Source: Nitrosopumilus sp.
GTDB taxonomy: Archaea; Thermoproteota; Nitrososphaeria; Nitrososphaerales; Nitrosopumilaceae
Assembly (NCBI GenBank): GCA_965223425.1
Contig: OZ245003.1
Span: forward strand, 1,216,001-1,280,000
Length of the DNA: 64,000 bases
Reading direction: 5' to 3'
Shown: positions 1 to 64,000 of the stretch, piece after piece
Layout of the letters: every line of letters begins with the position of its first letter
Position numbering within the stretch: the stretch's first letter is position 1
Translations under genes and position numbers: made by a program
Notes under the pieces: model-generated
Told to the model about the DNA's origin: nothing
Databases searched by the model: none
Seen by the model: only the letters and a program-made list of their open reading frames with translations

Positions 1-102
1 AAACTTGTCCTTAGAACATCTAAAGGCGGCAATTCCGGGTATGTCTCTAGTTAATTTTCTAACTTGCACTTTACTAAAATCAATCTGGGTTTTGGGATGC
101 AA
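1..102 (-). CDS. 5' part of a putative GNAT acetyltransferase (toxin-like), runs off the window edge
   Basis: Own translation from TTG at 102: (M)HPKTQIDFSKVQVRKLTRDIPGIAAFRCSKDKF. 'AFRCS' resembles the N-terminal F-x-C-G motif of TacT/AtaT-type GNATs. Lies 8 bp downstream of the small ORF 111..257. Confidence 0.4.
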   Translation of the reverse strand, partial: MHPKTQIDFSKVQVRKLTRDIPGIAAFRCSKDKF

Positions 103-110
103 TGAAAAAT

Positions 111-257
111 CTAATCTCTTTGTACGTTTAGTTTTTTTGCCTTTGCTATGGCTTCAGTCATCATTTTTCTTTGTTGTGTGGTTGGACCTTTTTTGAGAAT
201 GTCGACTACCTGATTCCATTGTTTGTTATCTAGTGGTTTTACCTCTCTTAAAGCCAT
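111..257 (-). CDS. 48-aa protein, possible DUF1778/TacA-like antitoxin C-terminal helix
   Basis: MALREVKPLDNKQWNQVVDILKKGPTTQQRKMMTEAIAKAKK. ATG at 257, with a TATA-like TTTTATATA about 25 nt upstream on the minus strand. Confidence 0.5.
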   Translation of the reverse strand: MALREVKPLDNKQWNQVVDILKKGPTTQQRKMMTEAIAKAKKLNVQRD

Positions 258-314
258 GATGTGCCATGTGACAATATTGTATATAAAACATGTCCTCAAG
301 GTTACGTAAAGTTA

Positions 315-371
315 CAGACTCCTTGGTTTTGATTTATTTCGGTGATCTGATCACTGTTTTGCACCAGAACC
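315..371 (+). repeat. Dispersed repeat copy 1, ending in an IS6/IS240-like inverted-repeat end
   Basis: cagactccttggttttgatttatttcggtgatctgatcactgttttgcaccagaacc aligns ungapped with 22230-22283 (41/54 by hand). The reverse complement of its end is GGTTCTGGTGCAAAA. Confidence 0.7.
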
Positions 372-374
372 TAA

Positions 375-1976
375 TTATTTTTCTGAGGCTGCCTTGATAA
401 ATCCTGCAAATGATTCTTCAGGAAACCCGGGACGGCTATTGAATTCTGGATGAAATTGAACTCCCAGATAGAATTTATGTGACGGAATTTCAAGCATTTC
501 CATTCTCTTCCCCCCATCACTTTCAGCTGAAAATATTAGTCCGTTTTTTTCAAATTCGGGAATATACTCTTTGTTAATTTCATATCTGTGCCTGTGACGT
601 TTACTGATGCTTGTTGCATTGTAAATTTTTTGCGCAACTGTGTCTTCTTTAATTAAAATTTCATTTGCACCCAATCTGAGGGATCCGCCCATGTCTGAAA
701 CATCTTTCTGCTCGGGAAGCAAGTCTACCACCGGATTTTTCGCACCGCTCTTAATTTCAGCTGAATTTGCATCCTCCAAATCCAACACACTTCTTCCAAA
801 TGCAATTGCAGCTAGCTGAAATCCAAAACATATGCCAAGATACGGTATGTTTTTCTCACGTGCAAAATTCGCTGTCTGAATGATTCCTTCAGAACCTCTA
901 GTGCCAAATCCGCCTGGAACCAGGATTCCGTCATAGCTTGATAAAGTATTGTAATCCGTGATTGATTCGGAGTCTATCCAATCAATATCTGTTGATCTGC
1001 CTATCTGTGCACCTGCATGTCTTAGCGCGTGATTTACACTCACATAACTGTCGGCAAGCGTGACGTACTTTCCGACCATTGCAATCTTTACTTTTTGCTC
1101 TTCATGATTAACCATGTCTTGGGCAATCATATTCCATTTGTCCCAGTTAGCTGAGGCGTTTACCATTCCTACTTTTCCAAACTTTGTAAACATTGAATCC
1201 ATGATTCCCTGATCATAAAGCATCTGCGGCACTTCAAAGATTGATTTTGCATCATGACATGACAAAACGTCTTTTGTTGTTACATTTGTAAACATTCCAA
1301 TCTTCTTTTTTGTTTTTTCTTCTAACGGAAGCGTACACCTGACTGCTAAAAAGTCTGGCTGAATACCAATTCTTCGCAACTCTTGCACGCTGTGCTGAGT
1401 TGGCTTTGTTTTTTGCTCTCCTACCACATCTAGTGACGGTGCTAAAGTTACATGAACAAAAATTACTCCTTGTGAACCTTCTTCTGCCCTCATCTGTCTT
1501 AGTGCTTCTAAAAATGGCAATGACTCGATATCCCCTACAGTTCCGCCACATTCTACAATCAAAAAGTCTAATTTTTCACCTTCTGCTATTTTCTTGATTC
1601 GATTTTTAATTTCATCAGTTACATGTGGAATAATCTGAACGCATGCCCCCAAATATTCACCTTTTCTTTCTGCTTCAATTACTGAAGAATACACCTGAGC
1701 CGTTGTAATGTTGTGACTTTTTGGAATATTCTGATTAAGAAATCTTTCATAATTACCAATGTCCATATCGCATTCCCCTCCATCTTCTGTTACGAATACT
1801 TCGCCGTGAGCTATCGGATTCATCGTTCCTGCATCATAGTTTAGATATGGATCTATCTTGACACAAGAAACTTTTTGGTATGCTAATTGTAATAATTTTG
1901 CAATCGAGGAAGTTGTTATGCCTTTTCCAAGGCCAGACATCACACCGCCTGTGACAAAAATAAACTTCGTCTGCAC
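375..1976 (-). CDS. pyrG: CTP synthase
   Basis: N-terminal KFIFVTGGVMSGLGKG, KIDPYLN, glutaminase GICFG and QFHPEF motifs; 533 aa. Confidence 0.99.
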   Translation of the reverse strand: MQTKFIFVTGGVMSGLGKGITTSSIAKLLQLAYQKVSCVKIDPYLNYDAGTMNPIAHGEVFVTEDGGECDMDIGNYERFLNQNIPKSHNITTAQVYSSVIEAERKGEYLGACVQIIPHVTDEIKNRIKKIAEGEKLDFLIVECGGTVGDIESLPFLEALRQMRAEEGSQGVIFVHVTLAPSLDVVGEQKTKPTQHSVQELRRIGIQPDFLAVRCTLPLEEKTKKKIGMFTNVTTKDVLSCHDAKSIFEVPQMLYDQGIMDSMFTKFGKVGMVNASANWDKWNMIAQDMVNHEEQKVKIAMVGKYVTLADSYVSVNHALRHAGAQIGRSTDIDWIDSESITDYNTLSSYDGILVPGGFGTRGSEGIIQTANFAREKNIPYLGICFGFQLAAIAFGRSVLDLEDANSAEIKSGAKNPVVDLLPEQKDVSDMGGSLRLGANEILIKEDTVAQKIYNATSISKRHRHRYEINKEYIPEFEKNGLIFSAESDGGKRMEMLEIPSHKFYLGVQFHPEFNSRPGFPEESFAGFIKAASEK

Positions 1977-2064
1977 ATTAATGAAACAAATATCTGTCTT
2001 TTGTATGTTTTGCCTGCATCTGGATAAAAACTAGGCTTGGCTTATCTTCCAATTACCTGTAAGG

Positions 2065-2106
2065 ATGGTGTATTCTGGTGACAGATCATCATTTTGCACC
2101 AGAGCC
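2065..2106 (+). repeat. Dispersed repeat copy 2 (left border of the GC-rich island)
   Basis: atggtgtattctggtgacagatcatcattttgcaccagagcc. The 22-nt cagatcatcattttgcaccaga is identical to copy 3. Confidence 0.8.
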
Positions 2107-2356
2107 TATTGGCCGCGCCGTGATTAACCCGTAGCCTGCTGCCCTCGGACTTGCGGATTTCAGTCCTGCCATCTGGAATGCCTTAGAACAGACAGACAGA
2201 CAGACAACACCTAGCATCTTCGGATCTGCCACCCGCGCCGCGCCATCAGAACCTTATCCGTCTTTTGCCATGATCGAGATCCGCAGAACCGGCAGCATCT
2301 GTTGCGCATGCCATGTTTTGGTCAATCTTATTTCTGCAAACAGAATCCAGAATCTG

Positions 2357-2373
2357 AAAAAAATATATAAATA
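2357..2373 (+). promoter_or_regulatory. Candidate BRE/TATA promoter for the giant gene
   Basis: aaaaaaatatataaata is the best purine-run + TATA match upstream of 2597. It would imply a leader of about 200 nt. Confidence 0.35.
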
Positions 2374-2503
2374 CCAAAACAAAAGCATCAAATTGTTGAT
2401 TTACACCTCTCAGTTATCTGCTTTCAAGCCGTTGCCAACAGTACCGTACTTTTGTCATTCCTGCAATAATTCTGCCTTCCCTGCCACAATGTTGCCTGAC
2501 TCC

Positions 2504-2517
2504 GGGGGGGGGGGGGG
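2504..2517 (+). repeat. G14 homopolymer followed by (GT/GC)n, upstream of the giant gene
   Basis: tcc-G14-tgcgtgtgcgtgtgtgg. Confidence 0.9.
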
Positions 2518-2596
2518 TGCGTGTGCGTGTGTGGAGGAAGGATCAGCGGCAGCAATAATGGTATTGGGAGAAGAAGAGGACGGGAGATTCTGATAG

Positions 2597-5500
2597 TTGC
2601 AACGATTGATAAAGTCACCGCTGCCTGCAATAGCAGCAATAGCGGCACTTGTTCTTCTGATTCCCCTTTGCATCTCCCTTGCTGATGCCGCGATAGATTC
2701 GCCTGTTCCAGTCGCCTCTGTTGCTGACGGCTCGGCCTACCCCGAGCTTGCAGGCGCATGGGATATTACCACCGTGGTTATCAACGCCAGCACCTACGCC
2801 CTTGTTACGGGATCTCACGACTTAGGAGTCCAGATAATTGACATTACGGATCCCGCAAGCCCCACACATGTAGCTGCTATCATTGATGGTCAGTCCCATT
2901 CCAACAGCAAGAAATTTGACACGCTCTCATCTCCACATGGAATCACCACCGTGGATATTGGCACCAGCACCTACGCCCTGGTCGCATCATCCCATGAGGG
3001 CGGCATCCAGATAATAAATATCACAGATCCCGCAGACCCTGCCCCAGTCGTCTCTATCCGTAACGACAAGACCTACCCCAAGCTTGCAGGCGCATGGGAT
3101 GTCACCACCGTGAAGATAAACTCCAGCACCTACGCCATGGTCACATCAAACGAATCCACTAACGGTGGCGGCGTCCAGATAATCAACATTACTAATCCCG
3201 CAGACCCTGCCCCCGTCTCCTCCTTTGGTAACGGGGACGCCGTCACAGTCGGCGAGGAAGAGAAGACATACGACACGCTTGCAGGCGCCAATGGAATAAC
3301 CACAGTGAATATGGGCTCCAGCACCTACGCCCTTGTTACGGCATATTACGACAACGGCGTCCAGATAATCAACATTACTAATCCTGCCAGCCCCGTCCCA
3401 GCCGCCTCTATTACTGACAACTCTACCATAAATCTTGCAGGCGCGGTAGACATCACCACCGTGAAGATAGACTCCAGCACCTACGCCCTTGTTGCGGCAT
3501 ATTACGACAACGGCGTCCAGATAATCAACATTACTAATCCTGCCAGCCCCGTCCCAGCCGCCTCTATTACTGACAACTCTACCATAAATCTTGCAGGCGC
3601 CTATGGAATAACCACCGTGACTGACGGCTCCAGCACCTACGCCCTTGTTGCGGCATCTACCGACAACGGCGTCCAGATAATTGACATTACTAATCCTGCC
3701 AGCCCCGTCCCAGCCGCCTCTATTACTGACGAACAGGAACATGACAACGGCAAGACATTTGACGAGCTTGAAGGCGCACATGGCATTACCACAGTGACTG
3801 ACGGCTCCAGTACCTACGCTTTGGTCGCATCAACCGGCGACAACGGAGTCCAGATAATTGACATCTCGACGGCAGCAGAAGAAGAATCCACTACAGACAG
3901 GCAGCCATCAACACAATCAGACACAGATGCTATTACCACAAGCAAACAAACATCCGCAGATGCAACGTCTGTCCCGGCAGACTGGGGCCTGATACCCTCG
4001 GGCCTTGGCGAGGGACAAGACCGGTTCAGGCTGCTCATCGTGACATCTACTGAACACAACGCCACATCTTCTGACATAGCAGTATATGACACATTCGTCC
4101 AAAACCTCGTAGCAGCAGGCCATGAAGACATACAAGAATACAGCTCGTCATTCAGGGTGGTGGGCAGCACGTCTACAGTCGATGCGCGCAACCACACCGG
4201 TACCACCCATACCGATACAAACAAGGGCCCCCCAATCTACTGGCTAGACGGCGCAAAGGTGGCAGACAACTATCAGGACTTTTACGACGGATCATGGGAT
4301 GAGGAGAGATCCGCGCGAAACGAGAATGGAGATGAATTCGTGTTTGGTACTACTTCTATATTTACTGGTTCTAAGTCTGATGGGACAAAAGCATCCTTTT
4401 TTTACTTAGGTAATAACCTAGGGGCACTACTGGGGCTTCCAAACATAGATAGGGATCCACTCACCAGTGATAATCCTTTCACCTCATCTGAAACCCTTCG
4501 GTTTTACGGCATCTCGCCTGTATTTCAGATAGGCACAACAAATGCCGCCCCAATCGCCGATGCCGGCCCAAACCAGCACGTGCAGGAAAGAGACACGGTG
4601 ACCCTTGACGGGACTAACTCGGCGGATCCTGATAACGGCGACGACACTACCCTGACGTACTCGTGGTCCCAGACATCAGGTACCCCTGCCGTAACCCTGG
4701 CAAACGCCAACACAACAAGCCCCACATTCACGGCACCGTCCACTGCCAACTTTACTGCCCTGACGTTCGCGCTTACAACAAATGACGGCTCCCTGTCAAG
4801 CAACAATGACACGGTAACAGTAACAGTCTACGACGACCAGACGATCTTTGCCAGGTCTGCCACATACTATGAAAACCACGGCATCCTCGGCATAACCTTC
4901 AACAAGGACGTCAACCTGCTCATTAGTACTGAGCTTGACTTGTTCCATATCCGCGAGTCCGGCTCTGATGATGGCGGCTCGAATCTTCTCTCCTCCAAGC
5001 TGCTGATCACGACGGGCAGCACGGCGCATTTCAAGCTTGATTCATCCACAGACAGCGCAGTCAGGGCATTGGCATCCCCGGAGGCTGACATAGAACCCGA
5101 TTTCACATATTCACAAGGAGGATTCTCATTTGATTACGACCAGAACGACCTGCCAATAAAGAGCGGCGCATTTCTTCCGCTGATAGAATCTGTTACCCTT
5201 GCGGCCCGTGACGAGCTCACCGTGCGCTTTTTGTCCAACGTCGACACGGACATTACTAACGGCACGGGGTGGATCCTGTTTGGCGCAGACGTAACGGCAG
5301 CAAACCTTGCCATAGAATCAAACTCGGATCCGGGCGGAATAAAAGACACCATGACGCTTGCGCTAAATGCCTCCCTGCCAGGCACTGCCACCAGGTTCGA
5401 TGACGTGCACGTCAAATACCAGAGGCCGTCAGGCGATGGCGGAGGCATCTTCAACGGCACTGAATACCTCGGGAACACTGCTGACATCAAGGCAGCCGAC

Positions 5501-8500
5501 GGCCTGCCGCCGGTTCCAGTCAGCGCCGCAGCAGCCTCTGCCATGTCAACGTCGATAACTGTAACCTTCTCAGAGAACGTCCTGGGCTCGCATGGCGCCG
5601 GAAGCTTTTCGCTCTCACGTGCCGCAGGCAGCGCCACCACGACGCCCGTACCTGCAGTGGTGCCAGAAACGATATTCACTGACTCTGAGACCCTCACGCT
5701 CAACCTTAATAGCACCATCGGCAACAACGACCTGACTGTCGCCTACAACCAGGACCTGGCAGGCAGCGGCATAGCAGACGTTGCAGGCAACCCCGTGGCA
5801 AGCTTTGAAGGAATACCGGTGGGCACGCAGTCTGCGCCAACGCCTCCAACGCCGCCGGACGGCAACGCCCCACCGACTGCCTCAATTGCCGCGCCTGCCC
5901 GGGCAGCAGAGGGCACGACTGTAACCCTTGTCGGGACCGGCTCCAGTGACAGTGACGGCACAATATCATTATACGCGTGGACTGCCAACAACACGTCCAT
6001 CACAATAATTGATGCTGACAAGGCAGAAGCATCATTTACGGCACCCCAGGTCACTGCGAACGCCACTCTGGTCATCACGCTGAAGGTAACTGATGATGAC
6101 GGCGCCACAGGCTCTGCAAACCACACCATGACGCTCTACGACACAAACAGGCTGCCAGCTGCCGATGCCGGCCCAAACCAGCACGTGCAGGAGGGCGACA
6201 CGGTGACCCTTGACGGGACTAGATCGGCGGATCCTGATGACGGCGACACCCTGACGTACTCGTGGTCCCAGACATCAGGTACCCCTACCGTACCCCTGAC
6301 AAACGCCGACACTGCAAGCCCCACCTTCACTGCACCGTCCACTGCCAACTTTACTGCCCTGACGTTCGCGCTTACAACAAATGACGGCTCCCTGTCAAGC
6401 AACAATGACACGGTAACAGTAACAGTCTACGACGACCAGACGATCTTTGCCAGGTCTGCCACATACTATGAAAACCACGGCATCCTCGGTGTAACCTTCA
6501 ACAAGGACGTCAACCTGCTCATTAGTACTGAGCTTGACTTGTTCCATATCCGCGAGTCCGGCTCTGACTCTGGCGGCTCGAATCTTGCCTTCCCCCTACT
6601 GCTGCACACGAGTGGCAGCACGGCGCATTACAAGCTTGACCCGTCCACAGATAACGCATTCAGGGCTTTGACATCCCCGGAGGCTGACATAGAGGGATTC
6701 TTTACATATTCCCAAAACGGGTTCTCATTTGAATACGACCAGAACGACCTGCCAATAGGCAAAAGCGGCGCATTTCTTCCGCTGATAGAATCTGTTACCC
6801 TCGTAGCCCATAACGAGCTTGCCGTGCGCTTTTTGTCCAACGTTGATACGGACATAACTGACGGCACGGGATGGATCCTGTTTGGCGCAGACGCGGCAGG
6901 CCTTGCCATAAAATCAAACTCGGATCCCGGCGGGACAACAGACGCCATGACGCTTGCGCTGAACGCCTCCCTGCCGGACACTGCCACTAGGTTTGATGCC
7001 GTGCACGCCCATTACCAGAGGCCGCCTGCCGATGGTGATGGTGCCACCTCACACAGGGGCGGCATCTTCAACGGGACCGAGTACCTCGATAACGCACGCA
7101 ACATCATGGCAAATGACGGCCTGCCGCCTGTCCCAGTCAGCGCCGCGGCAGCTTCTGCCACGTCAACGTCAATAACCGTAACCTTCTCGGAGAACGTCAA
7201 GGGCTCGCATGGCACCGGGAGCTTTTCGCTCTCACGTGCTGCAGGCAGCGCAACAACGTCTACACCAATACCTGCAGTGGTGCCGCAAACAATACTCACT
7301 GACTCTTCAACCCTCACGCTTGGCCTTGACGGTCCTGTCGGCAACAACACCCTGGTTATCAGCTACCGCCAGGATCTGGAAGGCAGCAGCATGGCAGACG
7401 TTGCAGGCAACCCCGTGGCAAGCTTTGCAAACATACCGGTGGGCACGCCTGACGTGAACCGGCTCCCGACTGCGATAATCAGCGCACCGGCCAGAGTAAC
7501 CGAGGGCGACGCGGTAACCCTTGACGGGACAGCGTCTGCTGATGATGACGGCACCATATCATCATACGAATGGATCGCCAACGACACGTCAATTACAATA
7601 ACAAACCCCTCTCAGGCAACTGCATCATTTACGGCGCCCCGGGTCACAGAGGACACTTCTCTGGTCATCACGCTGCAGGTAACTGATGATGACGGCGACA
7701 CCGGCTCTGCAAACCACACCATGACCATAGCCAACGTAAACCAGCGTGTGACAGATCCCCCTAGGTTCGTCTCAGCAGAGCTAGACGAGTCAGCAGGCGT
7801 GCTGAACATCACCTTTGACAAGGCGATAGACGCATCCGGCGTTAATGCTACAAAGTTCCACATCAGGGAGTCCGGATCCGTCACGGGCGGCGTGACCCTG
7901 TCCGGCGCCTCCGTTACCGTGACCACCCCCAACACGATTACCCTCAGGCTGGCAGAGGCAGACAGGCAGACAGTCATCGCGATGAACACGCCGTACCTGG
8001 AGATAGACGCCGGCGCGGTGTCTGACAGGTCAGGCAACCTCCTAACGGAGTCCTTTGACCTGACCCACGACCCGTCATTCTCGGGATCGTTCTACGTGGC
8101 GCAGGACACCCAGCCGGTGGACATCGCCTTCTCGCCTGACGGCACCAAGATGTTCATAATGGGTATTGATCACAAAACCGTGCGCCAGTACGCGCTCTCC
8201 ACACCCTTTGATGTCACCAACGCCTCCTACAACAACAAGTTCTTCGTGGTCAAAACCCAGGACGACACGCCGTTGAGCATCGCCTTCTCGCCTGACGGCA
8301 CCAAGATGTTCATGATGGGCGGTGAGCACGGCGCCGTGCGCCAGTACGCGCTCTCCACGCCCTTTGATGTCACCACTGCCTCCTACAGCGACGAGTTCTT
8401 CGTGGTCAGACACCAGGACGACCAGCCGGTGGGCATCACCTTCTCGCCTGACGGCACCAAGATGTCCATGGTGGGCCGTGTGCACGACGCCGTGCGCCAG

Positions 8501-11500
8501 TACGCGCTCTCCACGCCCTTTGATGTCACCACTGCCTCCTACAGCGACGAGTTCTTCGTGGTCAGAAACCAGGAGAAGGAGCCGACGGGCTTTGCCTTCT
8601 CGCCTGACGGCACCAAGATATTCATAGTGGGCCGTCAGCACGACGCCGTGCAACAGTACGCGCTCTCCACGCCCTTTGATATCACCACTGCCTCCTACAA
8701 CAACAAGTCCTTTGTGGTCAAAACCCAGGACGACGCGCCGAATGGCATCGCCTTCTCGTCTGACGGCACCAAGATGTTCATAATAGGCAATCAGCACGAC
8801 AGAGTGTACGAGTACCACATGAGGCTGCTCTACGACATAAACAGGTTGCCAACTGCCGATGCCGGCCCAAACCAGCACGTGCAGGAAGGAGACACGGTGA
8901 CCCTTGACGGGACAGGCTCGGCGGATCCTGACGGCGGCGACGACACCCTGACGTACTCGTGGTCCCAGACATCCGGCTCCCCTGCTGTAACACTGACAAA
9001 CGCCAACACAACAAGCCCCACATTCACTGCACCGTCCACCACCACCGCCGCCGATCCTATCACGCTAGAGTTCACGCTTACGGCAAGCGACTCTTCCTCC
9101 TCAAACGGCACTGACACGGTAACAGTAACAGTCTACGACGACCAGACAGTCTTTGCCAGGTCTGCCACGTACTATGAAAACCACGGCCTCCTTGACATAA
9201 CCTTCAACAGGGACATCGACAGAACGCGAGAAATTGTATTTGACTCGTTTCTTATCCGCGAGTCCGGCTCTAATTCCGGCGGCTCGGTTCTTACCTCCTC
9301 TGAATGGCTGCGAGACACGGCAGCAGGCAGCACGATGACCTTCAGGCTTAACCCGTCCACGGATGACGCAGTCGGGGCTTTGACATCCCCGGAGATTGAC
9401 ATAGAGAGTTTTGCCGTGTTTGGCACAAATAACATCCTATTTAATTACGACCAAGTCGAACTGCCAGTAGTCAAAAGCGGCGCATTTCTTCCGCTGATAG
9501 ACTCTGTTACCCTCATAACCCATAACGAGCTTGCCGTGCGCTTTTTGTCCAACGTTGATACGGACATAACTGACGGAGCGGGATGGATCCTGTTTGGCGC
9601 AGACGCGGCAGGCCTTGCCATAAAATCAAACTCGGATCCGGGCGGGACAACAGACGCCATGACGCTTGCGCTGAACGCCTCCCTGCCGGGCACTGCCACC
9701 AGGTTCGATGACGTGCACGTCCATTACCAGAGGCCGCCTGCCGATGATGCCGCCGGACAGAGGGGCGGCATCTTCAACGGGACCGAGTACCTCGATAACG
9801 CACGCGACATCAAGGCAGCCGACGGCCTGCCGCCTGTCCCAGTCAGCGCCGCGGCAGATTCTGCCACGTCAACGTCAATAACCGTAACCTTCTCGGAGAA
9901 CGTCAAGGGCTCGCATGGCGCCGGGAGCTTTTCGCTCTTGCGTGCTGCAGGCAGCGCAACAACGTCTATACCAATACCTGCTGTGGTGCCGCAAACAATA
10001 CTCACTGACTCTTCAACCCTCACGCTTGGCCTTGACGGTCCTGTCGGCAACAACACCCTGGTTATCGGCTACAACCAGGATCTGGAAGGCAGCAGCATGG
10101 CAGACGTTGCAGGCAACCCCGTGGCAAGCTTTGCAAACATACCGGTGAGCACGCCGTTTACGGGCGATACCGGCGGCGGCACGCCTGACGCAAACAGGCG
10201 ACCGATCGCAGAGGCCGGAGAACCACAGACGGTAAACGAGGGCGACACGGTAACCCTTGACGGGACAGCATCGCATGATCCTGACGGCGACCCCCTGACG
10301 TACGTGTGGGAGCAGGCAGCCCTGCAAGGTGAGCCGCCGCTGCGTATTGAAATCGACGGCGCGACTGCCACATTTACGGCCCCGCAGGTCACAGGACTTA
10401 CCTTCTACACCTTTACTCTAACCGTATATGACGGCAAGGTCTACTCGCACGTCGACACGGTCAACGTCATCGTCAACAACAGCGCCTCTGACGACCCGGT
10501 CGCAGACGCCGGTGCCAACCAGACGGAAAACGAGGGCTCCACGGTAACCCTTGACGGGACCGCCTCTGCTGACCCCAACGGCGACCCCCTGACGTACCTG
10601 TGGCGCCAGGTGTCCCCCGAGTCGCCGCAGATTGCCCTTGACGATGCCGCCTCGGCCACGCCGTCGTTTGTAGCACCCGTGACGCTGGCAGCCTGGACTG
10701 ACTTTGTCTTTGAGCTTGCAGTGGATGACGGACAGGGCAACTCCCACACTGATACTGTCACCGTCACCGTCCGCGACACTGTCTCCAACCGCCCCGTCGC
10801 AGACGCCGGTGCCAACCAGACGGTAAACGAGGGCGACACGGTAACCCTTGACGGGACCGGCTCCGCTGACCCCAACGGCGACCCCCTGACGTACTCGTGG
10901 AAGCAGGACAGGCCGGCCACGCCGCAGCTGCTCCTGGACGACCTCAACTCCCCTGTTGCCAACTTTGTTGCGCCACAGGTCAGAAACGCAACTGAGTACG
11001 TCCTTGAGCTTACAGTCAATGACGGACACGGCAACAGGAACACCGACCTGGTCACAATCACCGTCCGCGATACCGGCTCTGCTGACCCCAACATACCCGT
11101 GGCACGCGCAGGCGGAGGCCAGAGGGTCATGGAGGGCTCCACGGTGACACTTGACGGGACCGCCTCTGCTGACCCCAACGGCGACCCCCTGACGTACCTG
11201 TGGCGCCAGATCTCGATCCCAGGCGCACCAACGGTGCAACTTGAGGGCGCCAACACTGCCACTGCCACCTTCACCGCACCCGCGGTGGACGCCGAGATCG
11301 ACCTTGTCTTTGAGCTTGCAGTCAATGACGGAGACGGCAACAGGGACACTGACTATGTCGTAATCATCGTCCGTGACGGCGACCACGAACACGCCGGCTC
11401 CGTCCACGAACACGTCGGCCCCACCGCCGACGCAGGCCCAGACCAGGCATACCCCGAGGGGACAGTCATAACCCTCTTCGGCGGTTCATCCCGTGGCCAG

Positions 11501-14500
11501 GTTGACGGGCTCGACGCCGTCCTGCAACACCGCTGGATCCAGCTCTTGCCTGAGACGCCGCAGGTGCGCATTGTCAATGCCAACCACTCAGAAGCGTCAT
11601 TTCTGGCACCGCAGGTCTCCTCGACTACGGAATTTCTCTTTCTCCTTACCGTGTGGGACCGCACAATCAGCACGGGCACCGACTTTGTCACCATGACTGT
11701 GATAGACGTGGCACCTGACAGGCCCACCGCGCAGGCAGGCCGGGATCAGGAGATAAACGAGGGCTTTACTGTCCACCTCAACGGCCGCGACTCCACTGAT
11801 CCCAACGGCGACCCCCTGACGTACCTGTGGCGCCAGGTGTCCCCTGCCTCCCCGCAGGTCTCCTTTGATAATGCCACCTCCTCCCGGACGTCATTTACGG
11901 CACCGACTGTCTCAAACCAGACTGACTTTGTCTTTGAGCTTGCAGTGGATGACGGACAGGGCAACTCTCACACTGATACTGTCACCGTCACCGTCTTTGA
12001 CAGCGCCTCCAACTCGCCCACAGCTGAGGCAGGCGCAGCCCAGAATGTCACCAAGGGATCCACCGTGCGTCTTGACGGCACCCTGTCCTCGGATCCAAAC
12101 GGCGACCAGCTGACCTACTCGTGGAGTCAGCTCATTCCCAACAGGCCACGTGTGCAGCTAGACGACTCTGCCTCCCCCACGCCGTCATTTACGGTTCCCT
12201 CTTTGACTCTTGGCGACCTGCTTATCTTCGAGCTTATAGTGGATGACGGCAACGGCAACACGGGCAAGGACAATGTAATACTGACTGTCGTAAGACCGCC
12301 CCCAGCTGCCGATGCCGGCCCAAACCAGCACGTGCAGGAAGGAGACACGGTGACCCTTGACGGGACCAACTCGACGGATCCTGACGGCGGCGACGACACC
12401 CTGACGTACTCGTGGTCCCAGACATCCGGCTCCCCTGCCGTATCCCTGGAAAACGCCAACACAACAAGCCCCACATTCAGGGCACCGCAAACCGGCAGTA
12501 CTGCCACCCTAGAGTTCACGCTTACGGCAAGCGACGATTCCTTGTCAAACGGCACTGACACGGTAACTGTCACAGTCTACGACGACCAGACAGTCTTTGC
12601 CAGGTCTGCCACGTACTATGAAAACCACGGCATCCTCGGCATAACCTTCAACAGGGACATCGATAGACTGCCAGGTATTTTATTTGACTTGTTTTCTATC
12701 CGCGAGTCCGGCTCTAATTCTGGCGGCTCGGATCTTGGCTCCTCTGAATGGCTGGAAAACACGGCAGCGCGCAGCACGATGATCTTCATGCTTGACCCGT
12801 CCACGGATGACGCAGTCAGGGCTTTGACATTCCCGGAGATTGACATAGAGGCTTTTGCCGTGTCTGGCACAAATGGCATCCAATTTATGTACGACCAAAC
12901 CGAACTGCCAGTCGTCAAAAGCGGCGCATTTCTTCCGCGGGTAACCACTGCTGTTGCCACTGCCCAAAGCGAGATCACCGTGCGCTTTTTGTCCAACGTC
13001 GACACGGACATAACCAACGGCACGGGATGGTCCGTGGGCGCCTCCGTGGACGTGGGCCTGGAAGAAAACCTTGCCGTAGAGTCAAACTCGGATCCCGGCG
13101 GGACGACAGACGCCATGACGCTTGCGCTAAACGGCTCGCTGCCAACAGGATTCAGGTCAGGTGCCATCTTCCTTGACTACCAGAGGCCGTCTGATGACGG
13201 CACCGGCATCTTCAACGGCACCGAATACCTGGGCAGCACCAACCGCATCTTGCTAACTGACGGCATACCACCGGTAATAGTCAATGCCAGCGCAGCTTCT
13301 CCAACTGCCACGTCAATAACCCTGACCTTCTCAGAGAGGATCACAGGCCAGGCCAACGCCGAAAGCTTTTCGCTCTCGCGTACGGCAGGCAGCGCCACCA
13401 CGACGCCGGTGCCTGCAGTGGTGTCGCAGGTAGAGGCCGGCTCATCTCCCACCATCACGCTTAACCTTAACGGCACCATCGGCAACAACGACCTGGTTAT
13501 CGGCTACAACCGGGATCTGGGAGGCGACAGCAGCATGGCAGACATTGCAGGCAACCCCGTGGCAAGCTTTGCAGACATACCGGTGGCCACGCCGCCTGCG
13601 GATCCCGTTCTGCCTACACCACCGGAAGACGACAGCTACGCGATAGATTCGCCTGTTCCAGTAGCCTCTATCACTGACGGCCAGACCCATTCTAACGGCA
13701 AGACATTTGACGAGCTTAACGGCGTATATGACATCGCCACAGTAAAGATAGACACTAGTACCTACGCCCTGGTTGTAGCAAGCACATTTGGTGCTGACAA
13801 CGGCGTCCAGATAATCGACATTACAGATCCCGCAAATCCCGCACCAGTCGCCTCCTTTGATAAAGGGGATACCGTCACAGTCGGCAATGCAACCAAGACA
13901 TTTGACGAGCTTCTTGGCGCACGAGCTATCACCACAGTAAAGATAGACACTAGTACCTACGCCCTGGTCGCAGCATTCACTGACAACGGCGTCCAGATAA
14001 TCAACGTCACCAATCCCGACTTGCCAGCCCCAGTCGCCTCCTTTGATGACGGGGATACTGTCACAGTCAACGGGACAACCAAGACATTTGACACGCTTCG
14101 AGGTACACGAGCCATCACCACCGTGGATATAGACTCCAGCACGTACGCCCTGGTAGCAGCATCCAATGACGACGGCGTCCAGATAGTCGACATTACAGAT
14201 CCCGCAAAACCCGTCCCAACCGCCTCCTTTGATGACGGGGACATCGTCACAGTTGGCGATACAGAGAAGACGTTTGACGAGCTTAATGGCGCACGGGCCA
14301 TCACCACCGTGGATATAGGTTCCAGCACGTACGCCCTGGTCGCATCATTTAATGACGACGGCGTCCAGATAGTCGACATTACAGATCCCACAAAACCCGT
14401 CCCAACCGCCTCCTTTGATGACGGGGACACCGTCGAAGTCGGCGGGACAAACAAGACATTTGACGAGCTTGATCAGGCAAATGGCATCACCACAGTAAAG

Positions 14501-17500
14501 ATAGATTCCAGCACGTACGCCCTGGTCGCATCATTAGATGACGACGGCGTCCAGATAGTCGACATTACAGATCCCGCAAAACCCGTCCCAACCGCCTCCT
14601 TTGGTGACGGGGACACCGTCACAGTCGGCAATGCAAACAGGACATTTGACGAGCTTGACGGCGCACGGGCCATCACCACCGTGGATATAGGTTCCAGCAC
14701 GTACGCCCTGGTCGCATCATTTAATGACGACGGCGTCCAGATAGTCGACATTACGGATCCCTCAAACCCCTTCCCGACAGCCTCCTTTGATGACGGGGAC
14801 ACCGTCACAGTCAATGGGACAACCAGGACATTTGACGAGCTTGACGGCGCACGGGCCATCACCACCGTGGATATAGGTTCCAGCACGTACGCCCTGGTCG
14901 CATCACTCACTGACAACGGCGTCCAGATAGTCGGCATCTCGTCAAGATCTATTACAAACCAGCCCACTGTAGCCCCAACCCTCGTATCTGTTGAAAGGCA
15001 CGACCCTGCCACACAGAGCACAAACGATACCACCCCGACCTTCAGGGCAACCTTCAGCAAGGCAGTAACCAACGTGGATGCGCCAGACTTTGTGATCATA
15101 GGTGATGCCACAGCGACAGTCTCTGCTGTCACCCCGGTATCTGATACGGTATACCACGTGGAGGTAAACGTGACTGCAGACGGCATAGTCAACCTTGGCA
15201 TTGATGCAGGACACAACATCCAAGATGCCGCAGGCAACTCCCTGTCCGGTACTGAGCCTACCGATACAGACGAGCCATACACCATAGATACTGCTCCGCC
15301 AACCCTCCTGGCCGTTACAAGGATACACCCTGCAGCAGAAAACACAAACGATCGCAACCCGATCTTCAGGGTCATATTCGGCGAGGCAGTCACCAACGTG
15401 GACAAGGAAGACTTTGAGACCTTGGGCAATGCCACTTCAACAGTCTCTTCGGCCACCCGCATATTTGATACCCAATACGACGTGCTGGTAACGGTAACTG
15501 CAGACGGCACGGTCAACCTTGGCATTGATGCAGGACACAACATCACAGATGTTGCAGGCAACGCCCTGTCAGACACGACACCTACCGGAGCAAACGAGCC
15601 ATACACCATAGATACCGTTCAGCCAACCATCCTGTCCATTAAAAGGCATAACCCCCTCACAGAAAACACAACTGATTCCACCCCGACCTTCAGGGTAACC
15701 TTCAGCGAGGAGGTACTTGAGGTGAACAAGCCAGACTTTGCGATCACAGACAGCAGCAGCGCCAATGCGACAGTCTCTACAGTCACCCCTGTACCCGGCA
15801 GTACGGTATACGACGTGGGGGTGACCGTAACTGCAAACGGCACAGTCAGCCTTGTGCTTGCAGGATTACACTATATCATTGATACTGCAAGCAACTCCCT
15901 GTCTCCTGCGGATCCGCCCGTCAGCGAATCATACAATGTCCTCCTCACGCAGGCAGAAAACCGGCAGCCGACAATCACCCTAACCGGCGACAACCCTGCA
16001 ACTGCAGAAAGGTACGTCACGTATACAGATGCCGGGGCAGCCTGCGCCGATCCTGACGGCGATGATATAACGCTTACCAGCTCCTCCAATGTGGACACGG
16101 ACACAGTATCTTTGCCGGCATCTCCTTACCGGTACACCTACTCGTGTACAGACCAACACGGGCTTGCCGCGACAAACAAGACCAGACTCGTCAGTGTGGA
16201 GGATACCGTGAAACCTGTGATTACCCTTGTCGGCCCGGCATCAGTACCGCTGACAGTGGGCGACACATACACGGAAGAAGGGGCAACCTGCACTGACTCT
16301 GGCCGTCTGCTTGGTGCTGCCAGTATCGGCGGCGCTACGGTGGACACGGCTGTCGTCAACGAGTACGATGTGGTGTATGCCTGCTCAGACGGGTACAACA
16401 ACGCTATTCCGGTAACCAGGACCGTAACTGTTACAGAGCCCACGATAACGCCACCACCACCGGACGTCAACGTCCCCCCATCTGCGTCAATCAGCGCGCC
16501 TCCCCGGGCAGCAGAGGGAACGCAGGTAACCCTTGACGGGAGCGGCTCGACAGACACTGACGGCACCATACAATCATACAACTGGACTGCCAGCAACCCG
16601 GCAGTAGCCATCACCGGCAGCAACCTGCCAACTGCATCATTTATTGCGCCCCAGGTCACAGAGGACACTTCTCTGGCCATCACGCTGAAGGTAACTGACG
16701 ACGACGGCGCCACAAACTCTGCACAGCACAACATGACCATAACCAACACAAGCCCGCCACCTGACGACAGTGCCGCCCCGACGTTTACTGCCAGGACCGG
16801 CCCTGCCACAAACCAGATAACTGTAACATTCTCCAAGGCCGTCAACAGCACTGCTGACTCCCACGCAGCATGGGGCGTGGCAGGAAGCACGGTCACCGCA
16901 GTCACCGGCCTTGACGGGACAGGCAATACTGCAACCCTGACGCTGCAAAGCCCGGTACAGCCGCCTGATGCAACGCCTGCCGTAACATACAATGCCGATG
17001 CGGGGGACATCTCAGATGTTGCAGGCAACCCGCTGGCAACTGCAACTGTCACTGCTGCTGCGGGACATCCTGCAGGTCTTCACATCCACCTGATCGGCGA
17101 TGCCTTCCTATACCACACATACGGGGAACCGTACACCGACAAGGGCGCCCTGTGCCATGACGCAGACGGAAACGACATAACTGACACCGGCGACTATGAA
17201 AACCCGCCATACCTGAATCAGACGCAGACAATAAACGCCACCCTTCATGCAGATACCGTTCTTAATTTTACCCACCAATCCCAAAACGAGTACCGCCCCT
17301 TTGATCCGCAGGAGGTAATATACAAGTGTGCTACCTCGCCGTCTGAATTCGTAGAGGAGACCAGGACCGTAGCCCTGCGTGATGACACACCTCCTGAAAT
17401 CCGACTAAACGGGCCACGCGACGTGGATCTGGAGATAGGCGAGACATTTGAGGAGACTGCCACATGCACTGACGCTCCTCTCAAATACCAGACAGAACTT

Positions 17501-20500
17501 CTAAACGCCGCATTTTATCTGACTTTTCGCATCTCTTTCCTCCCTGACGGGTACCAAGACACCGCAGGAGAGCACACGATAAGCTACACATGTTCGGACT
17601 CTAAAGGCAACGACGCAGAGGATACAAGCAGGACGCTTCATGTAGGCACGCCTGACAACACGCCACCCGTGCTTGCAGTCAACCCCGGTGTGGTGACCAC
17701 CCTGGCAAACGGCACGCATGTAGTACGGCAGGATGTCGGCTTTGCAGCAGCAGGTGACGGCGGCGGCCTGCAGTCCGCAGTATCATGCACCGATAACAGG
17801 GACAGCACCCCTGCAATCACGCTGGATCCTGCCACGGTGGACACCTCAGTTAGCGGCGCCCACACCATAACGTACTCCTGCACGGATGCTGCCGGCAACC
17901 CATCTAATGATATAACAGTAACCTGGGATTTCGGTCCTGCAGCCCCCGTGCTTGCAGTAACGCCCGGAGACACCCAAGTCACGCTGGCACTCGACGCGTC
18001 ATACGAGATCCCCGCAGCATCCTGCACAGACCACAGGGACGGCGACATCACCGGCACCGGGATTGTAACTGCCATCTCGTCTGGAGGCCAGCCAGTCGAC
18101 GAAATAGACACCTCCTCTGCAGGCACATACGGTATAACGTACTCCTGCACGGACTCTGATGACAACACCTCAGAGCACAACGTGACAGTCACAATCCTGC
18201 CTGCCGTAGTTGACAGCACGCCGCCTACCATAGTGCTAAACCCGCCTGAAATCATATTTGTTCCAGTCGGGGGCAGCTTTGCAGATGCTGATACCGGCGC
18301 CCTCTGCATTGATGGCCAGGGCAATATCATAGAAGGCAGAACCACCGTGGATGCCACCGCACTTGACACGGCCGTTCTTGGCAACCACACCGTGACGTAC
18401 TCCTGCACGGTTTCTGAAGAAAACCCCCAGTCTAGCACCATATCAAGGACAGTCAGCGTGTACGGATTCACCGTAAACGGAAACATCGCCGACTTTGCAA
18501 CTGACATCACCACCTCTGATGACTACGAGGAAGGCATAATCCAAAACATTACGAATATTGAGAATCCATACCAAAGCATAAAGTATTACGATACAGCCGG
18601 GCAAGACACCGACTCTTTTGACAATCAAACACGCCCGGCAGGAACCTATACCGTACAGTATACCGTGTCTACCCCAATGTCGTCCCCGCCCATAACCTAC
18701 ACCATCACAGAGACAGTAACCGTGGTAAACGCCACCACGCAGCCAGACGGCAACACGCCCCCAATTGTGGCAATCAGCGTAGTACCTGAAGTAGAGGCAG
18801 CAGAGGGAACGCTGGTATCCCTTGACGGGACTAACTCGAGGGATGATGACGGCACCATATCATCATACGCGTGGACCACCGACGATGCGTCCATCGCAAT
18901 AACTGATGCTGACCGGCCAACTGCATCATTTACGGCGCCCCAGGTCACAGAAGACACTCCTCTGCTCATCACGCTGCGTGTAACTGACAACCAAGGCGCT
19001 CCAGGCTCTGCACAGTATACCCTGATCATAACTGACAGCGAGTCTCCTGTCGTACCTGACACCACGCCTCCAACATTTACGGTAGACGGCCACACAGGCG
19101 ACTTTGAGACGTCCCTAACAGAAGGCCAGACCTACAGGAACGGCAAGATAGATAACATCAACGAGACTGGCAGCCATCCGACCAGCACGGAGATAAGGTA
19201 CTACAGCGGCACCGGCGATGTCATCACCACCACTGACGAAAACGAGATCAACTCCATTAACAATACCAGGCCTGCCATCGGAGGCTACACCATACAGTAC
19301 CGCGTCTCTGACTCGGCCGTTTCACCAAACACCCACACAATCACAGAGACACTCACCGTGCGCGCACCTGCCACGGTAACCATAGGGGCAATCGTCTCGA
19401 CTACCGGCTCCATCTCGTCACTTGGCATACCTGCAAATGACGCCATACACCTGGCAGTAAATGACTTTAACGACAGATACCTTGCGCCAAAGGAGGCCGC
19501 ATGGAGGCTTGCAGTGTCTGGGTATGATGATAGGTCTACTTCTGAGGGCGCAATTGCAGCACTGGAACTGCTTGCAGGCAGCAACATAACCTCCATTGTG
19601 GGGCCCCTCACAAGCGATGCGCTGTCTGCAGTAAAGGGCCACGCCCTGTTTGATGAGCCGCCAAGGCTTGCCATAAGCTACGCATCCACTGCGCCTGCGG
19701 AGGATCTCAAGCAGAAAGACGACCGCGTCTTTAGGACAGTCCCTGATGATTCCAACACAGTCAGGGCGTACGTCAGCCTCTTTGAGGCAGACTCTGTGGA
19801 TTACGTGATTCCGGTGTTCCGCAACGACGCGTGGGGGGTAGCACTGAACCGGACCCTTGCAGATGAAATTGATGATCATAACAACAACAACAACAACAAC
19901 AACGAAATAACCGTACACGGCGGAATACTGTACGACCCTGACACCGTGTCACTTTCTGCCAACACAACGCTTGCCTTGCTGAATGACACGCTAAGTCGGG
20001 ATTCCGTCAGTGAAAAGGCCCCCGCAGTGGTGGTGTTCGGATTTAGTGAGACCCTTGACATACTCGACGAGGCTGCAGCCACTGCGAATCTGCCTGCAGC
20101 AAAGTGGTACGGCAGCGACGCCGTGGCGCCATCAAAGCTGCTTGAGGGTGATACCACACGGGACGAGAATCGCAGGGCATTCCTTGAGCGCACCGACTAT
20201 AACGTGCTCACCCTTGCAATAGACCAAAACGAGGCAAACAAGAGGATAGACCGCTCTGTGGACAACGCTGACGTATACTCTTATGCGGCATACGATGCAG
20301 TATACATACTCGGCACTGCCATACACCTCAACGGCGGCCCTGCAGGCAATGTGGTCAACGGGGGCCTGATTGGCAACATCACGCAGGTAGCAGACAACGC
20401 AAACGGGCACTACACAGACCCTGCCATGGGCAACACCACGCTCAACGAGTACGGCGACCTGCTGCAGGCTGACTACTTTGTCCTCTCCCTTGATGCAGGC

Positions 20501-21526
20501 AGCGGGACCTCCTTTGAGCCAGAATTCAGGTATTACGGATCATCAGGCACCCTTGAGGGCCTTGTATCCTCTGGCGGCGGTGGTGGTGGCAGCAGCGGAG
20601 ACGTCTCTGCCCCCTCAATCCGCACGGGCTTTGGCGCGGGCCAGTACCCCCTGGTATACGACGGGGTAAAGTACGGCCCTGACACGATCAACTCGCCCCA
20701 CACTGCCACGATACGCGCAGGCAGCGGCGAGAGGCTTCTCAGCACCCTCACAGTATACGAGAACGGCGGGGCGCAAAACGTACAGCACGTCGACATGTTT
20801 GTCGCACACGACGGCAGGACAATACACAACGACGGCACAGAAACCCACGTGACCTACGATTCAGGCAACGTCCGGATAACTGATCCGCACGGCCTTATTG
20901 CCAGTGCCACTGTGGATGCGTCTGCCATTGATGCCACAAAGGCGCAGTTTGAGTTTGTCATAACCTTTGCCAAGAAGGTCCCGCTCTCTGACGTGCTGTA
21001 CCGCCTGTGGGACACCGGCAGAAACGCGCTTTACATCCACCTTGAGGACGCCCTTGTGGTGTCTGAGGGAAGGAAAGGCGGCAGCAGCAGTAGCGGCGGC
21101 GGCGGTGGCGGAGGCGGCAGCAGCAGCAGTGGCGGCGGAGGCGGAGGCGGCGGTAGCAGCAGCAGCAGCAGCAGTACTGTCCCCCCAGCCACCGGCAGCG
21201 GCACAACCACAACAACAACCGCTACTGGCAACGGCACCGCAGCTGACACTGCAGACAAGCAGCAACCACAACAACCCCGACAGGGCTTTACCGCAGAACA
21301 GCTTGACACCCTAAAGCAGTGGGGCGGATTTGCGTCCCAGTCCGCATCTGACTCGCAGCTTTTAGCCCAGTTCGGAATAGAGGGCACCAGCATCCCCACA
21401 TACTTTAAGCAGACAGCAAAGTGGTTCCTCGACGCAGACGCAGATGACGCAGATGACGGCCTGACTGCGCAGGAGTTTGTCGCAGCGCTGTCGTACCTCG
21501 GGCAGCGCGGGCTGCTGCTAAACTGA
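2597..21526 (+). CDS. Giant (6309 aa) secreted modular surface protein/adhesin
   Basis: Signal peptide ending ...SLADA. LVIVD-like propeller repeats (YALV..DNGVQIIDITNPASP; ~2690-3870 and ~13640-14945). C-type-lectin-like domain (~3965-4530). Many PKD/REJ repeats (ADAGPNQ..VTLDGT.S.DPD). SwmB-like and FSPDGTKMF propeller units (~7750-8830). Ig/DUF5011-like units. Type-I solute-binding domain (VTIGAIVSTTG...; ~19375-20560). Gly/Ser linker and thaumarchaeal C-terminal IPTYFKQTAKW..FVAALSYL motif. Confidence 0.93.
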   Translation: MQRLIKSPLPAIAAIAALVLLIPLCISLADAAIDSPVPVASVADGSAYPELAGAWDITTVVINASTYALVTGSHDLGVQIIDITDPASPTHVAAIIDGQSHSNSKKFDTLSSPHGITTVDIGTSTYALVASSHEGGIQIINITDPADPAPVVSIRNDKTYPKLAGAWDVTTVKINSSTYAMVTSNESTNGGGVQIINITNPADPAPVSSFGNGDAVTVGEEEKTYDTLAGANGITTVNMGSSTYALVTAYYDNGVQIINITNPASPVPAASITDNSTINLAGAVDITTVKIDSSTYALVAAYYDNGVQIINITNPASPVPAASITDNSTINLAGAYGITTVTDGSSTYALVAASTDNGVQIIDITNPASPVPAASITDEQEHDNGKTFDELEGAHGITTVTDGSSTYALVASTGDNGVQIIDISTAAEEESTTDRQPSTQSDTDAITTSKQTSADATSVPADWGLIPSGLGEGQDRFRLLIVTSTEHNATSSDIAVYDTFVQNLVAAGHEDIQEYSSSFRVVGSTSTVDARNHTGTTHTDTNKGPPIYWLDGAKVADNYQDFYDGSWDEERSARNENGDEFVFGTTSIFTGSKSDGTKASFFYLGNNLGALLGLPNIDRDPLTSDNPFTSSETLRFYGISPVFQIGTTNAAPIADAGPNQHVQERDTVTLDGTNSADPDNGDDTTLTYSWSQTSGTPAVTLANANTTSPTFTAPSTANFTALTFALTTNDGSLSSNNDTVTVTVYDDQTIFARSATYYENHGILGITFNKDVNLLISTELDLFHIRESGSDDGGSNLLSSKLLITTGSTAHFKLDSSTDSAVRALASPEADIEPDFTYSQGGFSFDYDQNDLPIKSGAFLPLIESVTLAARDELTVRFLSNVDTDITNGTGWILFGADVTAANLAIESNSDPGGIKDTMTLALNASLPGTATRFDDVHVKYQRPSGDGGGIFNGTEYLGNTADIKAADGLPPVPVSAAAASAMSTSITVTFSENVLGSHGAGSFSLSRAAGSATTTPVPAVVPETIFTDSETLTLNLNSTIGNNDLTVAYNQDLAGSGIADVAGNPVASFEGIPVGTQSAPTPPTPPDGNAPPTASIAAPARAAEGTTVTLVGTGSSDSDGTISLYAWTANNTSITIIDADKAEASFTAPQVTANATLVITLKVTDDDGATGSANHTMTLYDTNRLPAADAGPNQHVQEGDTVTLDGTRSADPDDGDTLTYSWSQTSGTPTVPLTNADTASPTFTAPSTANFTALTFALTTNDGSLSSNNDTVTVTVYDDQTIFARSATYYENHGILGVTFNKDVNLLISTELDLFHIRESGSDSGGSNLAFPLLLHTSGSTAHYKLDPSTDNAFRALTSPEADIEGFFTYSQNGFSFEYDQNDLPIGKSGAFLPLIESVTLVAHNELAVRFLSNVDTDITDGTGWILFGADAAGLAIKSNSDPGGTTDAMTLALNASLPDTATRFDAVHAHYQRPPADGDGATSHRGGIFNGTEYLDNARNIMANDGLPPVPVSAAAASATSTSITVTFSENVKGSHGTGSFSLSRAAGSATTSTPIPAVVPQTILTDSSTLTLGLDGPVGNNTLVISYRQDLEGSSMADVAGNPVASFANIPVGTPDVNRLPTAIISAPARVTEGDAVTLDGTASADDDGTISSYEWIANDTSITITNPSQATASFTAPRVTEDTSLVITLQVTDDDGDTGSANHTMTIANVNQRVTDPPRFVSAELDESAGVLNITFDKAIDASGVNATKFHIRESGSVTGGVTLSGASVTVTTPNTITLRLAEADRQTVIAMNTPYLEIDAGAVSDRSGNLLTESFDLTHDPSFSGSFYVAQDTQPVDIAFSPDGTKMFIMGIDHKTVRQYALSTPFDVTNASYNNKFFVVKTQDDTPLSIAFSPDGTKMFMMGGEHGAVRQYALSTPFDVTTASYSDEFFVVRHQDDQPVGITFSPDGTKMSMVGRVHDAVRQYALSTPFDVTTASYSDEFFVVRNQEKEPTGFAFSPDGTKIFIVGRQHDAVQQYALSTPFDITTASYNNKSFVVKTQDDAPNGIAFSSDGTKMFIIGNQHDRVYEYHMRLLYDINRLPTADAGPNQHVQEGDTVTLDGTGSADPDGGDDTLTYSWSQTSGSPAVTLTNANTTSPTFTAPSTTTAADPITLEFTLTASDSSSSNGTDTVTVTVYDDQTVFARSATYYENHGLLDITFNRDIDRTREIVFDSFLIRESGSNSGGSVLTSSEWLRDTAAGSTMTFRLNPSTDDAVGALTSPEIDIESFAVFGTNNILFNYDQVELPVVKSGAFLPLIDSVTLITHNELAVRFLSNVDTDITDGAGWILFGADAAGLAIKSNSDPGGTTDAMTLALNASLPGTATRFDDVHVHYQRPPADDAAGQRGGIFNGTEYLDNARDIKAADGLPPVPVSAAADSATSTSITVTFSENVKGSHGAGSFSLLRAAGSATTSIPIPAVVPQTILTDSSTLTLGLDGPVGNNTLVIGYNQDLEGSSMADVAGNPVASFANIPVSTPFTGDTGGGTPDANRRPIAEAGEPQTVNEGDTVTLDGTASHDPDGDPLTYVWEQAALQGEPPLRIEIDGATATFTAPQVTGLTFYTFTLTVYDGKVYSHVDTVNVIVNNSASDDPVADAGANQTENEGSTVTLDGTASADPNGDPLTYLWRQVSPESPQIALDDAASATPSFVAPVTLAAWTDFVFELAVDDGQGNSHTDTVTVTVRDTVSNRPVADAGANQTVNEGDTVTLDGTGSADPNGDPLTYSWKQDRPATPQLLLDDLNSPVANFVAPQVRNATEYVLELTVNDGHGNRNTDLVTITVRDTGSADPNIPVARAGGGQRVMEGSTVTLDGTASADPNGDPLTYLWRQISIPGAPTVQLEGANTATATFTAPAVDAEIDLVFELAVNDGDGNRDTDYVVIIVRDGDHEHAGSVHEHVGPTADAGPDQAYPEGTVITLFGGSSRGQVDGLDAVLQHRWIQLLPETPQVRIVNANHSEASFLAPQVSSTTEFLFLLTVWDRTISTGTDFVTMTVIDVAPDRPTAQAGRDQEINEGFTVHLNGRDSTDPNGDPLTYLWRQVSPASPQVSFDNATSSRTSFTAPTVSNQTDFVFELAVDDGQGNSHTDTVTVTVFDSASNSPTAEAGAAQNVTKGSTVRLDGTLSSDPNGDQLTYSWSQLIPNRPRVQLDDSASPTPSFTVPSLTLGDLLIFELIVDDGNGNTGKDNVILTVVRPPPAADAGPNQHVQEGDTVTLDGTNSTDPDGGDDTLTYSWSQTSGSPAVSLENANTTSPTFRAPQTGSTATLEFTLTASDDSLSNGTDTVTVTVYDDQTVFARSATYYENHGILGITFNRDIDRLPGILFDLFSIRESGSNSGGSDLGSSEWLENTAARSTMIFMLDPSTDDAVRALTFPEIDIEAFAVSGTNGIQFMYDQTELPVVKSGAFLPRVTTAVATAQSEITVRFLSNVDTDITNGTGWSVGASVDVGLEENLAVESNSDPGGTTDAMTLALNGSLPTGFRSGAIFLDYQRPSDDGTGIFNGTEYLGSTNRILLTDGIPPVIVNASAASPTATSITLTFSERITGQANAESFSLSRTAGSATTTPVPAVVSQVEAGSSPTITLNLNGTIGNNDLVIGYNRDLGGDSSMADIAGNPVASFADIPVATPPADPVLPTPPEDDSYAIDSPVPVASITDGQTHSNGKTFDELNGVYDIATVKIDTSTYALVVASTFGADNGVQIIDITDPANPAPVASFDKGDTVTVGNATKTFDELLGARAITTVKIDTSTYALVAAFTDNGVQIINVTNPDLPAPVASFDDGDTVTVNGTTKTFDTLRGTRAITTVDIDSSTYALVAASNDDGVQIVDITDPAKPVPTASFDDGDIVTVGDTEKTFDELNGARAITTVDIGSSTYALVASFNDDGVQIVDITDPTKPVPTASFDDGDTVEVGGTNKTFDELDQANGITTVKIDSSTYALVASLDDDGVQIVDITDPAKPVPTASFGDGDTVTVGNANRTFDELDGARAITTVDIGSSTYALVASFNDDGVQIVDITDPSNPFPTASFDDGDTVTVNGTTRTFDELDGARAITTVDIGSSTYALVASLTDNGVQIVGISSRSITNQPTVAPTLVSVERHDPATQSTNDTTPTFRATFSKAVTNVDAPDFVIIGDATATVSAVTPVSDTVYHVEVNVTADGIVNLGIDAGHNIQDAAGNSLSGTEPTDTDEPYTIDTAPPTLLAVTRIHPAAENTNDRNPIFRVIFGEAVTNVDKEDFETLGNATSTVSSATRIFDTQYDVLVTVTADGTVNLGIDAGHNITDVAGNALSDTTPTGANEPYTIDTVQPTILSIKRHNPLTENTTDSTPTFRVTFSEEVLEVNKPDFAITDSSSANATVSTVTPVPGSTVYDVGVTVTANGTVSLVLAGLHYIIDTASNSLSPADPPVSESYNVLLTQAENRQPTITLTGDNPATAERYVTYTDAGAACADPDGDDITLTSSSNVDTDTVSLPASPYRYTYSCTDQHGLAATNKTRLVSVEDTVKPVITLVGPASVPLTVGDTYTEEGATCTDSGRLLGAASIGGATVDTAVVNEYDVVYACSDGYNNAIPVTRTVTVTEPTITPPPPDVNVPPSASISAPPRAAEGTQVTLDGSGSTDTDGTIQSYNWTASNPAVAITGSNLPTASFIAPQVTEDTSLAITLKVTDDDGATNSAQHNMTITNTSPPPDDSAAPTFTARTGPATNQITVTFSKAVNSTADSHAAWGVAGSTVTAVTGLDGTGNTATLTLQSPVQPPDATPAVTYNADAGDISDVAGNPLATATVTAAAGHPAGLHIHLIGDAFLYHTYGEPYTDKGALCHDADGNDITDTGDYENPPYLNQTQTINATLHADTVLNFTHQSQNEYRPFDPQEVIYKCATSPSEFVEETRTVALRDDTPPEIRLNGPRDVDLEIGETFEETATCTDAPLKYQTELLNAAFYLTFRISFLPDGYQDTAGEHTISYTCSDSKGNDAEDTSRTLHVGTPDNTPPVLAVNPGVVTTLANGTHVVRQDVGFAAAGDGGGLQSAVSCTDNRDSTPAITLDPATVDTSVSGAHTITYSCTDAAGNPSNDITVTWDFGPAAPVLAVTPGDTQVTLALDASYEIPAASCTDHRDGDITGTGIVTAISSGGQPVDEIDTSSAGTYGITYSCTDSDDNTSEHNVTVTILPAVVDSTPPTIVLNPPEIIFVPVGGSFADADTGALCIDGQGNIIEGRTTVDATALDTAVLGNHTVTYSCTVSEENPQSSTISRTVSVYGFTVNGNIADFATDITTSDDYEEGIIQNITNIENPYQSIKYYDTAGQDTDSFDNQTRPAGTYTVQYTVSTPMSSPPITYTITETVTVVNATTQPDGNTPPIVAISVVPEVEAAEGTLVSLDGTNSRDDDGTISSYAWTTDDASIAITDADRPTASFTAPQVTEDTPLLITLRVTDNQGAPGSAQYTLIITDSESPVVPDTTPPTFTVDGHTGDFETSLTEGQTYRNGKIDNINETGSHPTSTEIRYYSGTGDVITTTDENEINSINNTRPAIGGYTIQYRVSDSAVSPNTHTITETLTVRAPATVTIGAIVSTTGSISSLGIPANDAIHLAVNDFNDRYLAPKEAAWRLAVSGYDDRSTSEGAIAALELLAGSNITSIVGPLTSDALSAVKGHALFDEPPRLAISYASTAPAEDLKQKDDRVFRTVPDDSNTVRAYVSLFEADSVDYVIPVFRNDAWGVALNRTLADEIDDHNNNNNNNNEITVHGGILYDPDTVSLSANTTLALLNDTLSRDSVSEKAPAVVVFGFSETLDILDEAAATANLPAAKWYGSDAVAPSKLLEGDTTRDENRRAFLERTDYNVLTLAIDQNEANKRIDRSVDNADVYSYAAYDAVYILGTAIHLNGGPAGNVVNGGLIGNITQVADNANGHYTDPAMGNTTLNEYGDLLQADYFVLSLDAGSGTSFEPEFRYYGSSGTLEGLVSSGGGGGGSSGDVSAPSIRTGFGAGQYPLVYDGVKYGPDTINSPHTATIRAGSGERLLSTLTVYENGGAQNVQHVDMFVAHDGRTIHNDGTETHVTYDSGNVRITDPHGLIASATVDASAIDATKAQFEFVITFAKKVPLSDVLYRLWDTGRNALYIHLEDALVVSEGRKGGSSSSGGGGGGGGSSSSGGGGGGGGSSSSSSSTVPPATGSGTTTTTTATGNGTAADTADKQQPQQPRQGFTAEQLDTLKQWGGFASQSASDSQLLAQFGIEGTSIPTYFKQTAKWFLDADADDADDGLTAQEFVAALSYLGQRGLLLN

Positions 21527-21739
21527 GGGGACGCCAAAGGGTATCACCTGCCCGTCAAAGACAGATGCCCGCCGCAGATCACCGGGAACGCAGCTAGGAT
21601 CTGCTTGTCTGGCACCACGCACACACACAGGGTCTTACCAAACCCCCACCCCTGCAGTCCCCAGTTGAGCCTGCAACCGGATTGCGGCGCATCATCATAT
21701 CATCATCACATATGCGTTGTTTTCCTTGGCCGTTCCAAA

Positions 21740-21764
21740 CAGCAGCAGCAGCAGCAGCAGCAGC
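21740..21764 (+). repeat. (CAG)8 microsatellite in the non-coding tail of the island
   Basis: Directly visible; nearby (CA)n at ~21620 and (CAT)n at ~21690. Confidence 0.9.
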
Positions 21765-22229
21765 GCCCTTTTCAGATCCCTGGCCGTATAATGGGCAGTG
21801 CCCTCTCTGGCTCTTAACCTGGCAAACCCCGTTGCGCAAATACGCGCCTCTGGCAGGCCCTTCTGATATGCAGTCTGCAATCGCAGTGCTGTTTTCTGCC
21901 GGCCTGGTGACATGACAGTCTCCGCACCGGTCAGACCCGGGCAGCGGCAAGCCCCTGTACATCACCCCAACCGGCAGTTTCCTGCACCTTTTGCATCCAT
22001 GGCCGGAGCTACGCACCGTCTGGCTGCCCATTCCTCCAAAACCCCGCAGATCCGAGAACCTGTATGTCGCCGCTTTCTCCCCCCCGGATCTCCGTAGCGT
22101 ATCTCCAGACGAACAACCACCTGCGTTCACTTTTTCTAGTTTTCAGAGGCGGCCCTGTCTCAATCCAGGTTCCAGTCTGCAGTGCCGTGCTTTCTGCAAA
22201 CTTGCATCTCTGATCAAGCGTGATTGGAT

Positions 22230-22286
22230 CAGACTCGACGGTTATGGTGTATTCCAGCGATCAGATCATCATTTTGCACCAGATCT
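22230..22286 (+). repeat. Dispersed repeat copy 3 (right border of the GC-rich island)
   Basis: cagactcgacggttatggtgtattccagcgatcagatcatcattttgcaccagatct. Composition switches back to AT-rich immediately after. Confidence 0.8.
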
Positions 22287-22472
22287 TCTGTAAATGGTAA
22301 GAAATACAAGATCTGTACAATTGTAAAAAAAAATCTTATTTTTTTAACGAGTTTACGAGATTTTAAAGGATCTTTTTTATTTTTCATTGTGTATGATGTA
22401 CTGAGAACCTCAAGATTGGTGGTCATGTCTGAAAGAGTTCCCCTCCATCCAGTTTAATATCTGACCATCACT

Positions 22473-23282
22473 CTATGACGGCTTGAGCATTGTTTGTTTT
22501 TTGAGACTTTTTGTAAACGATGTAATCTTTGATTCCAATTGTCTTTGGGGCGTCTTTTCAATTAACTTCAAATACGCACTTCCAACAATTACCGCATCTG
22601 CACCTGCCTTGATGTATTTTTTTACATCTTCGGGAGTTGACACGCCAAACCCGACGCCAATCGGAATTTTTCCTCTAGTTTGTTTTTTTACATCCCTGAT
22701 TGCCTTTAGCGTATAATTTTTAATTCCTGTTTTAACACCTGTCGTTCCATAAACTGCAACAAGATAGAGGAACCCTGTTGATGCTTTAGCAATTTTTTGC
22801 ATTCTTGCTTTGTTCGTATTTGGGGATATCAGAAATATTGTGTCTGCCTTGTTTTTTGCCGCATGCAAGTAATCTTTTGATTCTTCAATTGGCATGTCAG
22901 GAAGGACGAATCCGTCTATTCCTGCCTTCCTTGCCTCAGAAATGAATTTTGGATATCCCTTATGATACAAAATATTGGTGTATGTCATCAATACAAGTGG
23001 AATCCCCGTTTCTTTTCTGATTTTTTTTACAATGCTCAAAAACTTGTTTATCCTTGTGCCTTTTTTTAGCGACATGGTACCTGCATTCTGAATCACTGGC
23101 CCATCTGCTAGAGGATCTGAAAAAGGAAAACCCAATTCTATAATGTCTGCGCCTCCTTTTACCAGTCCCCTTACTGCGGCAATTGTTGCTTTTTCATTTG
23201 GGAACCCGGCCATAACGTATGAGATGAGTGCTTTTTGGCCTTTGGCCTCCAATTCCGTAAACTTTTCTTCAATCTTTGACAT
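22473..23282 (-). CDS. trpA: Tryptophan synthase alpha chain
   Basis: [23 protein letters not shown] and ADAVIVGSA motifs. Confidence 0.98.
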
Positions 23283-24459
23283 TTTTATTCAGATAATCTT
23301 GTACTTCTTCAACATCTTTGTCCCCCCGTCCAGAAAGCGTCACCACTATTGACTCTGACTTTTTTCCTTTTCCTGCCACCTTGATTGCCTCTGCCATTGC
23401 GTGAGCTGATTCTAGTGCTGGGATGATTCCTTCTGTCCTAGTCAGCATCAAGAACGCATCAATAACTTTTGCATCCGTAGCTGAATGATATTTTACGCGT
23501 TTTGTATCTTTAAAGTAAGAATGCTCAGGACCCACCCCCGGATAATCAAGTCCTGCTGAAATGCTGTGCGTCTCTGCAATCTGCCCCTCCTCATTTTGAA
23601 GTAAATAAGTCATCATGCCGTGTAAAACCCCTTTTGTACCAGCTGATAGTGTTGCCGAGTGTAGTTTTGATTTTAACCCTTGACCTGCAGCTTCTACCCC
23701 AATAATTTCTGCGTTTGTATCGGCCAGGGGATAAAACGTTCCAATCGCATTAGAACCCCCGCCCACACATGCTATCACGCTATCTGGAGTCTTGTTGTTG
23801 ATTTTTTTCATTTGCGATTTGATCTCATTCCCAATCACGCTTTGAAAGTCCCTTACCATTACCGGATAAGGGTGTGGGCCTACGGCAGATCCTAGCAGAT
23901 AGTATGTTGTCCCCACGTTTGTGATCCAGTCCCTAATTGCCTCGTTGATTGCATCCTTTAGTGTTTTTGAACCTGATTTTACCGGATGAACTTTACAACC
24001 AAGCAAGTTCATTCTAAACACGTTAAGCTTTTGGCGAATTGTATCCTTGTATCCCATGTATACTTCGGCTTTCATTCCCAATGCTGCACATGCCATAGCT
24101 GTTGCAACACCGTGCTGGCCTGCTCCGGTCTCTGCAATGACTCGCCTCTTTTTCATTTTTTTTGCAAGAAGCGCCTGGCCTAGCGTGTTGTTGATTTTAT
24201 GGGCCCCCCCATGCAGCAAGTCCTCCCGCTTGAGATAGATTTTGGAGCCTCCTAGCTTTTCTGATAGATTCTTTGCATAGTACAGGGGGGTCGGTCTTCC
24301 TGCGTAAGCTTTGAGATAGTAATCAAGTTCTTTTTTGAAGTTTCTGTCATTTTTGTATTTGAGATAGTTCTCTTCTAGTTCTTCAACTGCTGGCACCAAT
24401 GTTTCAGGAATGTATCTTCCGCCAAATTCCCCAAATCTTCCATTCTTGGGATATCTCAA
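23269..24459 (-). CDS. trpB: Tryptophan synthase beta chain
   Basis: [10 protein letters not shown] (PLP Lys), [22 protein letters not shown]. Likely TTG start at 24459 overlapping the trpC stop; the ORF track extends it to 24546. Confidence 0.98.
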
Positions 24460-25235
24460 TATGCACTCGCCAACTTTCTTATCTGCTCTCCGATATTGTC
24501 GCTTTTCATGATACTTGAGCCTATCAAAAATGCGTCTGCTCCACATTTTTTCAGATATCGAACATCTTTGGCACTTTCAATCCCGCTTTCTGAAAGAATT
24601 GGCCTTGTATCTTCATATCCGTCTAGAACCGTTTCTGTAGTTTTCAAATCAATCTCCAACGTATCCAAGTTTCTGTTGTTAATGCCGATAAGATCAGCGG
24701 CCGTCTCTGATGCATTTTCAAATTCTTGTTTTGTATGAACTTCAAGAAGAATTTTTAATCCTTTTCTGTGTCCATAGTCGATAAACTCATCAATTTCTTT
24801 TAGGAATCCCTGATCAAATAAGGACTGAATCACTAGCATATAGTCTGCCCCGATCTTCTCTGCAGCATCAATCTGAATTTTGTCTATCATGATATCCTTC
24901 ATCAGCAATGGGGCATCCACTGCCTCTCTAACTTTGATGAAGTGTTTGGGCGAACCGTGAAATAAGTGTGGTTGTGTCAGCACTGACAACGCTTTTGAGC
25001 CTCCGGCAATCATCTGTCTTGCTATGTTTGCAGGATCTGCAAGGGTTCTGATTTTTCCAAGGGAGGGCGATGCAAATTTTATCTCAGCTAGGAGCGTTGG
25101 ATGGGGATTTGTCTTGATAATCTGAATAAAATCCCTGTCTGATTTTTGTAGATTTACATCTACATCATATGTCCCATCATCGACTGCTGTCTGTGAATTG
25201 CTTACCAGTCTTTTTAAAATATTTTCAGCCGTCAT
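24456..25235 (-). CDS. trpC: Indole-3-glycerol phosphate synthase
   Basis: [22 protein letters not shown] and SESGI motifs. Confidence 0.97.
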
Positions 25236-26272
25236 GCCATCTCCCTTAGTTTTGAAATGTCTCCTGTGTCTGCCACAAAGTTTTCCAAAAGCTTGAATGC
25301 TTTTCCATCTTTAATTGCGTCTAGTGCAATATCTACCCCCTCTTCAAAACTATCTGCAATGTCTGCAACAATCAGCCCGCCTGCCGCATTTAGTGCTGTA
25401 GTTTCAACCATTGCCTGATTTGCAGTATTGTTAAGAACTCTCACAAAAGACTTGACGGCCTGATCTTTATCTTCAATTTGTATGTCTTTGAGTGATGATT
25501 TGTGCAATCCGACTATTTCCGGATCAACTGCATTCATCAATATTTTCCCGTTACGTAAAATACATACTCTATTAACTGAGCTAGTTGAAAACTCATCCAT
25601 TCCATCATCAGAACGCACTGTCATAACATTCTGCGCATTTTTTCTTTTAAGAATCGCTGGCAGCCTTTCAAGATATTCATCTGAAAACACCCCCACTAGT
25701 TGATTCTTTACTCCAGCTGGATTTGAAAGGGGGCCTAAAAGATTGAATGCCGTTCTTTTGCCCAGCTGTCTTCTTGCAGCAGCAACATGTTCCATTGCAG
25801 GATGAAATTTCTGTGCAAACATAAAACAAATCTTGTGTTTTTCTAAAATCTCTGTAGTTTTTGCTGGCCCTTGATTCAGGTCATATCCAAAATATTCAAA
25901 AATATCTGCACTTCCTGACACTCCTGAGCTGGAGCGGTTCCCGTGCTTTGCAACTATTCCGCCTGCCGCTGCTACCACAAACGATGCAGCAGTCGACACA
26001 TTGAAGGTTTGAAGTTTATCTCCTCCGGTTCCACACATATCGATAACCGTTCCCGCGTTTTTAGGCTCGATTTTTAAGGATAACTCCTGCATTTTATCTA
26101 GCATTCCCAGCAACTCGTCATCTGTCTCTCCTTTGTCTGCAAGGCCTGATAGAAAATCCGCATTTTCTTTGATGGAGGTATTTCCTGAAAGAATGTGCGT
26201 CATGACGCTGTTTATCTCATCGTATGTCAAGTCTGTCTTTTCTTGCAGTTTTTCAATAAAATCTGAAATCAT
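25232..26272 (-). CDS. trpD: Anthranilate phosphoribosyltransferase
   Basis: DMCGTGGD, TFNVST and KHGNRSSSG motifs. Confidence 0.98.
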   Translation of the reverse strand: MISDFIEKLQEKTDLTYDEINSVMTHILSGNTSIKENADFLSGLADKGETDDELLGMLDKMQELSLKIEPKNAGTVIDMCGTGGDKLQTFNVSTAASFVVAAAGGIVAKHGNRSSSGVSGSADIFEYFGYDLNQGPAKTTEILEKHKICFMFAQKFHPAMEHVAAARRQLGKRTAFNLLGPLSNPAGVKNQLVGVFSDEYLERLPAILKRKNAQNVMTVRSDDGMDEFSTSSVNRVCILRNGKILMNAVDPEIVGLHKSSLKDIQIEDKDQAVKSFVRVLNNTANQAMVETTALNAAGGLIVADIADSFEEGVDIALDAIKDGKAFKLLENFVADTGDISKLREMA

Positions 26273-26859
26273 TTCTCTCTTACCTGCTTGATGAAATTTT
26301 CTAGAATTTTTTTACCCTCTTCAGTCATTATTGATTCGGGATGAAACTGCACTCCCTCAATAAGATATTTTTTGTGTTTTACTGCCATAATCTCTCCATC
26401 GTCTTCAGCAGTGGCAGTTACTTCTAGCACGTCTGGAATTATTGCTTTATCCCCTACTAAACTGTGATATCTTGTTGCTCTAAATGGATTTTTTACCCCC
26501 TTGAACAGTTCTGAACCCTTGTGAGCAACTGGACTTGTTTTCCCATGTCTTACACATCCTGCATTTGTTACTCTTCCTCCAAACGCATAAATGATTCCCT
26601 GATGCCCAAGACAAACTCCTAGTATCGGCGTTGTTGTGCCCATATCCTTGATTACGTCACCACACACTCCAAAGCTTTTCCTGTCCTCAGGTGTTCCCGG
26701 ACCTGGCGAAATTATTATTGCATCATAATTTTTTTCTCTAATTTCATTTAGTGCAATCCTGTCATTTCTGATGACGTCTGATTCTACTCCAAGCTCTCCA
26801 AGATACTGTGCAATGTTAAATACAAACGAATCATAATTGTCAATAATTAGAAATTTCAA
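26269..26859 (-). CDS. trpG: Anthranilate synthase component II
   Basis: IDNYDSF, SPGPG, GVCLGHQ and QFHPES motifs. Confidence 0.97.
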   Translation of the reverse strand: MKFLIIDNYDSFVFNIAQYLGELGVESDVIRNDRIALNEIREKNYDAIIISPGPGTPEDRKSFGVCGDVIKDMGTTTPILGVCLGHQGIIYAFGGRVTNAGCVRHGKTSPVAHKGSELFKGVKNPFRATRYHSLVGDKAIIPDVLEVTATAEDDGEIMAVKHKKYLIEGVQFHPESIMTEEGKKILENFIKQVREK

Positions 26860-28205
26860 TTTGATGCCTCCTTTAATGCCTGTAACATGGCTTTGGCTTT
26901 GTGTTCTGTCTCTTTGAACTCATATTCTGCTACCGAGTCTGATACAATGCCTGCCCCTGATTGAACAAACCCTTTTCCATCTTCTAAGAATATGCTCCTG
27001 ATGGCAATTGCAAAATCACAGCACCCATTAAATGAAAAATACCCCACGGCTCCCGCATACGGCCCTCTGGCTTCAGTTTCCAAGCTATCAATTATTTCCA
27101 TAGCCCTGACTTTTGGCGCGCCTGATACGGTTCCGGCCGGAAATACTGCTTTGAATGCATCAAACATGTCCTTTTCAGGCGCCAAATTGCCTACTAGATG
27201 AGTAACTATGTGCTGAACATGGCTAAATTGCTTGATCTGCATTAGTGATTCTGGATGCACTGTACCATATTTACAAACCCTGCCAATGTCGTTTCTTCCC
27301 AAATCCACTAACATGGTGTGCTCTGCAAGCTCTTTTTCATCATGCAGCAACTCGCCTGCTAGTTTTTTATTACTTTCTTCATCGTCAGTAATCTTTCTGG
27401 TCCCTGCAATGGGAAATGTTTCTACTTTATCGCTTGTTATTCTGACCAGCATTTCCGGGGACGCACCTATGATTGTTTTCTTGCCTTGTTTTAGATGATA
27501 CATGTATGGTGACGGATTTAGTTTTCTTAAAGTCTTGTACAATGTTAAATTATCTCCATTTGCACCAAATGAAAACTTTCTTGATAGTACCGCCTGAAAA
27601 ACATCCCCATCATGAACGTATTTTTTTGCTTTGTTTACAATCTCAGAAAATTTTTCTTTATTCATGTTTGGAATGATTTCACTTGAATGAAACTCATCAA
27701 ATTTACCTTCATCCATTTCTAGCTGATCAAATCTGTTCTCGTTATGGTAGAAATAAAACAATTTTTTATGAACATTATCATATAATATCCCGTCATCATA
27801 TATTCCAAATTCCATTAATGGCTGTGGCGCTGAATGAGAATCCGGAATATTTTCTACCATTCTAATTGCGTCATAGTTTACAATTCCCACTGCCCCTCCG
27901 AGGTACCTGTAACTCTGATTTTCTGATCTTCCTACTAGTTTTTTCAGCTCTTTGAATGGATCCTTTGTTTGAACGGTCTGTGTTTCTCCCTTTGCTGTTA
28001 TTTCCACTTTGTCAGTATATCCTTTAAAAATAATTTTTGGATCAAATCCCATCACCGATGTTTCAGCTAGAACTTCAGGACCGGTTAGTGATTCAAAGAG
28101 AAATGAGTGGGCATAATTTCTAGAAATTTTATTATAAATTTGAAATTGGTTTTCAGATAAATCTAGGGGTATTACTTTTGCTTGCGAATTTCCAAAGGCA
28201 TCCAC
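26856..28205 (-). CDS. trpE: Anthranilate synthase component I
   Basis: NPSPY, EHTMLVDLGRND and FPAGTVSGAPK motifs; first gene of the operon. Confidence 0.97.
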   Translation of the reverse strand: MDAFGNSQAKVIPLDLSENQFQIYNKISRNYAHSFLFESLTGPEVLAETSVMGFDPKIIFKGYTDKVEITAKGETQTVQTKDPFKELKKLVGRSENQSYRYLGGAVGIVNYDAIRMVENIPDSHSAPQPLMEFGIYDDGILYDNVHKKLFYFYHNENRFDQLEMDEGKFDEFHSSEIIPNMNKEKFSEIVNKAKKYVHDGDVFQAVLSRKFSFGANGDNLTLYKTLRKLNPSPYMYHLKQGKKTIIGASPEMLVRITSDKVETFPIAGTRKITDDEESNKKLAGELLHDEKELAEHTMLVDLGRNDIGRVCKYGTVHPESLMQIKQFSHVQHIVTHLVGNLAPEKDMFDAFKAVFPAGTVSGAPKVRAMEIIDSLETEARGPYAGAVGYFSFNGCCDFAIAIRSIFLEDGKGFVQSGAGIVSDSVAEYEFKETEHKAKAMLQALKEASN

Positions 28206-28353
28206 CCATAGACAAAATTTTGGCGGTTTATTATTTAAATTGATGAGTAAGTTTTGCTGGTATCCTTTTTGTCTGAAATAGTTGATTCTACAGGCATGAA
28301 CATATTACGGTACAGTACGGTACCTTTATATCATATTTGATCGCATACTAATC

Positions 28354-28545
28354 ATGCAGGTGGCAAATAGGACAATCATGCAAGATATGCAAGTTCTCAA
28401 AAAATCACAGAATGTACAATCAACTGTTTCAGCAGTTGAGTGCTATGTATGCGGCAAAGGGCTCCAAGATGGCCGTAGTATTACTGCAAAAACGCTATCA
28501 AATGGCATAGTTCTATTTTGTGATGTTCATTATTCATTGCAATGA
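28354..28545 (+). CDS. Small Cys/His zinc-binding hypothetical protein
   Basis: CYVC...FCDVH pattern; TTTATA box about 25 nt upstream. Confidence 0.65.
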   Translation: MQVANRTIMQDMQVLKKSQNVQSTVSAVECYVCGKGLQDGRSITAKTLSNGIVLFCDVHYSLQ

Positions 28546-29099
28546 ACTTCCAATTCAGAACTTGCTTCTTCTCCTCTTATTTTACTTGCGATAAGCACTG
28601 TCAAAACCATGGCAATATGTGTCAAAGATCTGCTGATCTATTTGTTCAAATCAGACTAACAAGGCATCTGTCTTTTTTTTGGCAGGTATTTTGCATATTG
28701 TTTTTCAACAACCTTTTTTGGCTATTTCATCTAGCTACCCATTGAATAGATCAAAGGCAGAATTCACAATGCATTGTAATTGCTTTGTACCAACGCCAAA
28801 TTTTTCTGCCGTTGCAGCTTCATCCTCACTGCTACCAAATGTCTTTTGTTACATCAGCAGCTTGTCGTAAAAAACCCGTCTGGAATTTTATTTGCCTGCT
28901 TAACTGATACTCTTCAGTTGGAGCATGTTTTTTTACATTGGACACAAACAATCTTGCACAAGTTTCATCCTGGCAGTATCCCTAGGTTGGTACTGATTTT
29001 AATTGTGCCAAATTCAGATGTGTCCTGTTGAATTTTTTATGGCAGTGAAAGAAATGGCTTGCAACCTCGTTTAAATTTAATTGCAAGTGGTTAGATTAG

Positions 29100-29781
29100 A
29101 CACAATCTTGATCTTATCTTGCATATTCAGTAAAATTAACGGGTGTTGATACAACACTGTATGAAGAAGTGTGTCTTGCTAACGGAAAAATACATTGAGT
29201 CATACATCTGATCTATGAAAAATGACGAACAGATGAGTTATCTCAAAATCAAGTGTGATAGAAAGCATCTTTATGCCGTGACAGACGATGAAACCAAATA
29301 TTGGATAGCAAAACAAGTATCAGATCACAAGTACACACAGGACGTAAAACCAATGTTTAGGTAGGCCGTCAAAGTAGCAAAAAACAAACAACTTGTTAAT
29401 CTCAGGTGAATCCCAAAACTTTCATGGGGGTAAAAATACAAATGGAAAGCCAAAAACTTTCTACATAAAGGTACCGAGCACATTAGAGGCATACACATGA
29501 AAAATGACAGAGATAGCAACAAGATAGAAGATTGAGCAGCATAACTAGAGACAGAGAAAAGGTGATCCGTTCCCCTCCAATAGAGGCGGTTCACAGGTTA
29601 TCAAGTGTATACAGATCGTCACAACTTCATTCGTGGACAAGGGAATAGATGGTAAGACACCAGCTAAAGAAGCAGGTGTCAAGACAAAAGGCGCTAACAA
29701 GTAATTACATTAATTCAGAATGCTAAAAAATCTCAGATCGCCAAACTTCCAGTAGAAATAGGTCACTAGTTTGCCAGAACC
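29100..29781 (+). pseudogene. Degenerate IS6-family (DDE) transposase with right inverted repeat
   Basis: Fragments DDETKYWIAKQVSDHKYTQDVKPMFR, NKIE, RDREKV, HNFIR and GKTPAKEAGV broken by stops and frameshifts. Ends in tttgccagaacc (reverse complement GGTTCTGGCAAA). Left border approximate. Confidence 0.75.
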
Positions 29782-29928
29782 AAAACAACAAAAATTTCTT
29801 TAGCTAAAAGTAATTTTTTTTGGCCCCGATTTTTTTAACTAAACACTATCCTAGTTTACCTACGAGTCAGAGACATCTTGCGGTGTTAGCTGGGGGGGGG
29901 CCCAAAAGCTCACATAAACTAGTTAATA

Positions 29929-29960
29929 CAGTCTCCAAAGCAAAGGAGACTGACTTTTTC
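29929..29960 (+). terminator. 8-bp hairpin followed by a T-run
   Basis: cagtctcc-aaagcaaa-ggagactg-actttttc, upstream of the SPFH gene; function uncertain. Confidence 0.35.
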
Positions 29961-29998
29961 TCTGCGATCAGGGACAACCATCAACACATGATATAATT

Positions 29999-30889
29999 AT
30001 GGCGACAACATCTGATCATTATAACATGTCCAGATATGAAAGTCCAAAAATCAATGTCAACATGGGCGCTGCAAAAGGTGTTCTGATTGGAATTATCGCA
30101 TTAATCGTTATTGGCGTGCTAGCTGTTGCTGCAGTACAAATCGTGGATGCCGGACATAGAGGTGTTTTACTTCATTGGAGTGCTGTTGACACAAGTGTTG
30201 CACCGCTAGATGAAGGACTTCACTTTGTAACCCCATTTGCAGATTCTGTAGTGAATATGGAAGTAAGAACACTAAAGTTTGTAAAATCAACATCTTCTGC
30301 ATCTCAAGATCTCCAGACAGTTACTACTGCAGTAACTGTCAACTATCATCCTTCCCCCGAATCCATCCATCACTTATACAAGGAAGTTGGACTTGACTAT
30401 GAAAACCGAATAATTCAGCCTGCAGTGGAAGAAGTTGTAAAACAAGTAACTGCAAATTATAATGCAGAAGAACTAATCACCAAAAGACCTCTAGTAAAAT
30501 CCGATATTGAAACAGAAATTACTTCCCGTTTAAACACATTTAACATAATAACTGAGGTTATCTCAATCACTGACTTTCAATTCTCATCACTCTTTGCTAG
30601 GGCAATTGAAGACAAAGTAGAAGCAGAACAAAAGGCACTCAAAGCAGAAAATGATCTCAGACGAATTGAAGTAGAAGCCAGGCAACATGAAGCACAAGCT
30701 CAAGGCATTGCTGCGGCAAACATTGCCGAGGCCCAAGGGGAGGCCGAAGCAATTAAAATCATCAATGAAGCTCTGGCAAACAATCCAAATTATTTAGAAT
30801 GGCTGAAAACACAAGCATGGGATGGAAAATTACCCCTTGTAGTCGGTGAGGGCGGAACACCTTTTATTCAAATACCAATACAACCATAA
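29999..30889 (+). CDS. SPFH/prohibitin (band 7) membrane protein
   Basis: N-terminal TM helix, VDAGHRGV, EGLHF, SQDLQ, AEELITKR and C-terminal coiled coil, WDGKLP. Confidence 0.93.
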   Translation: MATTSDHYNMSRYESPKINVNMGAAKGVLIGIIALIVIGVLAVAAVQIVDAGHRGVLLHWSAVDTSVAPLDEGLHFVTPFADSVVNMEVRTLKFVKSTSSASQDLQTVTTAVTVNYHPSPESIHHLYKEVGLDYENRIIQPAVEEVVKQVTANYNAEELITKRPLVKSDIETEITSRLNTFNIITEVISITDFQFSSLFARAIEDKVEAEQKALKAENDLRRIEVEARQHEAQAQGIAAANIAEAQGEAEAIKIINEALANNPNYLEWLKTQAWDGKLPLVVGEGGTPFIQIPIQP

Positions 30890-30904
30890 CTTTAAAGTTC
30901 CACT

Positions 30905-31213
30905 CTAGTCTTTTTTATTGCCTTCAGCTTCGTCCCTAATGGAATCATACATTGCAAGAAATTGTTCAGGTTCATGTTGTCTGTAATGCTTTTGAAGTTG
31001 TAAAACCTCTTTTTCTGAAATTTTTTTTCCTTTTTTTACGTGAAACTCTCTTATGATCTGGGATTGAGTTTTTTTGATGTTGTATTTTCTAAGAGTGTCA
31101 TTAACTGATTTGTTGCAAAAATAATCATAAAGTACAAAACGATATGCCAAATAGCCAACTATTCCGGCAATGACAACTATGGTAAGCGGTATGATGATGG
31201 TTGCAACTGCCAT
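30905..31213 (-). CDS. Hypothetical membrane-anchored protein
   Basis: N-terminal hydrophobic helix, host-like codon usage. Confidence 0.7.
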   Translation of the reverse strand: MAVATIIIPLTIVVIAGIVGYLAYRFVLYDYFCNKSVNDTLRKYNIKKTQSQIIREFHVKKGKKISEKEVLQLQKHYRQHEPEQFLAMYDSIRDEAEGNKKD

Positions 31214-31502
31214 ATTTTTTATTAACTTGCTTGGTATTTAAAAACAAAGAGGGAAATTCTATTGAGATAATCCCTTCTAGATGAATGCAATTGGTTCTTG
31301 CTACCTCTTAATTTCTGCAATTTTGTTCCAATTCTGAGACGTAATCATGGTTTTCTGCTATTGCTGGAGATGTATGGTTCCAATCAATATTGCAAAATCC
31401 TAGACTCGGTACCGTTTTTTGCATTTGGTTCTGCTCACGGCATCTGCAAGGCTGAAAGTGTAATAGTCCATAGCAGCATCTATCTGCCAATCAGTTCAGG
31501 CC

Positions 31503-31853
31503 CTATTCGTCCCATATTGGCTGCGTTTTAAGCCATGCAATCAAATTTTGATATAGTTTACTTTTTTGCATGTTTACCACTCCGATCTCTAAATTGGTAG
31601 ATGATTTGACAGTCTTTGCATATTTTTCGTATTTTGCAAAAACTATCTTGTCCAAGTACATCTCGTTTTGCATCTCTTTTTTTGCCAATTCTTCAGATTC
31701 AGTCATGGCAAAGCTTGCAAACAGCACGCCATCTACCCAATACCCGCTGGCCCCTTCTAATGAGGACATCATTCCTATTAGATCATCTAGGCTCAGTTTT
31801 ATTATGTCGCGAACAAAAATTCGTTCATATGGTTTATAGATAAAATCTGTCAT
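31503..31853 (-). CDS. Conserved archaeal hypothetical protein
   Basis: 116-aa ATG ORF with YWVDGVLF, upstream TTAAA box. Confidence 0.75.
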   Translation of the reverse strand: MTDFIYKPYERIFVRDIIKLSLDDLIGMMSSLEGASGYWVDGVLFASFAMTESEELAKKEMQNEMYLDKIVFAKYEKYAKTVKSSTNLEIGVVNMQKSKLYQNLIAWLKTQPIWDE

Positions 31854-31922
31854 GAAATTTGTTTTTTGTAGAGTTTAATGAGTATTTGGAAATTTTATAA
31901 CTGGTTTTTTTTAAATTGCTTT

Positions 31923-32159
31923 ATGGCTGCCAAATCTGATGATTTTTCTGAACATGACATGTTCATCACAGAGTTCCCAAAAAAAGGATACAATATTGTA
32001 GACTATCTGCAAGGAAGAGTTCATTTTGCTTTACTTGATCAAATGAAGCTTATGACCACATCTGGAATGACACAAACCCAAATCAAAGAGACAATCATTG
32101 CCAATGTGACTGAAATTATAAATAACTTTGATCCTCAAAAAGAGTCAAAAAACCCCTGA
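31923..32159 (+). CDS. Hypothetical protein
   Basis: MAAKSDDF...; probable start at 31923 downstream of TTTTATAA; the ORF track starts at 31878. Confidence 0.55.
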   Translation: MAAKSDDFSEHDMFITEFPKKGYNIVDYLQGRVHFALLDQMKLMTTSGMTQTQIKETIIANVTEIINNFDPQKESKNP

Positions 32160-32291
32160 TTCCATTTTCGTTGATTCTGCCATGATAATTTTGTGGCACT
32201 TGCAATAGCAATTAGTATGCGGCATGTCGTTCTGATTTCTATATTTGCACTCTTTTGTATGCTCCATCATTGACATTTTTCAGGAATCCGC

Positions 32292-32699
32292 TTATGCCTT
32301 TGTTGGATCTCGGCTCAATATGTTCAGTACATGCTCTACAATCTGTTTTTGACCTCCGGCATGAAGATCAGTTCGCACCTCATCTGAACCCAAACTCACA
32401 AAAATCAGGTTGCTATCCTCTAATGGGAATGTCATTCTTGTAATTTTTTCAAATGCTGCCACTGCATACAACCCCTTTCCGATTTTTGGACCTAGCTCCT
32501 TTCTTCCTTTCCACGCACTTGCGGCTCTTTTGAGAGATGCCTCTGTTTCTTCTGGGGATAAATAATTTCTGACCCCCTCTCGATGGCTTGTGGCAAGTAT
32601 GATTCCTTCATTATCTGTAACTATGCTATGTCTGATATTGGGATCTGATTCCATTATTCTCTTTAATAGATTCTCAAAATTCATCCAATATCCTACCAC
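32292..32699 (-). CDS. Roadblock/profilin-like thaumarchaeal protein (DUF6659-like)
   Basis: DPNIRHSIVTD.EG...HREG...LGPKIGKGLYAVAAFEKITRMTFPL pattern. Confidence 0.7.
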   Translation of the reverse strand: MVGYWMNFENLLKRIMESDPNIRHSIVTDNEGIILATSHREGVRNYLSPEETEASLKRAASAWKGRKELGPKIGKGLYAVAAFEKITRMTFPLEDSNLIFVSLGSDEVRTDLHAGGQKQIVEHVLNILSRDPTKA

Positions 32700-32840
32700 A
32701 AAATATTACTTAAGAGATCCTAAAAACTTCAGATCTGATTTTTAATTAAAATAAAAAAATGTAAATCTAGAATGCCTGATTGGCGTTTCTTGATTTTACA
32801 CCGGCAATTGAGGCTACATTAAGAGCTAAAATTTGGCATT

Positions 32841-32912
32841 TTATTCTTCTGAAACAAGCCAGGATAATCCAATTGCTTCTTCCCACATTGGTCGATAATC
32901 GTTATCTTGCAT
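32841..32912 (-). CDS. Candidate 23-aa micropeptide
   Basis: MQDNDYRPMWEEAIGLSWLVSEE*; TTAAATA box 22-28 nt upstream of the ATG. Confidence 0.4.
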   Translation of the reverse strand: MQDNDYRPMWEEAIGLSWLVSEE

Positions 32913-33089
32913 ATTTTGATCAAGTAAAGTTTCTATTTAATACAGGTGAATGATTCATCAGTATCAATGATGTGTACAAATTGGTAGTAATTCTTTATAT
33001 CGCATTTTAGCTATTTTTAGTACCCGACCATGTGGTGATGATTCAAAATTCATAATATTTTGAATCTCATCATTTTGATTTGGAATGTC

Positions 33090-33563
33090 TCAGGCATTTG
33101 CAGTTTTTTCATAAAAAAATTCTTGCTTTTTCAAATCCTTTTCAGAAATAATCCTGCACTTTCTCATAGGAACTAGTCTGGAAATTTGCTCGTATGTTTT
33201 CATATCTCTGACATCTGCAGCATATGCAATTTGTAATAATGGTGATTTTTCCTCAATCATTGGTTTTGCTTGCTCATACCCGCTGCTTTGCCTCATCCCA
33301 GTCCTGAATAATCCTACATGCTTGTCACTTTTTGATATTTGCGGATCCTGATAGCAACAAATCGCAAATTCATCATCATCTTTTTCAATAATTGTCAATC
33401 TGGTGAATTTATCACTCCAATCTTCTACTTGTCTTGCAATAGAGATTGCCTCTTTTTTATCTTCAAAAACTGTAGATACAACCAATCTGTCTTTTTCATA
33501 TGCCCACGAAATTCCAAAAAAATTCCTGTGCCAATCAATTTCAAATGACATGTGTCTTGTCAA
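33090..33563 (-). CDS. Hypothetical protein
   Basis: 157-aa ORF, globular composition, no recognised motif. Confidence 0.65.
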   Translation of the reverse strand: MTRHMSFEIDWHRNFFGISWAYEKDRLVVSTVFEDKKEAISIARQVEDWSDKFTRLTIIEKDDDEFAICCYQDPQISKSDKHVGLFRTGMRQSSGYEQAKPMIEEKSPLLQIAYAADVRDMKTYEQISRLVPMRKCRIISEKDLKKQEFFYEKTANA

Positions 33564-33649
33564 AAAATTCTCAAATTAATGCTTTCGAATTCTGTTTAGA
33601 TCCGTAATTTCAAAATTAATCTAATCTGTTTTCAAAGAAAAAATGGCGA

Positions 33650-33916
33650 CTAGCAGTGTTGACCACATTCACAATTTCGACCAAATACAAGATTGCGAAA
33701 GAATCCCCTCATACGATTTTCAGGTACCGATATGTGGGCATGACTATCCCCACCAATAACGGGTTTTTTCTTTCCAACAATTCTGAATAGTGAAATTCCT
33801 GTTTCAGCGCTAGTTCCTTTTAGTGCCCACGAACCGTTCTTCATAAGATATGGCTGTGGATTCACCATTGACACTTTTTTTCGTGCCTTGATATCATATG
33901 CCTGTATTGTTGACAT
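33650..33916 (-). CDS. DUF5679/CC1-like small basic nucleic-acid-binding protein
   Basis: AYDIKARKKVSMVNP..MKNGSWALKG...G.SLFRIVG matches the AYxxKxR..M.NP...KNGR...KG.....G..MFRI pattern. Confidence 0.65.
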   Translation of the reverse strand: MSTIQAYDIKARKKVSMVNPQPYLMKNGSWALKGTSAETGISLFRIVGKKKPVIGGDSHAHISVPENRMRGFFRNLVFGRNCECGQHC

Positions 33917-34217
33917 TGCCTCTAATTGAAAATTTTCTATTATTGATAAAGAGTAAATTTTTTGCAGTTTATAGCTGAAATTATTTCTTTTATCCCCACC
34001 TGAACATTAGTTTTATTTTTTTATTTCAATCAAACAAATGCTTAACCACAGTTTTTCACCACATTCATTTAACGAAATCATATTTCGTGCCTAGGTTTGT
34101 CATATCCTTTATAGTCTGAGTCCTGTAAAAAAAATTCGTTTACTCCTAATTTGCATGCTCTTCAAAGAAAATAATAACTATTGCTAGTGACAACAGGCTA
34201 AATGTTTAATTCTGCCT

Positions 34218-35438
34218 ATGATTTCATTTTGTAACATAGATCTAACTCTTCTATATTATGCCGTCCTTACAGCATTTGCAGTTTTAATGGGTGCTGTATG
34301 TGTGGAATGGGCAAGACTGATCCGGACTGCAAGAGAATCACAAAAACACCTCCCATCAATAGGTGACAGTGAAGAATCATCAAAACCCATGATATCTGTA
34401 ATAGTGCCTGCAAAGGACGAAGAAGAGTATGTTGGTAAATGTATAAGATCGTTACTGGAACAAAACTATGAAAATTATGAGATAATACTTGTTGATGACT
34501 ACTCTGATGACATGACCTGGAATATCATGGACTGTTTTACCAAGAAACACAAGAATGTGACGGCATTTAGCACAAAAAAACCTGCAGAGTGGATGGGAAA
34601 GACATGGGCATGTTCAGAAGGTGTCAAAAAAGCATCTGGAGATATTTTGTTGTTTACTGATGCAGACACATCGTATGAGCCGCACGCGTTAAGCAGAACA
34701 ATATCGTATATGGAATCACATGACCTTGACTGCCTCACACTCACACAAAGACTGAACATTCCAGAGATGTGGGTGCGTGCAACTCTGCCTGCAATCACTT
34801 CGTTTAAACTAGTTTATCCAGATGGGATAATCAGGTATTCTTCAAAAGCAATAAACGATGAAAAGAATTCAATGGGCGGCGTTAACGGATCATTTTTTAT
34901 GGTGAAAAGACCAGTCTATGAAAGTAGGCGGGTTTGAAAAGGTTAAACATTTCATAGTTGAAGACTGGGCCATTGGAAAGAACATAAAAAATGCCAAATA
35001 CAAGATGCGCCTTGTAAACGGTAGTGACATCCTAAGTGCACTGTGGGCGCGTGATCTTCCAACACTGAATAATGTGCTGAGCAGGCTTATGCTGCCTTTT
35101 GTAAAAAACGCAAAAACAAAGGGAATCAATTACGGTCTCGCTTTATTGTTCCTGCTCTTTTTACCATATCCACTAACAGTAATCTCACTTGTCTTACATT
35201 TAGGATATGGTGATTTTTTCTCACTTGCGTTACTAGCCATATCTGCAACTGCATCCTTGTTACACATGATCTCATATGGAATACAGGCAAAGATGTTTGG
35301 AATATCACTCAAAAAGATATTCCTAGCACCCTTGGGAGGATTTGTTGCATCAGTTGGTTTCCTAGATGGCTTGCGCGCAAAAAAGACTGTGTGACGGGGC
35401 CGTCAGATTTCATCAGAAGACATTACAATTAAATCATG
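34218..35438 (+). pseudogene. GT2-family glycosyltransferase, frameshifted with a nonsense codon
   Basis: ISVIVPAKDEE, VDDYSDD, W.GK, FTDAD; frame change near 34920 into GGFEKVK..VED; TGA at 35392 replaces the W of a C-terminal V-W-R-G-R motif. Confidence 0.8.
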
Positions 35439-35725
35439 AATTATTTTGAAACTAGTTTAAAATCAAATAACATCAACTGAGTTAAAATTAATGAAAAAAA
35501 CATTAACAGAACGAGATAATTTCCTGCATCTGCATATACCAAATAATGTTGATTATCAATCAAACATACAAAAAACTTTGGTTTTTTTATTTTTTGCCGC
35601 ATTCACATTAAATGAAATCACGATGCCTTTTTGAATTTGTATTTAATCGCATACAGTACGTTATCAATGGGAATTCTCATGCAATCCTGCAGGCACAAAT
35701 ATGTAAATTCTGTTAAATGAATATG

Positions 35726-35824
35726 AGACCTTATGCGTAATCGATCAAACTAATATTGCTAGATGATTTTTACCTTAGTAAACCAATTTGATTTTGAATT
35801 CTTAGTCGATTACGCATAAGGTCT
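35726..35824. mobile_element. 99-bp MITE
   Basis: Perfect 19-bp TIRs agaccttatgcgtaatcga (35726-35744) / tcgattacgcataaggtct (35806-35824); ATG duplicated on both sides. Confidence 0.85.
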
Positions 35825-35905
35825 ATGGTGGAAAGTGCTCATTAAATAAACAAATGTTTGAAACATGATCTAATTTCTTTTATATCTCAAGGCCCTACTA
35901 GTTAT

Positions 35906-35961
35906 GGCGCCTTCGTTTAGTGGTCTAGGCATGCTATAAACGACCACTACTCCAAGACGTC
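35906..35961 (+). ncRNA. Candidate small structured RNA
   Basis: TTTTATAT at 35878-35885; stems GGCGCCTT/AAGACGTC and TAGTGGTC/GACCACTA; pyrimidine/T-run follows. Confidence 0.4.
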
Positions 35962-36113
35962 TATTTCTCTTGTTTTTTAAATAATGCTTCTTCTGGAGTC
36001 TTTTCTTTGTTTGATTCCCAGTGCCAACTGTGATGTTTTTTCCAATGTCTGTCTAATTCATTTGTAGTTGGCTCTTTTCCAAGCGGTGTACCGCATAACT
36101 TGCACTGCTTCAT
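35961..36113 (-). CDS. 50-aa C2H2-like zinc-finger protein
   Basis: Own translation: MKQCKLCGTPLGKEPTTNELDRHWKKHHSWHWESNKEKTPEEALFKKQEK*. Confidence 0.7.
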   Translation of the reverse strand: MKQCKLCGTPLGKEPTTNELDRHWKKHHSWHWESNKEKTPEEALFKKQEK

Positions 36114-36190
36114 TTTTTAGTTCTCCTGATTTTTTCTTTTTTGGTTTTAATGTCAGATGGCATTGTGCAGGAAAATTTTCATCATCGTCA

Positions 36191-36529
36191 TCATCCATTA
36201 TTTTCCCTCTTCTTTTTCTTAAATGACTTTGTTTTCTCTCTTTTTCTCTTTCTTTCCAAATCCATAATATGGTATGTTTGTCCTAACTCACACAGCTTCA
36301 TTTCTCCTGTAATTTCATCATGAACTGACTCTAGCGTTCCATCTGTTAGTAATTCTCCAACAATGCCCCAAGCATTACTTTCTGAAATTCCAAATTTGTA
36401 TGGTACTGTGGAAATTTTGGTAAAAAAACCGTTCCTTGAATTTCTGATGATAAATTCATGGATTTTTTGTTCTATTGTTAGTGTGGATCCTCTCTTCTTA
36501 AATTTCCTAAATGATTTTCTTTCTGACAA
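36191..36529 (-). CDS. Basic winged-helix-like hypothetical protein
   Basis: KFGISESNAWGIVGELLTDG helix-turn-helix-like pattern with Lys/Arg-rich ends. Confidence 0.6.
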   Translation of the reverse strand: MSERKSFRKFKKRGSTLTIEQKIHEFIIRNSRNGFFTKISTVPYKFGISESNAWGIVGELLTDGTLESVHDEITGEMKLCELGQTYHIMDLERKRKREKTKSFKKKKRENNG

Positions 36530-37205
36530 TGTTTTTTTCCATCTTTTTTAATATTTTAGGTATGATAATTTTCTTCAGGCATGAAAAAAACAATTTTTTG
36601 TGATGATGATCTTGAACAATAATTAGTAGACATTGTTGAGTGCATTTTTTGTTGCAACACCATGTTTTGTATAACATCTTGCATGGTTTAACCTTTTACA
36701 AGATGTTACTTGATCTGTCTAAATAGATAGAAATGCTATTTTTAGCCATATCTGACAAAATATGTTCTAGATCTCTTCTAACGCATATTAAAAAGATGAA
36801 ACATATCTTAACTAGTTGGCATGCGTTGTGTACAACGGTTTATCATCCGTAAAAAAGAGCTAGATCTTTAATTCTGACATTTTAGAGCTAAAACCATTCC
36901 AAAAAAATTAGTGTTTTTCTAGCTGCTTTTGTAATGTTACAAGTGACTAGTCAATATTTTGTTATTTTCTGATATTCAACCAAAACAAAACTTTCTAGTT
37001 AAAAAATAATCATAATCTAATTCTGATTAGTCATTATCTCTGCCATGCCTCTGGACTTGTATCTCTAATTTGTTTATGATTTTTTTTTTTGAATTCTATA
37101 GATAATTCCTTTAGAGTAGATGTCAGAACACTCCATCAAGGCCGTTCTTGTGACTATCCTATGTCTTCTCAAAAAATACAATCAATCTGACAGGTCAGGC
37201 ACGAA

Positions 37206-37441
37206 TCACTTTACAAGTCCATTGTTATAATCGCTGATGAACTCTTTTTTTAATTGCAGCTTTTCTCAATATGCCCAAAAACAATCCGATTTTTAGTTTG
37301 TTATTCCCTGCAGGAACAGTAACTGCCGTGTCGACATTTCTTAGCGTAACATGACTGCCTTTTCTACTAGCTATGGAAAATTTTTTTTTTGAGCAAATAA
37401 TTTATCATTGTGTTTCCAGAAACACGTGGAACTTTTGTCAT
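37206..37441 (-). pseudogene. hicA: HicA-family toxin, frameshifted
   Basis: MTKVPRVSGNTMINYLLKKK / FSIASRKGSHVTLRNVDTAVTVPAGNNKLKIGLFLGILRKA (GSH and VTVP hallmarks). An A10 run (T at 37381-37390) breaks the frame; A9 restores it. ATG overlaps the hicB stop (TAATG). Confidence 0.85.
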
Positions 37442-37656
37442 TATGTGTTTTGAATGACCAACGTGTTAAAATCATCTGTATTGCCGCTTTCCTCAGCTGC
37501 AAGTTCCATAGCTTCTTTTATGTTTTCCATAATTTCACCATATGTCTCGCCTTGTGAAAAAGCACTTAATTCATCACATTCTCCTATAAAGCCACCATCT
37601 ATTTTATCTGGAGTTATGACTACTGTGTATGTTTTTTTCTGGATTGTCGTACTCAT
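37441..37656 (-). CDS. hicB: HicB-family antitoxin (short, no DNA-binding domain)
   Basis: YTVVI..D..GGFIGEC.EL..FSQGETYGEIMENIKEAMEL. Confidence 0.9.
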   Translation of the reverse strand: MSTTIQKKTYTVVITPDKIDGGFIGECDELSAFSQGETYGEIMENIKEAMELAAEESGNTDDFNTLVIQNT

Positions 37657-37729
37657 AACACAATTGTGTTACCTAGAGTATTAAATTTATTCTAAGTTCT
37701 GGGCGTAAAGTAATCAACAATATGATAAT

Positions 37730-37900
37730 TCCGATATTTTTTGATGCATTAACTCCCGACAGGATTGACGCAATCTTTTGTTCTTCTTCTAGATCCTCAG
37801 GAAAATGAATCTTAATGTGATTTAGAATGGCTTGGCTAATCTTTGGTTGTGCAGATACTTCAGCCAAAAGACGAATGTTTAGTCGGGATAAAAATCTGTA
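37730..37900 (-). pseudogene. hsdS: Fragment of a type I R-M specificity subunit
   Basis: SAQPKISQAILNHIKIHFP.DLEEEQKIASILS is the TRD-end/conserved-helix motif of HsdS; the rest of the gene is absent. Borders approximate. Confidence 0.7.
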
Positions 37901-37908
37901 AAGATGAT

Positions 37909-38115
37909 TCAATTATTGGTTCCTGATTTAAGAAATTCCAATGTACATTCTGCAAGCTCCTTGCCATTATGTTTCTTAATTTGATGCTTACAATTGGGAC
38001 AGATTCCTGTTTCTTCCTCTGTAGTTTCATCCCCTACCTGTTTCATGCAACACTCCATTAATTCTGATGTTGAATGAGACTCCATTGCTAGTTTACACGT
38101 AGGACATTCTGTCAT
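37909..38115 (-). CDS. Small protein with a duplicated CxxC-H-C zinc motif
   Basis: CPTCK...SHS..ELMEC / CPNCK...KHN..ELAEC internal repeat. Confidence 0.7.
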   Translation of the reverse strand: MTECPTCKLAMESHSTSELMECCMKQVGDETTEEETGICPNCKHQIKKHNGKELAECTLEFLKSGTNN

Positions 38116-38382
38116 GTTGTTCTATGTTTTATCAAAAAGTAATAGCTAATAAAATGTGATATGTGCGCATCTTCAATACTGTCTAGTTACTGGCAATTCT
38201 TATTTTACCAGACCATCGGCCACAGATAAATTGGTAACCAATGCCGAGTTGTGATTACCAAACCCCTTCAACCTGTGGCAATATTCTTTCTTCACAATTA
38301 CCGTTAAAATAAAAAAAGTACGTAAAAATTGATTCAAACATTCAAAAAATTCAATCCAGCCTGTATTCTATATTTTTGATAG

Positions 38383-39518
38383 TGTGGGATCCTAAAAGTA
38401 GTTCATCCCCCTGCTACTTGGTTTCATATTCCTCCCCTGTCTGCTCATCTACGACTATTTCCCCCTTTGGCGGCATCTTGCGCACAAAGGCCTGTGCAGG
38501 CGTTTCCCTCTGCTTTCTGTTCAGTGACATGTGGGGCCTGCGGTTGTTGTACCAGTCCATGAGCAGGTCCACCGGATCGCTTTTGCGCATCATGATTGCC
38601 ACAAACTCCGGAAGCTTGCGCTGTATCTCGCCGTGCAGGCGCTCCAGCTTTCCATTGGTTTGCGGGTGTCCTACTCCTGCAAGAATCTGTTTTATTCCAA
38701 GCTCGACTAGCCTTTTTTCAAACCTGCTTGCGCCCCCCTTGCCTTGGCCTCCTTTTCGTTTGCATAAAACTGCGAGCCGTGATCCGTCATGACTGCCGCA
38801 GGCTTGCCGTGGTTCCTTATGGCCTGATCCAGCACCCTGAGTGCGTTTTCTGTCGTGGCATTATCAAACATGCCGTATCCTGTCACGAACCTGGAGGCGT
38901 CGTCCTCGTAGCACAGGAACCACCTGCCGTCATCAAGCAGCTTGTAGTCAGTATGCCACAGGGAGTTTGAGTAGGTGCGCTCGTAGCGAACCCATCTTCG
39001 CTTTTTGCCCTTCCTTGACTCCTCTGATGCCATGTCTTCGTCCCTCAATATCCTGTGGATGGTGTTGTGGGGGATATTTATTCCGGTCTGATCCCTGACT
39101 GCATCTTGTATGTTTGCAGCACCCAGGTGCTCCTGACACCGTACGGCAAGGACTGCAGAATGCTCCCTGCGTCCTGGCATGCCGTTTTTGGGCCTTCCCA
39201 TCAGTGCAGGATGTGATATGTCCTGTATCGTGTGGTTTCTGTGCCTGGCCCACAGCTTTTGGACCCACCGTACTGACACTTTCATGGATTGGGCTATCTG
39301 GGAGTTGGCAAGACGGCCCTTTCTCTTTTCTTGCACTATCCATGTACCTGTGATTTCTTTAGTTTCATGTTGTTGGGGTGTTCCAAACTTGTGTATCTTC
39401 CTAGCCTTTTCTTCCAGACCCACACACCCTTGTTTCCTGTGACAGTAAGGTCGATGCGCCTGTTCTTTATCGACTTTACATACTCGGAGAAGGGGTGAAC
39501 TACTTTTTGTACAAGACA
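38383..39518 (-). mobile_element. IS481-family element, transposase frameshifted
   Basis: Ends TGT-N8-AAAAGTAGTTCA in inverted orientation. Transposase has WHTDYK, DDASR, TDHGSQF and HPQTNGKLER. Frame break at a G6 run (C at 38733-38738). No target duplication seen. Confidence 0.9.
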
Positions 39519-39570
39519 GGTAATATAAGCTCTAGAAAAGCACAATAAAGACTAATTTCTAAAAATATTA

Positions 39571-40743
39571 TTGAAATTTAATACTATAACATTTCAAAAT
39601 TTTGGCCCAATTAAAGAAGGAATTATTTCCAAAAATAAGATAATGATATTTTTTGGACCCAATAATTCTGGGAAATCATTAGTGTCAAGATTCATTCACT
39701 CATTAACATCTCATGATCTGCCAAAATTCCCTAGCAAAAGACCGTTTGTCCGTATGTCGAAAATTAGCAAGGAGGAGTGGTATGATGCATTTGGTTTCTA
39801 CATGTTAGAATATAGTGGAATTAAATATGATGCTGCTGTAACTTTTCGAAAAAATAAATGTATAATTGAAGCAAAAACTAATCAAAAATGTATTAAATTT
39901 GAATTTAGTAATAATTTAAAAAATTATCATCATAAAGTAAACACGTGGATGTTGTTTGATCGTTCTTATCGTTATGATTTACCAAAATCTAAAAATCGAA
40001 ACAGTGTTTATATTCCTGCTGCAAGAACTGGAACTTTACAATTTTTCACTATCATTACACAAATGAGAAGTAGGTTACTTAGTGAAATTTTACACACTCT
40101 TGGTGATACCAAACATTTTTCAACAGAAAAAACATCTGATAAAGATATTCGCAGATTTTTACGTTCATTAGGGCAATTTCCTGCTTATCTTGAAGAATTT
40201 TATGATTTAATTCTAGAAGCACAAACTCAGGGATTAGATGGTGAAATACGGGATTTAATTAAATCGATGTATGGTGGTGATTTGACTTTATATCCGTCAC
40301 GTGGATTACCTATTATTCATTATACTGATCCAATGGGATTTTCTACAGAAATTGAAAGAGCAGGATCAGGGGTTATTTCTTCTTTTCCTATATTATTGGG
40401 AGCAAATAAAGTTGCCACAAAAGGAACTCTGATTGTTGAAGAACCTGAAGCTCACATTGAGCCGTCAAAACAGCTAATCTTGATAGAGGACCTGTGTAGA
40501 ATATCTATTTCTAGAGGTAATACTTTATTGCTAACAACACACAGCGATTACATTATTAAAAAAATTCTTGCAATGATAAGTCAAGGAAAACTTAAAAATC
40601 AAGATGTAAGTTTATTCTTTTTTGAAAAACCTAAAGATAAATTTACTACAATAAAAAAGATAAAAATTGACAAAGAAGGTATTGCTGAACAACCAAATTT
40701 TCAAGATGCCTTAGACTCTCTTATATCTGACTTTTCAAAATAA
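39571..40743 (+). CDS. ABC-type (AAA_15/AAA_21-like) ATPase, DUF3696-like tail
   Basis: FQNFGPI start, Walker A GPNNSGKS, signature AGSG, Walker B/D-loop LIVEEPEAHIEP, H-loop LTTHS; very AT-rich. Confidence 0.9.
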   Translation: MKFNTITFQNFGPIKEGIISKNKIMIFFGPNNSGKSLVSRFIHSLTSHDLPKFPSKRPFVRMSKISKEEWYDAFGFYMLEYSGIKYDAAVTFRKNKCIIEAKTNQKCIKFEFSNNLKNYHHKVNTWMLFDRSYRYDLPKSKNRNSVYIPAARTGTLQFFTIITQMRSRLLSEILHTLGDTKHFSTEKTSDKDIRRFLRSLGQFPAYLEEFYDLILEAQTQGLDGEIRDLIKSMYGGDLTLYPSRGLPIIHYTDPMGFSTEIERAGSGVISSFPILLGANKVATKGTLIVEEPEAHIEPSKQLILIEDLCRISISRGNTLLLTTHSDYIIKKILAMISQGKLKNQDVSLFFFEKPKDKFTTIKKIKIDKEGIAEQPNFQDALDSLISDFSK

Positions 40744-40744
40744 A

Positions 40745-41308
40745 TTGATTACAAAACATAACTTGGTATTAATACTTGACACAAACGTCGTAGGAGATAT
40801 TATTGAACAAAGTATGCAAGATAATTACTATAATATATTTGATTTATGGCTAGGAACAATAATTAAGAAAATAACAAAAAATATTCCAAACAGAACCATT
40901 ACTTTTATTTTAAACAAGTCTATGATAAAAGATTACAAAACAGGATTGTCTAAACGTGGATTTCCAAAAATAGCTAAACCTATTGAACTTCTATTTGATA
41001 AATCACTAACAAATAAACAGAAACTTTCAAATTCAAAAAAAATTGAATTTATATTTCAAAAAATTTCTATGCATCACGTATCTGAAGAAACGAAAATTAA
41101 GGATAAATATGATCGAGTATTTTCAGATGTTACAAAATTTGCATTAGATTTTAGAAAATTTTCTGATAAATACATAATTTTAGCAACTAAAGATACTACT
41201 ACTTTTTCTGATTTAGAATCTATTTTTACGTCTAAACTGTATGCAAATGGTGGAAGATTATTATTAGTTAAAAGTCTTGAAAATTTAGAAAAAACTATAG
41301 AGTGTTAA
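40745..41308 (+). CDS. PIN-like domain protein coupled to the ATPase
   Basis: LILDTNVV, KDKYDRVF and ILATKD acidic motifs; starts 1 bp after the ATPase stop. Confidence 0.7.
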   Translation: MITKHNLVLILDTNVVGDIIEQSMQDNYYNIFDLWLGTIIKKITKNIPNRTITFILNKSMIKDYKTGLSKRGFPKIAKPIELLFDKSLTNKQKLSNSKKIEFIFQKISMHHVSEETKIKDKYDRVFSDVTKFALDFRKFSDKYIILATKDTTTFSDLESIFTSKLYANGGRLLLVKSLENLEKTIEC

Positions 41309-42550
41309 AGGCAGATTGTAAAATAAAATTTTTACGCTGGTAAATCTCCAAGAATTTTTGAATGCCTGTTAAACTCAAGTGTTAGACATATCGGTAAGAA
41401 TAAACGGCTAATGGTGATAAAGCTGAATCTTCTTTCCAACAACTTAGTCGCTTCTTAATGCAACAAAAGAGCCGTGACATCATGGAAAGGCAAAGGTACA
41501 CAGACCGTTTGCACATTCATCACTTGATGGAATGATTGCAGCAGTGATAAAATTCTACAGGACATGTCACTTCAAGCTGGACACGATAAAATATATCCAA
41601 AGAAAGCAGTGGATTGCACTTTTTTATGATCTGAAGTATAGGTCATACTAGCGACAAATCATTTGATGTTTTCTACTGAATCACCACAAACAATTTTTGA
41701 CACTAAAGGATACATAACTCCAGATAGATTTGAAGAATTTTACATTGACCAAAAAATATTGTTAGAACAAGAAAAACAACCAAGAGCAAAAACTACGTCA
41801 CTTGAGAATAAAATATCTAAGGAACAACTACAATACGACAAATATTATAAACAATATCAACATTATGATGGTAAATTCTTTCTAATAGTGAATACAAGAA
41901 AGCACAACAAGTACTTGCTCAATTAAATTCATCTGCTAAAAAAATCAATAAAATGACTGATCAGCAAAACCTGCCAATAGGAAAAATCAACAATACTGTC
42001 AATCAACTAAATTGCAAACCCAATTTTGAAGTTAATCTTAGCTATCCAAATAATATGATAAATCCTATTACTGATGCCATTATTGAAATTCCCATCCATA
42101 CATAAAATTTGCCCATCATCACTAACTGTCAAATTCTACTAAAATTAATAGTTTGGAATTTGGAAAGCAAGCAAGTATGATATCTTTTTTGCATCGACTC
42201 TTTGGGAGTTACAGACAGATATCAAACCAGCAAACACCTTGCTTCCAATCTTTGTAATGCTCTATATTTTCAAAAATTCTTAAAATAAAACATGTCTTCA
42301 AATTTAACCAAAATGGGTTGAAAAAATGATCTATTTTTAATTCTGAGAAAAACCCAGCCTCAACTTCATGTTATGGATATGTGCTCAAACTGCACATGCA
42401 GCCTCTTTTAGCCTAGCCTGCTTATTGATTTTTGAATCCCGCTTTACTGCGTTCCTGCGCCTGCCTTAACTGACCATGCCTTGGAATTCAGATACTGCCA
42501 AACATCATTATTATAGCAAAAAATTTTTCAATTCTTAAAACTATCGAGTA

Positions 42551-42757
42551 TTGTTGATAATAATCTGTAAAGGAATTCAAAAAAATCGCAAATTTGAAAA
42601 ATGCACATTTCTTCATGATGGTAATTGGGGGGATGCTGAACTAGTTGAACATGAAAAATATCATAAATCTCTTGAAACTAGAAATTACTCTTGGCTGGGG
42701 TTTGATGCATCCCAGTCTCTTGGAAAATTTAGCGGACGTGATGGAAAGCGAACCTGA
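42551..42757 (+). CDS. Small conserved-looking hypothetical protein
   Basis: 68 aa with a C..C.F.H..H..H pattern; TTAAAA box upstream. Confidence 0.6.
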   Translation: MLIIICKGIQKNRKFEKCTFLHDGNWGDAELVEHEKYHKSLETRNYSWLGFDASQSLGKFSGRDGKRT

Positions 42758-42783
42758 TCTCAATAATTTTATTCCCATAACGG

Positions 42784-43332
42784 ATGAAACAAAATATGGG
42801 CGAGAACAATGTTGTGGTTTGGTCAAAGAATTCTTTTCTTAAATGGTCTGATTTTCAAGCTGAATCAAACCCTGCAGTCTTTGAGGATTCTCATAGTGTA
42901 GTCAAATACAGGTACACTTGGACAGTTAATTCTGACGAAATAAAAAATCAAATTTTATTTTTTATTGAAAATATCCAACTTTCTGTAGAATTTCACCCTT
43001 TTTTGTCATGGGTTAGACCCTCACAGGCTGATGATAATTTGTTAAAGCATGAACAAGGACATTTTGATCTGGCAGAACTGGTTAAACGGGAAAACTTGAA
43101 ATCGATTCAAAATGAATTCTACGAAAAACGATTTCCGACAAGAGGTAAAAATGAGGAACAAAGAAAGCAATTTGCAAAAGAAGATTCGGGTAAAATGATT
43201 GGAAAAGAAATTGAAAAATTAGATGTGATTTTTTTGCAACAAAGTAAAAAATATGATGAAGAGACAAATTTTGGCCAAAATCTAGACAAACAATCAGAAT
43301 ATGACTCGGTCTTTGAAAAACTTAGACTGTAA
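42784..43332 (+). CDS. DUF922-like Zn-dependent protease
   Basis: LKWSDF, SWV, LLKHEQGHFDLAE and YDEETNFG motifs. Confidence 0.85.
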   Translation: MKQNMGENNVVVWSKNSFLKWSDFQAESNPAVFEDSHSVVKYRYTWTVNSDEIKNQILFFIENIQLSVEFHPFLSWVRPSQADDNLLKHEQGHFDLAELVKRENLKSIQNEFYEKRFPTRGKNEEQRKQFAKEDSGKMIGKEIEKLDVIFLQQSKKYDEETNFGQNLDKQSEYDSVFEKLRL

Positions 43333-43333
43333 A

Positions 43334-43612
43334 TTATTGTTTTTCAATAATTTTGTTTTCTGGAATTGAACTAATATAATTCACCAGGCTTCTATAATAT
43401 TTCAAATGAAAGCCCAAATCTCTTATTTCTGTTTGCTTTAACTCTTCTAACTCAGGTCCAAAATCCCTTCTGTCTGTTTGAATCTGGTTTAGTACACCTT
43501 CATTCACTTCAATCATGTGAAATAGACTGTGCAGCACTTCGCCTTTTGTGAGCGTGTTATCGCATGATTTTTTTAGCAACGTTTCAATCCAATCCATGTT
43601 TATTGAATTCAA
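43334..43612 (-). CDS. Hypothetical protein
   Basis: 92-aa helical ORF converging on the DUF922 gene. Confidence 0.6.
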   Translation of the reverse strand: MNSINMDWIETLLKKSCDNTLTKGEVLHSLFHMIEVNEGVLNQIQTDRRDFGPELEELKQTEIRDLGFHLKYYRSLVNYISSIPENKIIEKQ

Positions 43613-43683
43613 AGTTGTTATATCCAGACCTGAATTTGATAAATTCTGACCTTTACTCTATTTTTTTTAGTTTAGGCTTACAA

Positions 43684-43815
43684 TTATTTTCTTGATGCCC
43701 GTTTTTTTCGGTTCATAATTTCCTTGTTTCTTTCTACATCTGAATGAACTTCTACATGTTCGTATAGCTGTTCTTTTGAATCAAACATCTGTTCACAGTA
43801 ATAACATTGATGCAT
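43684..43815 (-). CDS. 43-aa C2H2 zinc-finger protein
   Basis: Own translation: MHQCYYCEQMFDSKEQLYEHVEVHSDVERNKEIMNRKKRASRK*. Confidence 0.75.
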   Translation of the reverse strand: MHQCYYCEQMFDSKEQLYEHVEVHSDVERNKEIMNRKKRASRK

Positions 43816-43879
43816 TTTATAATTACGTCAATCTTAGATTAATTACTTTCTGTATTGGGTTCTGTGAAGTTATCGGGAG

Positions 43880-45142
43880 TTAACCCCTATAACTCGACTT
43901 TGACATATCGACTATTCGGATTACCGATGGTGTGCCGGATTCCGTCATCGCCGGCTCAAAAGTGCCGGACTGCGCTTCACATATGTCATCTCTACTGCCC
44001 CTAAACCTAGGGGGCAGCTTGCGTGATATGTTGTTCATGGCAGCGACAATATCCCTGTCCATAAACAAACCGCAATTATTACACGACAGTTTACGATGCT
44101 GTTGCATGTCCTCTTGGAGTCTCTTTCCGCATTGCGGACACTGCGTGCTCGTGTTTCTTGGGTCTACTGTCTCGACTGGTGGGAGCCCGACCCATCGGGC
44201 TTTGTATTCTATTTGGCGTTGCAGCTCGTAGAATTGCCACCCGTTCAATCTGCGCCTGTACTTGTTGCCTTGACTGTTTCCTTTTCGGTACAATTTTCTT
44301 ATTCCTTTCAGGTTTTCCATGACGATTGCAGTCTTGTTTTTGACTGCGTTGTCTACTATATCCTTTGAGATTCTGTGGATGTACTGCCTTGCTCTGTCAG
44401 TCAGTCTTCTCTGTCTTTCCTTGCAGAACTGATTTTTCTTCCTGCGGTCATTTCTGTGGAAGCCTGCCCTGGCGTGTACTGTGTTCTCCTTTATGGATAA
44501 CAGTTTGTTTGTCTTGCAGACTGTCACCCCTTCCTTGTTCCCACACGTCACATTTCTTAGGTTTCTGTCTATTCCAACTTTCTTGGTGCACTCTATCTCT
44601 TGTACTTTTTTTGAAACACAAAGACTGATGTTGAGGGCAGTCAGTGAAAACGAGCGCACCGTCAGGGCGGGATCAGACAGGATTTTTTGGGTGTGATCGT
44701 TGAGTAAGATGTTGATTGGGTTATGCTTCTTGTATGGGATTGTTAGTAGTGCACCGTTGTGTTTTATGCCGTAACAGTTTGTCATAAAGGGATTTTTGAC
44801 TATTGGGTCTCTTATTCGGACACCTCGTTTGACTGATTGTTTTCTGTTTGATAATGTGCCTGCAGCTCTTGATATTGCACATATCTTGTATGACGATAAA
44901 ATGTCATAGTTACGCAATTCATGACAACATAACATGGACAGCCTCTTCATATCGTGAGTGTCTTCTTTCAACCCTATCTTGATGCAATGATTGGCCATCT
45001 TTGTGAATGTAGCCGCCATATCCATTAGGTCAGAGTTCGGCGCATATTTCTGTGATATTGGCTTTATCGCCTTCAGCGAATATCTTGCGGTTTGGAGGCT
45101 TGTACATTTTGGGAATTGACATGTAACTCCCGATAACTTCAC
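43880..45142 (-). CDS. tnpB: TnpB RNA-guided endonuclease
   Basis: RuvC-I VGIDRNL, RuvC-II IVMENL, Zn ribbon CPQC..CNNC, RuvC-III DRDIVAAMN. True start uncertain (possibly CTG at 45076 or a downstream ATG). Confidence 0.95.
   Translation of the reverse strand: MKLSGVTCQFPKCTSLQTARYSLKAIKPISQKYAPNSDLMDMAATFTKMANHCIKIGLKEDTHDMKRLSMLCCHELRNYDILSSYKICAISRAAGTLSNRKQSVKRGVRIRDPIVKNPFMTNCYGIKHNGALLTIPYKKHNPINILLNDHTQKILSDPALTVRSFSLTALNISLCVSKKVQEIECTKKVGIDRNLRNVTCGNKEGVTVCKTNKLLSIKENTVHARAGFHRNDRRKKNQFCKERQRRLTDRARQYIHRISKDIVDNAVKNKTAIVMENLKGIRKLYRKGNSQGNKYRRRLNGWQFYELQRQIEYKARWVGLPPVETVDPRNTSTQCPQCGKRLQEDMQQHRKLSCNNCGLFMDRDIVAAMNNISRKLPPRFRGSRDDICEAQSGTFEPAMTESGTPSVIRIVDMSKSSYRG
43895..44017 (-). 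ncRNA. Candidate omegaRNA scaffold overlapping the tnpB 3' end
   Basis: Nested stems: CTGCCCC/GGGGCAG (43995-44017), TGACATAT/ATATGTCA (43981-43988 with 43901-43908), CCGGC/GCCGG (43951-43968), CGATG/CATCG (43925-43950). Confidence 0.6.
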
Positions 45143-45190
45143 AGAACCCTGTATTGTATGAAAAATTTGTTCCTGTATTCTGTTAAACGT

Positions 45191-45529
45191 TCATGAAGTT
45201 TCTAACTCAATTTCGAAATTACATATGGGCAGCTTGCCTGATTCGTTTTTGAACTGTTCTATTAGTTGAAGCTGACGCTCTTTTGGACTGCCTGTAAATT
45301 CTCTTTGGTATGATTGAGTTTTCTGCTTGCATTCATTTCCTTCAAAATTGGTATCTACATATTTTGTAAATATTTTTTCTAGATTATTTGATTCACCAAC
45401 ATATATTGCCTCTTTTTGTCTGTTGTATAATACGTATACTCCTGGAATTGGTTTAACGAATTTAGCGCTCTCGAGCCAAACCCTCATTTTATCATCAAGT
45501 AGCTGCTGCATACTTGAAGATATTTTCAC
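45191..45529 (-). CDS. Small GIY-YIG-superfamily protein
   Basis: PGVYVLY...IYVGES motif. Confidence 0.75.
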   Translation of the reverse strand: MKISSSMQQLLDDKMRVWLESAKFVKPIPGVYVLYNRQKEAIYVGESNNLEKIFTKYVDTNFEGNECKQKTQSYQREFTGSPKERQLQLIEQFKNESGKLPICNFEIELETS

Positions 45530-45611
45530 TAGATATTAAACTTAGATTGCAAAAACTTTGATATTAGAAGAACCTTAATGCTTTTAATATTGAGAAAAAG
45601 GATGGTTAATC

Positions 45612-47291
45612 CTGTCTCTTTTAGAAAAATTTCCTGAGCCATTTACTCCTCGAGAAATTCAAAAAGAGATCATTGCAGAGATTGAAGAGAAGCTAAAGTC
45701 AGGATATAGAAAAATTATTTTGTGTGCCCCTACTGGAGTTGGCAAATCCTTAGTTGGGGCCACTGTTTCTAGGTATTTTGACAGCTCATTTACTGTTACT
45801 GCATCAAAGCATCTACAGGATCAATACATCAAAGACATTCCATTCCTTAAGCCAGTAAAAGGAAAACAAAACTTCCCTTGCCTTAAGCTGATGTCATCTG
45901 AAAAAGTTGAGAATGCTAGACGAGCTATGCGATGGGGATTAACCTGTGACAAAGGCCAATGCCAAGAACGGGCAATTAAAAATGGCAAAGAAATCGTTGA
46001 GATCTGTAAATTCAAACCGACAATTAAACAAGTTGAAGAAAACACCCATGATTCGCAATCCTGTCACTATTATTTACAAAAATATGATGCCCTTGCATCA
46101 AAACATTCTTTGTGGAACTATTACGCGTTTTTTCAAATTATGAAGTTTAACAAAAAGCTTTTTGGGGATTATCTTGATAAAAAAGTTTCAATTTTTGATG
46201 AGGCTCATAAAATTGAGGATCAAATCATCCAATTTATTGGATTTGATATTTTTAGTGGTCAAATAGATGAATGTAACCTAAATCCTGACAAGTATAATTT
46301 CACAGATTTAGATTCTATGATCCAACTAACTGATGACATCGCTTATTCATATGCCAAGAAAATTAGGGACATAAAAGAAAGCTCTGCGTTTGAAAACAAT
46401 CCTGATTATGAACTAATTACAAAATTAGAAAGGCGTTTTGATATGGCCGCCCAGGCAAAAATTGACATTTTATCAGACAAAGAAAATTTTATTGTAAATG
46501 ATCCTCTAAAAGATTTGAATGGGAATTTTAGAACTATTTCTATAAAACCTATCGATGTTTCAAAGTTTGCAAATACTTTTTTTGAAACCGAATATCAAAT
46601 TTTCATGTCTGCCACAATTGATAAATCAAGTTTTTGTGAAAATATGGGTTTGGAAAAAGAAGATGTTGCATTTGTTGATACTAAAAAATCCCCATTTCCG
46701 ATTGAACACAGAAAAATTGATCTTTTGAATATCCGACGTCTTAGCTATGGCTCAACTGAAGAAGATGAAATTGAAGCAATCAAAACAATTGATAGGATTT
46801 TAGATGAGCATTCAAATGAAAGGGGCCTGATTTTAACGTCTTCTGTTCCCCGATGTCAAAAAATTCTTCGGTATCTTTCCCCAAAAAATACTAAAAGAGT
46901 TAGAATTTGCCATAGTAAAAACAAAGATGGGAAAACACAAGATGAGATCATCTCTGAGCATGCCTCTGATCCTACCGGTGTTTTATTGTCGTCTTCGCTT
47001 TGGGAAGGAGTGGATTTGAAGGATGACTTGTCCAGATTTCAAATTGTTGCAAAAATACCTTATCCAAATTATACAGAAAAGAGAACCAAAGCAAAAATGG
47101 ACAAATTTCCCTTGTGGTATACGTCTCAGACTCTAACTAAATTGTTACAAGGGTTTGGCCGCTCAATTAGAAGTAATGATGATTGGGCCAGAACTTATGT
47201 CATAGATGCTGCCGTGAATAACGTATTTTTTAAAGCCCAGCAAATGATTCCAAAGGCGTACTATGATGTTTTAGGAATTGATAACCAGTAG
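45612..47291 (+). CDS. Rad3/XPD/DinG-family helicase
   Basis: Q-motif FTPREIQ, APTGVGKS, DEAH, MSAT, EGVD, QGFGRSIR and Fe-S-type Cys cluster; start extended to CTG at 45612. Confidence 0.93.
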   Translation: MSLLEKFPEPFTPREIQKEIIAEIEEKLKSGYRKIILCAPTGVGKSLVGATVSRYFDSSFTVTASKHLQDQYIKDIPFLKPVKGKQNFPCLKLMSSEKVENARRAMRWGLTCDKGQCQERAIKNGKEIVEICKFKPTIKQVEENTHDSQSCHYYLQKYDALASKHSLWNYYAFFQIMKFNKKLFGDYLDKKVSIFDEAHKIEDQIIQFIGFDIFSGQIDECNLNPDKYNFTDLDSMIQLTDDIAYSYAKKIRDIKESSAFENNPDYELITKLERRFDMAAQAKIDILSDKENFIVNDPLKDLNGNFRTISIKPIDVSKFANTFFETEYQIFMSATIDKSSFCENMGLEKEDVAFVDTKKSPFPIEHRKIDLLNIRRLSYGSTEEDEIEAIKTIDRILDEHSNERGLILTSSVPRCQKILRYLSPKNTKRVRICHSKNKDGKTQDEIISEHASDPTGVLLSSSLWEGVDLKDDLSRFQIVAKIPYPNYTEKRTKAKMDKFPLWYTSQTLTKLLQGFGRSIRSNDDWARTYVIDAAVNNVFFKAQQMIPKAYYDVLGIDNQ

Positions 47292-47298
47292 GTTATTT

Positions 47299-47511
47299 TT
47301 ATGGGTTAAGGTTTTTGAAATCTAGACACTTTGAATCGTATTCGTTCAAGTATTGTTTACTGTTAATTTGCGGATCTTTTATGTAAATTTCACATGTTTC
47401 AGGATCTATGAGCTTGCCTCCGCCTGAATCATTCATAGCAAATTGTGCAACCAGAATTACCAAAAGAACAACTATCAAAATAACTGGTAACTTTTTTGAA
47501 GAAATATCCAC
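47299..47511 (-). CDS. Small membrane-anchored hypothetical protein
   Basis: N-terminal TM helix, two Cys. Confidence 0.65.
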   Translation of the reverse strand: MDISSKKLPVILIVVLLVILVAQFAMNDSGGGKLIDPETCEIYIKDPQINSKQYLNEYDSKCLDFKNLNP

Positions 47512-47798
47512 ACATTCTCCTTGATAATTTTGGACTTAAGGGTATTGTGGAATAAAGCCTGTAACATATAGCAGATTGCATAAAAAATAATACTTTTAAT
47601 GGAATTTCATACCTGTATTTTAAGAACTGAAAAACCCATTTTTAATCAAAAATCTGTAAATGGGAATTATCGTTCCAAATGTACCTAACACGAAAAACAT
47701 ATTTTTTCCAGTATAGTGCAGCTAAGCGAAATGATTAAGGAACACTCTCATGTGCAGAACCAAACCGCTGATCTGATCTCAGATTTGAGGCATTTCGC

Positions 47799-48020
47799 TT
47801 AGCTGTAATAAAATTGATTCAAACTTTTACAGAATTTTTTATCATCTCCTTCTTTATCATCACAATTAGGAAGAATTGGATTAGTTACAAGCCAGAGGTG
47901 ATCTTCTGCTATACTAGCTATATTTCCAACAATGAAACCAACAATTAACACAACAATTGCAACTCCTATCGTTAACATATTTTCTATCATATTCTGAGTG
48001 ATTTTACCCTTAAAATCCAT
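47799..48020 (-). CDS. Small membrane protein
   Basis: Single TM helix and a Cys pair. Confidence 0.45.
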   Translation of the reverse strand: MDFKGKITQNMIENMLTIGVAIVVLIVGFIVGNIASIAEDHLWLVTNPILPNCDDKEGDDKKFCKSLNQFYYS

Positions 48021-48216
48021 GCAATATGTGAGAATAGTCTATTTTGAGTCTATGACTAGTAATTCCTTTTGAGATTTTATTCCCAAAACCGATCAAAACA
48101 TGATTCAAAACATTCGCGTAGTTTAAATAATTAAATTCGTCATTGTGGTAAATGACTACTATCATTAAGATTTTTAGTTTTTCTTTTTTCAAAAAAGTAA
48201 TTGGAGATATCTCACA

Positions 48217-48924
48217 ATGAATCCAAAAGAAGAATTAATTTTAAAAATTTTATCTTCTGTAGACGTGATTCAAGGCAAAACCAAATTTATAAAAATTCTT
48301 CATTTTACTTGTAAATTATTTGAAGAACATCAAATAGAACCTCCATTTAAATTCAGACCAGATAATTTTGGAGTTTATTCCCCCGAGTTAGAACCCACAT
48401 TAGAAAATCTTGAAAGTAATAGATATGTTAAGATCACTCGCACTATATTTTCTAAAAGAAATGATTTATCTTTGTTGAATAGAAGTCATGCATTTCAAAA
48501 TGAGGATGTTCTAAAGTTAAGTCCCAAAATTGACCTCTTGGTACAAACATTGAATCCTTATTCATCTGATGAAGTTGTTGCAATTTCATATTATTTGTTT
48601 CCAGAAATGGCGGTAAATAGCCTGATTAAACCTAAAATTAATAAAAAAATTAATGAATTGTTTTCAATTTCAGATCCAGATTTTGAGGATTCTATGATGG
48701 AAAACCCATTGACTAGTCCTGTTTTTTCAGAAAGCAGAACCTTGTCCCCTCAGTTTAACGATCTTGATGTAAGAATGCGTATGATGAAATCCATTGGATT
48801 GGAAGAATTGCTGCCCATCATTCCTAATTCCATTGATAATTCTTCAGGGATTATTGCAAATGAGACTTTCATTTTAAAAAAATATGATTTTGAAAAGCTT
48901 CTAGGCGATGCCAGACGCAGATAA
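48217..48924 (+). CDS. Panacea/SocA (DUF4065)-like antitoxin
   Basis: GKTKFIKILHF...F..DNFGVYSPEL winged-helix motif; overlaps the start of the PIN gene. Confidence 0.7.
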   Translation: MNPKEELILKILSSVDVIQGKTKFIKILHFTCKLFEEHQIEPPFKFRPDNFGVYSPELEPTLENLESNRYVKITRTIFSKRNDLSLLNRSHAFQNEDVLKLSPKIDLLVQTLNPYSSDEVVAISYYLFPEMAVNSLIKPKINKKINELFSISDPDFEDSMMENPLTSPVFSESRTLSPQFNDLDVRMRMMKSIGLEELLPIIPNSIDNSSGIIANETFILKKYDFEKLLGDARRR

Positions 48925-49433
48925 AGTCTATTTTGATACAATGCTGTATCTAAATAAATTTCAAGATCCTTACACTGTTAGACCTGAAGTAAATCATATG
49001 TTTAGTAGTGACATCTGGTGAATTTAGATTGGTAATTTCTCAAACCACTTTGATGGAAATTTATCATGTCTTGTGCCTACCTCTTGAAAAAGTACGTAAC
49101 TTTAAAGAAGCCTCTGCCATGATGGATGAAATTGATAAAGTCTATACTCGTATTCGTACTGCCAGGCTGTCTTTTCCAAATACTGAATTCCCAGACAATG
49201 AATTTAATGGTATTAATTCATGTGATATGATAAATTTTGTAGAACATGTTCTTGGCTCTTCCTTGATTGATTTTCATGGGAAAAAATTGCCTGGTTCTAT
49301 GGATTTTTTTCATGTAATGATTGCATTGAATCTTAATTGTACCAAATTTTTTACTGAAGATCGAGGTGTTCTTGGTTTAGAATCATATCAACAGAAAGGA
49401 AATCTGAAAATCATAAAACCGTACCGTCCTTAA
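48908..49433 (+). pseudogene. PIN/VapC-like toxin disrupted near its 5' end
   Basis: MPDADKVYFDTNAV (from 48908) stops at codon 17. The remaining motifs ISQTTLMEI, GSMDFFH and FFTED lie in another frame (ORF 49008..49433). Confidence 0.75.
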
Positions 49434-49873
49434 TATTCTACTTTTTGATTTAATTTGATACCTCTGGAAAGATCATAAAGTCAGGACTCTCAAAGAGTTG
49501 CTTGAAGAACTGTGTAGCGATTACAAATTGTGGGATCTAAAATGGGCAAATCATCTCATCAGACAATATAAGAAACTTGATTCTGACATGCAACATATTG
49601 TAGACAATGTGCTTGCAGACATTGCATCCTCAGCAAACCCATCTAATTTGGAGTGTAATACAATTAGAACATGAGAATCTTTTCTTATGAGCAACTTTTG
49701 CTCTGCACTATAATGCCACAAAACATCATGAAAATGCGGTTAACGGTATTTTTTTAGTAAACCTGTAGTAGATAACAGCAATTTGATATTATAATGTAAT
49801 TTCCTACCTGTTATCCCTAGAGATTATTTTAGATCGCGATCTATAAAGATTGTGGACAAATCGTTCACATCTT

Positions 49874-51547
49874 CTAGAGATTTGGACTGGTGACTGCGCC
49901 TTTTGCAGCAGAACCCACCAAGGTCGCATATTTTGCAAGAGCTCCTGATGTATAGTTAGGCTTGGGCGGACTCCACTGTTTTCTTCTACTTTCTAGCTCT
50001 CCTTCTGAAACATGAAGATTAATTGCGTTAGTCTCAGTGTCGATTGTTATTTCATCCCCATCTTTTACTAGTGCAATTGGTCCGCCGACATATGCCTCGG
50101 GGGCAACATGGCCTACCATAAACCCGCGAGTTCCTCCAGAAAATCGCCCATCTGTAACCATTGCCACTTTTTTACCCAAACCTTGGCCTACTAAGGCCGC
50201 TGTTGTGGCTAACATTTCTCTCATTCCTGGACCTCCCTTTGGCCCTTCATACCTGATTACTATTACGTGCCCATCGTCGATTTCTCCTTTTGATACTGCA
50301 TCAAATGCAAATTCTTCTCTATCAAACACTCTGGCCTTTCCGGTAAATTTTGCCATCTCTACCCCTGCTGTTTTTATTACTGCACCTTCCGGGGCTAAAC
50401 TTCCTTTGAGGATCACTGCAGTTCCAACTGTGTGTAATGGGTTTTCAATTGATCTTACAATGCTTTGCTCTATTTCGGGAATTTTTATTGAAACAAGATT
50501 TTCTTTAATTGTTTTGCCGGTGACTGTGACACAATTCTCATTTAGTAATCCTTTGTCTAATAATTTTTTCAACACAAATGGAATTCCGCCAACTTTATCA
50601 AGTGAATTCATTACATAGTTTCCGCCCGGTTTCATGTCTGCTAAATGTGGCGTTCTTTTTCTTATTCTCTCAAAATCATCATAACCCAAATCTATGTTTA
50701 CTTCATTTGCAAGTGCAAGCAAGTGTAGTATTCCATTTGTTGAACCTCCTACAGAATTTAACATTGTTATGGCATTCTCAAATGCTTCAAAGGATAAAAT
50801 TTCCTTGGGCCTTACATTCATCTCTAATAGTTTGGCGCATGCTACTCCTGTATCATATACCATTTTTTCTCGCCTGTCATCTTCTGCTGGCGGACTAGCG
50901 CTTCCTGGCAACGCTAGACCAATTGCTTCAGAAATAGATGCCATAGTATTTGCAGTGAACATGCCTCCACAAGATCCTGCGTTTGGACAAGCCGTGTTTT
51001 CAATATTTTTTAATGCTTCAAGGGTTAACTGGCCTGCATCATATGCTCCTACTGCTTCGTATACATCTACTATTGTTAATTCTTGACCATCAAGCATTCC
51101 CGGCATAATGGTTCCCCCATAAACAAATACTGATGGAATGTTTAGTCTCGCCATTGCCATCATTGTTCCAGGTAAGCTTTTGTCACAGCCGGCAATCCCG
51201 ACTAGTGCATCATATTGGTGAGCCCGAACCATTAACTCAATTGAATCTGCAATGACTTCTCGAGAAATTAATGATGATTTCATTCCTTCATGCCCCATTG
51301 CAATTCCATCACTTACTGCAATCGTTGAAAATTCTCTTGGCGTTGCACCAGTATCTGATACCCCTTCCTTAGCTTTTAGAGCTAATCCTGGAAGATGAAT
51401 ATTGCATGGCGTTGCTTCATTTCCTGTATGACAAACACCGATGAACTGTTTTGACAAGTCATCATCATCGAGTCCCATAGCTTTGTACATTGCTCTATGT
51501 GGTGCTCTGGCAGTCCCCTCCACAACATTCCTACTAGAAATTTCCAT
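49874..51547 (-). CDS. ilvD: Dihydroxy-acid dehydratase
   Basis: [38 protein letters not shown] and TDGRFSG motifs. Confidence 0.99.
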
Positions 51548-51592
51548 AACGTGTGATTTTGCGTTTGCTATAATTTAGACTTTGTTGAACTA

Positions 51593-52189
51593 TCACTTGA
51601 TTATTTCTTGGCTGTCTAACTGTAACAAGTATGCGTCTATCTCCTCAGGCGTTTCTCCGCCATACAGAATCAATATTCTGTCATCCTCCATGATCTCATA
51701 GTCTCTAATATCTGAAACTACTTCTCCATTAATGAAGAATCTTAATGTATAGTCTTCTTGTGTACAGAAAGATTTCCCGTCTGGGAATACATAACATTGA
51801 TCATCAAGACCTATGTTTAATGTTTCAAACAAATATCCAAGTGTAACACCTGTGGCATGTTTGTGAATAGTGGTGCCATCCCTTCCCTCAAAATGAATCC
51901 AGCTTGATTTGATTTGGAAAGCTGGGCCATCAAAGGCAAACGTATCTCCAAAAATCTTCACTAAAATTGCCGCATGGTCATGTGCACTGCCTAACGCACC
52001 TGCGTTTTCTGGCCCTCCCGGAGCAGTCTCTGTTATGGTCGTAAACAGGAATGCCGAATACCCAACAATGACTGCTATTACTACAAAAACACCTACTGCA
52101 ATTAGGGTCTCTTTCCTTTTCTTAGCTGAATGTTTTGTGGCATAGTTTTCACGCTTTTGTTCACGCTCTCTTCTTTCTTTTCGTCCCAT
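51593..52189 (-). CDS. Conserved thaumarchaeal membrane-anchored His-rich protein
   Basis: Basic N-terminus, TM helix, HDHA, IHFE and IHKH motifs. Confidence 0.8.
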   Translation of the reverse strand: MGRKERREREQKRENYATKHSAKKRKETLIAVGVFVVIAVIVGYSAFLFTTITETAPGGPENAGALGSAHDHAAILVKIFGDTFAFDGPAFQIKSSWIHFEGRDGTTIHKHATGVTLGYLFETLNIGLDDQCYVFPDGKSFCTQEDYTLRFFINGEVVSDIRDYEIMEDDRILILYGGETPEEIDAYLLQLDSQEIIK

Positions 52190-52256
52190 GAGATGAACTG
52201 ATTCTAAAATTTACCCTAATTAACCATTCGATAAAAACAATAAATAAAATCATAAA

Positions 52257-52676
52257 ATGCTAATCTCTATGAGCTGTCTTTTTTGCGATATTTTAAATGG
52301 AAACCAAAATGGGCATTTTCTATATGAAGATGATTCACATGTGGCCTTTTTAGATAAATATCCAATCGATGTTGGGCACAGTTTAGTAATTCCTAGAAAA
52401 CACCATGAAAAAATCACTGATATGCCTCCAGAAGATGTTGGAGGCATCTTTACAGTTATTCCAAAAATTGCAGCAGCAATTCTAAATGCAACAGGCGCTG
52501 ATGCATTTAGTATTGGTCAGAATAATGGAAGAGCAGCTAAACAAATCGTCCCGCATGTGCATATTCACATCATTCCAAGATACAACAGCAAAGGTACCGT
52601 GTGGACAAAGCGCCAAATCTCAAACGAAGGCGAACTTGCCGATCTTGCCAAAAAAATTCGCAGCTGTCTTACTTAG
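52257..52676 (+). CDS. HIT-family hydrolase
   Basis: CLFC, GHSLVIP and HVHIH motifs. Confidence 0.95.
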   Translation: MLISMSCLFCDILNGNQNGHFLYEDDSHVAFLDKYPIDVGHSLVIPRKHHEKITDMPPEDVGGIFTVIPKIAAAILNATGADAFSIGQNNGRAAKQIVPHVHIHIIPRYNSKGTVWTKRQISNEGELADLAKKIRSCLT

Positions 52677-53952
52677 CGTGACCGGGATTGTATCTTAGAA
52701 TCGCACCCATTTTTCCCAAACTTGTAAGCATGTTCCCATGTTCTGCACTTCCAGAAACCACTTCTAACTGGGAACCCGTTTTGGCTGCAAGCAATTCAAG
52801 ATAATCTACAATTTCCTGTTCGTTTGCCTCTACCTCCATTGCATTGCAGTTCGGGCATGGCTTGTTTGTATACTCTGTTTTTTTCGGAATTACTTGGGGC
52901 CGTTCCATGATTTCTTCTTGAGTGTGCTGGCATCTCTTGCATTTTCCTTCAACTCTGTGCAAATTTGTATTGTCTGCAATGATTAGCGTTTTAACAACAT
53001 TGTTTTTTAGATATTCAATAATTTCTTGTAATCCGTATGCGCCTTTTCCAGAGTGTGAGTTTATCTCTCTGAACAAATCCTCGACAAGTTTTTTTTCTTC
53101 TACCATTCTGAAACTAGATAAAAGATCTGCTGATTTTGAAAATGCCTCTCTGATTCCCTCTGCTCCCGAATACGAGGCATCGATTGTGTTTATTATCATG
53201 TCTTGTAATCTGTATTCTAAATAATTCCCGTTGATGAAATCTTCTTTTGTAGGCCCTGGTCCTGAGATTATCAGTCCTTTAATTGGATAAATGTCGATAA
53301 AGTACTCTCTTGTTGTTTCGGCAACTCGGTTAAAATAATATGTCAACTCCATCTCTCTGAGCTTTTGAAATCTTTTTGCAGATTGCCCCCCCTGCCTGTG
53401 TTTTCCAGCTACTCCCGAGCCTGTCTGGGACAGCACTTCGATTTTGTCCCCATGCAATAATCCCCAGCCGGCATCTTTTGCGTCAATTGCTAAAAACCCA
53501 ATCAGATTGTCGTCCTTTAGCATGTCCTTTAGAATGTCAACATGAAAATGATCATCACATCTGTACAGGTATTGGTTCAAGTCTTTTGGGGGGTCAATCT
53601 CCCAAACTTTTACAACCTCGCTTCCCAAAGGCCCCCCTTCTTCAGGGGGCAATGCTCCGCAAAACATTACCAGTCCTCTTTCTGGGGTTTTTTTGTATAG
53701 TTTTAGCCTCTGAACCACTTTTCCTAACGAATCAACTACATGCGTTCTGGTAAGATCTGATTTTATATTGTCTGCTGTTCCTTGCTCTTGTTGAAGCGCA
53801 TTGATAATTTCATGGAGTTGTTTTCCTTTTGGAATATACACAGTAATAAGCTCAGTTCCCCTGCCTGATTTTTGAGATAACTCCTCTAGAGTTTTTCTAA
53901 TCTTGTAAACTTTGACGGAATCCTGTTTTTCAACATCTATCTTCTTCCTCAT
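52669..53952 (-). CDS. prf1: Peptide chain release factor aRF1
   Basis: NIKS, YRCD, GGQS and GAILRY motifs. Confidence 0.99.
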   Translation of the reverse strand: MRKKIDVEKQDSVKVYKIRKTLEELSQKSGRGTELITVYIPKGKQLHEIINALQQEQGTADNIKSDLTRTHVVDSLGKVVQRLKLYKKTPERGLVMFCGALPPEEGGPLGSEVVKVWEIDPPKDLNQYLYRCDDHFHVDILKDMLKDDNLIGFLAIDAKDAGWGLLHGDKIEVLSQTGSGVAGKHRQGGQSAKRFQKLREMELTYYFNRVAETTREYFIDIYPIKGLIISGPGPTKEDFINGNYLEYRLQDMIINTIDASYSGAEGIREAFSKSADLLSSFRMVEEKKLVEDLFREINSHSGKGAYGLQEIIEYLKNNVVKTLIIADNTNLHRVEGKCKRCQHTQEEIMERPQVIPKKTEYTNKPCPNCNAMEVEANEQEIVDYLELLAAKTGSQLEVVSGSAEHGNMLTSLGKMGAILRYNPGHAK

Positions 53953-54015
53953 TTGTGATCTCTCCTGATCATGCGAATATTAATTTTGATTGCTTTGGTT
54001 CTATTTTTCCTAAAA

Positions 54016-54660
54016 TTACAACTCATCAAATGCTTTTAGAAACACCTCTAGTGGTTGATTTCCCCTAATTTTGATAATTTTTTGATCATTAAAGACCAAA
54101 AATGACGGCGTTGCATCTATTCCCACTTCCTTTCCAAATTCATGAAGTGTGTTTACCCTGTTTTGATACTTGTGCTCATCCAAACAGGCATTAAATTTTG
54201 TCAGATCTAAATCTACGTTTACTGCAAACCTCTCTAATGACTCTCTTGTAATCCACCCTGTCCTTTCACCTCCCCAGTTTTTGTAAAGCTCATCATGGTA
54301 TTGCCAATATTCTCCTTGATCTTGTGCACAATAAGATGCCTCTGCTGCCAGTTTTGAATCCGGACCATTTAATGGAAAATCTTTGAAAACAAGTTTTACT
54401 TTCCCTGTTTTGATATAATCTTGGTTGATAACATCTAATGTGTCTTGATGAAATTTGTAACAAAACGTACATTGGTAATCCCCCCACTCTAAAATCGTAA
54501 TTTCTGCATCCGAATCGCCCAATATTGGTGAGCCATTGTCAATTAATTTTGAAACAGTTAACAATTTTGAATCATTCTCTGACTCGGGGTAAAATGCCAA
54601 AAACATTCCTGCGATAATTCCTATTGCCACAGGTATAACAAACAAGTATGCTCTTGTCAT
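54016..54660 (-). CDS. DsbA/thioredoxin-like oxidoreductase
   Basis: DYQCTFC, KDFPL and cis-Pro ATPSF; likely start MTRAY at 54660. Confidence 0.92.
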   Translation of the reverse strand: MTRAYLFVIPVAIGIIAGMFLAFYPESENDSKLLTVSKLIDNGSPILGDSDAEITILEWGDYQCTFCYKFHQDTLDVINQDYIKTGKVKLVFKDFPLNGPDSKLAAEASYCAQDQGEYWQYHDELYKNWGGERTGWITRESLERFAVNVDLDLTKFNACLDEHKYQNRVNTLHEFGKEVGIDATPSFLVFNDQKIIKIRGNQPLEVFLKAFDEL

Positions 54661-54770
54661 AAATTGGTGAAATTTGTTACGAGTATTAAATCTAGTATGT
54701 TGAGTAGAAACATGTTTGTGAACTATGATGAGAGGGTATTTTTGTATAAAACAATTACAGCTACCTAAGG

Positions 54771-54872
54771 AATTGGCCAAGATACAGCGTGTATCAACAA
54801 TTGGCCAAAGAATTAAAACCAACTGCAGCTCTTTTGAACATAGTTAAGATTGAGATACAACGTGTATCAATT
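54771..54872. repeat. Two GATACA-N3-TGTATC palindromes; the first is flanked by a 10-bp direct repeat
   Basis: Palindromes at 54781-54795 and 54854-54868; aattggccaa at 54771-54780 and 54799-54808. Confidence 0.7.
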
Positions 54873-56102
54873 TTCATATGCATAACAATTCATCTCATCT
54901 ATTATGATACTCATGTCATCATGTATGATATTCATGTCCTTGATGAAAGAATTATGTATGTCAATTTGCTCGTTTAGTGATATTCGGATAACTTCTAATT
55001 CCTCATACAGTAGATTTAGAGCATTCCAGTACTGCGTACTTTGATTTGGAATATCATCATATTTTTCATATTCATCAACTAATTCATCATACTGTAATTG
55101 GACTGTCTGTATTTCTATATCACTGTGATCAGCAAAAATTTGTAACTCATCGTATTGTCTTTGTAACTCATCGTATTGTCTTTCTAATTCATCATACCCA
55201 ACAAACGATCCATCAAGTGAGGCAGGTACTATGTATTTCATAGATTCAAAATTATCTACGATTGGCGGGTTTGTCCCATACATTAAATGAGACTCGTCTA
55301 ATATGTGGTCAAAACCAAGAATATGCCCTATTTCATGTGAAACAGTATCCGAAATTCTATCTATGTTATACTGTACAAAATTATTTTTACAATCAAAAGC
55401 ACCCAACACAATAAAAATATCCCCCTTGCCATCAAAGCCATGAGTTTCTGCAAAGCCTACATAATCTCCGTCAAAATGGCTGCTATCTGCTATCACGTGC
55501 CAATGAATTAATAAATCTGCATTATTTTCAACTTGAATAAATTTTAAATCAGGATTAGACTCTTGCCATGCACTTATTCCTTTATACATTCCATGTTTGA
55601 CTATTTCTTGATTTGATACACTAGGTATCATATCATAAGAATATGTTATCTCTTGATTTGATACACTAGGTATCATATCATAAGAATATGTTATCTCTTG
55701 ATTTGATACACTAGGTATCATATCATAAGAATATGTTATCTCTTGATTTGATACACTAGGTATCATATCATAAGAATATGTTGTTTCTATTTCGTACTCC
55801 TCTGGTACGTATTTTTGTGATCCTGACTGTCTGACTGTTGTACTGTAAAAATTATCAGGCACTACAAAGCCTTCTGGTACGTATTTTTGTGATCCTGGCT
55901 GTTTGACATCATCTGAAAAAGATTGAACTTTCAGTATGCCATTATCAATTAACCATTCAATCACCATTCTGAAATCATCACTCCATAAACCAACAGTCGT
56001 CTTAACCCAATCTGGGATTAATTCATCTTGAGCGTTGACTGGAGTTACTACGATACTAGCCAAGAAGACTGCTAGAACAGAAAACAAGTAAACCAGATTC
56101 AA
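54867..56102 (-). CDS. Secreted matrixin/M10-like metalloprotease with coiled-coil tail
   Basis: Signal peptide, IPDWVK..W motif, HEIGHILGFDH and Met-turn LMY. Confidence 0.88.
   Translation of the reverse strand: MNLVYLFSVLAVFLASIVVTPVNAQDELIPDWVKTTVGLWSDDFRMVIEWLIDNGILKVQSFSDDVKQPGSQKYVPEGFVVPDNFYSTTVRQSGSQKYVPEEYEIETTYSYDMIPSVSNQEITYSYDMIPSVSNQEITYSYDMIPSVSNQEITYSYDMIPSVSNQEIVKHGMYKGISAWQESNPDLKFIQVENNADLLIHWHVIADSSHFDGDYVGFAETHGFDGKGDIFIVLGAFDCKNNFVQYNIDRISDTVSHEIGHILGFDHILDESHLMYGTNPPIVDNFESMKYIVPASLDGSFVGYDELERQYDELQRQYDELQIFADHSDIEIQTVQLQYDELVDEYEKYDDIPNQSTQYWNALNLLYEELEVIRISLNEQIDIHNSFIKDMNIIHDDMSIIIDEMNCYAYEN
55606..55782. repeat. 45-bp in-frame tandem repeat, about 4 copies
   Basis: Units start at 55606, 55651, 55696 and 55741; encode TYSYDMIPSVSNQEI. 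Confidence 0.95.
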
Positions 56103-56277
56103 TAATCTTAGACTAGAACACTAGTGTATATACAATACCGTTAATTGATCTAGTGTAGGTCTACAGGCGCTATGGTCAACGTTGAGATACAGTGTGTGTT
56201 AATTCCCATGTGCAAGTCTACAGGAGCAGATCCAGTAGTAGTAGAGTCATGGAAGAAGAGGTTGGCGAATTAAAATA

Positions 56278-56709
56278 TCATTGTGCATGTATTTCTGTTC
56301 TATCTTTAATTCTGGTACGTACTATTTTGAGTTCATTTTTCAGCATTAGCTCTCTGTTGTACAATGATTCTATGCGTTGTCTAAGTAAGACTCTGTGTGT
56401 TCTCAGCGGTTGCGAGTCTGCAATTTTTTTACTCCTGTGACTAACTAATTTTTGCATAGAGTACACTATTGGACTGTTTAGGTTGATTTTGTATGTGGGG
56501 GATTTTCCAATGCTTCCTGACTGTTTAATCATATCATTGTGTTTTAGTTTAGAAACTTCTTTGAACGCAGTAGTTTTACTCATGCCAATTCCCTCAATTA
56601 ATTCAGGCACAGTAAAGTCATTTTTTGGGAATTGCATGAAAAATTCAATCATTCTCATACGTGGCGAGTCTCCATAAAGTGCAATGATTCCCGATTCTGC
56701 TTTGGACAC
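56278..56709 (-). CDS. Winged-helix transcriptional regulator
   Basis: GDSPRMRMIEFF...FTVPEL...GMSKTT...GKSPTYKIN. Confidence 0.8.
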   Translation of the reverse strand: MSKAESGIIALYGDSPRMRMIEFFMQFPKNDFTVPELIEGIGMSKTTAFKEVSKLKHNDMIKQSGSIGKSPTYKINLNSPIVYSMQKLVSHRSKKIADSQPLRTHRVLLRQRIESLYNRELMLKNELKIVRTRIKDRTEIHAQ

Positions 56710-56770
56710 ACTATATTTCCAAAGCCACGATACTTAAAGACTATCTAAGAATAGTATCATTTGAGTACTA

Positions 56771-57052
56771 TTGGTTAAAAGCACAATGACTGATACTGAA
56801 ATACAAGATACAGTTTTATTTTATTTGTGGCAAGAGGGTGCCTGGGGTGAGGCCTATACTAACTATGAAAAAATGCGAAGAAGACTGGGCATGGTAGTCA
56901 AAAACAATGGCAAAAATACAGACAAACAATTGAGAAAATTAGTCAGCGACAGGCTAGTTGAGAAAAAGAAACAGGGTCGTACTTATTCACTGAATCATCT
57001 TTATAGAAATACCATCGAGGAACGTCTTGTCAATGCAGATTTCCAAACTTAA
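56771..57052 (+). CDS. Winged-helix-like hypothetical protein
   Basis: LRKLVSDRLVEKKKQGRTYSLN wing motif; divergent from 56278..56709. Confidence 0.65.
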   Translation: MVKSTMTDTEIQDTVLFYLWQEGAWGEAYTNYEKMRRRLGMVVKNNGKNTDKQLRKLVSDRLVEKKKQGRTYSLNHLYRNTIEERLVNADFQT

Positions 57053-57740
57053 TCAACACCATTTTGGGATGAGATGGTGGGTTTGTTTTTAATGTTCAGG
57101 ACAAATCATTTGCATTTTTAATATTTGATCTATGGAACATTCAGCGTATGCTTGATAATATTCTTGGGCTACAAAATGAATATCTAATTCTTCAATCACT
57201 TTGTTAACTTTTTCCTTCATATCCATTTTTAACTTTAGAACTGATATAGTTCTTTCAATAATAATTATATCTGAATTACGTTTGCTTCTAGTATCAATTG
57301 GATTTGTATACATACAACACAGAAGAAAACAAGATGTGATGCTCTGTTGTTATCCCGATGTCTAATTCCTTGACATAAAAAATCAAGAAATTAATATCCT
57401 GCCAGTTTAAGAGTAAACTACCTTTCATATCCCATATATGAATACAAAATCTCTCATGATCAGTTTTTTATGTGAGTTGTCAGATCGGTAAATCACTCAA
57501 ATGGCTACAATTGAACAAAACAGTAAGATCATCACAGTGATTTAACATGACATGCATGGAATTTTGCCTGTTTTGGATCTTGTTGAGAACAAATATCTGG
57601 AAAATGGTAAAATTATGTTACTAACAGATAGGGTCTATTTTTGTCAAGTACCCTCAATCTATAAATCGCGAGTCCATATTTGCTGAAAATTAATTATCAG
57701 ATGACATGTTGTCTAATCAACAGGATCCTGTAATTAAAAT

Positions 57741-59414
57741 ATGATGATGTCAAAGAAGATAAAGTTGAGAAAGACAAAAGCACTGCAAGTATCACTGAAT
57801 AAGGGCATGCAAACAATCCCTAAATCATACACTGGAATTTATTCGATGCACAAATACTGGTCTAAAAAACCCTTCAATATAGTTGACAAGTATATAGAAC
57901 AGTACACTGATGCAGGAGACATCGTTTTAGATACATTTTCAGGTTCTGGAATCAGCAACATAGAGGCAGTACTATTGGGCAGAAAAACTATCGGAATAGA
58001 CATTAATCCTATGTCCATTTTCATAATGCGGCAAACATTAGACAGAATAGAGCCTGAAAAAATAGAGAATGAGTTTTTAAAACTAAAGAAAAATATTCAG
58101 AAAAAAATTGATGTGTTATACAAGATCCAACGAGATGGGCTATCCTTTACTGGATCTCATTTCATCCATAAAAACGAAATACTAACTGAAATATGGTACA
58201 AGGACAAAAACGGCAAGAAAGTAATGGATGCTGCAAAACCAAGCGACCAAAGACTGTGCAGAACGTTCACATACAAAAACATCAAAAATAAATATCCTAA
58301 AAGAAAGCTAATCGCAAATTCGAGGATCAATGCAAAGGACGGCATGAGTGTACATGACTTGTTTACCCCTAGAAACACATTTGCCCTGTCGATTCTAATG
58401 CATGACATAAACAAGATTAGAAATCCAGAATTGAGGGATTTTTTTAAATTTTGTTTTACATCGTGTTTAGGTCAGGCAAGCAAGATGGTATTTGTTATCA
58501 ACAATCGTAAGAAAATGAAGAACAAGTACAACATGCCATCAAATAGAAAAGAAGTAGGCAGTTGGGTAATTGGCTACTGGATTCCAAAGGAGCATTTTGA
58601 GATAAACGCATGGAATTGTTTTGAAAGCAGATACAGCAAGATTCTCAAGGCCAAGACTCAATACAACGAATTAGATCATATAGTCAGCTATGCCAAGGAT
58701 TTTAGGGACTTAAAAAACAACAACGGTACTAGCAACAACATATTGTTGATTAACGATAGCTGTTATCGCGCACTGCAAAAAATACCCGATAATTCGATAG
58801 ACTATGTAATAACAGATCCGCCACATGGTGACAGACTGCCATACCTTGAGCTAAGCATGATGTGGAATGACTGGTTGGGATTTAGTGCAAACATGGATGA
58901 AGAACTAGTCATAAGCGATGCAAAAGCCCGGAACAAGACCGTATCTGAATACAGTAGTCTTCTCAGAAAAATACTCTATGAGATCAACCGAGTGTTAAGA
59001 CCCAACAAGCATTTTACATTAATGTTTAACAGCTACGATGATAGAACATGGAGAGATTTACAAGACATATTGTTTAATCTAGATTTTAGACTGACTAGTG
59101 TAGACACAATAGGCTATTCTGCATCATCTGTAGTACAGGATAGCAGAAATGGTGGATTAAAGACTGATTTTGCGCTTACCTTTAAAAAAATTAATGTTGC
59201 CAAGAAAACCAAACATACAATGAAGATGGCAGATAAAGAACTAATTGACAAGTTGATAGTAGACTATCTTAAGAAAAACGAGGATCATGCGATATATAAA
59301 ATACTAAACCATGTCATAACCTACATGATACAACATGCACTGATCTTTGACATATCTTCAATCATATCATCATTAACACTAAGTTACAATAATTGGTATC
59401 TAAAGGTACACTAG
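57741..59414 (+). CDS. DNA amino-methyltransferase (N6A/N4C) of an R-M system
   Basis: HKYWSKKP, motif I DTFSGSG, GIDINP, motif IV TDPPH, RVLRPN. Confidence 0.9.
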   Translation: MMMSKKIKLRKTKALQVSLNKGMQTIPKSYTGIYSMHKYWSKKPFNIVDKYIEQYTDAGDIVLDTFSGSGISNIEAVLLGRKTIGIDINPMSIFIMRQTLDRIEPEKIENEFLKLKKNIQKKIDVLYKIQRDGLSFTGSHFIHKNEILTEIWYKDKNGKKVMDAAKPSDQRLCRTFTYKNIKNKYPKRKLIANSRINAKDGMSVHDLFTPRNTFALSILMHDINKIRNPELRDFFKFCFTSCLGQASKMVFVINNRKKMKNKYNMPSNRKEVGSWVIGYWIPKEHFEINAWNCFESRYSKILKAKTQYNELDHIVSYAKDFRDLKNNNGTSNNILLINDSCYRALQKIPDNSIDYVITDPPHGDRLPYLELSMMWNDWLGFSANMDEELVISDAKARNKTVSEYSSLLRKILYEINRVLRPNKHFTLMFNSYDDRTWRDLQDILFNLDFRLTSVDTIGYSASSVVQDSRNGGLKTDFALTFKKINVAKKTKHTMKMADKELIDKLIVDYLKKNEDHAIYKILNHVITYMIQHALIFDISSIISSLTLSYNNWYLKVH

Positions 59415-59743
59415 CAGAATTTGATGGACTGTACAAAAAGGGTGATTTTACAACAATACTTGGCTTTGAAAACGGACTGAATTTTTTCAAGCTCCGATCA
59501 ATGTCAAGAAAAGACATACTTGAAAAATTCTGCAAAGAAAACAAGAAAGCTATTCCCAAAAAATCATTATTTGAGTTTGTTTTTAATGAGAATTTTGATG
59601 AATCCCTCTTTGATGTTTTTATTAAAAAGGAATACGATTCTGATGCGAATTCTAGGGCAGAACGAAAAACAAAGCTGTATCAAGAATTATACAAAATGGA
59701 CACGCTTGATTGGGGAGGACTGTACCAGAATGGTCTTGAAACT
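59393..59743 (+). pseudogene. Probable cognate restriction endonuclease truncated by an IS
   Basis: Overlaps the MTase stop; reading frame is cut at the IS TIR at 59744 and no continuation appears beyond 62264. The function is inferred from context. Confidence 0.55.
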
Positions 59744-60020
59744 GGGGTTGTCGCCAAATTCGACCAAATGATCTAATTTTGTGATTTTTCACGCATATTG
59801 ATCAGGGAGGTGTGGGTTTCCCAATGATCTGTCATAAGAGACGTGATCAGTACTGGAAGTACTATCACGATGCCCACACCCGAGAACTGGATTTTCTCAC
59901 GTCCCATATAGTTTCTTTGATTGTGAAAAATCCGTGTCCCGTACATGCCAGAAGGTCTGGTGCGGGGCGCAAACCGGTACATGACAAAAACAAGCTTGCA
60001 TTTCTCTGCATACTCACGGT

Positions 60021-61461
60021 GTATGAGTTTAGGTAGCCACTAACACCTTTAACAGCTCATCCTGGATGTTCCTGCCCTGACTCTTCCATGTGTACATGCA
60101 GCTTGTCAATATGCTAAACATCCTCATTCCACGACTTGTGCGCAGTTGGCCTCTCACCTTGCGATGGAGTACGGGATCACGCAATGCACGTTCTGCCCTG
60201 TTGTTTGTCGGTTCCAAATCCGGATACTCCAAAAACGTAAACAGATTCAAGACAGCATTGTGCAGTTTGGTTCCAAATTTCTCATCTTTTTGCAGATACA
60301 TCTCACCGATTGCCGTGACTCGGCTTTCCAAGCGCTTGCGAATTTCTTTGACATCAGTTTTCACGCTTTTTGCATATTCAAACACGTCTAGCAGCTCAGC
60401 GTACAACGGTTCCAGGGATTTGTCCCTTGCCATGAATTTTGCCTCATAGAGTATGTGTGCCCAACAATGCTGCCGCTTCCCAAACTGTTTATACACCGCA
60501 TATCCATCAGAGGTTATTCTTGACCGTATGTTTGGAAAGTATATCTGCAGTACAACACCTGCACGTGATGGTGCCACAACAAAGCATGTCCTGTCTCTTG
60601 TGGATACGACCCACACGTACATCCTCTCCCCGTTCATTGGCATTACAGTCTCGTCAATGTTCTTTGGAACGTCGTTGTCCTGCACGCTTGCCTGTATCTC
60701 ACTGTACTGGGAATCCAGCTTGGAAGACGTTGCATCCAGTCCGTGCTGGATGGTTGCAGGACAAAACTGCGTACCGTATCTGGTGTTGATTATGTTTGTA
60801 ATTCCATCGATGCTCACCTTTGCGTTCCATAGAATTGCAATCTCTGAGAGCAGGTGCGGACCAAGCTCTGTATCTTTGATGGGTTTGGCATCTGTGACAT
60901 GACTGCAGTCACTGCAACGGGATCTAAAGTAGGTTTGATTTTCTGTGATGATCTGTGCCGGCTGCGAGTCAGTTACTAATTTTTGGCATATCTTTTCAAA
61001 TTTTAGGTTTGTAGAACCGCACTTGCACTTTGTGATCTTTTTTTCCACACTGCGATCTGCTTTTCTGCTGTGTGATGCGCCGACATGTCCCGGCTTCCGT
61101 CCGCGCTTTTGGCCTACTGCGGGGCCATCATCATTATTATTATTATTGTTGTTCTTTTTCCTCTCCCTTTGTTCCTTTTTTTGTCTCTTGTATTCCAGAG
61201 AGCGCATGGATGGCGGAGTATGCGGATTTTCATAATATGCCAGTCTTTTTCTCAAATCTGCAATTTCTAGATTCTGTTTGTCAATTGTCTGAACTAGTTC
61301 GTCGTTGCTCTTTTGTCTTTTTTTGTCGTTTGCAATCAGTCTTACTATTTCATCACGAAGAACCTTGACTTCAGAGTTCAATGAAGGAGGTCACGATTTG
61401 CGGATTTTAGATCTATTGATCAGAATAATTTGTCTATTTAATTAACCGCCTAAACTCATAC
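60021..61461 (-). mobile_element. IS66-family element (single-ORF type)
   Basis: TIRs gtatgagtttagg / cctaaactcatac; 8-bp TSD ctcacggt at 60013-60020 and 61462-61469. Confidence 0.95.
60029..61381 (-). CDS. IS66 TnpC-type transposase
   Basis: Coiled coil, PPS, KPGH.G, Zn finger, DET, SDGYAVY, QHCWAH and PTNNRAERALR motifs. Confidence 0.95.
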   Translation of the reverse strand: MNSEVKVLRDEIVRLIANDKKRQKSNDELVQTIDKQNLEIADLRKRLAYYENPHTPPSMRSLEYKRQKKEQRERKKNNNNNNNDDGPAVGQKRGRKPGHVGASHSRKADRSVEKKITKCKCGSTNLKFEKICQKLVTDSQPAQIITENQTYFRSRCSDCSHVTDAKPIKDTELGPHLLSEIAILWNAKVSIDGITNIINTRYGTQFCPATIQHGLDATSSKLDSQYSEIQASVQDNDVPKNIDETVMPMNGERMYVWVVSTRDRTCFVVAPSRAGVVLQIYFPNIRSRITSDGYAVYKQFGKRQHCWAHILYEAKFMARDKSLEPLYAELLDVFEYAKSVKTDVKEIRKRLESRVTAIGEMYLQKDEKFGTKLHNAVLNLFTFLEYPDLEPTNNRAERALRDPVLHRKVRGQLRTSRGMRMFSILTSCMYTWKSQGRNIQDELLKVLVAT

Positions 61462-62264
61462 CTCACGGTGTGCCTTGACTTTACATTCAGGGACATGGAG
61501 AATCTTGCAGCTCTGCTGAGGATGCCGTGGAACGAACCCCTGCCGGATCACAGCACCATTGCCAGGTTCATGCAAAAGATTCCTGTTGCGTGGCTTGAGG
61601 ACACGGTTGCCGTCACGGCAGCATCGTGCCTTGCAGGATTTGACGTCTCTGATCTCACGCTGGCATCAGACAGCAGCGGCGTTGCCACTGACAGGTATGA
61701 AAGGGTGCAAAAAAAGGCCAGAAACAGGCACAACAGGAGGCAAAGCGTCAAAAAAAGTATCTGAAATGGCACGTGGCCTCGGTACTGGGCCTGCAGGTCA
61801 TACTCTCCTGCCGCATCACATCCAACAGGATGGCAGACACTACAGTCTTTGCCTCGCTGCTAAAGAAGATCAAAAAGACAGGCATTGCCTTTGCAGGCAG
61901 GTTCAACGCAGACAGGGGGTATGATTCTGATAGGAACTGCAGGCTTGTCTTTGGTGCCGGCATGACCCCGAACATAAAGCAGAGGGGCAATGCCGTGAAC
62001 AGAACAAAAAAGTTCAGGAAAAAGGCCGCAGGGCTGTTTGACGGGGAGATCTACAAAAAACGAGGCATGATAGAGGGAATATTTGGAGCAGAGGAGACAG
62101 AGGGCCACAGGTTGCTGTGCAGGTTCAGAAAGACATCCACAAGAAGGCGGTTTGGACTGTGCAAGACAATAGGATGGAACCTTGAGGTGCTAAACCGTCT
62201 AGAGTGCGCCGCAAGGCGAAATATTGTGGTGGTGGCAGCTTGATGTGAATTTGGCGACAACCCC

Positions 62265-62635
62265 ACGGAAAGCACTTTGTTACAATGCGCAACTTGCCTC
62301 CAGAAAAGAGATGGAAGCCCACTGACTTTGAGAACGAGCTGCTAGAGCAGGGCATCGGCCTGATAAACTCCAGGCCGTACCATCCTCAGACAAACGGCAA
62401 GCTGGAGAGGTTCTTCCAGGCGCTTGAGAAGGAGCTGGTTTACCGCAAGGGAGTGCAGGAGTATGTCGACTATTACAACGAGAGGCGGCTTCACTGGGCG
62501 TTGGATATTGACAACTATGAAAAGCCGCTTGAGGCGTTTCGCAACAAAACGGCTACCGAAGCGATCAGGAAAAGCAACCCAAAATGGATGGAAGAGGAGG
62601 CAGATGTTAGTGGAACCTAATTTTCATATAATACA
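62265..62635 (+). pseudogene. 3' remnant of an IS481-family transposase
   Basis: HGKHF...RPYHPQTNGKLERFF...YYNERRLH; begins abruptly at the IS5 TIR. Confidence 0.85.
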
Positions 62636-62673
62636 TAAATTCGTACAACATCCAAGAGCTTAAATATATTCAG

Positions 62674-62916
62674 ATGATGCTAATTTTCATGACTGAATCA
62701 AGACAGCTCAGTGTATCAAAAACCGGCATTTCTAAAACCGCATTATTGGCCTTAGCAATAGTTTTTGCAGCCGGATTATTTGTTGTAGCTTTTGACAATG
62801 GACACATTGTCAACATGGCATTTGGCGAGGATGGCATTAATCCCGGAATTGATCCTCTGGTAATCCATGAGTTTACTCATGACATGAGGCATGCTGCAGG
62901 ATTTCCTTGCCACTAG
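62674..62916 (+). CDS. cbtB: Cobalt transporter subunit CbtB
   Basis: TM helix and C-terminal HEFTHDMRHAAGFPCH. Confidence 0.95.
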   Translation: MMLIFMTESRQLSVSKTGISKTALLALAIVFAAGLFVVAFDNGHIVNMAFGEDGINPGIDPLVIHEFTHDMRHAAGFPCH

Positions 62917-62928
62917 GAGTTTCGCACC

Positions 62929-63660
62929 ATGAAGGCATCTTATTTTATCGTAATTGTTTTACTCTCCGGCGCTTTTGCAGGTCTCATTCACGGCACCGTG
63001 AACTTTGCAATTGTGGAGCCTTATCTTGATCAAGCAATTGGAATTGAAAATCAAAACTTGTTCGAGTCCGGCGAAGAGCAAGACACTCCTGAATTTTGGG
63101 CCGAGTATGAGGGATATAGAATATGGCAAAAAAGTGGACAGATTCTTGCTGGTGTAATTCTGGGGGTTTCTCTAGGTTCATTATTTGGAATAGTATTTGC
63201 CCTGTCTAGAAACTCATTACCGGGAAACACTGATGTCAAAAAAGCACTTGTCTTGTCTGGGATTATGTGGTTTACATTGTATCTTGTTCCATTTCTCAAA
63301 TACCCTGCAAACCCTCCGACTGTAGGCGATGCTGATACTGTGGTGCTAAGGGCAGTCCTGTATCTGTCTTTCATTGCCATTTCTGGGTTTGGAGCAGTTG
63401 GATTTTACAAGCTGTCCAAGAAATTCAAAAGCAACAAAAAACTTGTCGCACTAATTGGCTATGGTGTTTTTATCTCTGTAGCCTTCTTTGCAATGCCGGA
63501 AAACCCCGATGAAATCACTGCCCCAATGGATCTGGTAAATGAATTTAGAACAATGTCTGTTCTTGGGGTCACTTCTTTTTGGGTCTCAATTGGAATCATT
63601 CTTGGTTCGTTTTGGAACCGTTTTATTTCTCATAAAGAAGCCACGCGGTCCTACCATTAA
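62929..63660 (+). CDS. cbtA: Cobalt transporter subunit CbtA
   Basis: VEPYLDQAI.IE, PFLKYPANPP.VG, multiple TM helices; follows cbtB. Confidence 0.93.
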   Translation: MKASYFIVIVLLSGAFAGLIHGTVNFAIVEPYLDQAIGIENQNLFESGEEQDTPEFWAEYEGYRIWQKSGQILAGVILGVSLGSLFGIVFALSRNSLPGNTDVKKALVLSGIMWFTLYLVPFLKYPANPPTVGDADTVVLRAVLYLSFIAISGFGAVGFYKLSKKFKSNKKLVALIGYGVFISVAFFAMPENPDEITAPMDLVNEFRTMSVLGVTSFWVSIGIILGSFWNRFISHKEATRSYH

Positions 63661-63730
63661 CCATTCCAAGTCTCTAGAATGAGAATAAAAACACCTCGTT
63701 TAAATATACTGTATTATTTTTGATAACTGC

Positions 63731-64000
63731 ATGTCAAGACGATTAACTTTGCCGCAACTAAAAAAATATGATATCACTCAAAAAGTAATTGAAGCGCTTG
63801 CTGATTCTGAATCTCGGGCAATTTTGTTTTCTATAATTAAAAAAGGAAATACTGCCGCAGAATTGTCTGATAAACTCAAAATCCCTCTCAGTTCTGTATA
63901 CAAGAAACTAACAGATCTTGAAGAGCTTACACTAATCAAAGTTGAAAAATGGATGCTTTCTGATAAAGGGAGAAAATTCAAAGTTTATCGAAGTAGGATA
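63731..64000 (+). CDS. ArsR-like winged-helix regulator, 3' end outside the window
   Basis: Own translation: MSRRLTLPQLKKYDITQKVIEALADSESRAILFSII...ELSDKLKIPLSSVYKKLTDLEEL...GRKFKVYRS. Confidence 0.85.
   Translation, partial: MSRRLTLPQLKKYDITQKVIEALADSESRAILFSIIKKGNTAAELSDKLKIPLSSVYKKLTDLEELTLIKVEKWMLSDKGRKFKVYRSRI

What the first reader, a model, noticed from the sequence alone, without database searches (positions are those of the whole stretch)
43850..45156. TnpB packaged in a DDE-type element: perfect 25-bp TIRs, 8-bp target duplication, no transposase
Seen: a tnpB with all three RuvC acidic residues and the Zn ribbon fills a 1291-bp unit bounded by perfect TIRs starting GGTTCTG and flanked by the duplicated target ctgtattg. 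Established: prokaryotic tnpB normally travels in IS200/IS605/IS1341 (HUH TnpA) or IS607 (serine recombinase) elements, which have neither TIRs nor TSDs. GGTTCTG ends with an 8-bp TSD are typical of the IS6 family, and an IS6 remnant with a GGTTCTGG end lies at 29781. Inference: this is a non-autonomous tnpB element mobilised in trans by an IS6-like DDE transposase, a prokaryotic parallel to Fanzor capture by DDE transposons. Perfect TIRs and TSD imply recent movement. Best candidate for an undescribed system in this window.
Basis: partly seen in the sequence, partly recalled or inferred. Interest (0 to 1): 0.9.

Follow-up and report, generated by a model that had tools for sequence, protein, structure and literature searches.

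The report
TnpB element with IS6-type ends
A small jumping gene in an ammonia-oxidising archaeon carries only an RNA-guided nuclease (TnpB) and its guide-RNA module but has the ends and 8-bp footprint of an unrelated IS6-type transposon, so a different transposon's enzyme probably moves it, and its insertion sites carry a one-sided TTR motif that fits the nuclease's recognition signal.

Summary
Window 43858-45148 is a 1291-bp unit with perfect 25-nt inverted ends (GGTTCTG...), an 8-bp duplication (ctgtattg) and one ORF, an intact TnpB.

It is one of about 14 two-ended copies in this genome. Most have their own 8-bp duplications, and relatives have the empty site.

The TnpB clade keeps IS6-type ends across Nitrosopumilaceae, other Thaumarchaeota and Bathyarchaeia: 49 of 79 loci have both ends. 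It never encodes a transposase (0 of 88 loci). Autonomous IS6-like elements in sister genomes share the first 18 terminal bases and make 8-bp duplications. Trans-mobilisation by an IS6-like DDE transposase is therefore well supported.

The 3' 160 nt form a covarying RNA structure that ends in the right inverted repeat, as an omega-RNA scaffold would.

New here: just 5' of the left-side duplication, 41 of 42 insertions have T then A/G (31 of 42 TTR). There is no mirror motif on the right side, and transposase-bearing IS6-like elements have it on only 3 of 16 sides. This fits a TAM placed so that the empty site reads TAM plus guide target.

DDE-associated, inverted-repeat-bounded prokaryotic TnpBs are already published (Altae-Tran 2023). 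An IS6-type partner is not named in the text I could read. Verdict: new variant of a known kind.

The parts
43838..43857 (-). DNA just beyond the right end (tnpB sense): one 8-bp target-duplication copy (43850-43857, ctgtattg) plus flank. This is the predicted guide-encoding stretch of the omega-RNA.
   Evidence: Sequence and flank table. The guide role is inferred from TnpB biology and from the TTR/TSD geometry.
43858..43882 (.). Right-end (RE, 3' of tnpB) terminal inverted repeat, GGTTCTGTGAAGTTATCGGGAGTTA read inward. It holds the TAA stop of tnpB (43880-43882).
   Evidence: An exact CAGAACC end is kept in 63 of 75 related loci, against 0 of 68 control windows.
43858..44018 (-). Predicted omega-RNA scaffold: five helices overlapping the last ~46 codons of tnpB and ending in the RE TIR.
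   Evidence: The 223-nt stretch 43858-44080 that contains it folds with z = -4.6; 0 of 200 shuffles fold as well. Of 27 consensus pairs, 16 have compensatory changes. 98.1% of cells are paired, against 28-37% when partners are slid. G-U pairs fit only the tnpB-sense strand. There is no Rfam family.
43880..45142 (-). tnpB, 420 codons counted from a GTG inside the left TIR. The true start is uncertain: two sister copies have GCG there, and relatives align from about residue 18-23.
   Evidence: All 9 close copies keep a 422+ codon open frame. dN/dS is 0.28-0.35 for this copy against 7 sisters.
45124..45148 (.). Left-end (LE, 5' of tnpB) terminal inverted repeat.
45149..45156 (.). Second copy of the 8-bp target duplication, ctgtattg.
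   Evidence: A single homologous copy (ctataattg) lies at the uninterrupted site of relative G088.
45157..45159 (-). TAM-like position. In tnpB sense the three bases 5' of the LE-side duplication read ATA, with T at -2 and A at -1.
   Evidence: Across 42 insertions, T at -2 in 42 of 42, R at -1 in 41 of 42, T at -3 in 32 of 42.
29240..29781 (+). Decayed IS6-like transposase remnant ending in a GGTTCTGG-type terminus. It lies outside the finding and is context only.
   Evidence: sequence; tblastn E 1.5e-9.

Best explanation
This is a non-autonomous insertion sequence made of a complete OMEGA module, an active-looking TnpB nuclease plus its omega-RNA scaffold, packed between IS6-type terminal inverted repeats.

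An IS6-like DDE transposase encoded elsewhere probably binds the GGTTCTG... ends and inserts the unit with an 8-bp staggered cut (inferred). This transposase is 345-403 aa with N-terminal zinc fingers. The omega-RNA is read from the 3' end of tnpB through the right repeat into the flank, so its guide would be the 8-bp duplication plus the next bases (inferred).

The left flank carries T-T-A/G immediately before its copy of the duplication. The uninserted allele therefore reads TAM plus a perfect guide match. The occupied site is protected in two ways: only 8 matching bases remain on the left, and ...AACC stands in place of a TAM on the right.

TnpB would thus cut empty alleles and drive copying or retention of the element. 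Insertions that happen to lie next to a TAM would be the ones that persist (inferred).
For: Mobility:
- About 14 two-ended copies in the genome. Seven have perfect and one a 7/8 8-bp TSD, all different.
- Two copies have swapped flanks, which an inversion between them explains.
- Relatives have the empty site.

IS6 link:
- The transposases' best NCBIfam hit is IS6 over the full profile, and Pfam DDE_Tnp_IS240 scores above its cut-off.
- Autonomous element L128/L147 is 1970 bp with a perfect 29-nt TIR and TSD ctattgtg. It shares the first 18 nt of its TIR with TnpB elements L072/L074/L088 of the same genome.
- L159 is an IS6-like element of another species. Its TIR GGTTCTGTGAAGTTATCG... matches the window's over 18 nt.
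- No transposase lies inside any of 88 TnpB loci.

OMEGA module:
- The DED triad and zinc-finger cysteines are invariant.
- dN/dS is about 0.3 and 9 of 9 close copies keep the ORF intact.
- The 3' RNA structure covaries.
- The RE end is conserved more often than the LE end, 63 of 75 against 37 of 77.
- All 3 short remnants in the genome are RE-side.

TAM:
- TR lies at -2/-1 of the LE-side TSD in 41 of 42 insertions, against 0.17 expected (binomial 2e-30).
- The mirror motif at the RE side is at background, 8 of 42.
- Transposase-bearing IS6-like elements have TR on 3 of 16 sides (Fisher 2e-9).
- 13 of 19 TIR-paired copies without a TSD still have it.
- There is no positioned TATA-like signal upstream.
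Against: - No RNA, cleavage or transposition was observed. The TAM and guide roles rest on geometry and statistics alone.
- The IS6-like transposases score below NCBIfam's IS6 cut-off (103-122 against 125 bits). Their elements are 2-2.7 kb, not about 0.8 kb.
- The own genome has only one apparently intact IS6-like transposase ORF (C1:917303-918340). Its element has no findable left TIR.
- IS6-family transposition, as known for IS26, is replicative and leaves no empty donor site. Classical restorative homing would then have nothing to restore (reviews PMC7986276 and PMC13565253, passages read).
- A 41-of-42 bias is very strict for selection after random insertion.
- The control set is small, 8 elements.
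- 23 of the 42 insertions come from one genome, OZ240211.1.
- More distant subfamilies do not show TR: L033 CTTT, L046 TTTT, L048 ATAT.
- No empty-site joint was seen in the four sequencing runs laid.
Confidence: 0.72

Rival explanations
1. The one-sided TTR motif is imposed at the moment of integration. TnpB, through its TAM reading with or without omega-RNA, steers the IS6-like transposase to TAM-adjacent sites. Alternatively, the transpososome on TnpB elements is intrinsically asymmetric.
For: The bias is very strict: T at -2 in 42 of 42 and R at -1 in 41 of 42. It also holds among the youngest, closely similar copies of one genome. Autonomous IS6-like elements lack it, 3 of 16 sides, so whatever imposes it travels with TnpB.
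Against: No interaction between TnpB and a DDE transposase is known to me (recalled). The 25-nt TIRs are perfectly symmetric, so the transposase has no obvious cue to tell left from right. Selection or homing can in principle give the same pattern.
Confidence: 0.15
2. The TTR and the AT-rich stretch before it are an expression signal or a regional preference, not a TAM. Candidates are an archaeal initiator T-R, a promoter-proximal element for the otherwise promoterless tnpB, or insertion just after oligo-T terminators.
For: The ORF is open from base 7 of the element, so transcription must start in or read in from the left flank. Positions -20 to -12 are 67-86% A+T. The window copy sits 42 nt downstream of a co-oriented gene. 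Archaeal start sites are typically a purine preceded by a pyrimidine (recalled).
Against: There is no positioned TATA-box-like enrichment 26 +/- 4 nt upstream of the R. An invariant T and R at one exact position is stricter than promoter elements usually are. TTG is not in frame with the GTG: the two lie 17 nt apart.
Confidence: 0.08
3. An ordinary IS1341-type (IS200/IS605) TnpB element landed inside an IS6-derived MITE. The TIRs are a recent accident at this locus, and TnpB plays no part in the composite.
For: IS6-type MITEs with related TIRs exist in the genome, for example C1:1088904-1089044 and 1599170-1599502. Some deep capture event must have created the family.
Against: The ORF's stop codon, and its most upstream candidate start (uncertain), lie inside the TIRs, which leaves no room for IS605-type ends. 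The same architecture is found from 92% down to 37% protein identity, in three archaeal groups. The inner TIR half covaries with upstream sequence to keep a terminal RNA hairpin.
Confidence: 0.03
4. TnpB itself, which has a RuvC/RNase-H fold like DDE enzymes, is the transposase for these ends.
For: The element encodes nothing else, and the own genome has few intact IS6-like transposases.
Against: The same termini and 8-bp TSD bound elements that encode an IS6-like DDE transposase and no TnpB. No TnpB is known to catalyse strand transfer (recalled).
Confidence: 0.02

Closest known systems
DDE-transposase-associated TnpB branches (DDE-1 to DDE-6) of Altae-Tran et al. 2023, PNAS (PMC10691335; sections 9 and 10 read, supplements closed)
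   Same: A prokaryotic TnpB sits inside a transposon with inverted terminal repeats. The 3' end of tnpB lies close to one transposon end. Solo TnpBs with the same ends as transposase-bearing elements are taken to be mobilised in trans.
   Different: The families named in print are IS630 (that paper) and ISL2, IS630 and IS1031 (review PMC13565253). IS6, IS26 and IS240 occur 0 times as whole words in the PNAS main text. Here TnpB is never next to the transposase (0 of 88 loci), so a gene-neighbourhood screen would probably miss the link. In the main-text sections and passages I read, that paper does not report a TAM lying outside a variable 8-bp TSD.
IS1341-group elements of the IS200/IS605 family (TnpB only)
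   Same: One gene, tnpB, with the omega-RNA scaffold overlapping its 3' end and ending at the element's right end. The element is non-autonomous. The guide is read from the flank, and the TAM sits on the left flank.
   Different: IS200/IS605 elements have no TIRs and no TSDs, and a Y1 HUH TnpA moves them as single strands (review PMC13565253, section 5.1 read). This element has perfect TIRs and 8-bp TSDs, and the TAM is separated from the left end by the TSD.
IS6 family insertion sequences (IS26, IS257 and archaeal members; Varani et al. 2021, PMC7986276, passages read)
   Same: GG at the tips and a cTGT motif in short, perfect TIRs. 8-bp direct target repeats. The transposases' best family match is IS6/IS240.
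   Different: Classical members are 0.7-0.9 kb and carry only a 213-254 aa transposase. One member with a passenger gene and two MITEs are listed, and TnpB is not mentioned (0 occurrences). Here the cargo is TnpB with no transposase. The partner transposases are 345-403 aa with extra N-terminal zinc fingers, sit in 2-2.7 kb elements, and score below NCBIfam's IS6 cut-off.
Fanzor-carrying eukaryotic DDE transposons (Mariner, hAT, piggyBac and others)
   Same: A TnpB-family nuclease and its guide RNA ride in a TIR/TSD transposon moved by an unrelated DDE transposase.
   Different: In Fanzors the 5' TSD is part of the TAM and the 3' TSD is part of the RNA scaffold (review PMC13565253, section 6.2 read). 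Here the TSD is variable and would be the first 8 bases of the guide target, with the TAM outside it. The host is archaeal.

Membership tests
TnpB / OMEGA RNA-guided nuclease | Split RuvC domain with a D-E-D triad, and a zinc finger between RuvC-II and RuvC-III | tested here: met
   D192, E276, D364 and C335/C338/C354 are invariant in alignment A2. NCBIfam guided_TnpB scores 115.1 bits against a cut-off of 100. Pfam PF07282 scores 71.8 against 26.3.
TnpB / OMEGA RNA-guided nuclease | Structured omega-RNA scaffold overlapping the 3' end of tnpB and ending at the element's right end | tested here: met
   z = -4.6. Of 27 pairs, 16 have compensatory changes; 98% are paired against 28-37% when slid. 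This shows structure only; the transcript itself was not shown.
TnpB / OMEGA RNA-guided nuclease | Conserved TAM 5' of the guide-matching target in the uninserted site | tested here: inconclusive
   A one-sided TTR lies at the predicted place in 41 of 42 insertions, and IS6-like controls lack it. The function of the motif was not tested.
TnpB / OMEGA RNA-guided nuclease | RNA-guided DNA cleavage | not testable with these tools
   Needs a biochemical or TAM-depletion assay.
IS200/IS605 family (IS1341 group) | No terminal inverted repeats and no target-site duplication; subterminal hairpins recognised by a Y1 TnpA | tested here: not met
   Perfect 25-nt TIRs and 8-bp TSDs. The element is therefore not a member, although its TnpB is homologous.
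IS6 family (as a non-autonomous derivative) | Short perfect TIRs with GG tips and a cTGT motif | tested here: met
   The TIR is GGTTCTGT.... The family motif is as given in PMC7986276.
IS6 family (as a non-autonomous derivative) | 8-bp direct target repeats | tested here: met
   Seven perfect TSDs in the own genome, 28 perfect among 79 loci, and 6 perfect among 29 transposase-bearing loci.
IS6 family (as a non-autonomous derivative) | The partner transposase is an IS6-family DDE enzyme | tested here: inconclusive
   IS6 (NF033587) is the best NCBIfam hit over the full profile, but it scores 102.8-121.9 bits against a cut-off of 125. Pfam DDE_Tnp_IS240 is above its cut-off. The proteins carry extra N-terminal Zn domains.
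IS6 family (as a non-autonomous derivative) | Replicative cointegrate formation | not testable with these tools
   One inversion between two inverted copies is compatible with this, but homologous recombination explains it equally well.
DDE-associated TnpB branches of Altae-Tran 2023 | The TnpB falls in one of the branches DDE-1 to DDE-6 of that tree | not tested

The most novel reading that the evidence does not exclude
TnpB decides where, or whether, a DDE transposon stays. In this archaeal family an IS6-type cut leaves an 8-bp duplication. Essentially only insertions whose left flank carries the nuclease's TAM (TTR) right beside that duplication are found. Either TnpB's TAM reading steers the IS6-like transposase to its target, which would be guide-independent, nuclease-assisted target choice. 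Or TnpB-driven homing into empty alleles is the only route by which such insertions reach fixation, even for a transposon that never excises.
Probability: 0.25. Interest if true: 0.85.

Novelty: new variant of a known kind. Interest (0 to 1): 0.66.

Why it matters
A 2026 review of OMEGA systems (PMC13565253, section 6.2 read) states the open problem. TnpB's known benefit is restoring elements that excise without a scar, so it is unclear what TnpB offers a DDE transposon, and such pairings are rare in prokaryotes.

This family is a large natural test case.
- It has hundreds of copies in ammonia-oxidising archaea and Bathyarchaeia.
- It is always non-autonomous, with ends borrowed from an IS6-like transposon.
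- Its insertion sites record a one-sided motif that the transposase's own elements lack.

That makes the question testable with simple assays: TAM depletion, and transposition with and without TnpB.

It also predicts a compact archaeal TnpB (about 400 aa) with a short TTR-type TAM and a defined scaffold of about 160 nt.

Finally, it shows that screens based on gene neighbourhood miss TnpB-transposase partnerships that work purely in trans.

Tried and rejected
Rfam: the only match in 43600-45400 was a chance lncRNA hit at E 0.27.

RNA evidence: one sponge metatranscriptome run (X1) is kept as contigs only and holds 0.07 of the sampled words. Its contigs cover 43896-44051 at word depth 17-30, against 8-10 over the ORF body. 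The tool warns that contig depth cannot rank parts of a gene. One DNA run (X6) shows the same unevenness, so I do not count this as evidence of an omega-RNA.

No contig in X1, X2, X4 or X6 joined across the element as an empty site. One joint, 43879 to 45127 in X6, has only 22 letters on a side and is probably a repeat artefact.

Promoter reading of the TTR: there is no positioned TATA-like signal, and TTG is out of frame with the GTG.

My first search for autonomous partners used flanks that were too short and missed the L128 element. A blastn comparison and the repeat finder then found it.

The genome-wide TIR-pair scan at loose settings was mostly noise: 232 pairs. It was redone with a TSD filter.

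The mean dN/dS over all 36 pairs (0.58) is inflated by copy c783913. That copy carries a 3-nt indel and was compared unaligned. The script also stopped with an error before the last region. I use only the 7 printed pairs between the window copy and the other sisters (0.28-0.35).

Only 59 of the 79 loci entered the tree. Twenty were dropped by my filter for stop-free translations of at least 330 aa, among them most of the closest loci (L049-L061). The tree is FastTree with two outgroups, whose ends I did not map beyond a pattern scan.

Thirty of the 79 loci had no anchored TIR pair and were not used for the TAM count. The 19 TIR-paired loci without a TSD were counted separately.

I ran no structure prediction, complex prediction, large protein-database search or metagenome scan, because the questions were answered without them.

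Print status rests on the searches, and on passages read. They may list this clade among branches DDE-1 to DDE-6.
Full report
**What is at the coordinates**

Window 43858-45148 is a 1291-bp unit. Its ends are a perfect inverted repeat. The repeat finder gives 26 nt at 100% (43857-43882 / 45124-45149). The 25-nt arm GGTTCTGTGAAGTTATCGGGAGTTA occurs exactly twice in the window, against 0.00 expected in 100 shuffles. The octamer ctgtattg flanks it on both sides (43850-43857 and 45149-45156).

The only substantial ORF runs on the minus strand from 45142 to 43880 and is 420 aa. It is a TnpB:
- Pfam Cas12f1-like_TNB matches at 5e-20.
- NCBIfam guided_TnpB scores 115 bits against a cut-off of 100.
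- The RuvC residues D192, E276 and D364 and the zinc-finger cysteines C335, C338 and C354 are invariant in an alignment with seven relatives.

The ORF fills the unit. A GTG at bases 7-9 of the left repeat opens the frame, and the TAA stop is the inner edge of the right repeat. The real start is uncertain, because two sister copies have GCG at that codon and relatives align from about residue 18-23.

**It is a mobile, multicopy element**

The window lies at C1:1216001-1280000 of a genome of 2.64 Mb in two contigs. The unit recurs as:
- nine full-length copies of 94.6-98.9% pairwise identity;
- three full-length copies of a diverged subfamily, 80-87% identical to the window copy;
- two copies interrupted by other insertions;
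- three short remnants.

Flanks were read.
- Seven copies have perfect 8-bp duplications, all different: ctgtattg, aataaacc, gatactag, tcctgtag, gatttctg, gaaataac, ttatagat.
- One copy has a 7/8 duplication.
- Copies at 1325308 and 1451399 lie in opposite orientation, and each carries the other's partner octamer. A 126-kb inversion by recombination between them explains this.
- Two copies (286119 and the interrupted 594234-596770) show no duplication.
- Two copies (654737 and 783913) have their left tip replaced; see 'Seen in passing' below.

All nine close copies keep an open frame of at least 422 codons. For the window copy against seven sisters, dN/dS is 0.28-0.35. The printed mean over all 36 pairs, 0.58, is inflated by one copy that has a 3-nt indel and was compared unaligned.

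**The empty site exists**

A 4-kb query across the locus found the two flanks next to each other in many genomes of the genus. In G053, G088, G097 and G073, for example, they lie 43-50 nt apart, where the window has 1339 nt. In the alignment, the end of the window's left flank and the start of its right flank both fall on one stretch of G088 (ctataattg). The relative therefore has a single copy of the target.

**The TnpB clade keeps these ends**

Homologues of 61-64% identity in two other species of the genus (G021, G004) are bounded by GGTTCTGT... repeats. One has the TSD cgaatagt. A 33%-identical homologue in another family of the order has GGTTCTGTTAACTT... repeats and the TSD aaagagag.

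A scan of one genome per species found 205 relatives, and the best 79 loci were kept. They come from:
- a Nitrosopumilus MAG with more than 30 copies;
- other Nitrosopumilaceae, Nitrosotalea and Nitrosotenuis;
- further Thaumarchaeota;
- Bathyarchaeia at 37-43% identity.

With the ends anchored on GGTTCTG (at most 1 mismatch) and at least 15 of 24 repeat matches, 49 of 79 loci have a TIR pair. Of these, 28 have a perfect 8-bp TSD and 2 have 7/8.

Most of the remaining loci keep one end. An exact CAGAACC lies within 200 nt after the gene in 63 of 75 loci that have enough sequence. An exact GGTTCTG lies before the gene in 37 of 77. Control windows 1 kb away have the motif in 0 of 68.

In a FastTree of 59 of the 79 loci plus the window (60 rows), TIR-paired rows occur in every major subclade. 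A long, fully supported branch separates the clade from two other TnpBs of the genus, for which my pattern scan found no such ends. Twenty of the 79 loci were dropped by my translation filter, among them most of the closest ones.

**The partner is an IS6-like DDE transposase acting in trans**

No transposase lies inside any TnpB element. Among 88 loci, only two have an IS6-like fragment within 3 kb, and both fragments are outside the element.

The genome holds many decayed IS6-like transposase genes and one apparently intact ORF of 345 aa. That ORF has a right TIR but no findable left one.

These transposases match NCBIfam's IS6 model best and over its full length. They score below its cut-off (103-122 against 125 bits) and above Pfam's DDE_Tnp_IS240 cut-off. 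They carry extra N-terminal zinc-binding domains. Such genes occur in 56 of 151 genomes of the genus at E <= 1e-40.

Intact autonomous elements exist.
- L128/L147 is 1970 bp with a perfect 29-nt TIR and the TSD ctattgtg. Its first 18 terminal bases equal those of TnpB elements L072, L074 and L088 in the same genome.
- L159, from another species, has a 24/24 TIR beginning GGTTCTGTGAAGTTATCG, the window's own subfamily.
- Six of the 29 transposase loci examined have perfect 8-bp TSDs.

The IS6 review (PMC7986276, passages read) gives 8-bp repeats, GG tips and a cTGT motif as family traits. It lists one member with a passenger gene and never mentions TnpB.

**An omega-RNA-like scaffold ends in the right repeat**

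The last 223 nt in tnpB sense fold with z = -4.6, and 0 of 200 shuffles fold as well.

An alignment of ten 3' regions covers three own subfamilies, G021 and G004. It gives a consensus of 27 pairs in five helices, including a long-range one, and 16 pairs have compensatory changes. 98.1% of cells are paired, against 28-37% when partners are slid by 1-3 columns. 0 of 500 column shuffles reach the observed covariation score. The tool's caveats about related sequences apply to both controls.

Several pairs are G-U, which fits RNA of the tnpB-sense strand.

By eye, the inner half of the right repeat also pairs with the sequence just upstream, and this hairpin is kept by different sequences in each subfamily. 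RNAalifold did not include it in its consensus.

No Rfam family matches.

**A one-sided TTR motif**

I oriented every insertion by tnpB and took those with a TSD of at least 7/8. There are 42:
- 8 own copies;
- 2 sites reconstructed from the swapped pair;
- 1 from G021 and 1 from G028;
- 30 of the 79 loci, of which 23 come from one genome.

In the two bases immediately 5' of the left-side TSD copy, T stands at -2 in 42 of 42 and A or G at -1 in 41 of 42. T stands at -3 in 32 of 42. TR is expected at 0.17 (binomial 2e-30).

The mirror motif after the right-side copy is at background, 8 of 42.

Eight transposase-bearing IS6-like elements with TSDs show TR on 3 of 16 sides (Fisher 2e-9 against the TnpB set).

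Among the 19 TIR-paired TnpB loci without a recognisable TSD, 13 still have TR at that place. One of the six misses (L124) has a 9-bp duplication preceded by TTA.

A 344-bp deletion derivative in the own genome keeps the scaffold end and has TTTG on the expected side.

There is no positioned TATA-like signal 26 +/- 4 nt upstream. Only an A+T-rich stretch lies directly before the motif.

Three more distant elements read CTTT, TTTT and ATAT instead.

**How it most likely works**

Shown computationally:
- a mobile unit with IS6-type ends and footprints;
- an intact TnpB under purifying selection;
- a conserved RNA structure that ends at the right terminus;
- shared termini with autonomous IS6-like elements;
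- a strict, one-sided flank motif that travels with TnpB and not with the transposase.

Inferred:
- The IS6-like transposase moves the unit in trans.
- The scaffold is transcribed through the right repeat into the flank, so the guide is the TSD plus the following bases.
- TTR is the TAM.

With this geometry the uninserted allele reads TAM plus a full guide match. In the occupied site the left side matches for only 8 bases before the repeat begins, and on the right side the full match is preceded by ...AACC, not a TAM. This is the self/non-self logic of IS605 elements carried over to a TIR/TSD transposon.

TnpB would cut empty alleles and have them repaired from an occupied copy. Such alleles could be sister or incoming chromosomes, or revertants that lost the element between its 8-bp repeats. 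TAM-flanked insertions would therefore be kept or driven to fixation.

I cannot tell whether the bias arises this way or already at integration. Its strictness keeps the second possibility open.

**Against this reading**

- IS26-type transposition is replicative and leaves no empty donor site.
- No RNA or cleavage was observed.
- The control set is small.
- The sequencing runs I could lay were contigs only and showed no empty-site form.

**Comparison with what is known**

The element is not a member of the IS200/IS605 family in the structural sense, because that family lacks TIRs and TSDs. Its TnpB, however, is a typical member of the TnpB family.

The idea that prokaryotic TnpBs can sit in DDE-type transposons is in print. 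Altae-Tran et al. 2023 describe six DDE-associated branches, all with inverted terminal repeats, and solo TnpBs with matching ends 'mobilized by transposases in trans' (PMC10691335, section 9). IS630 is named there. A 2026 review names ISL2, IS630 and IS1031.

IS6, IS26 and IS240 do not occur in the PNAS main text. Four full-text searches that combined IS6 (or IS6 family) with TnpB, Nitrosopumilus, Thaumarchaeota or archaea found no report of the pairing. A fifth, on TnpB, TAM, TSD and TIR, found none either. The supplements that list the branches were closed, so this clade may be among them.

I therefore rate it a new variant of a known kind. The additions are the IS6-type partner, the purely trans relationship across a whole archaeal clade, and the TAM-like motif outside a variable TSD.

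**Seen in passing**

- An IS110-family element sits exactly at the tip of the left repeat of at least two TnpB-element ends.
- All three short remnants of the element keep the scaffold side.

Noticed in passing
own genome C1:785204-786537 (locus L002 about 2792-4125); also C1:2062650-2061317; a ~30-nt remnant next to C1:654737: A ~1.33-kb element encoding an IS110-family DEDD transposase (Pfam PF01548 7e-24, PF02371 4e-21) abuts the left tip of IS6-type TIRs. The TIR there reads ACGTCTGT... instead of GGTTCTGT... This occurs at two TnpB-element ends and at a third TIR-like site. It looks like site-specific insertion into the TIR tip, as IS110/IS1111 elements do with other repeats (recalled).
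   Followed up: partly
own genome C1:1325308-1326598 and C1:1451399-1452689: Two inverted copies of the TnpB element have exchanged flanking octamers (taacataa, agtttcta). This indicates a ~126-kb chromosomal inversion by recombination between the copies.
   Followed up: partly
own genome C1:1199933-1200276, 1675763-1675979, 1686022-1686120: All three short remnants of the element keep the right (omega-RNA scaffold) end and none keeps the left end alone. The 344-bp one is a TIR-bounded deletion derivative with an 8-bp TSD (ggataatt) and TTTG on the predicted TAM side.
   Followed up: partly
own genome C1, e.g. 641370-641470, 1088904-1089044, 1599170-1599502, 1768689-1768774, 1892824-1892964, 2362053-2362686: There are many short MITE-like pairs (84-634 bp) of related GGTTCTGT... 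repeats, some with 8-bp TSDs. About 99 TIR-like sites lie within 5 mismatches of the 20-mer.
   Followed up: partly
own genome C1:1201385-1208237, just upstream of the window: A 6.85-kb segment is bounded by identical inverted GGTTCTGTCAAGTTATCGTG ends and contains an IS6-like transposase fragment. It may be a composite or a large IS6-type transposon.
   Followed up: no
own genome C1:1860917-1862710: A 1794-bp element has 19/20 inverted GGCTCTGTTTCGTCATTGGT ends and a perfect 8-bp TSD (gtaaattg). Its content was not examined.
   Followed up: no
own genome contig C2 (123,097 bp): The second contig has 46.9% G+C against 41.2% for the chromosome, and it carries weak TnpB-like matches of another family. 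It may be a plasmid or another extrachromosomal element.
   Followed up: no
L128 893-2862 and loci L154, L156, L157, L172, L176: Autonomous IS6-like elements of this genus are 1.97-2.7 kb. That is far longer than classical IS6 members, and 0.8-1.5 kb lie beyond the transposase gene. L128's transposase has a SWIM-like CxC...CxH motif (read by eye) and a zinc ribbon at its N-terminus.
   Followed up: no
window 45191-45529 (-) and 43684-43815 (-): The element sits between a 112-aa gene with a GIY-YIG-like motif (read by eye, not searched) and a 43-aa C2H2-zinc-finger-like ORF. Both flanks are syntenic across the genus.
   Followed up: no
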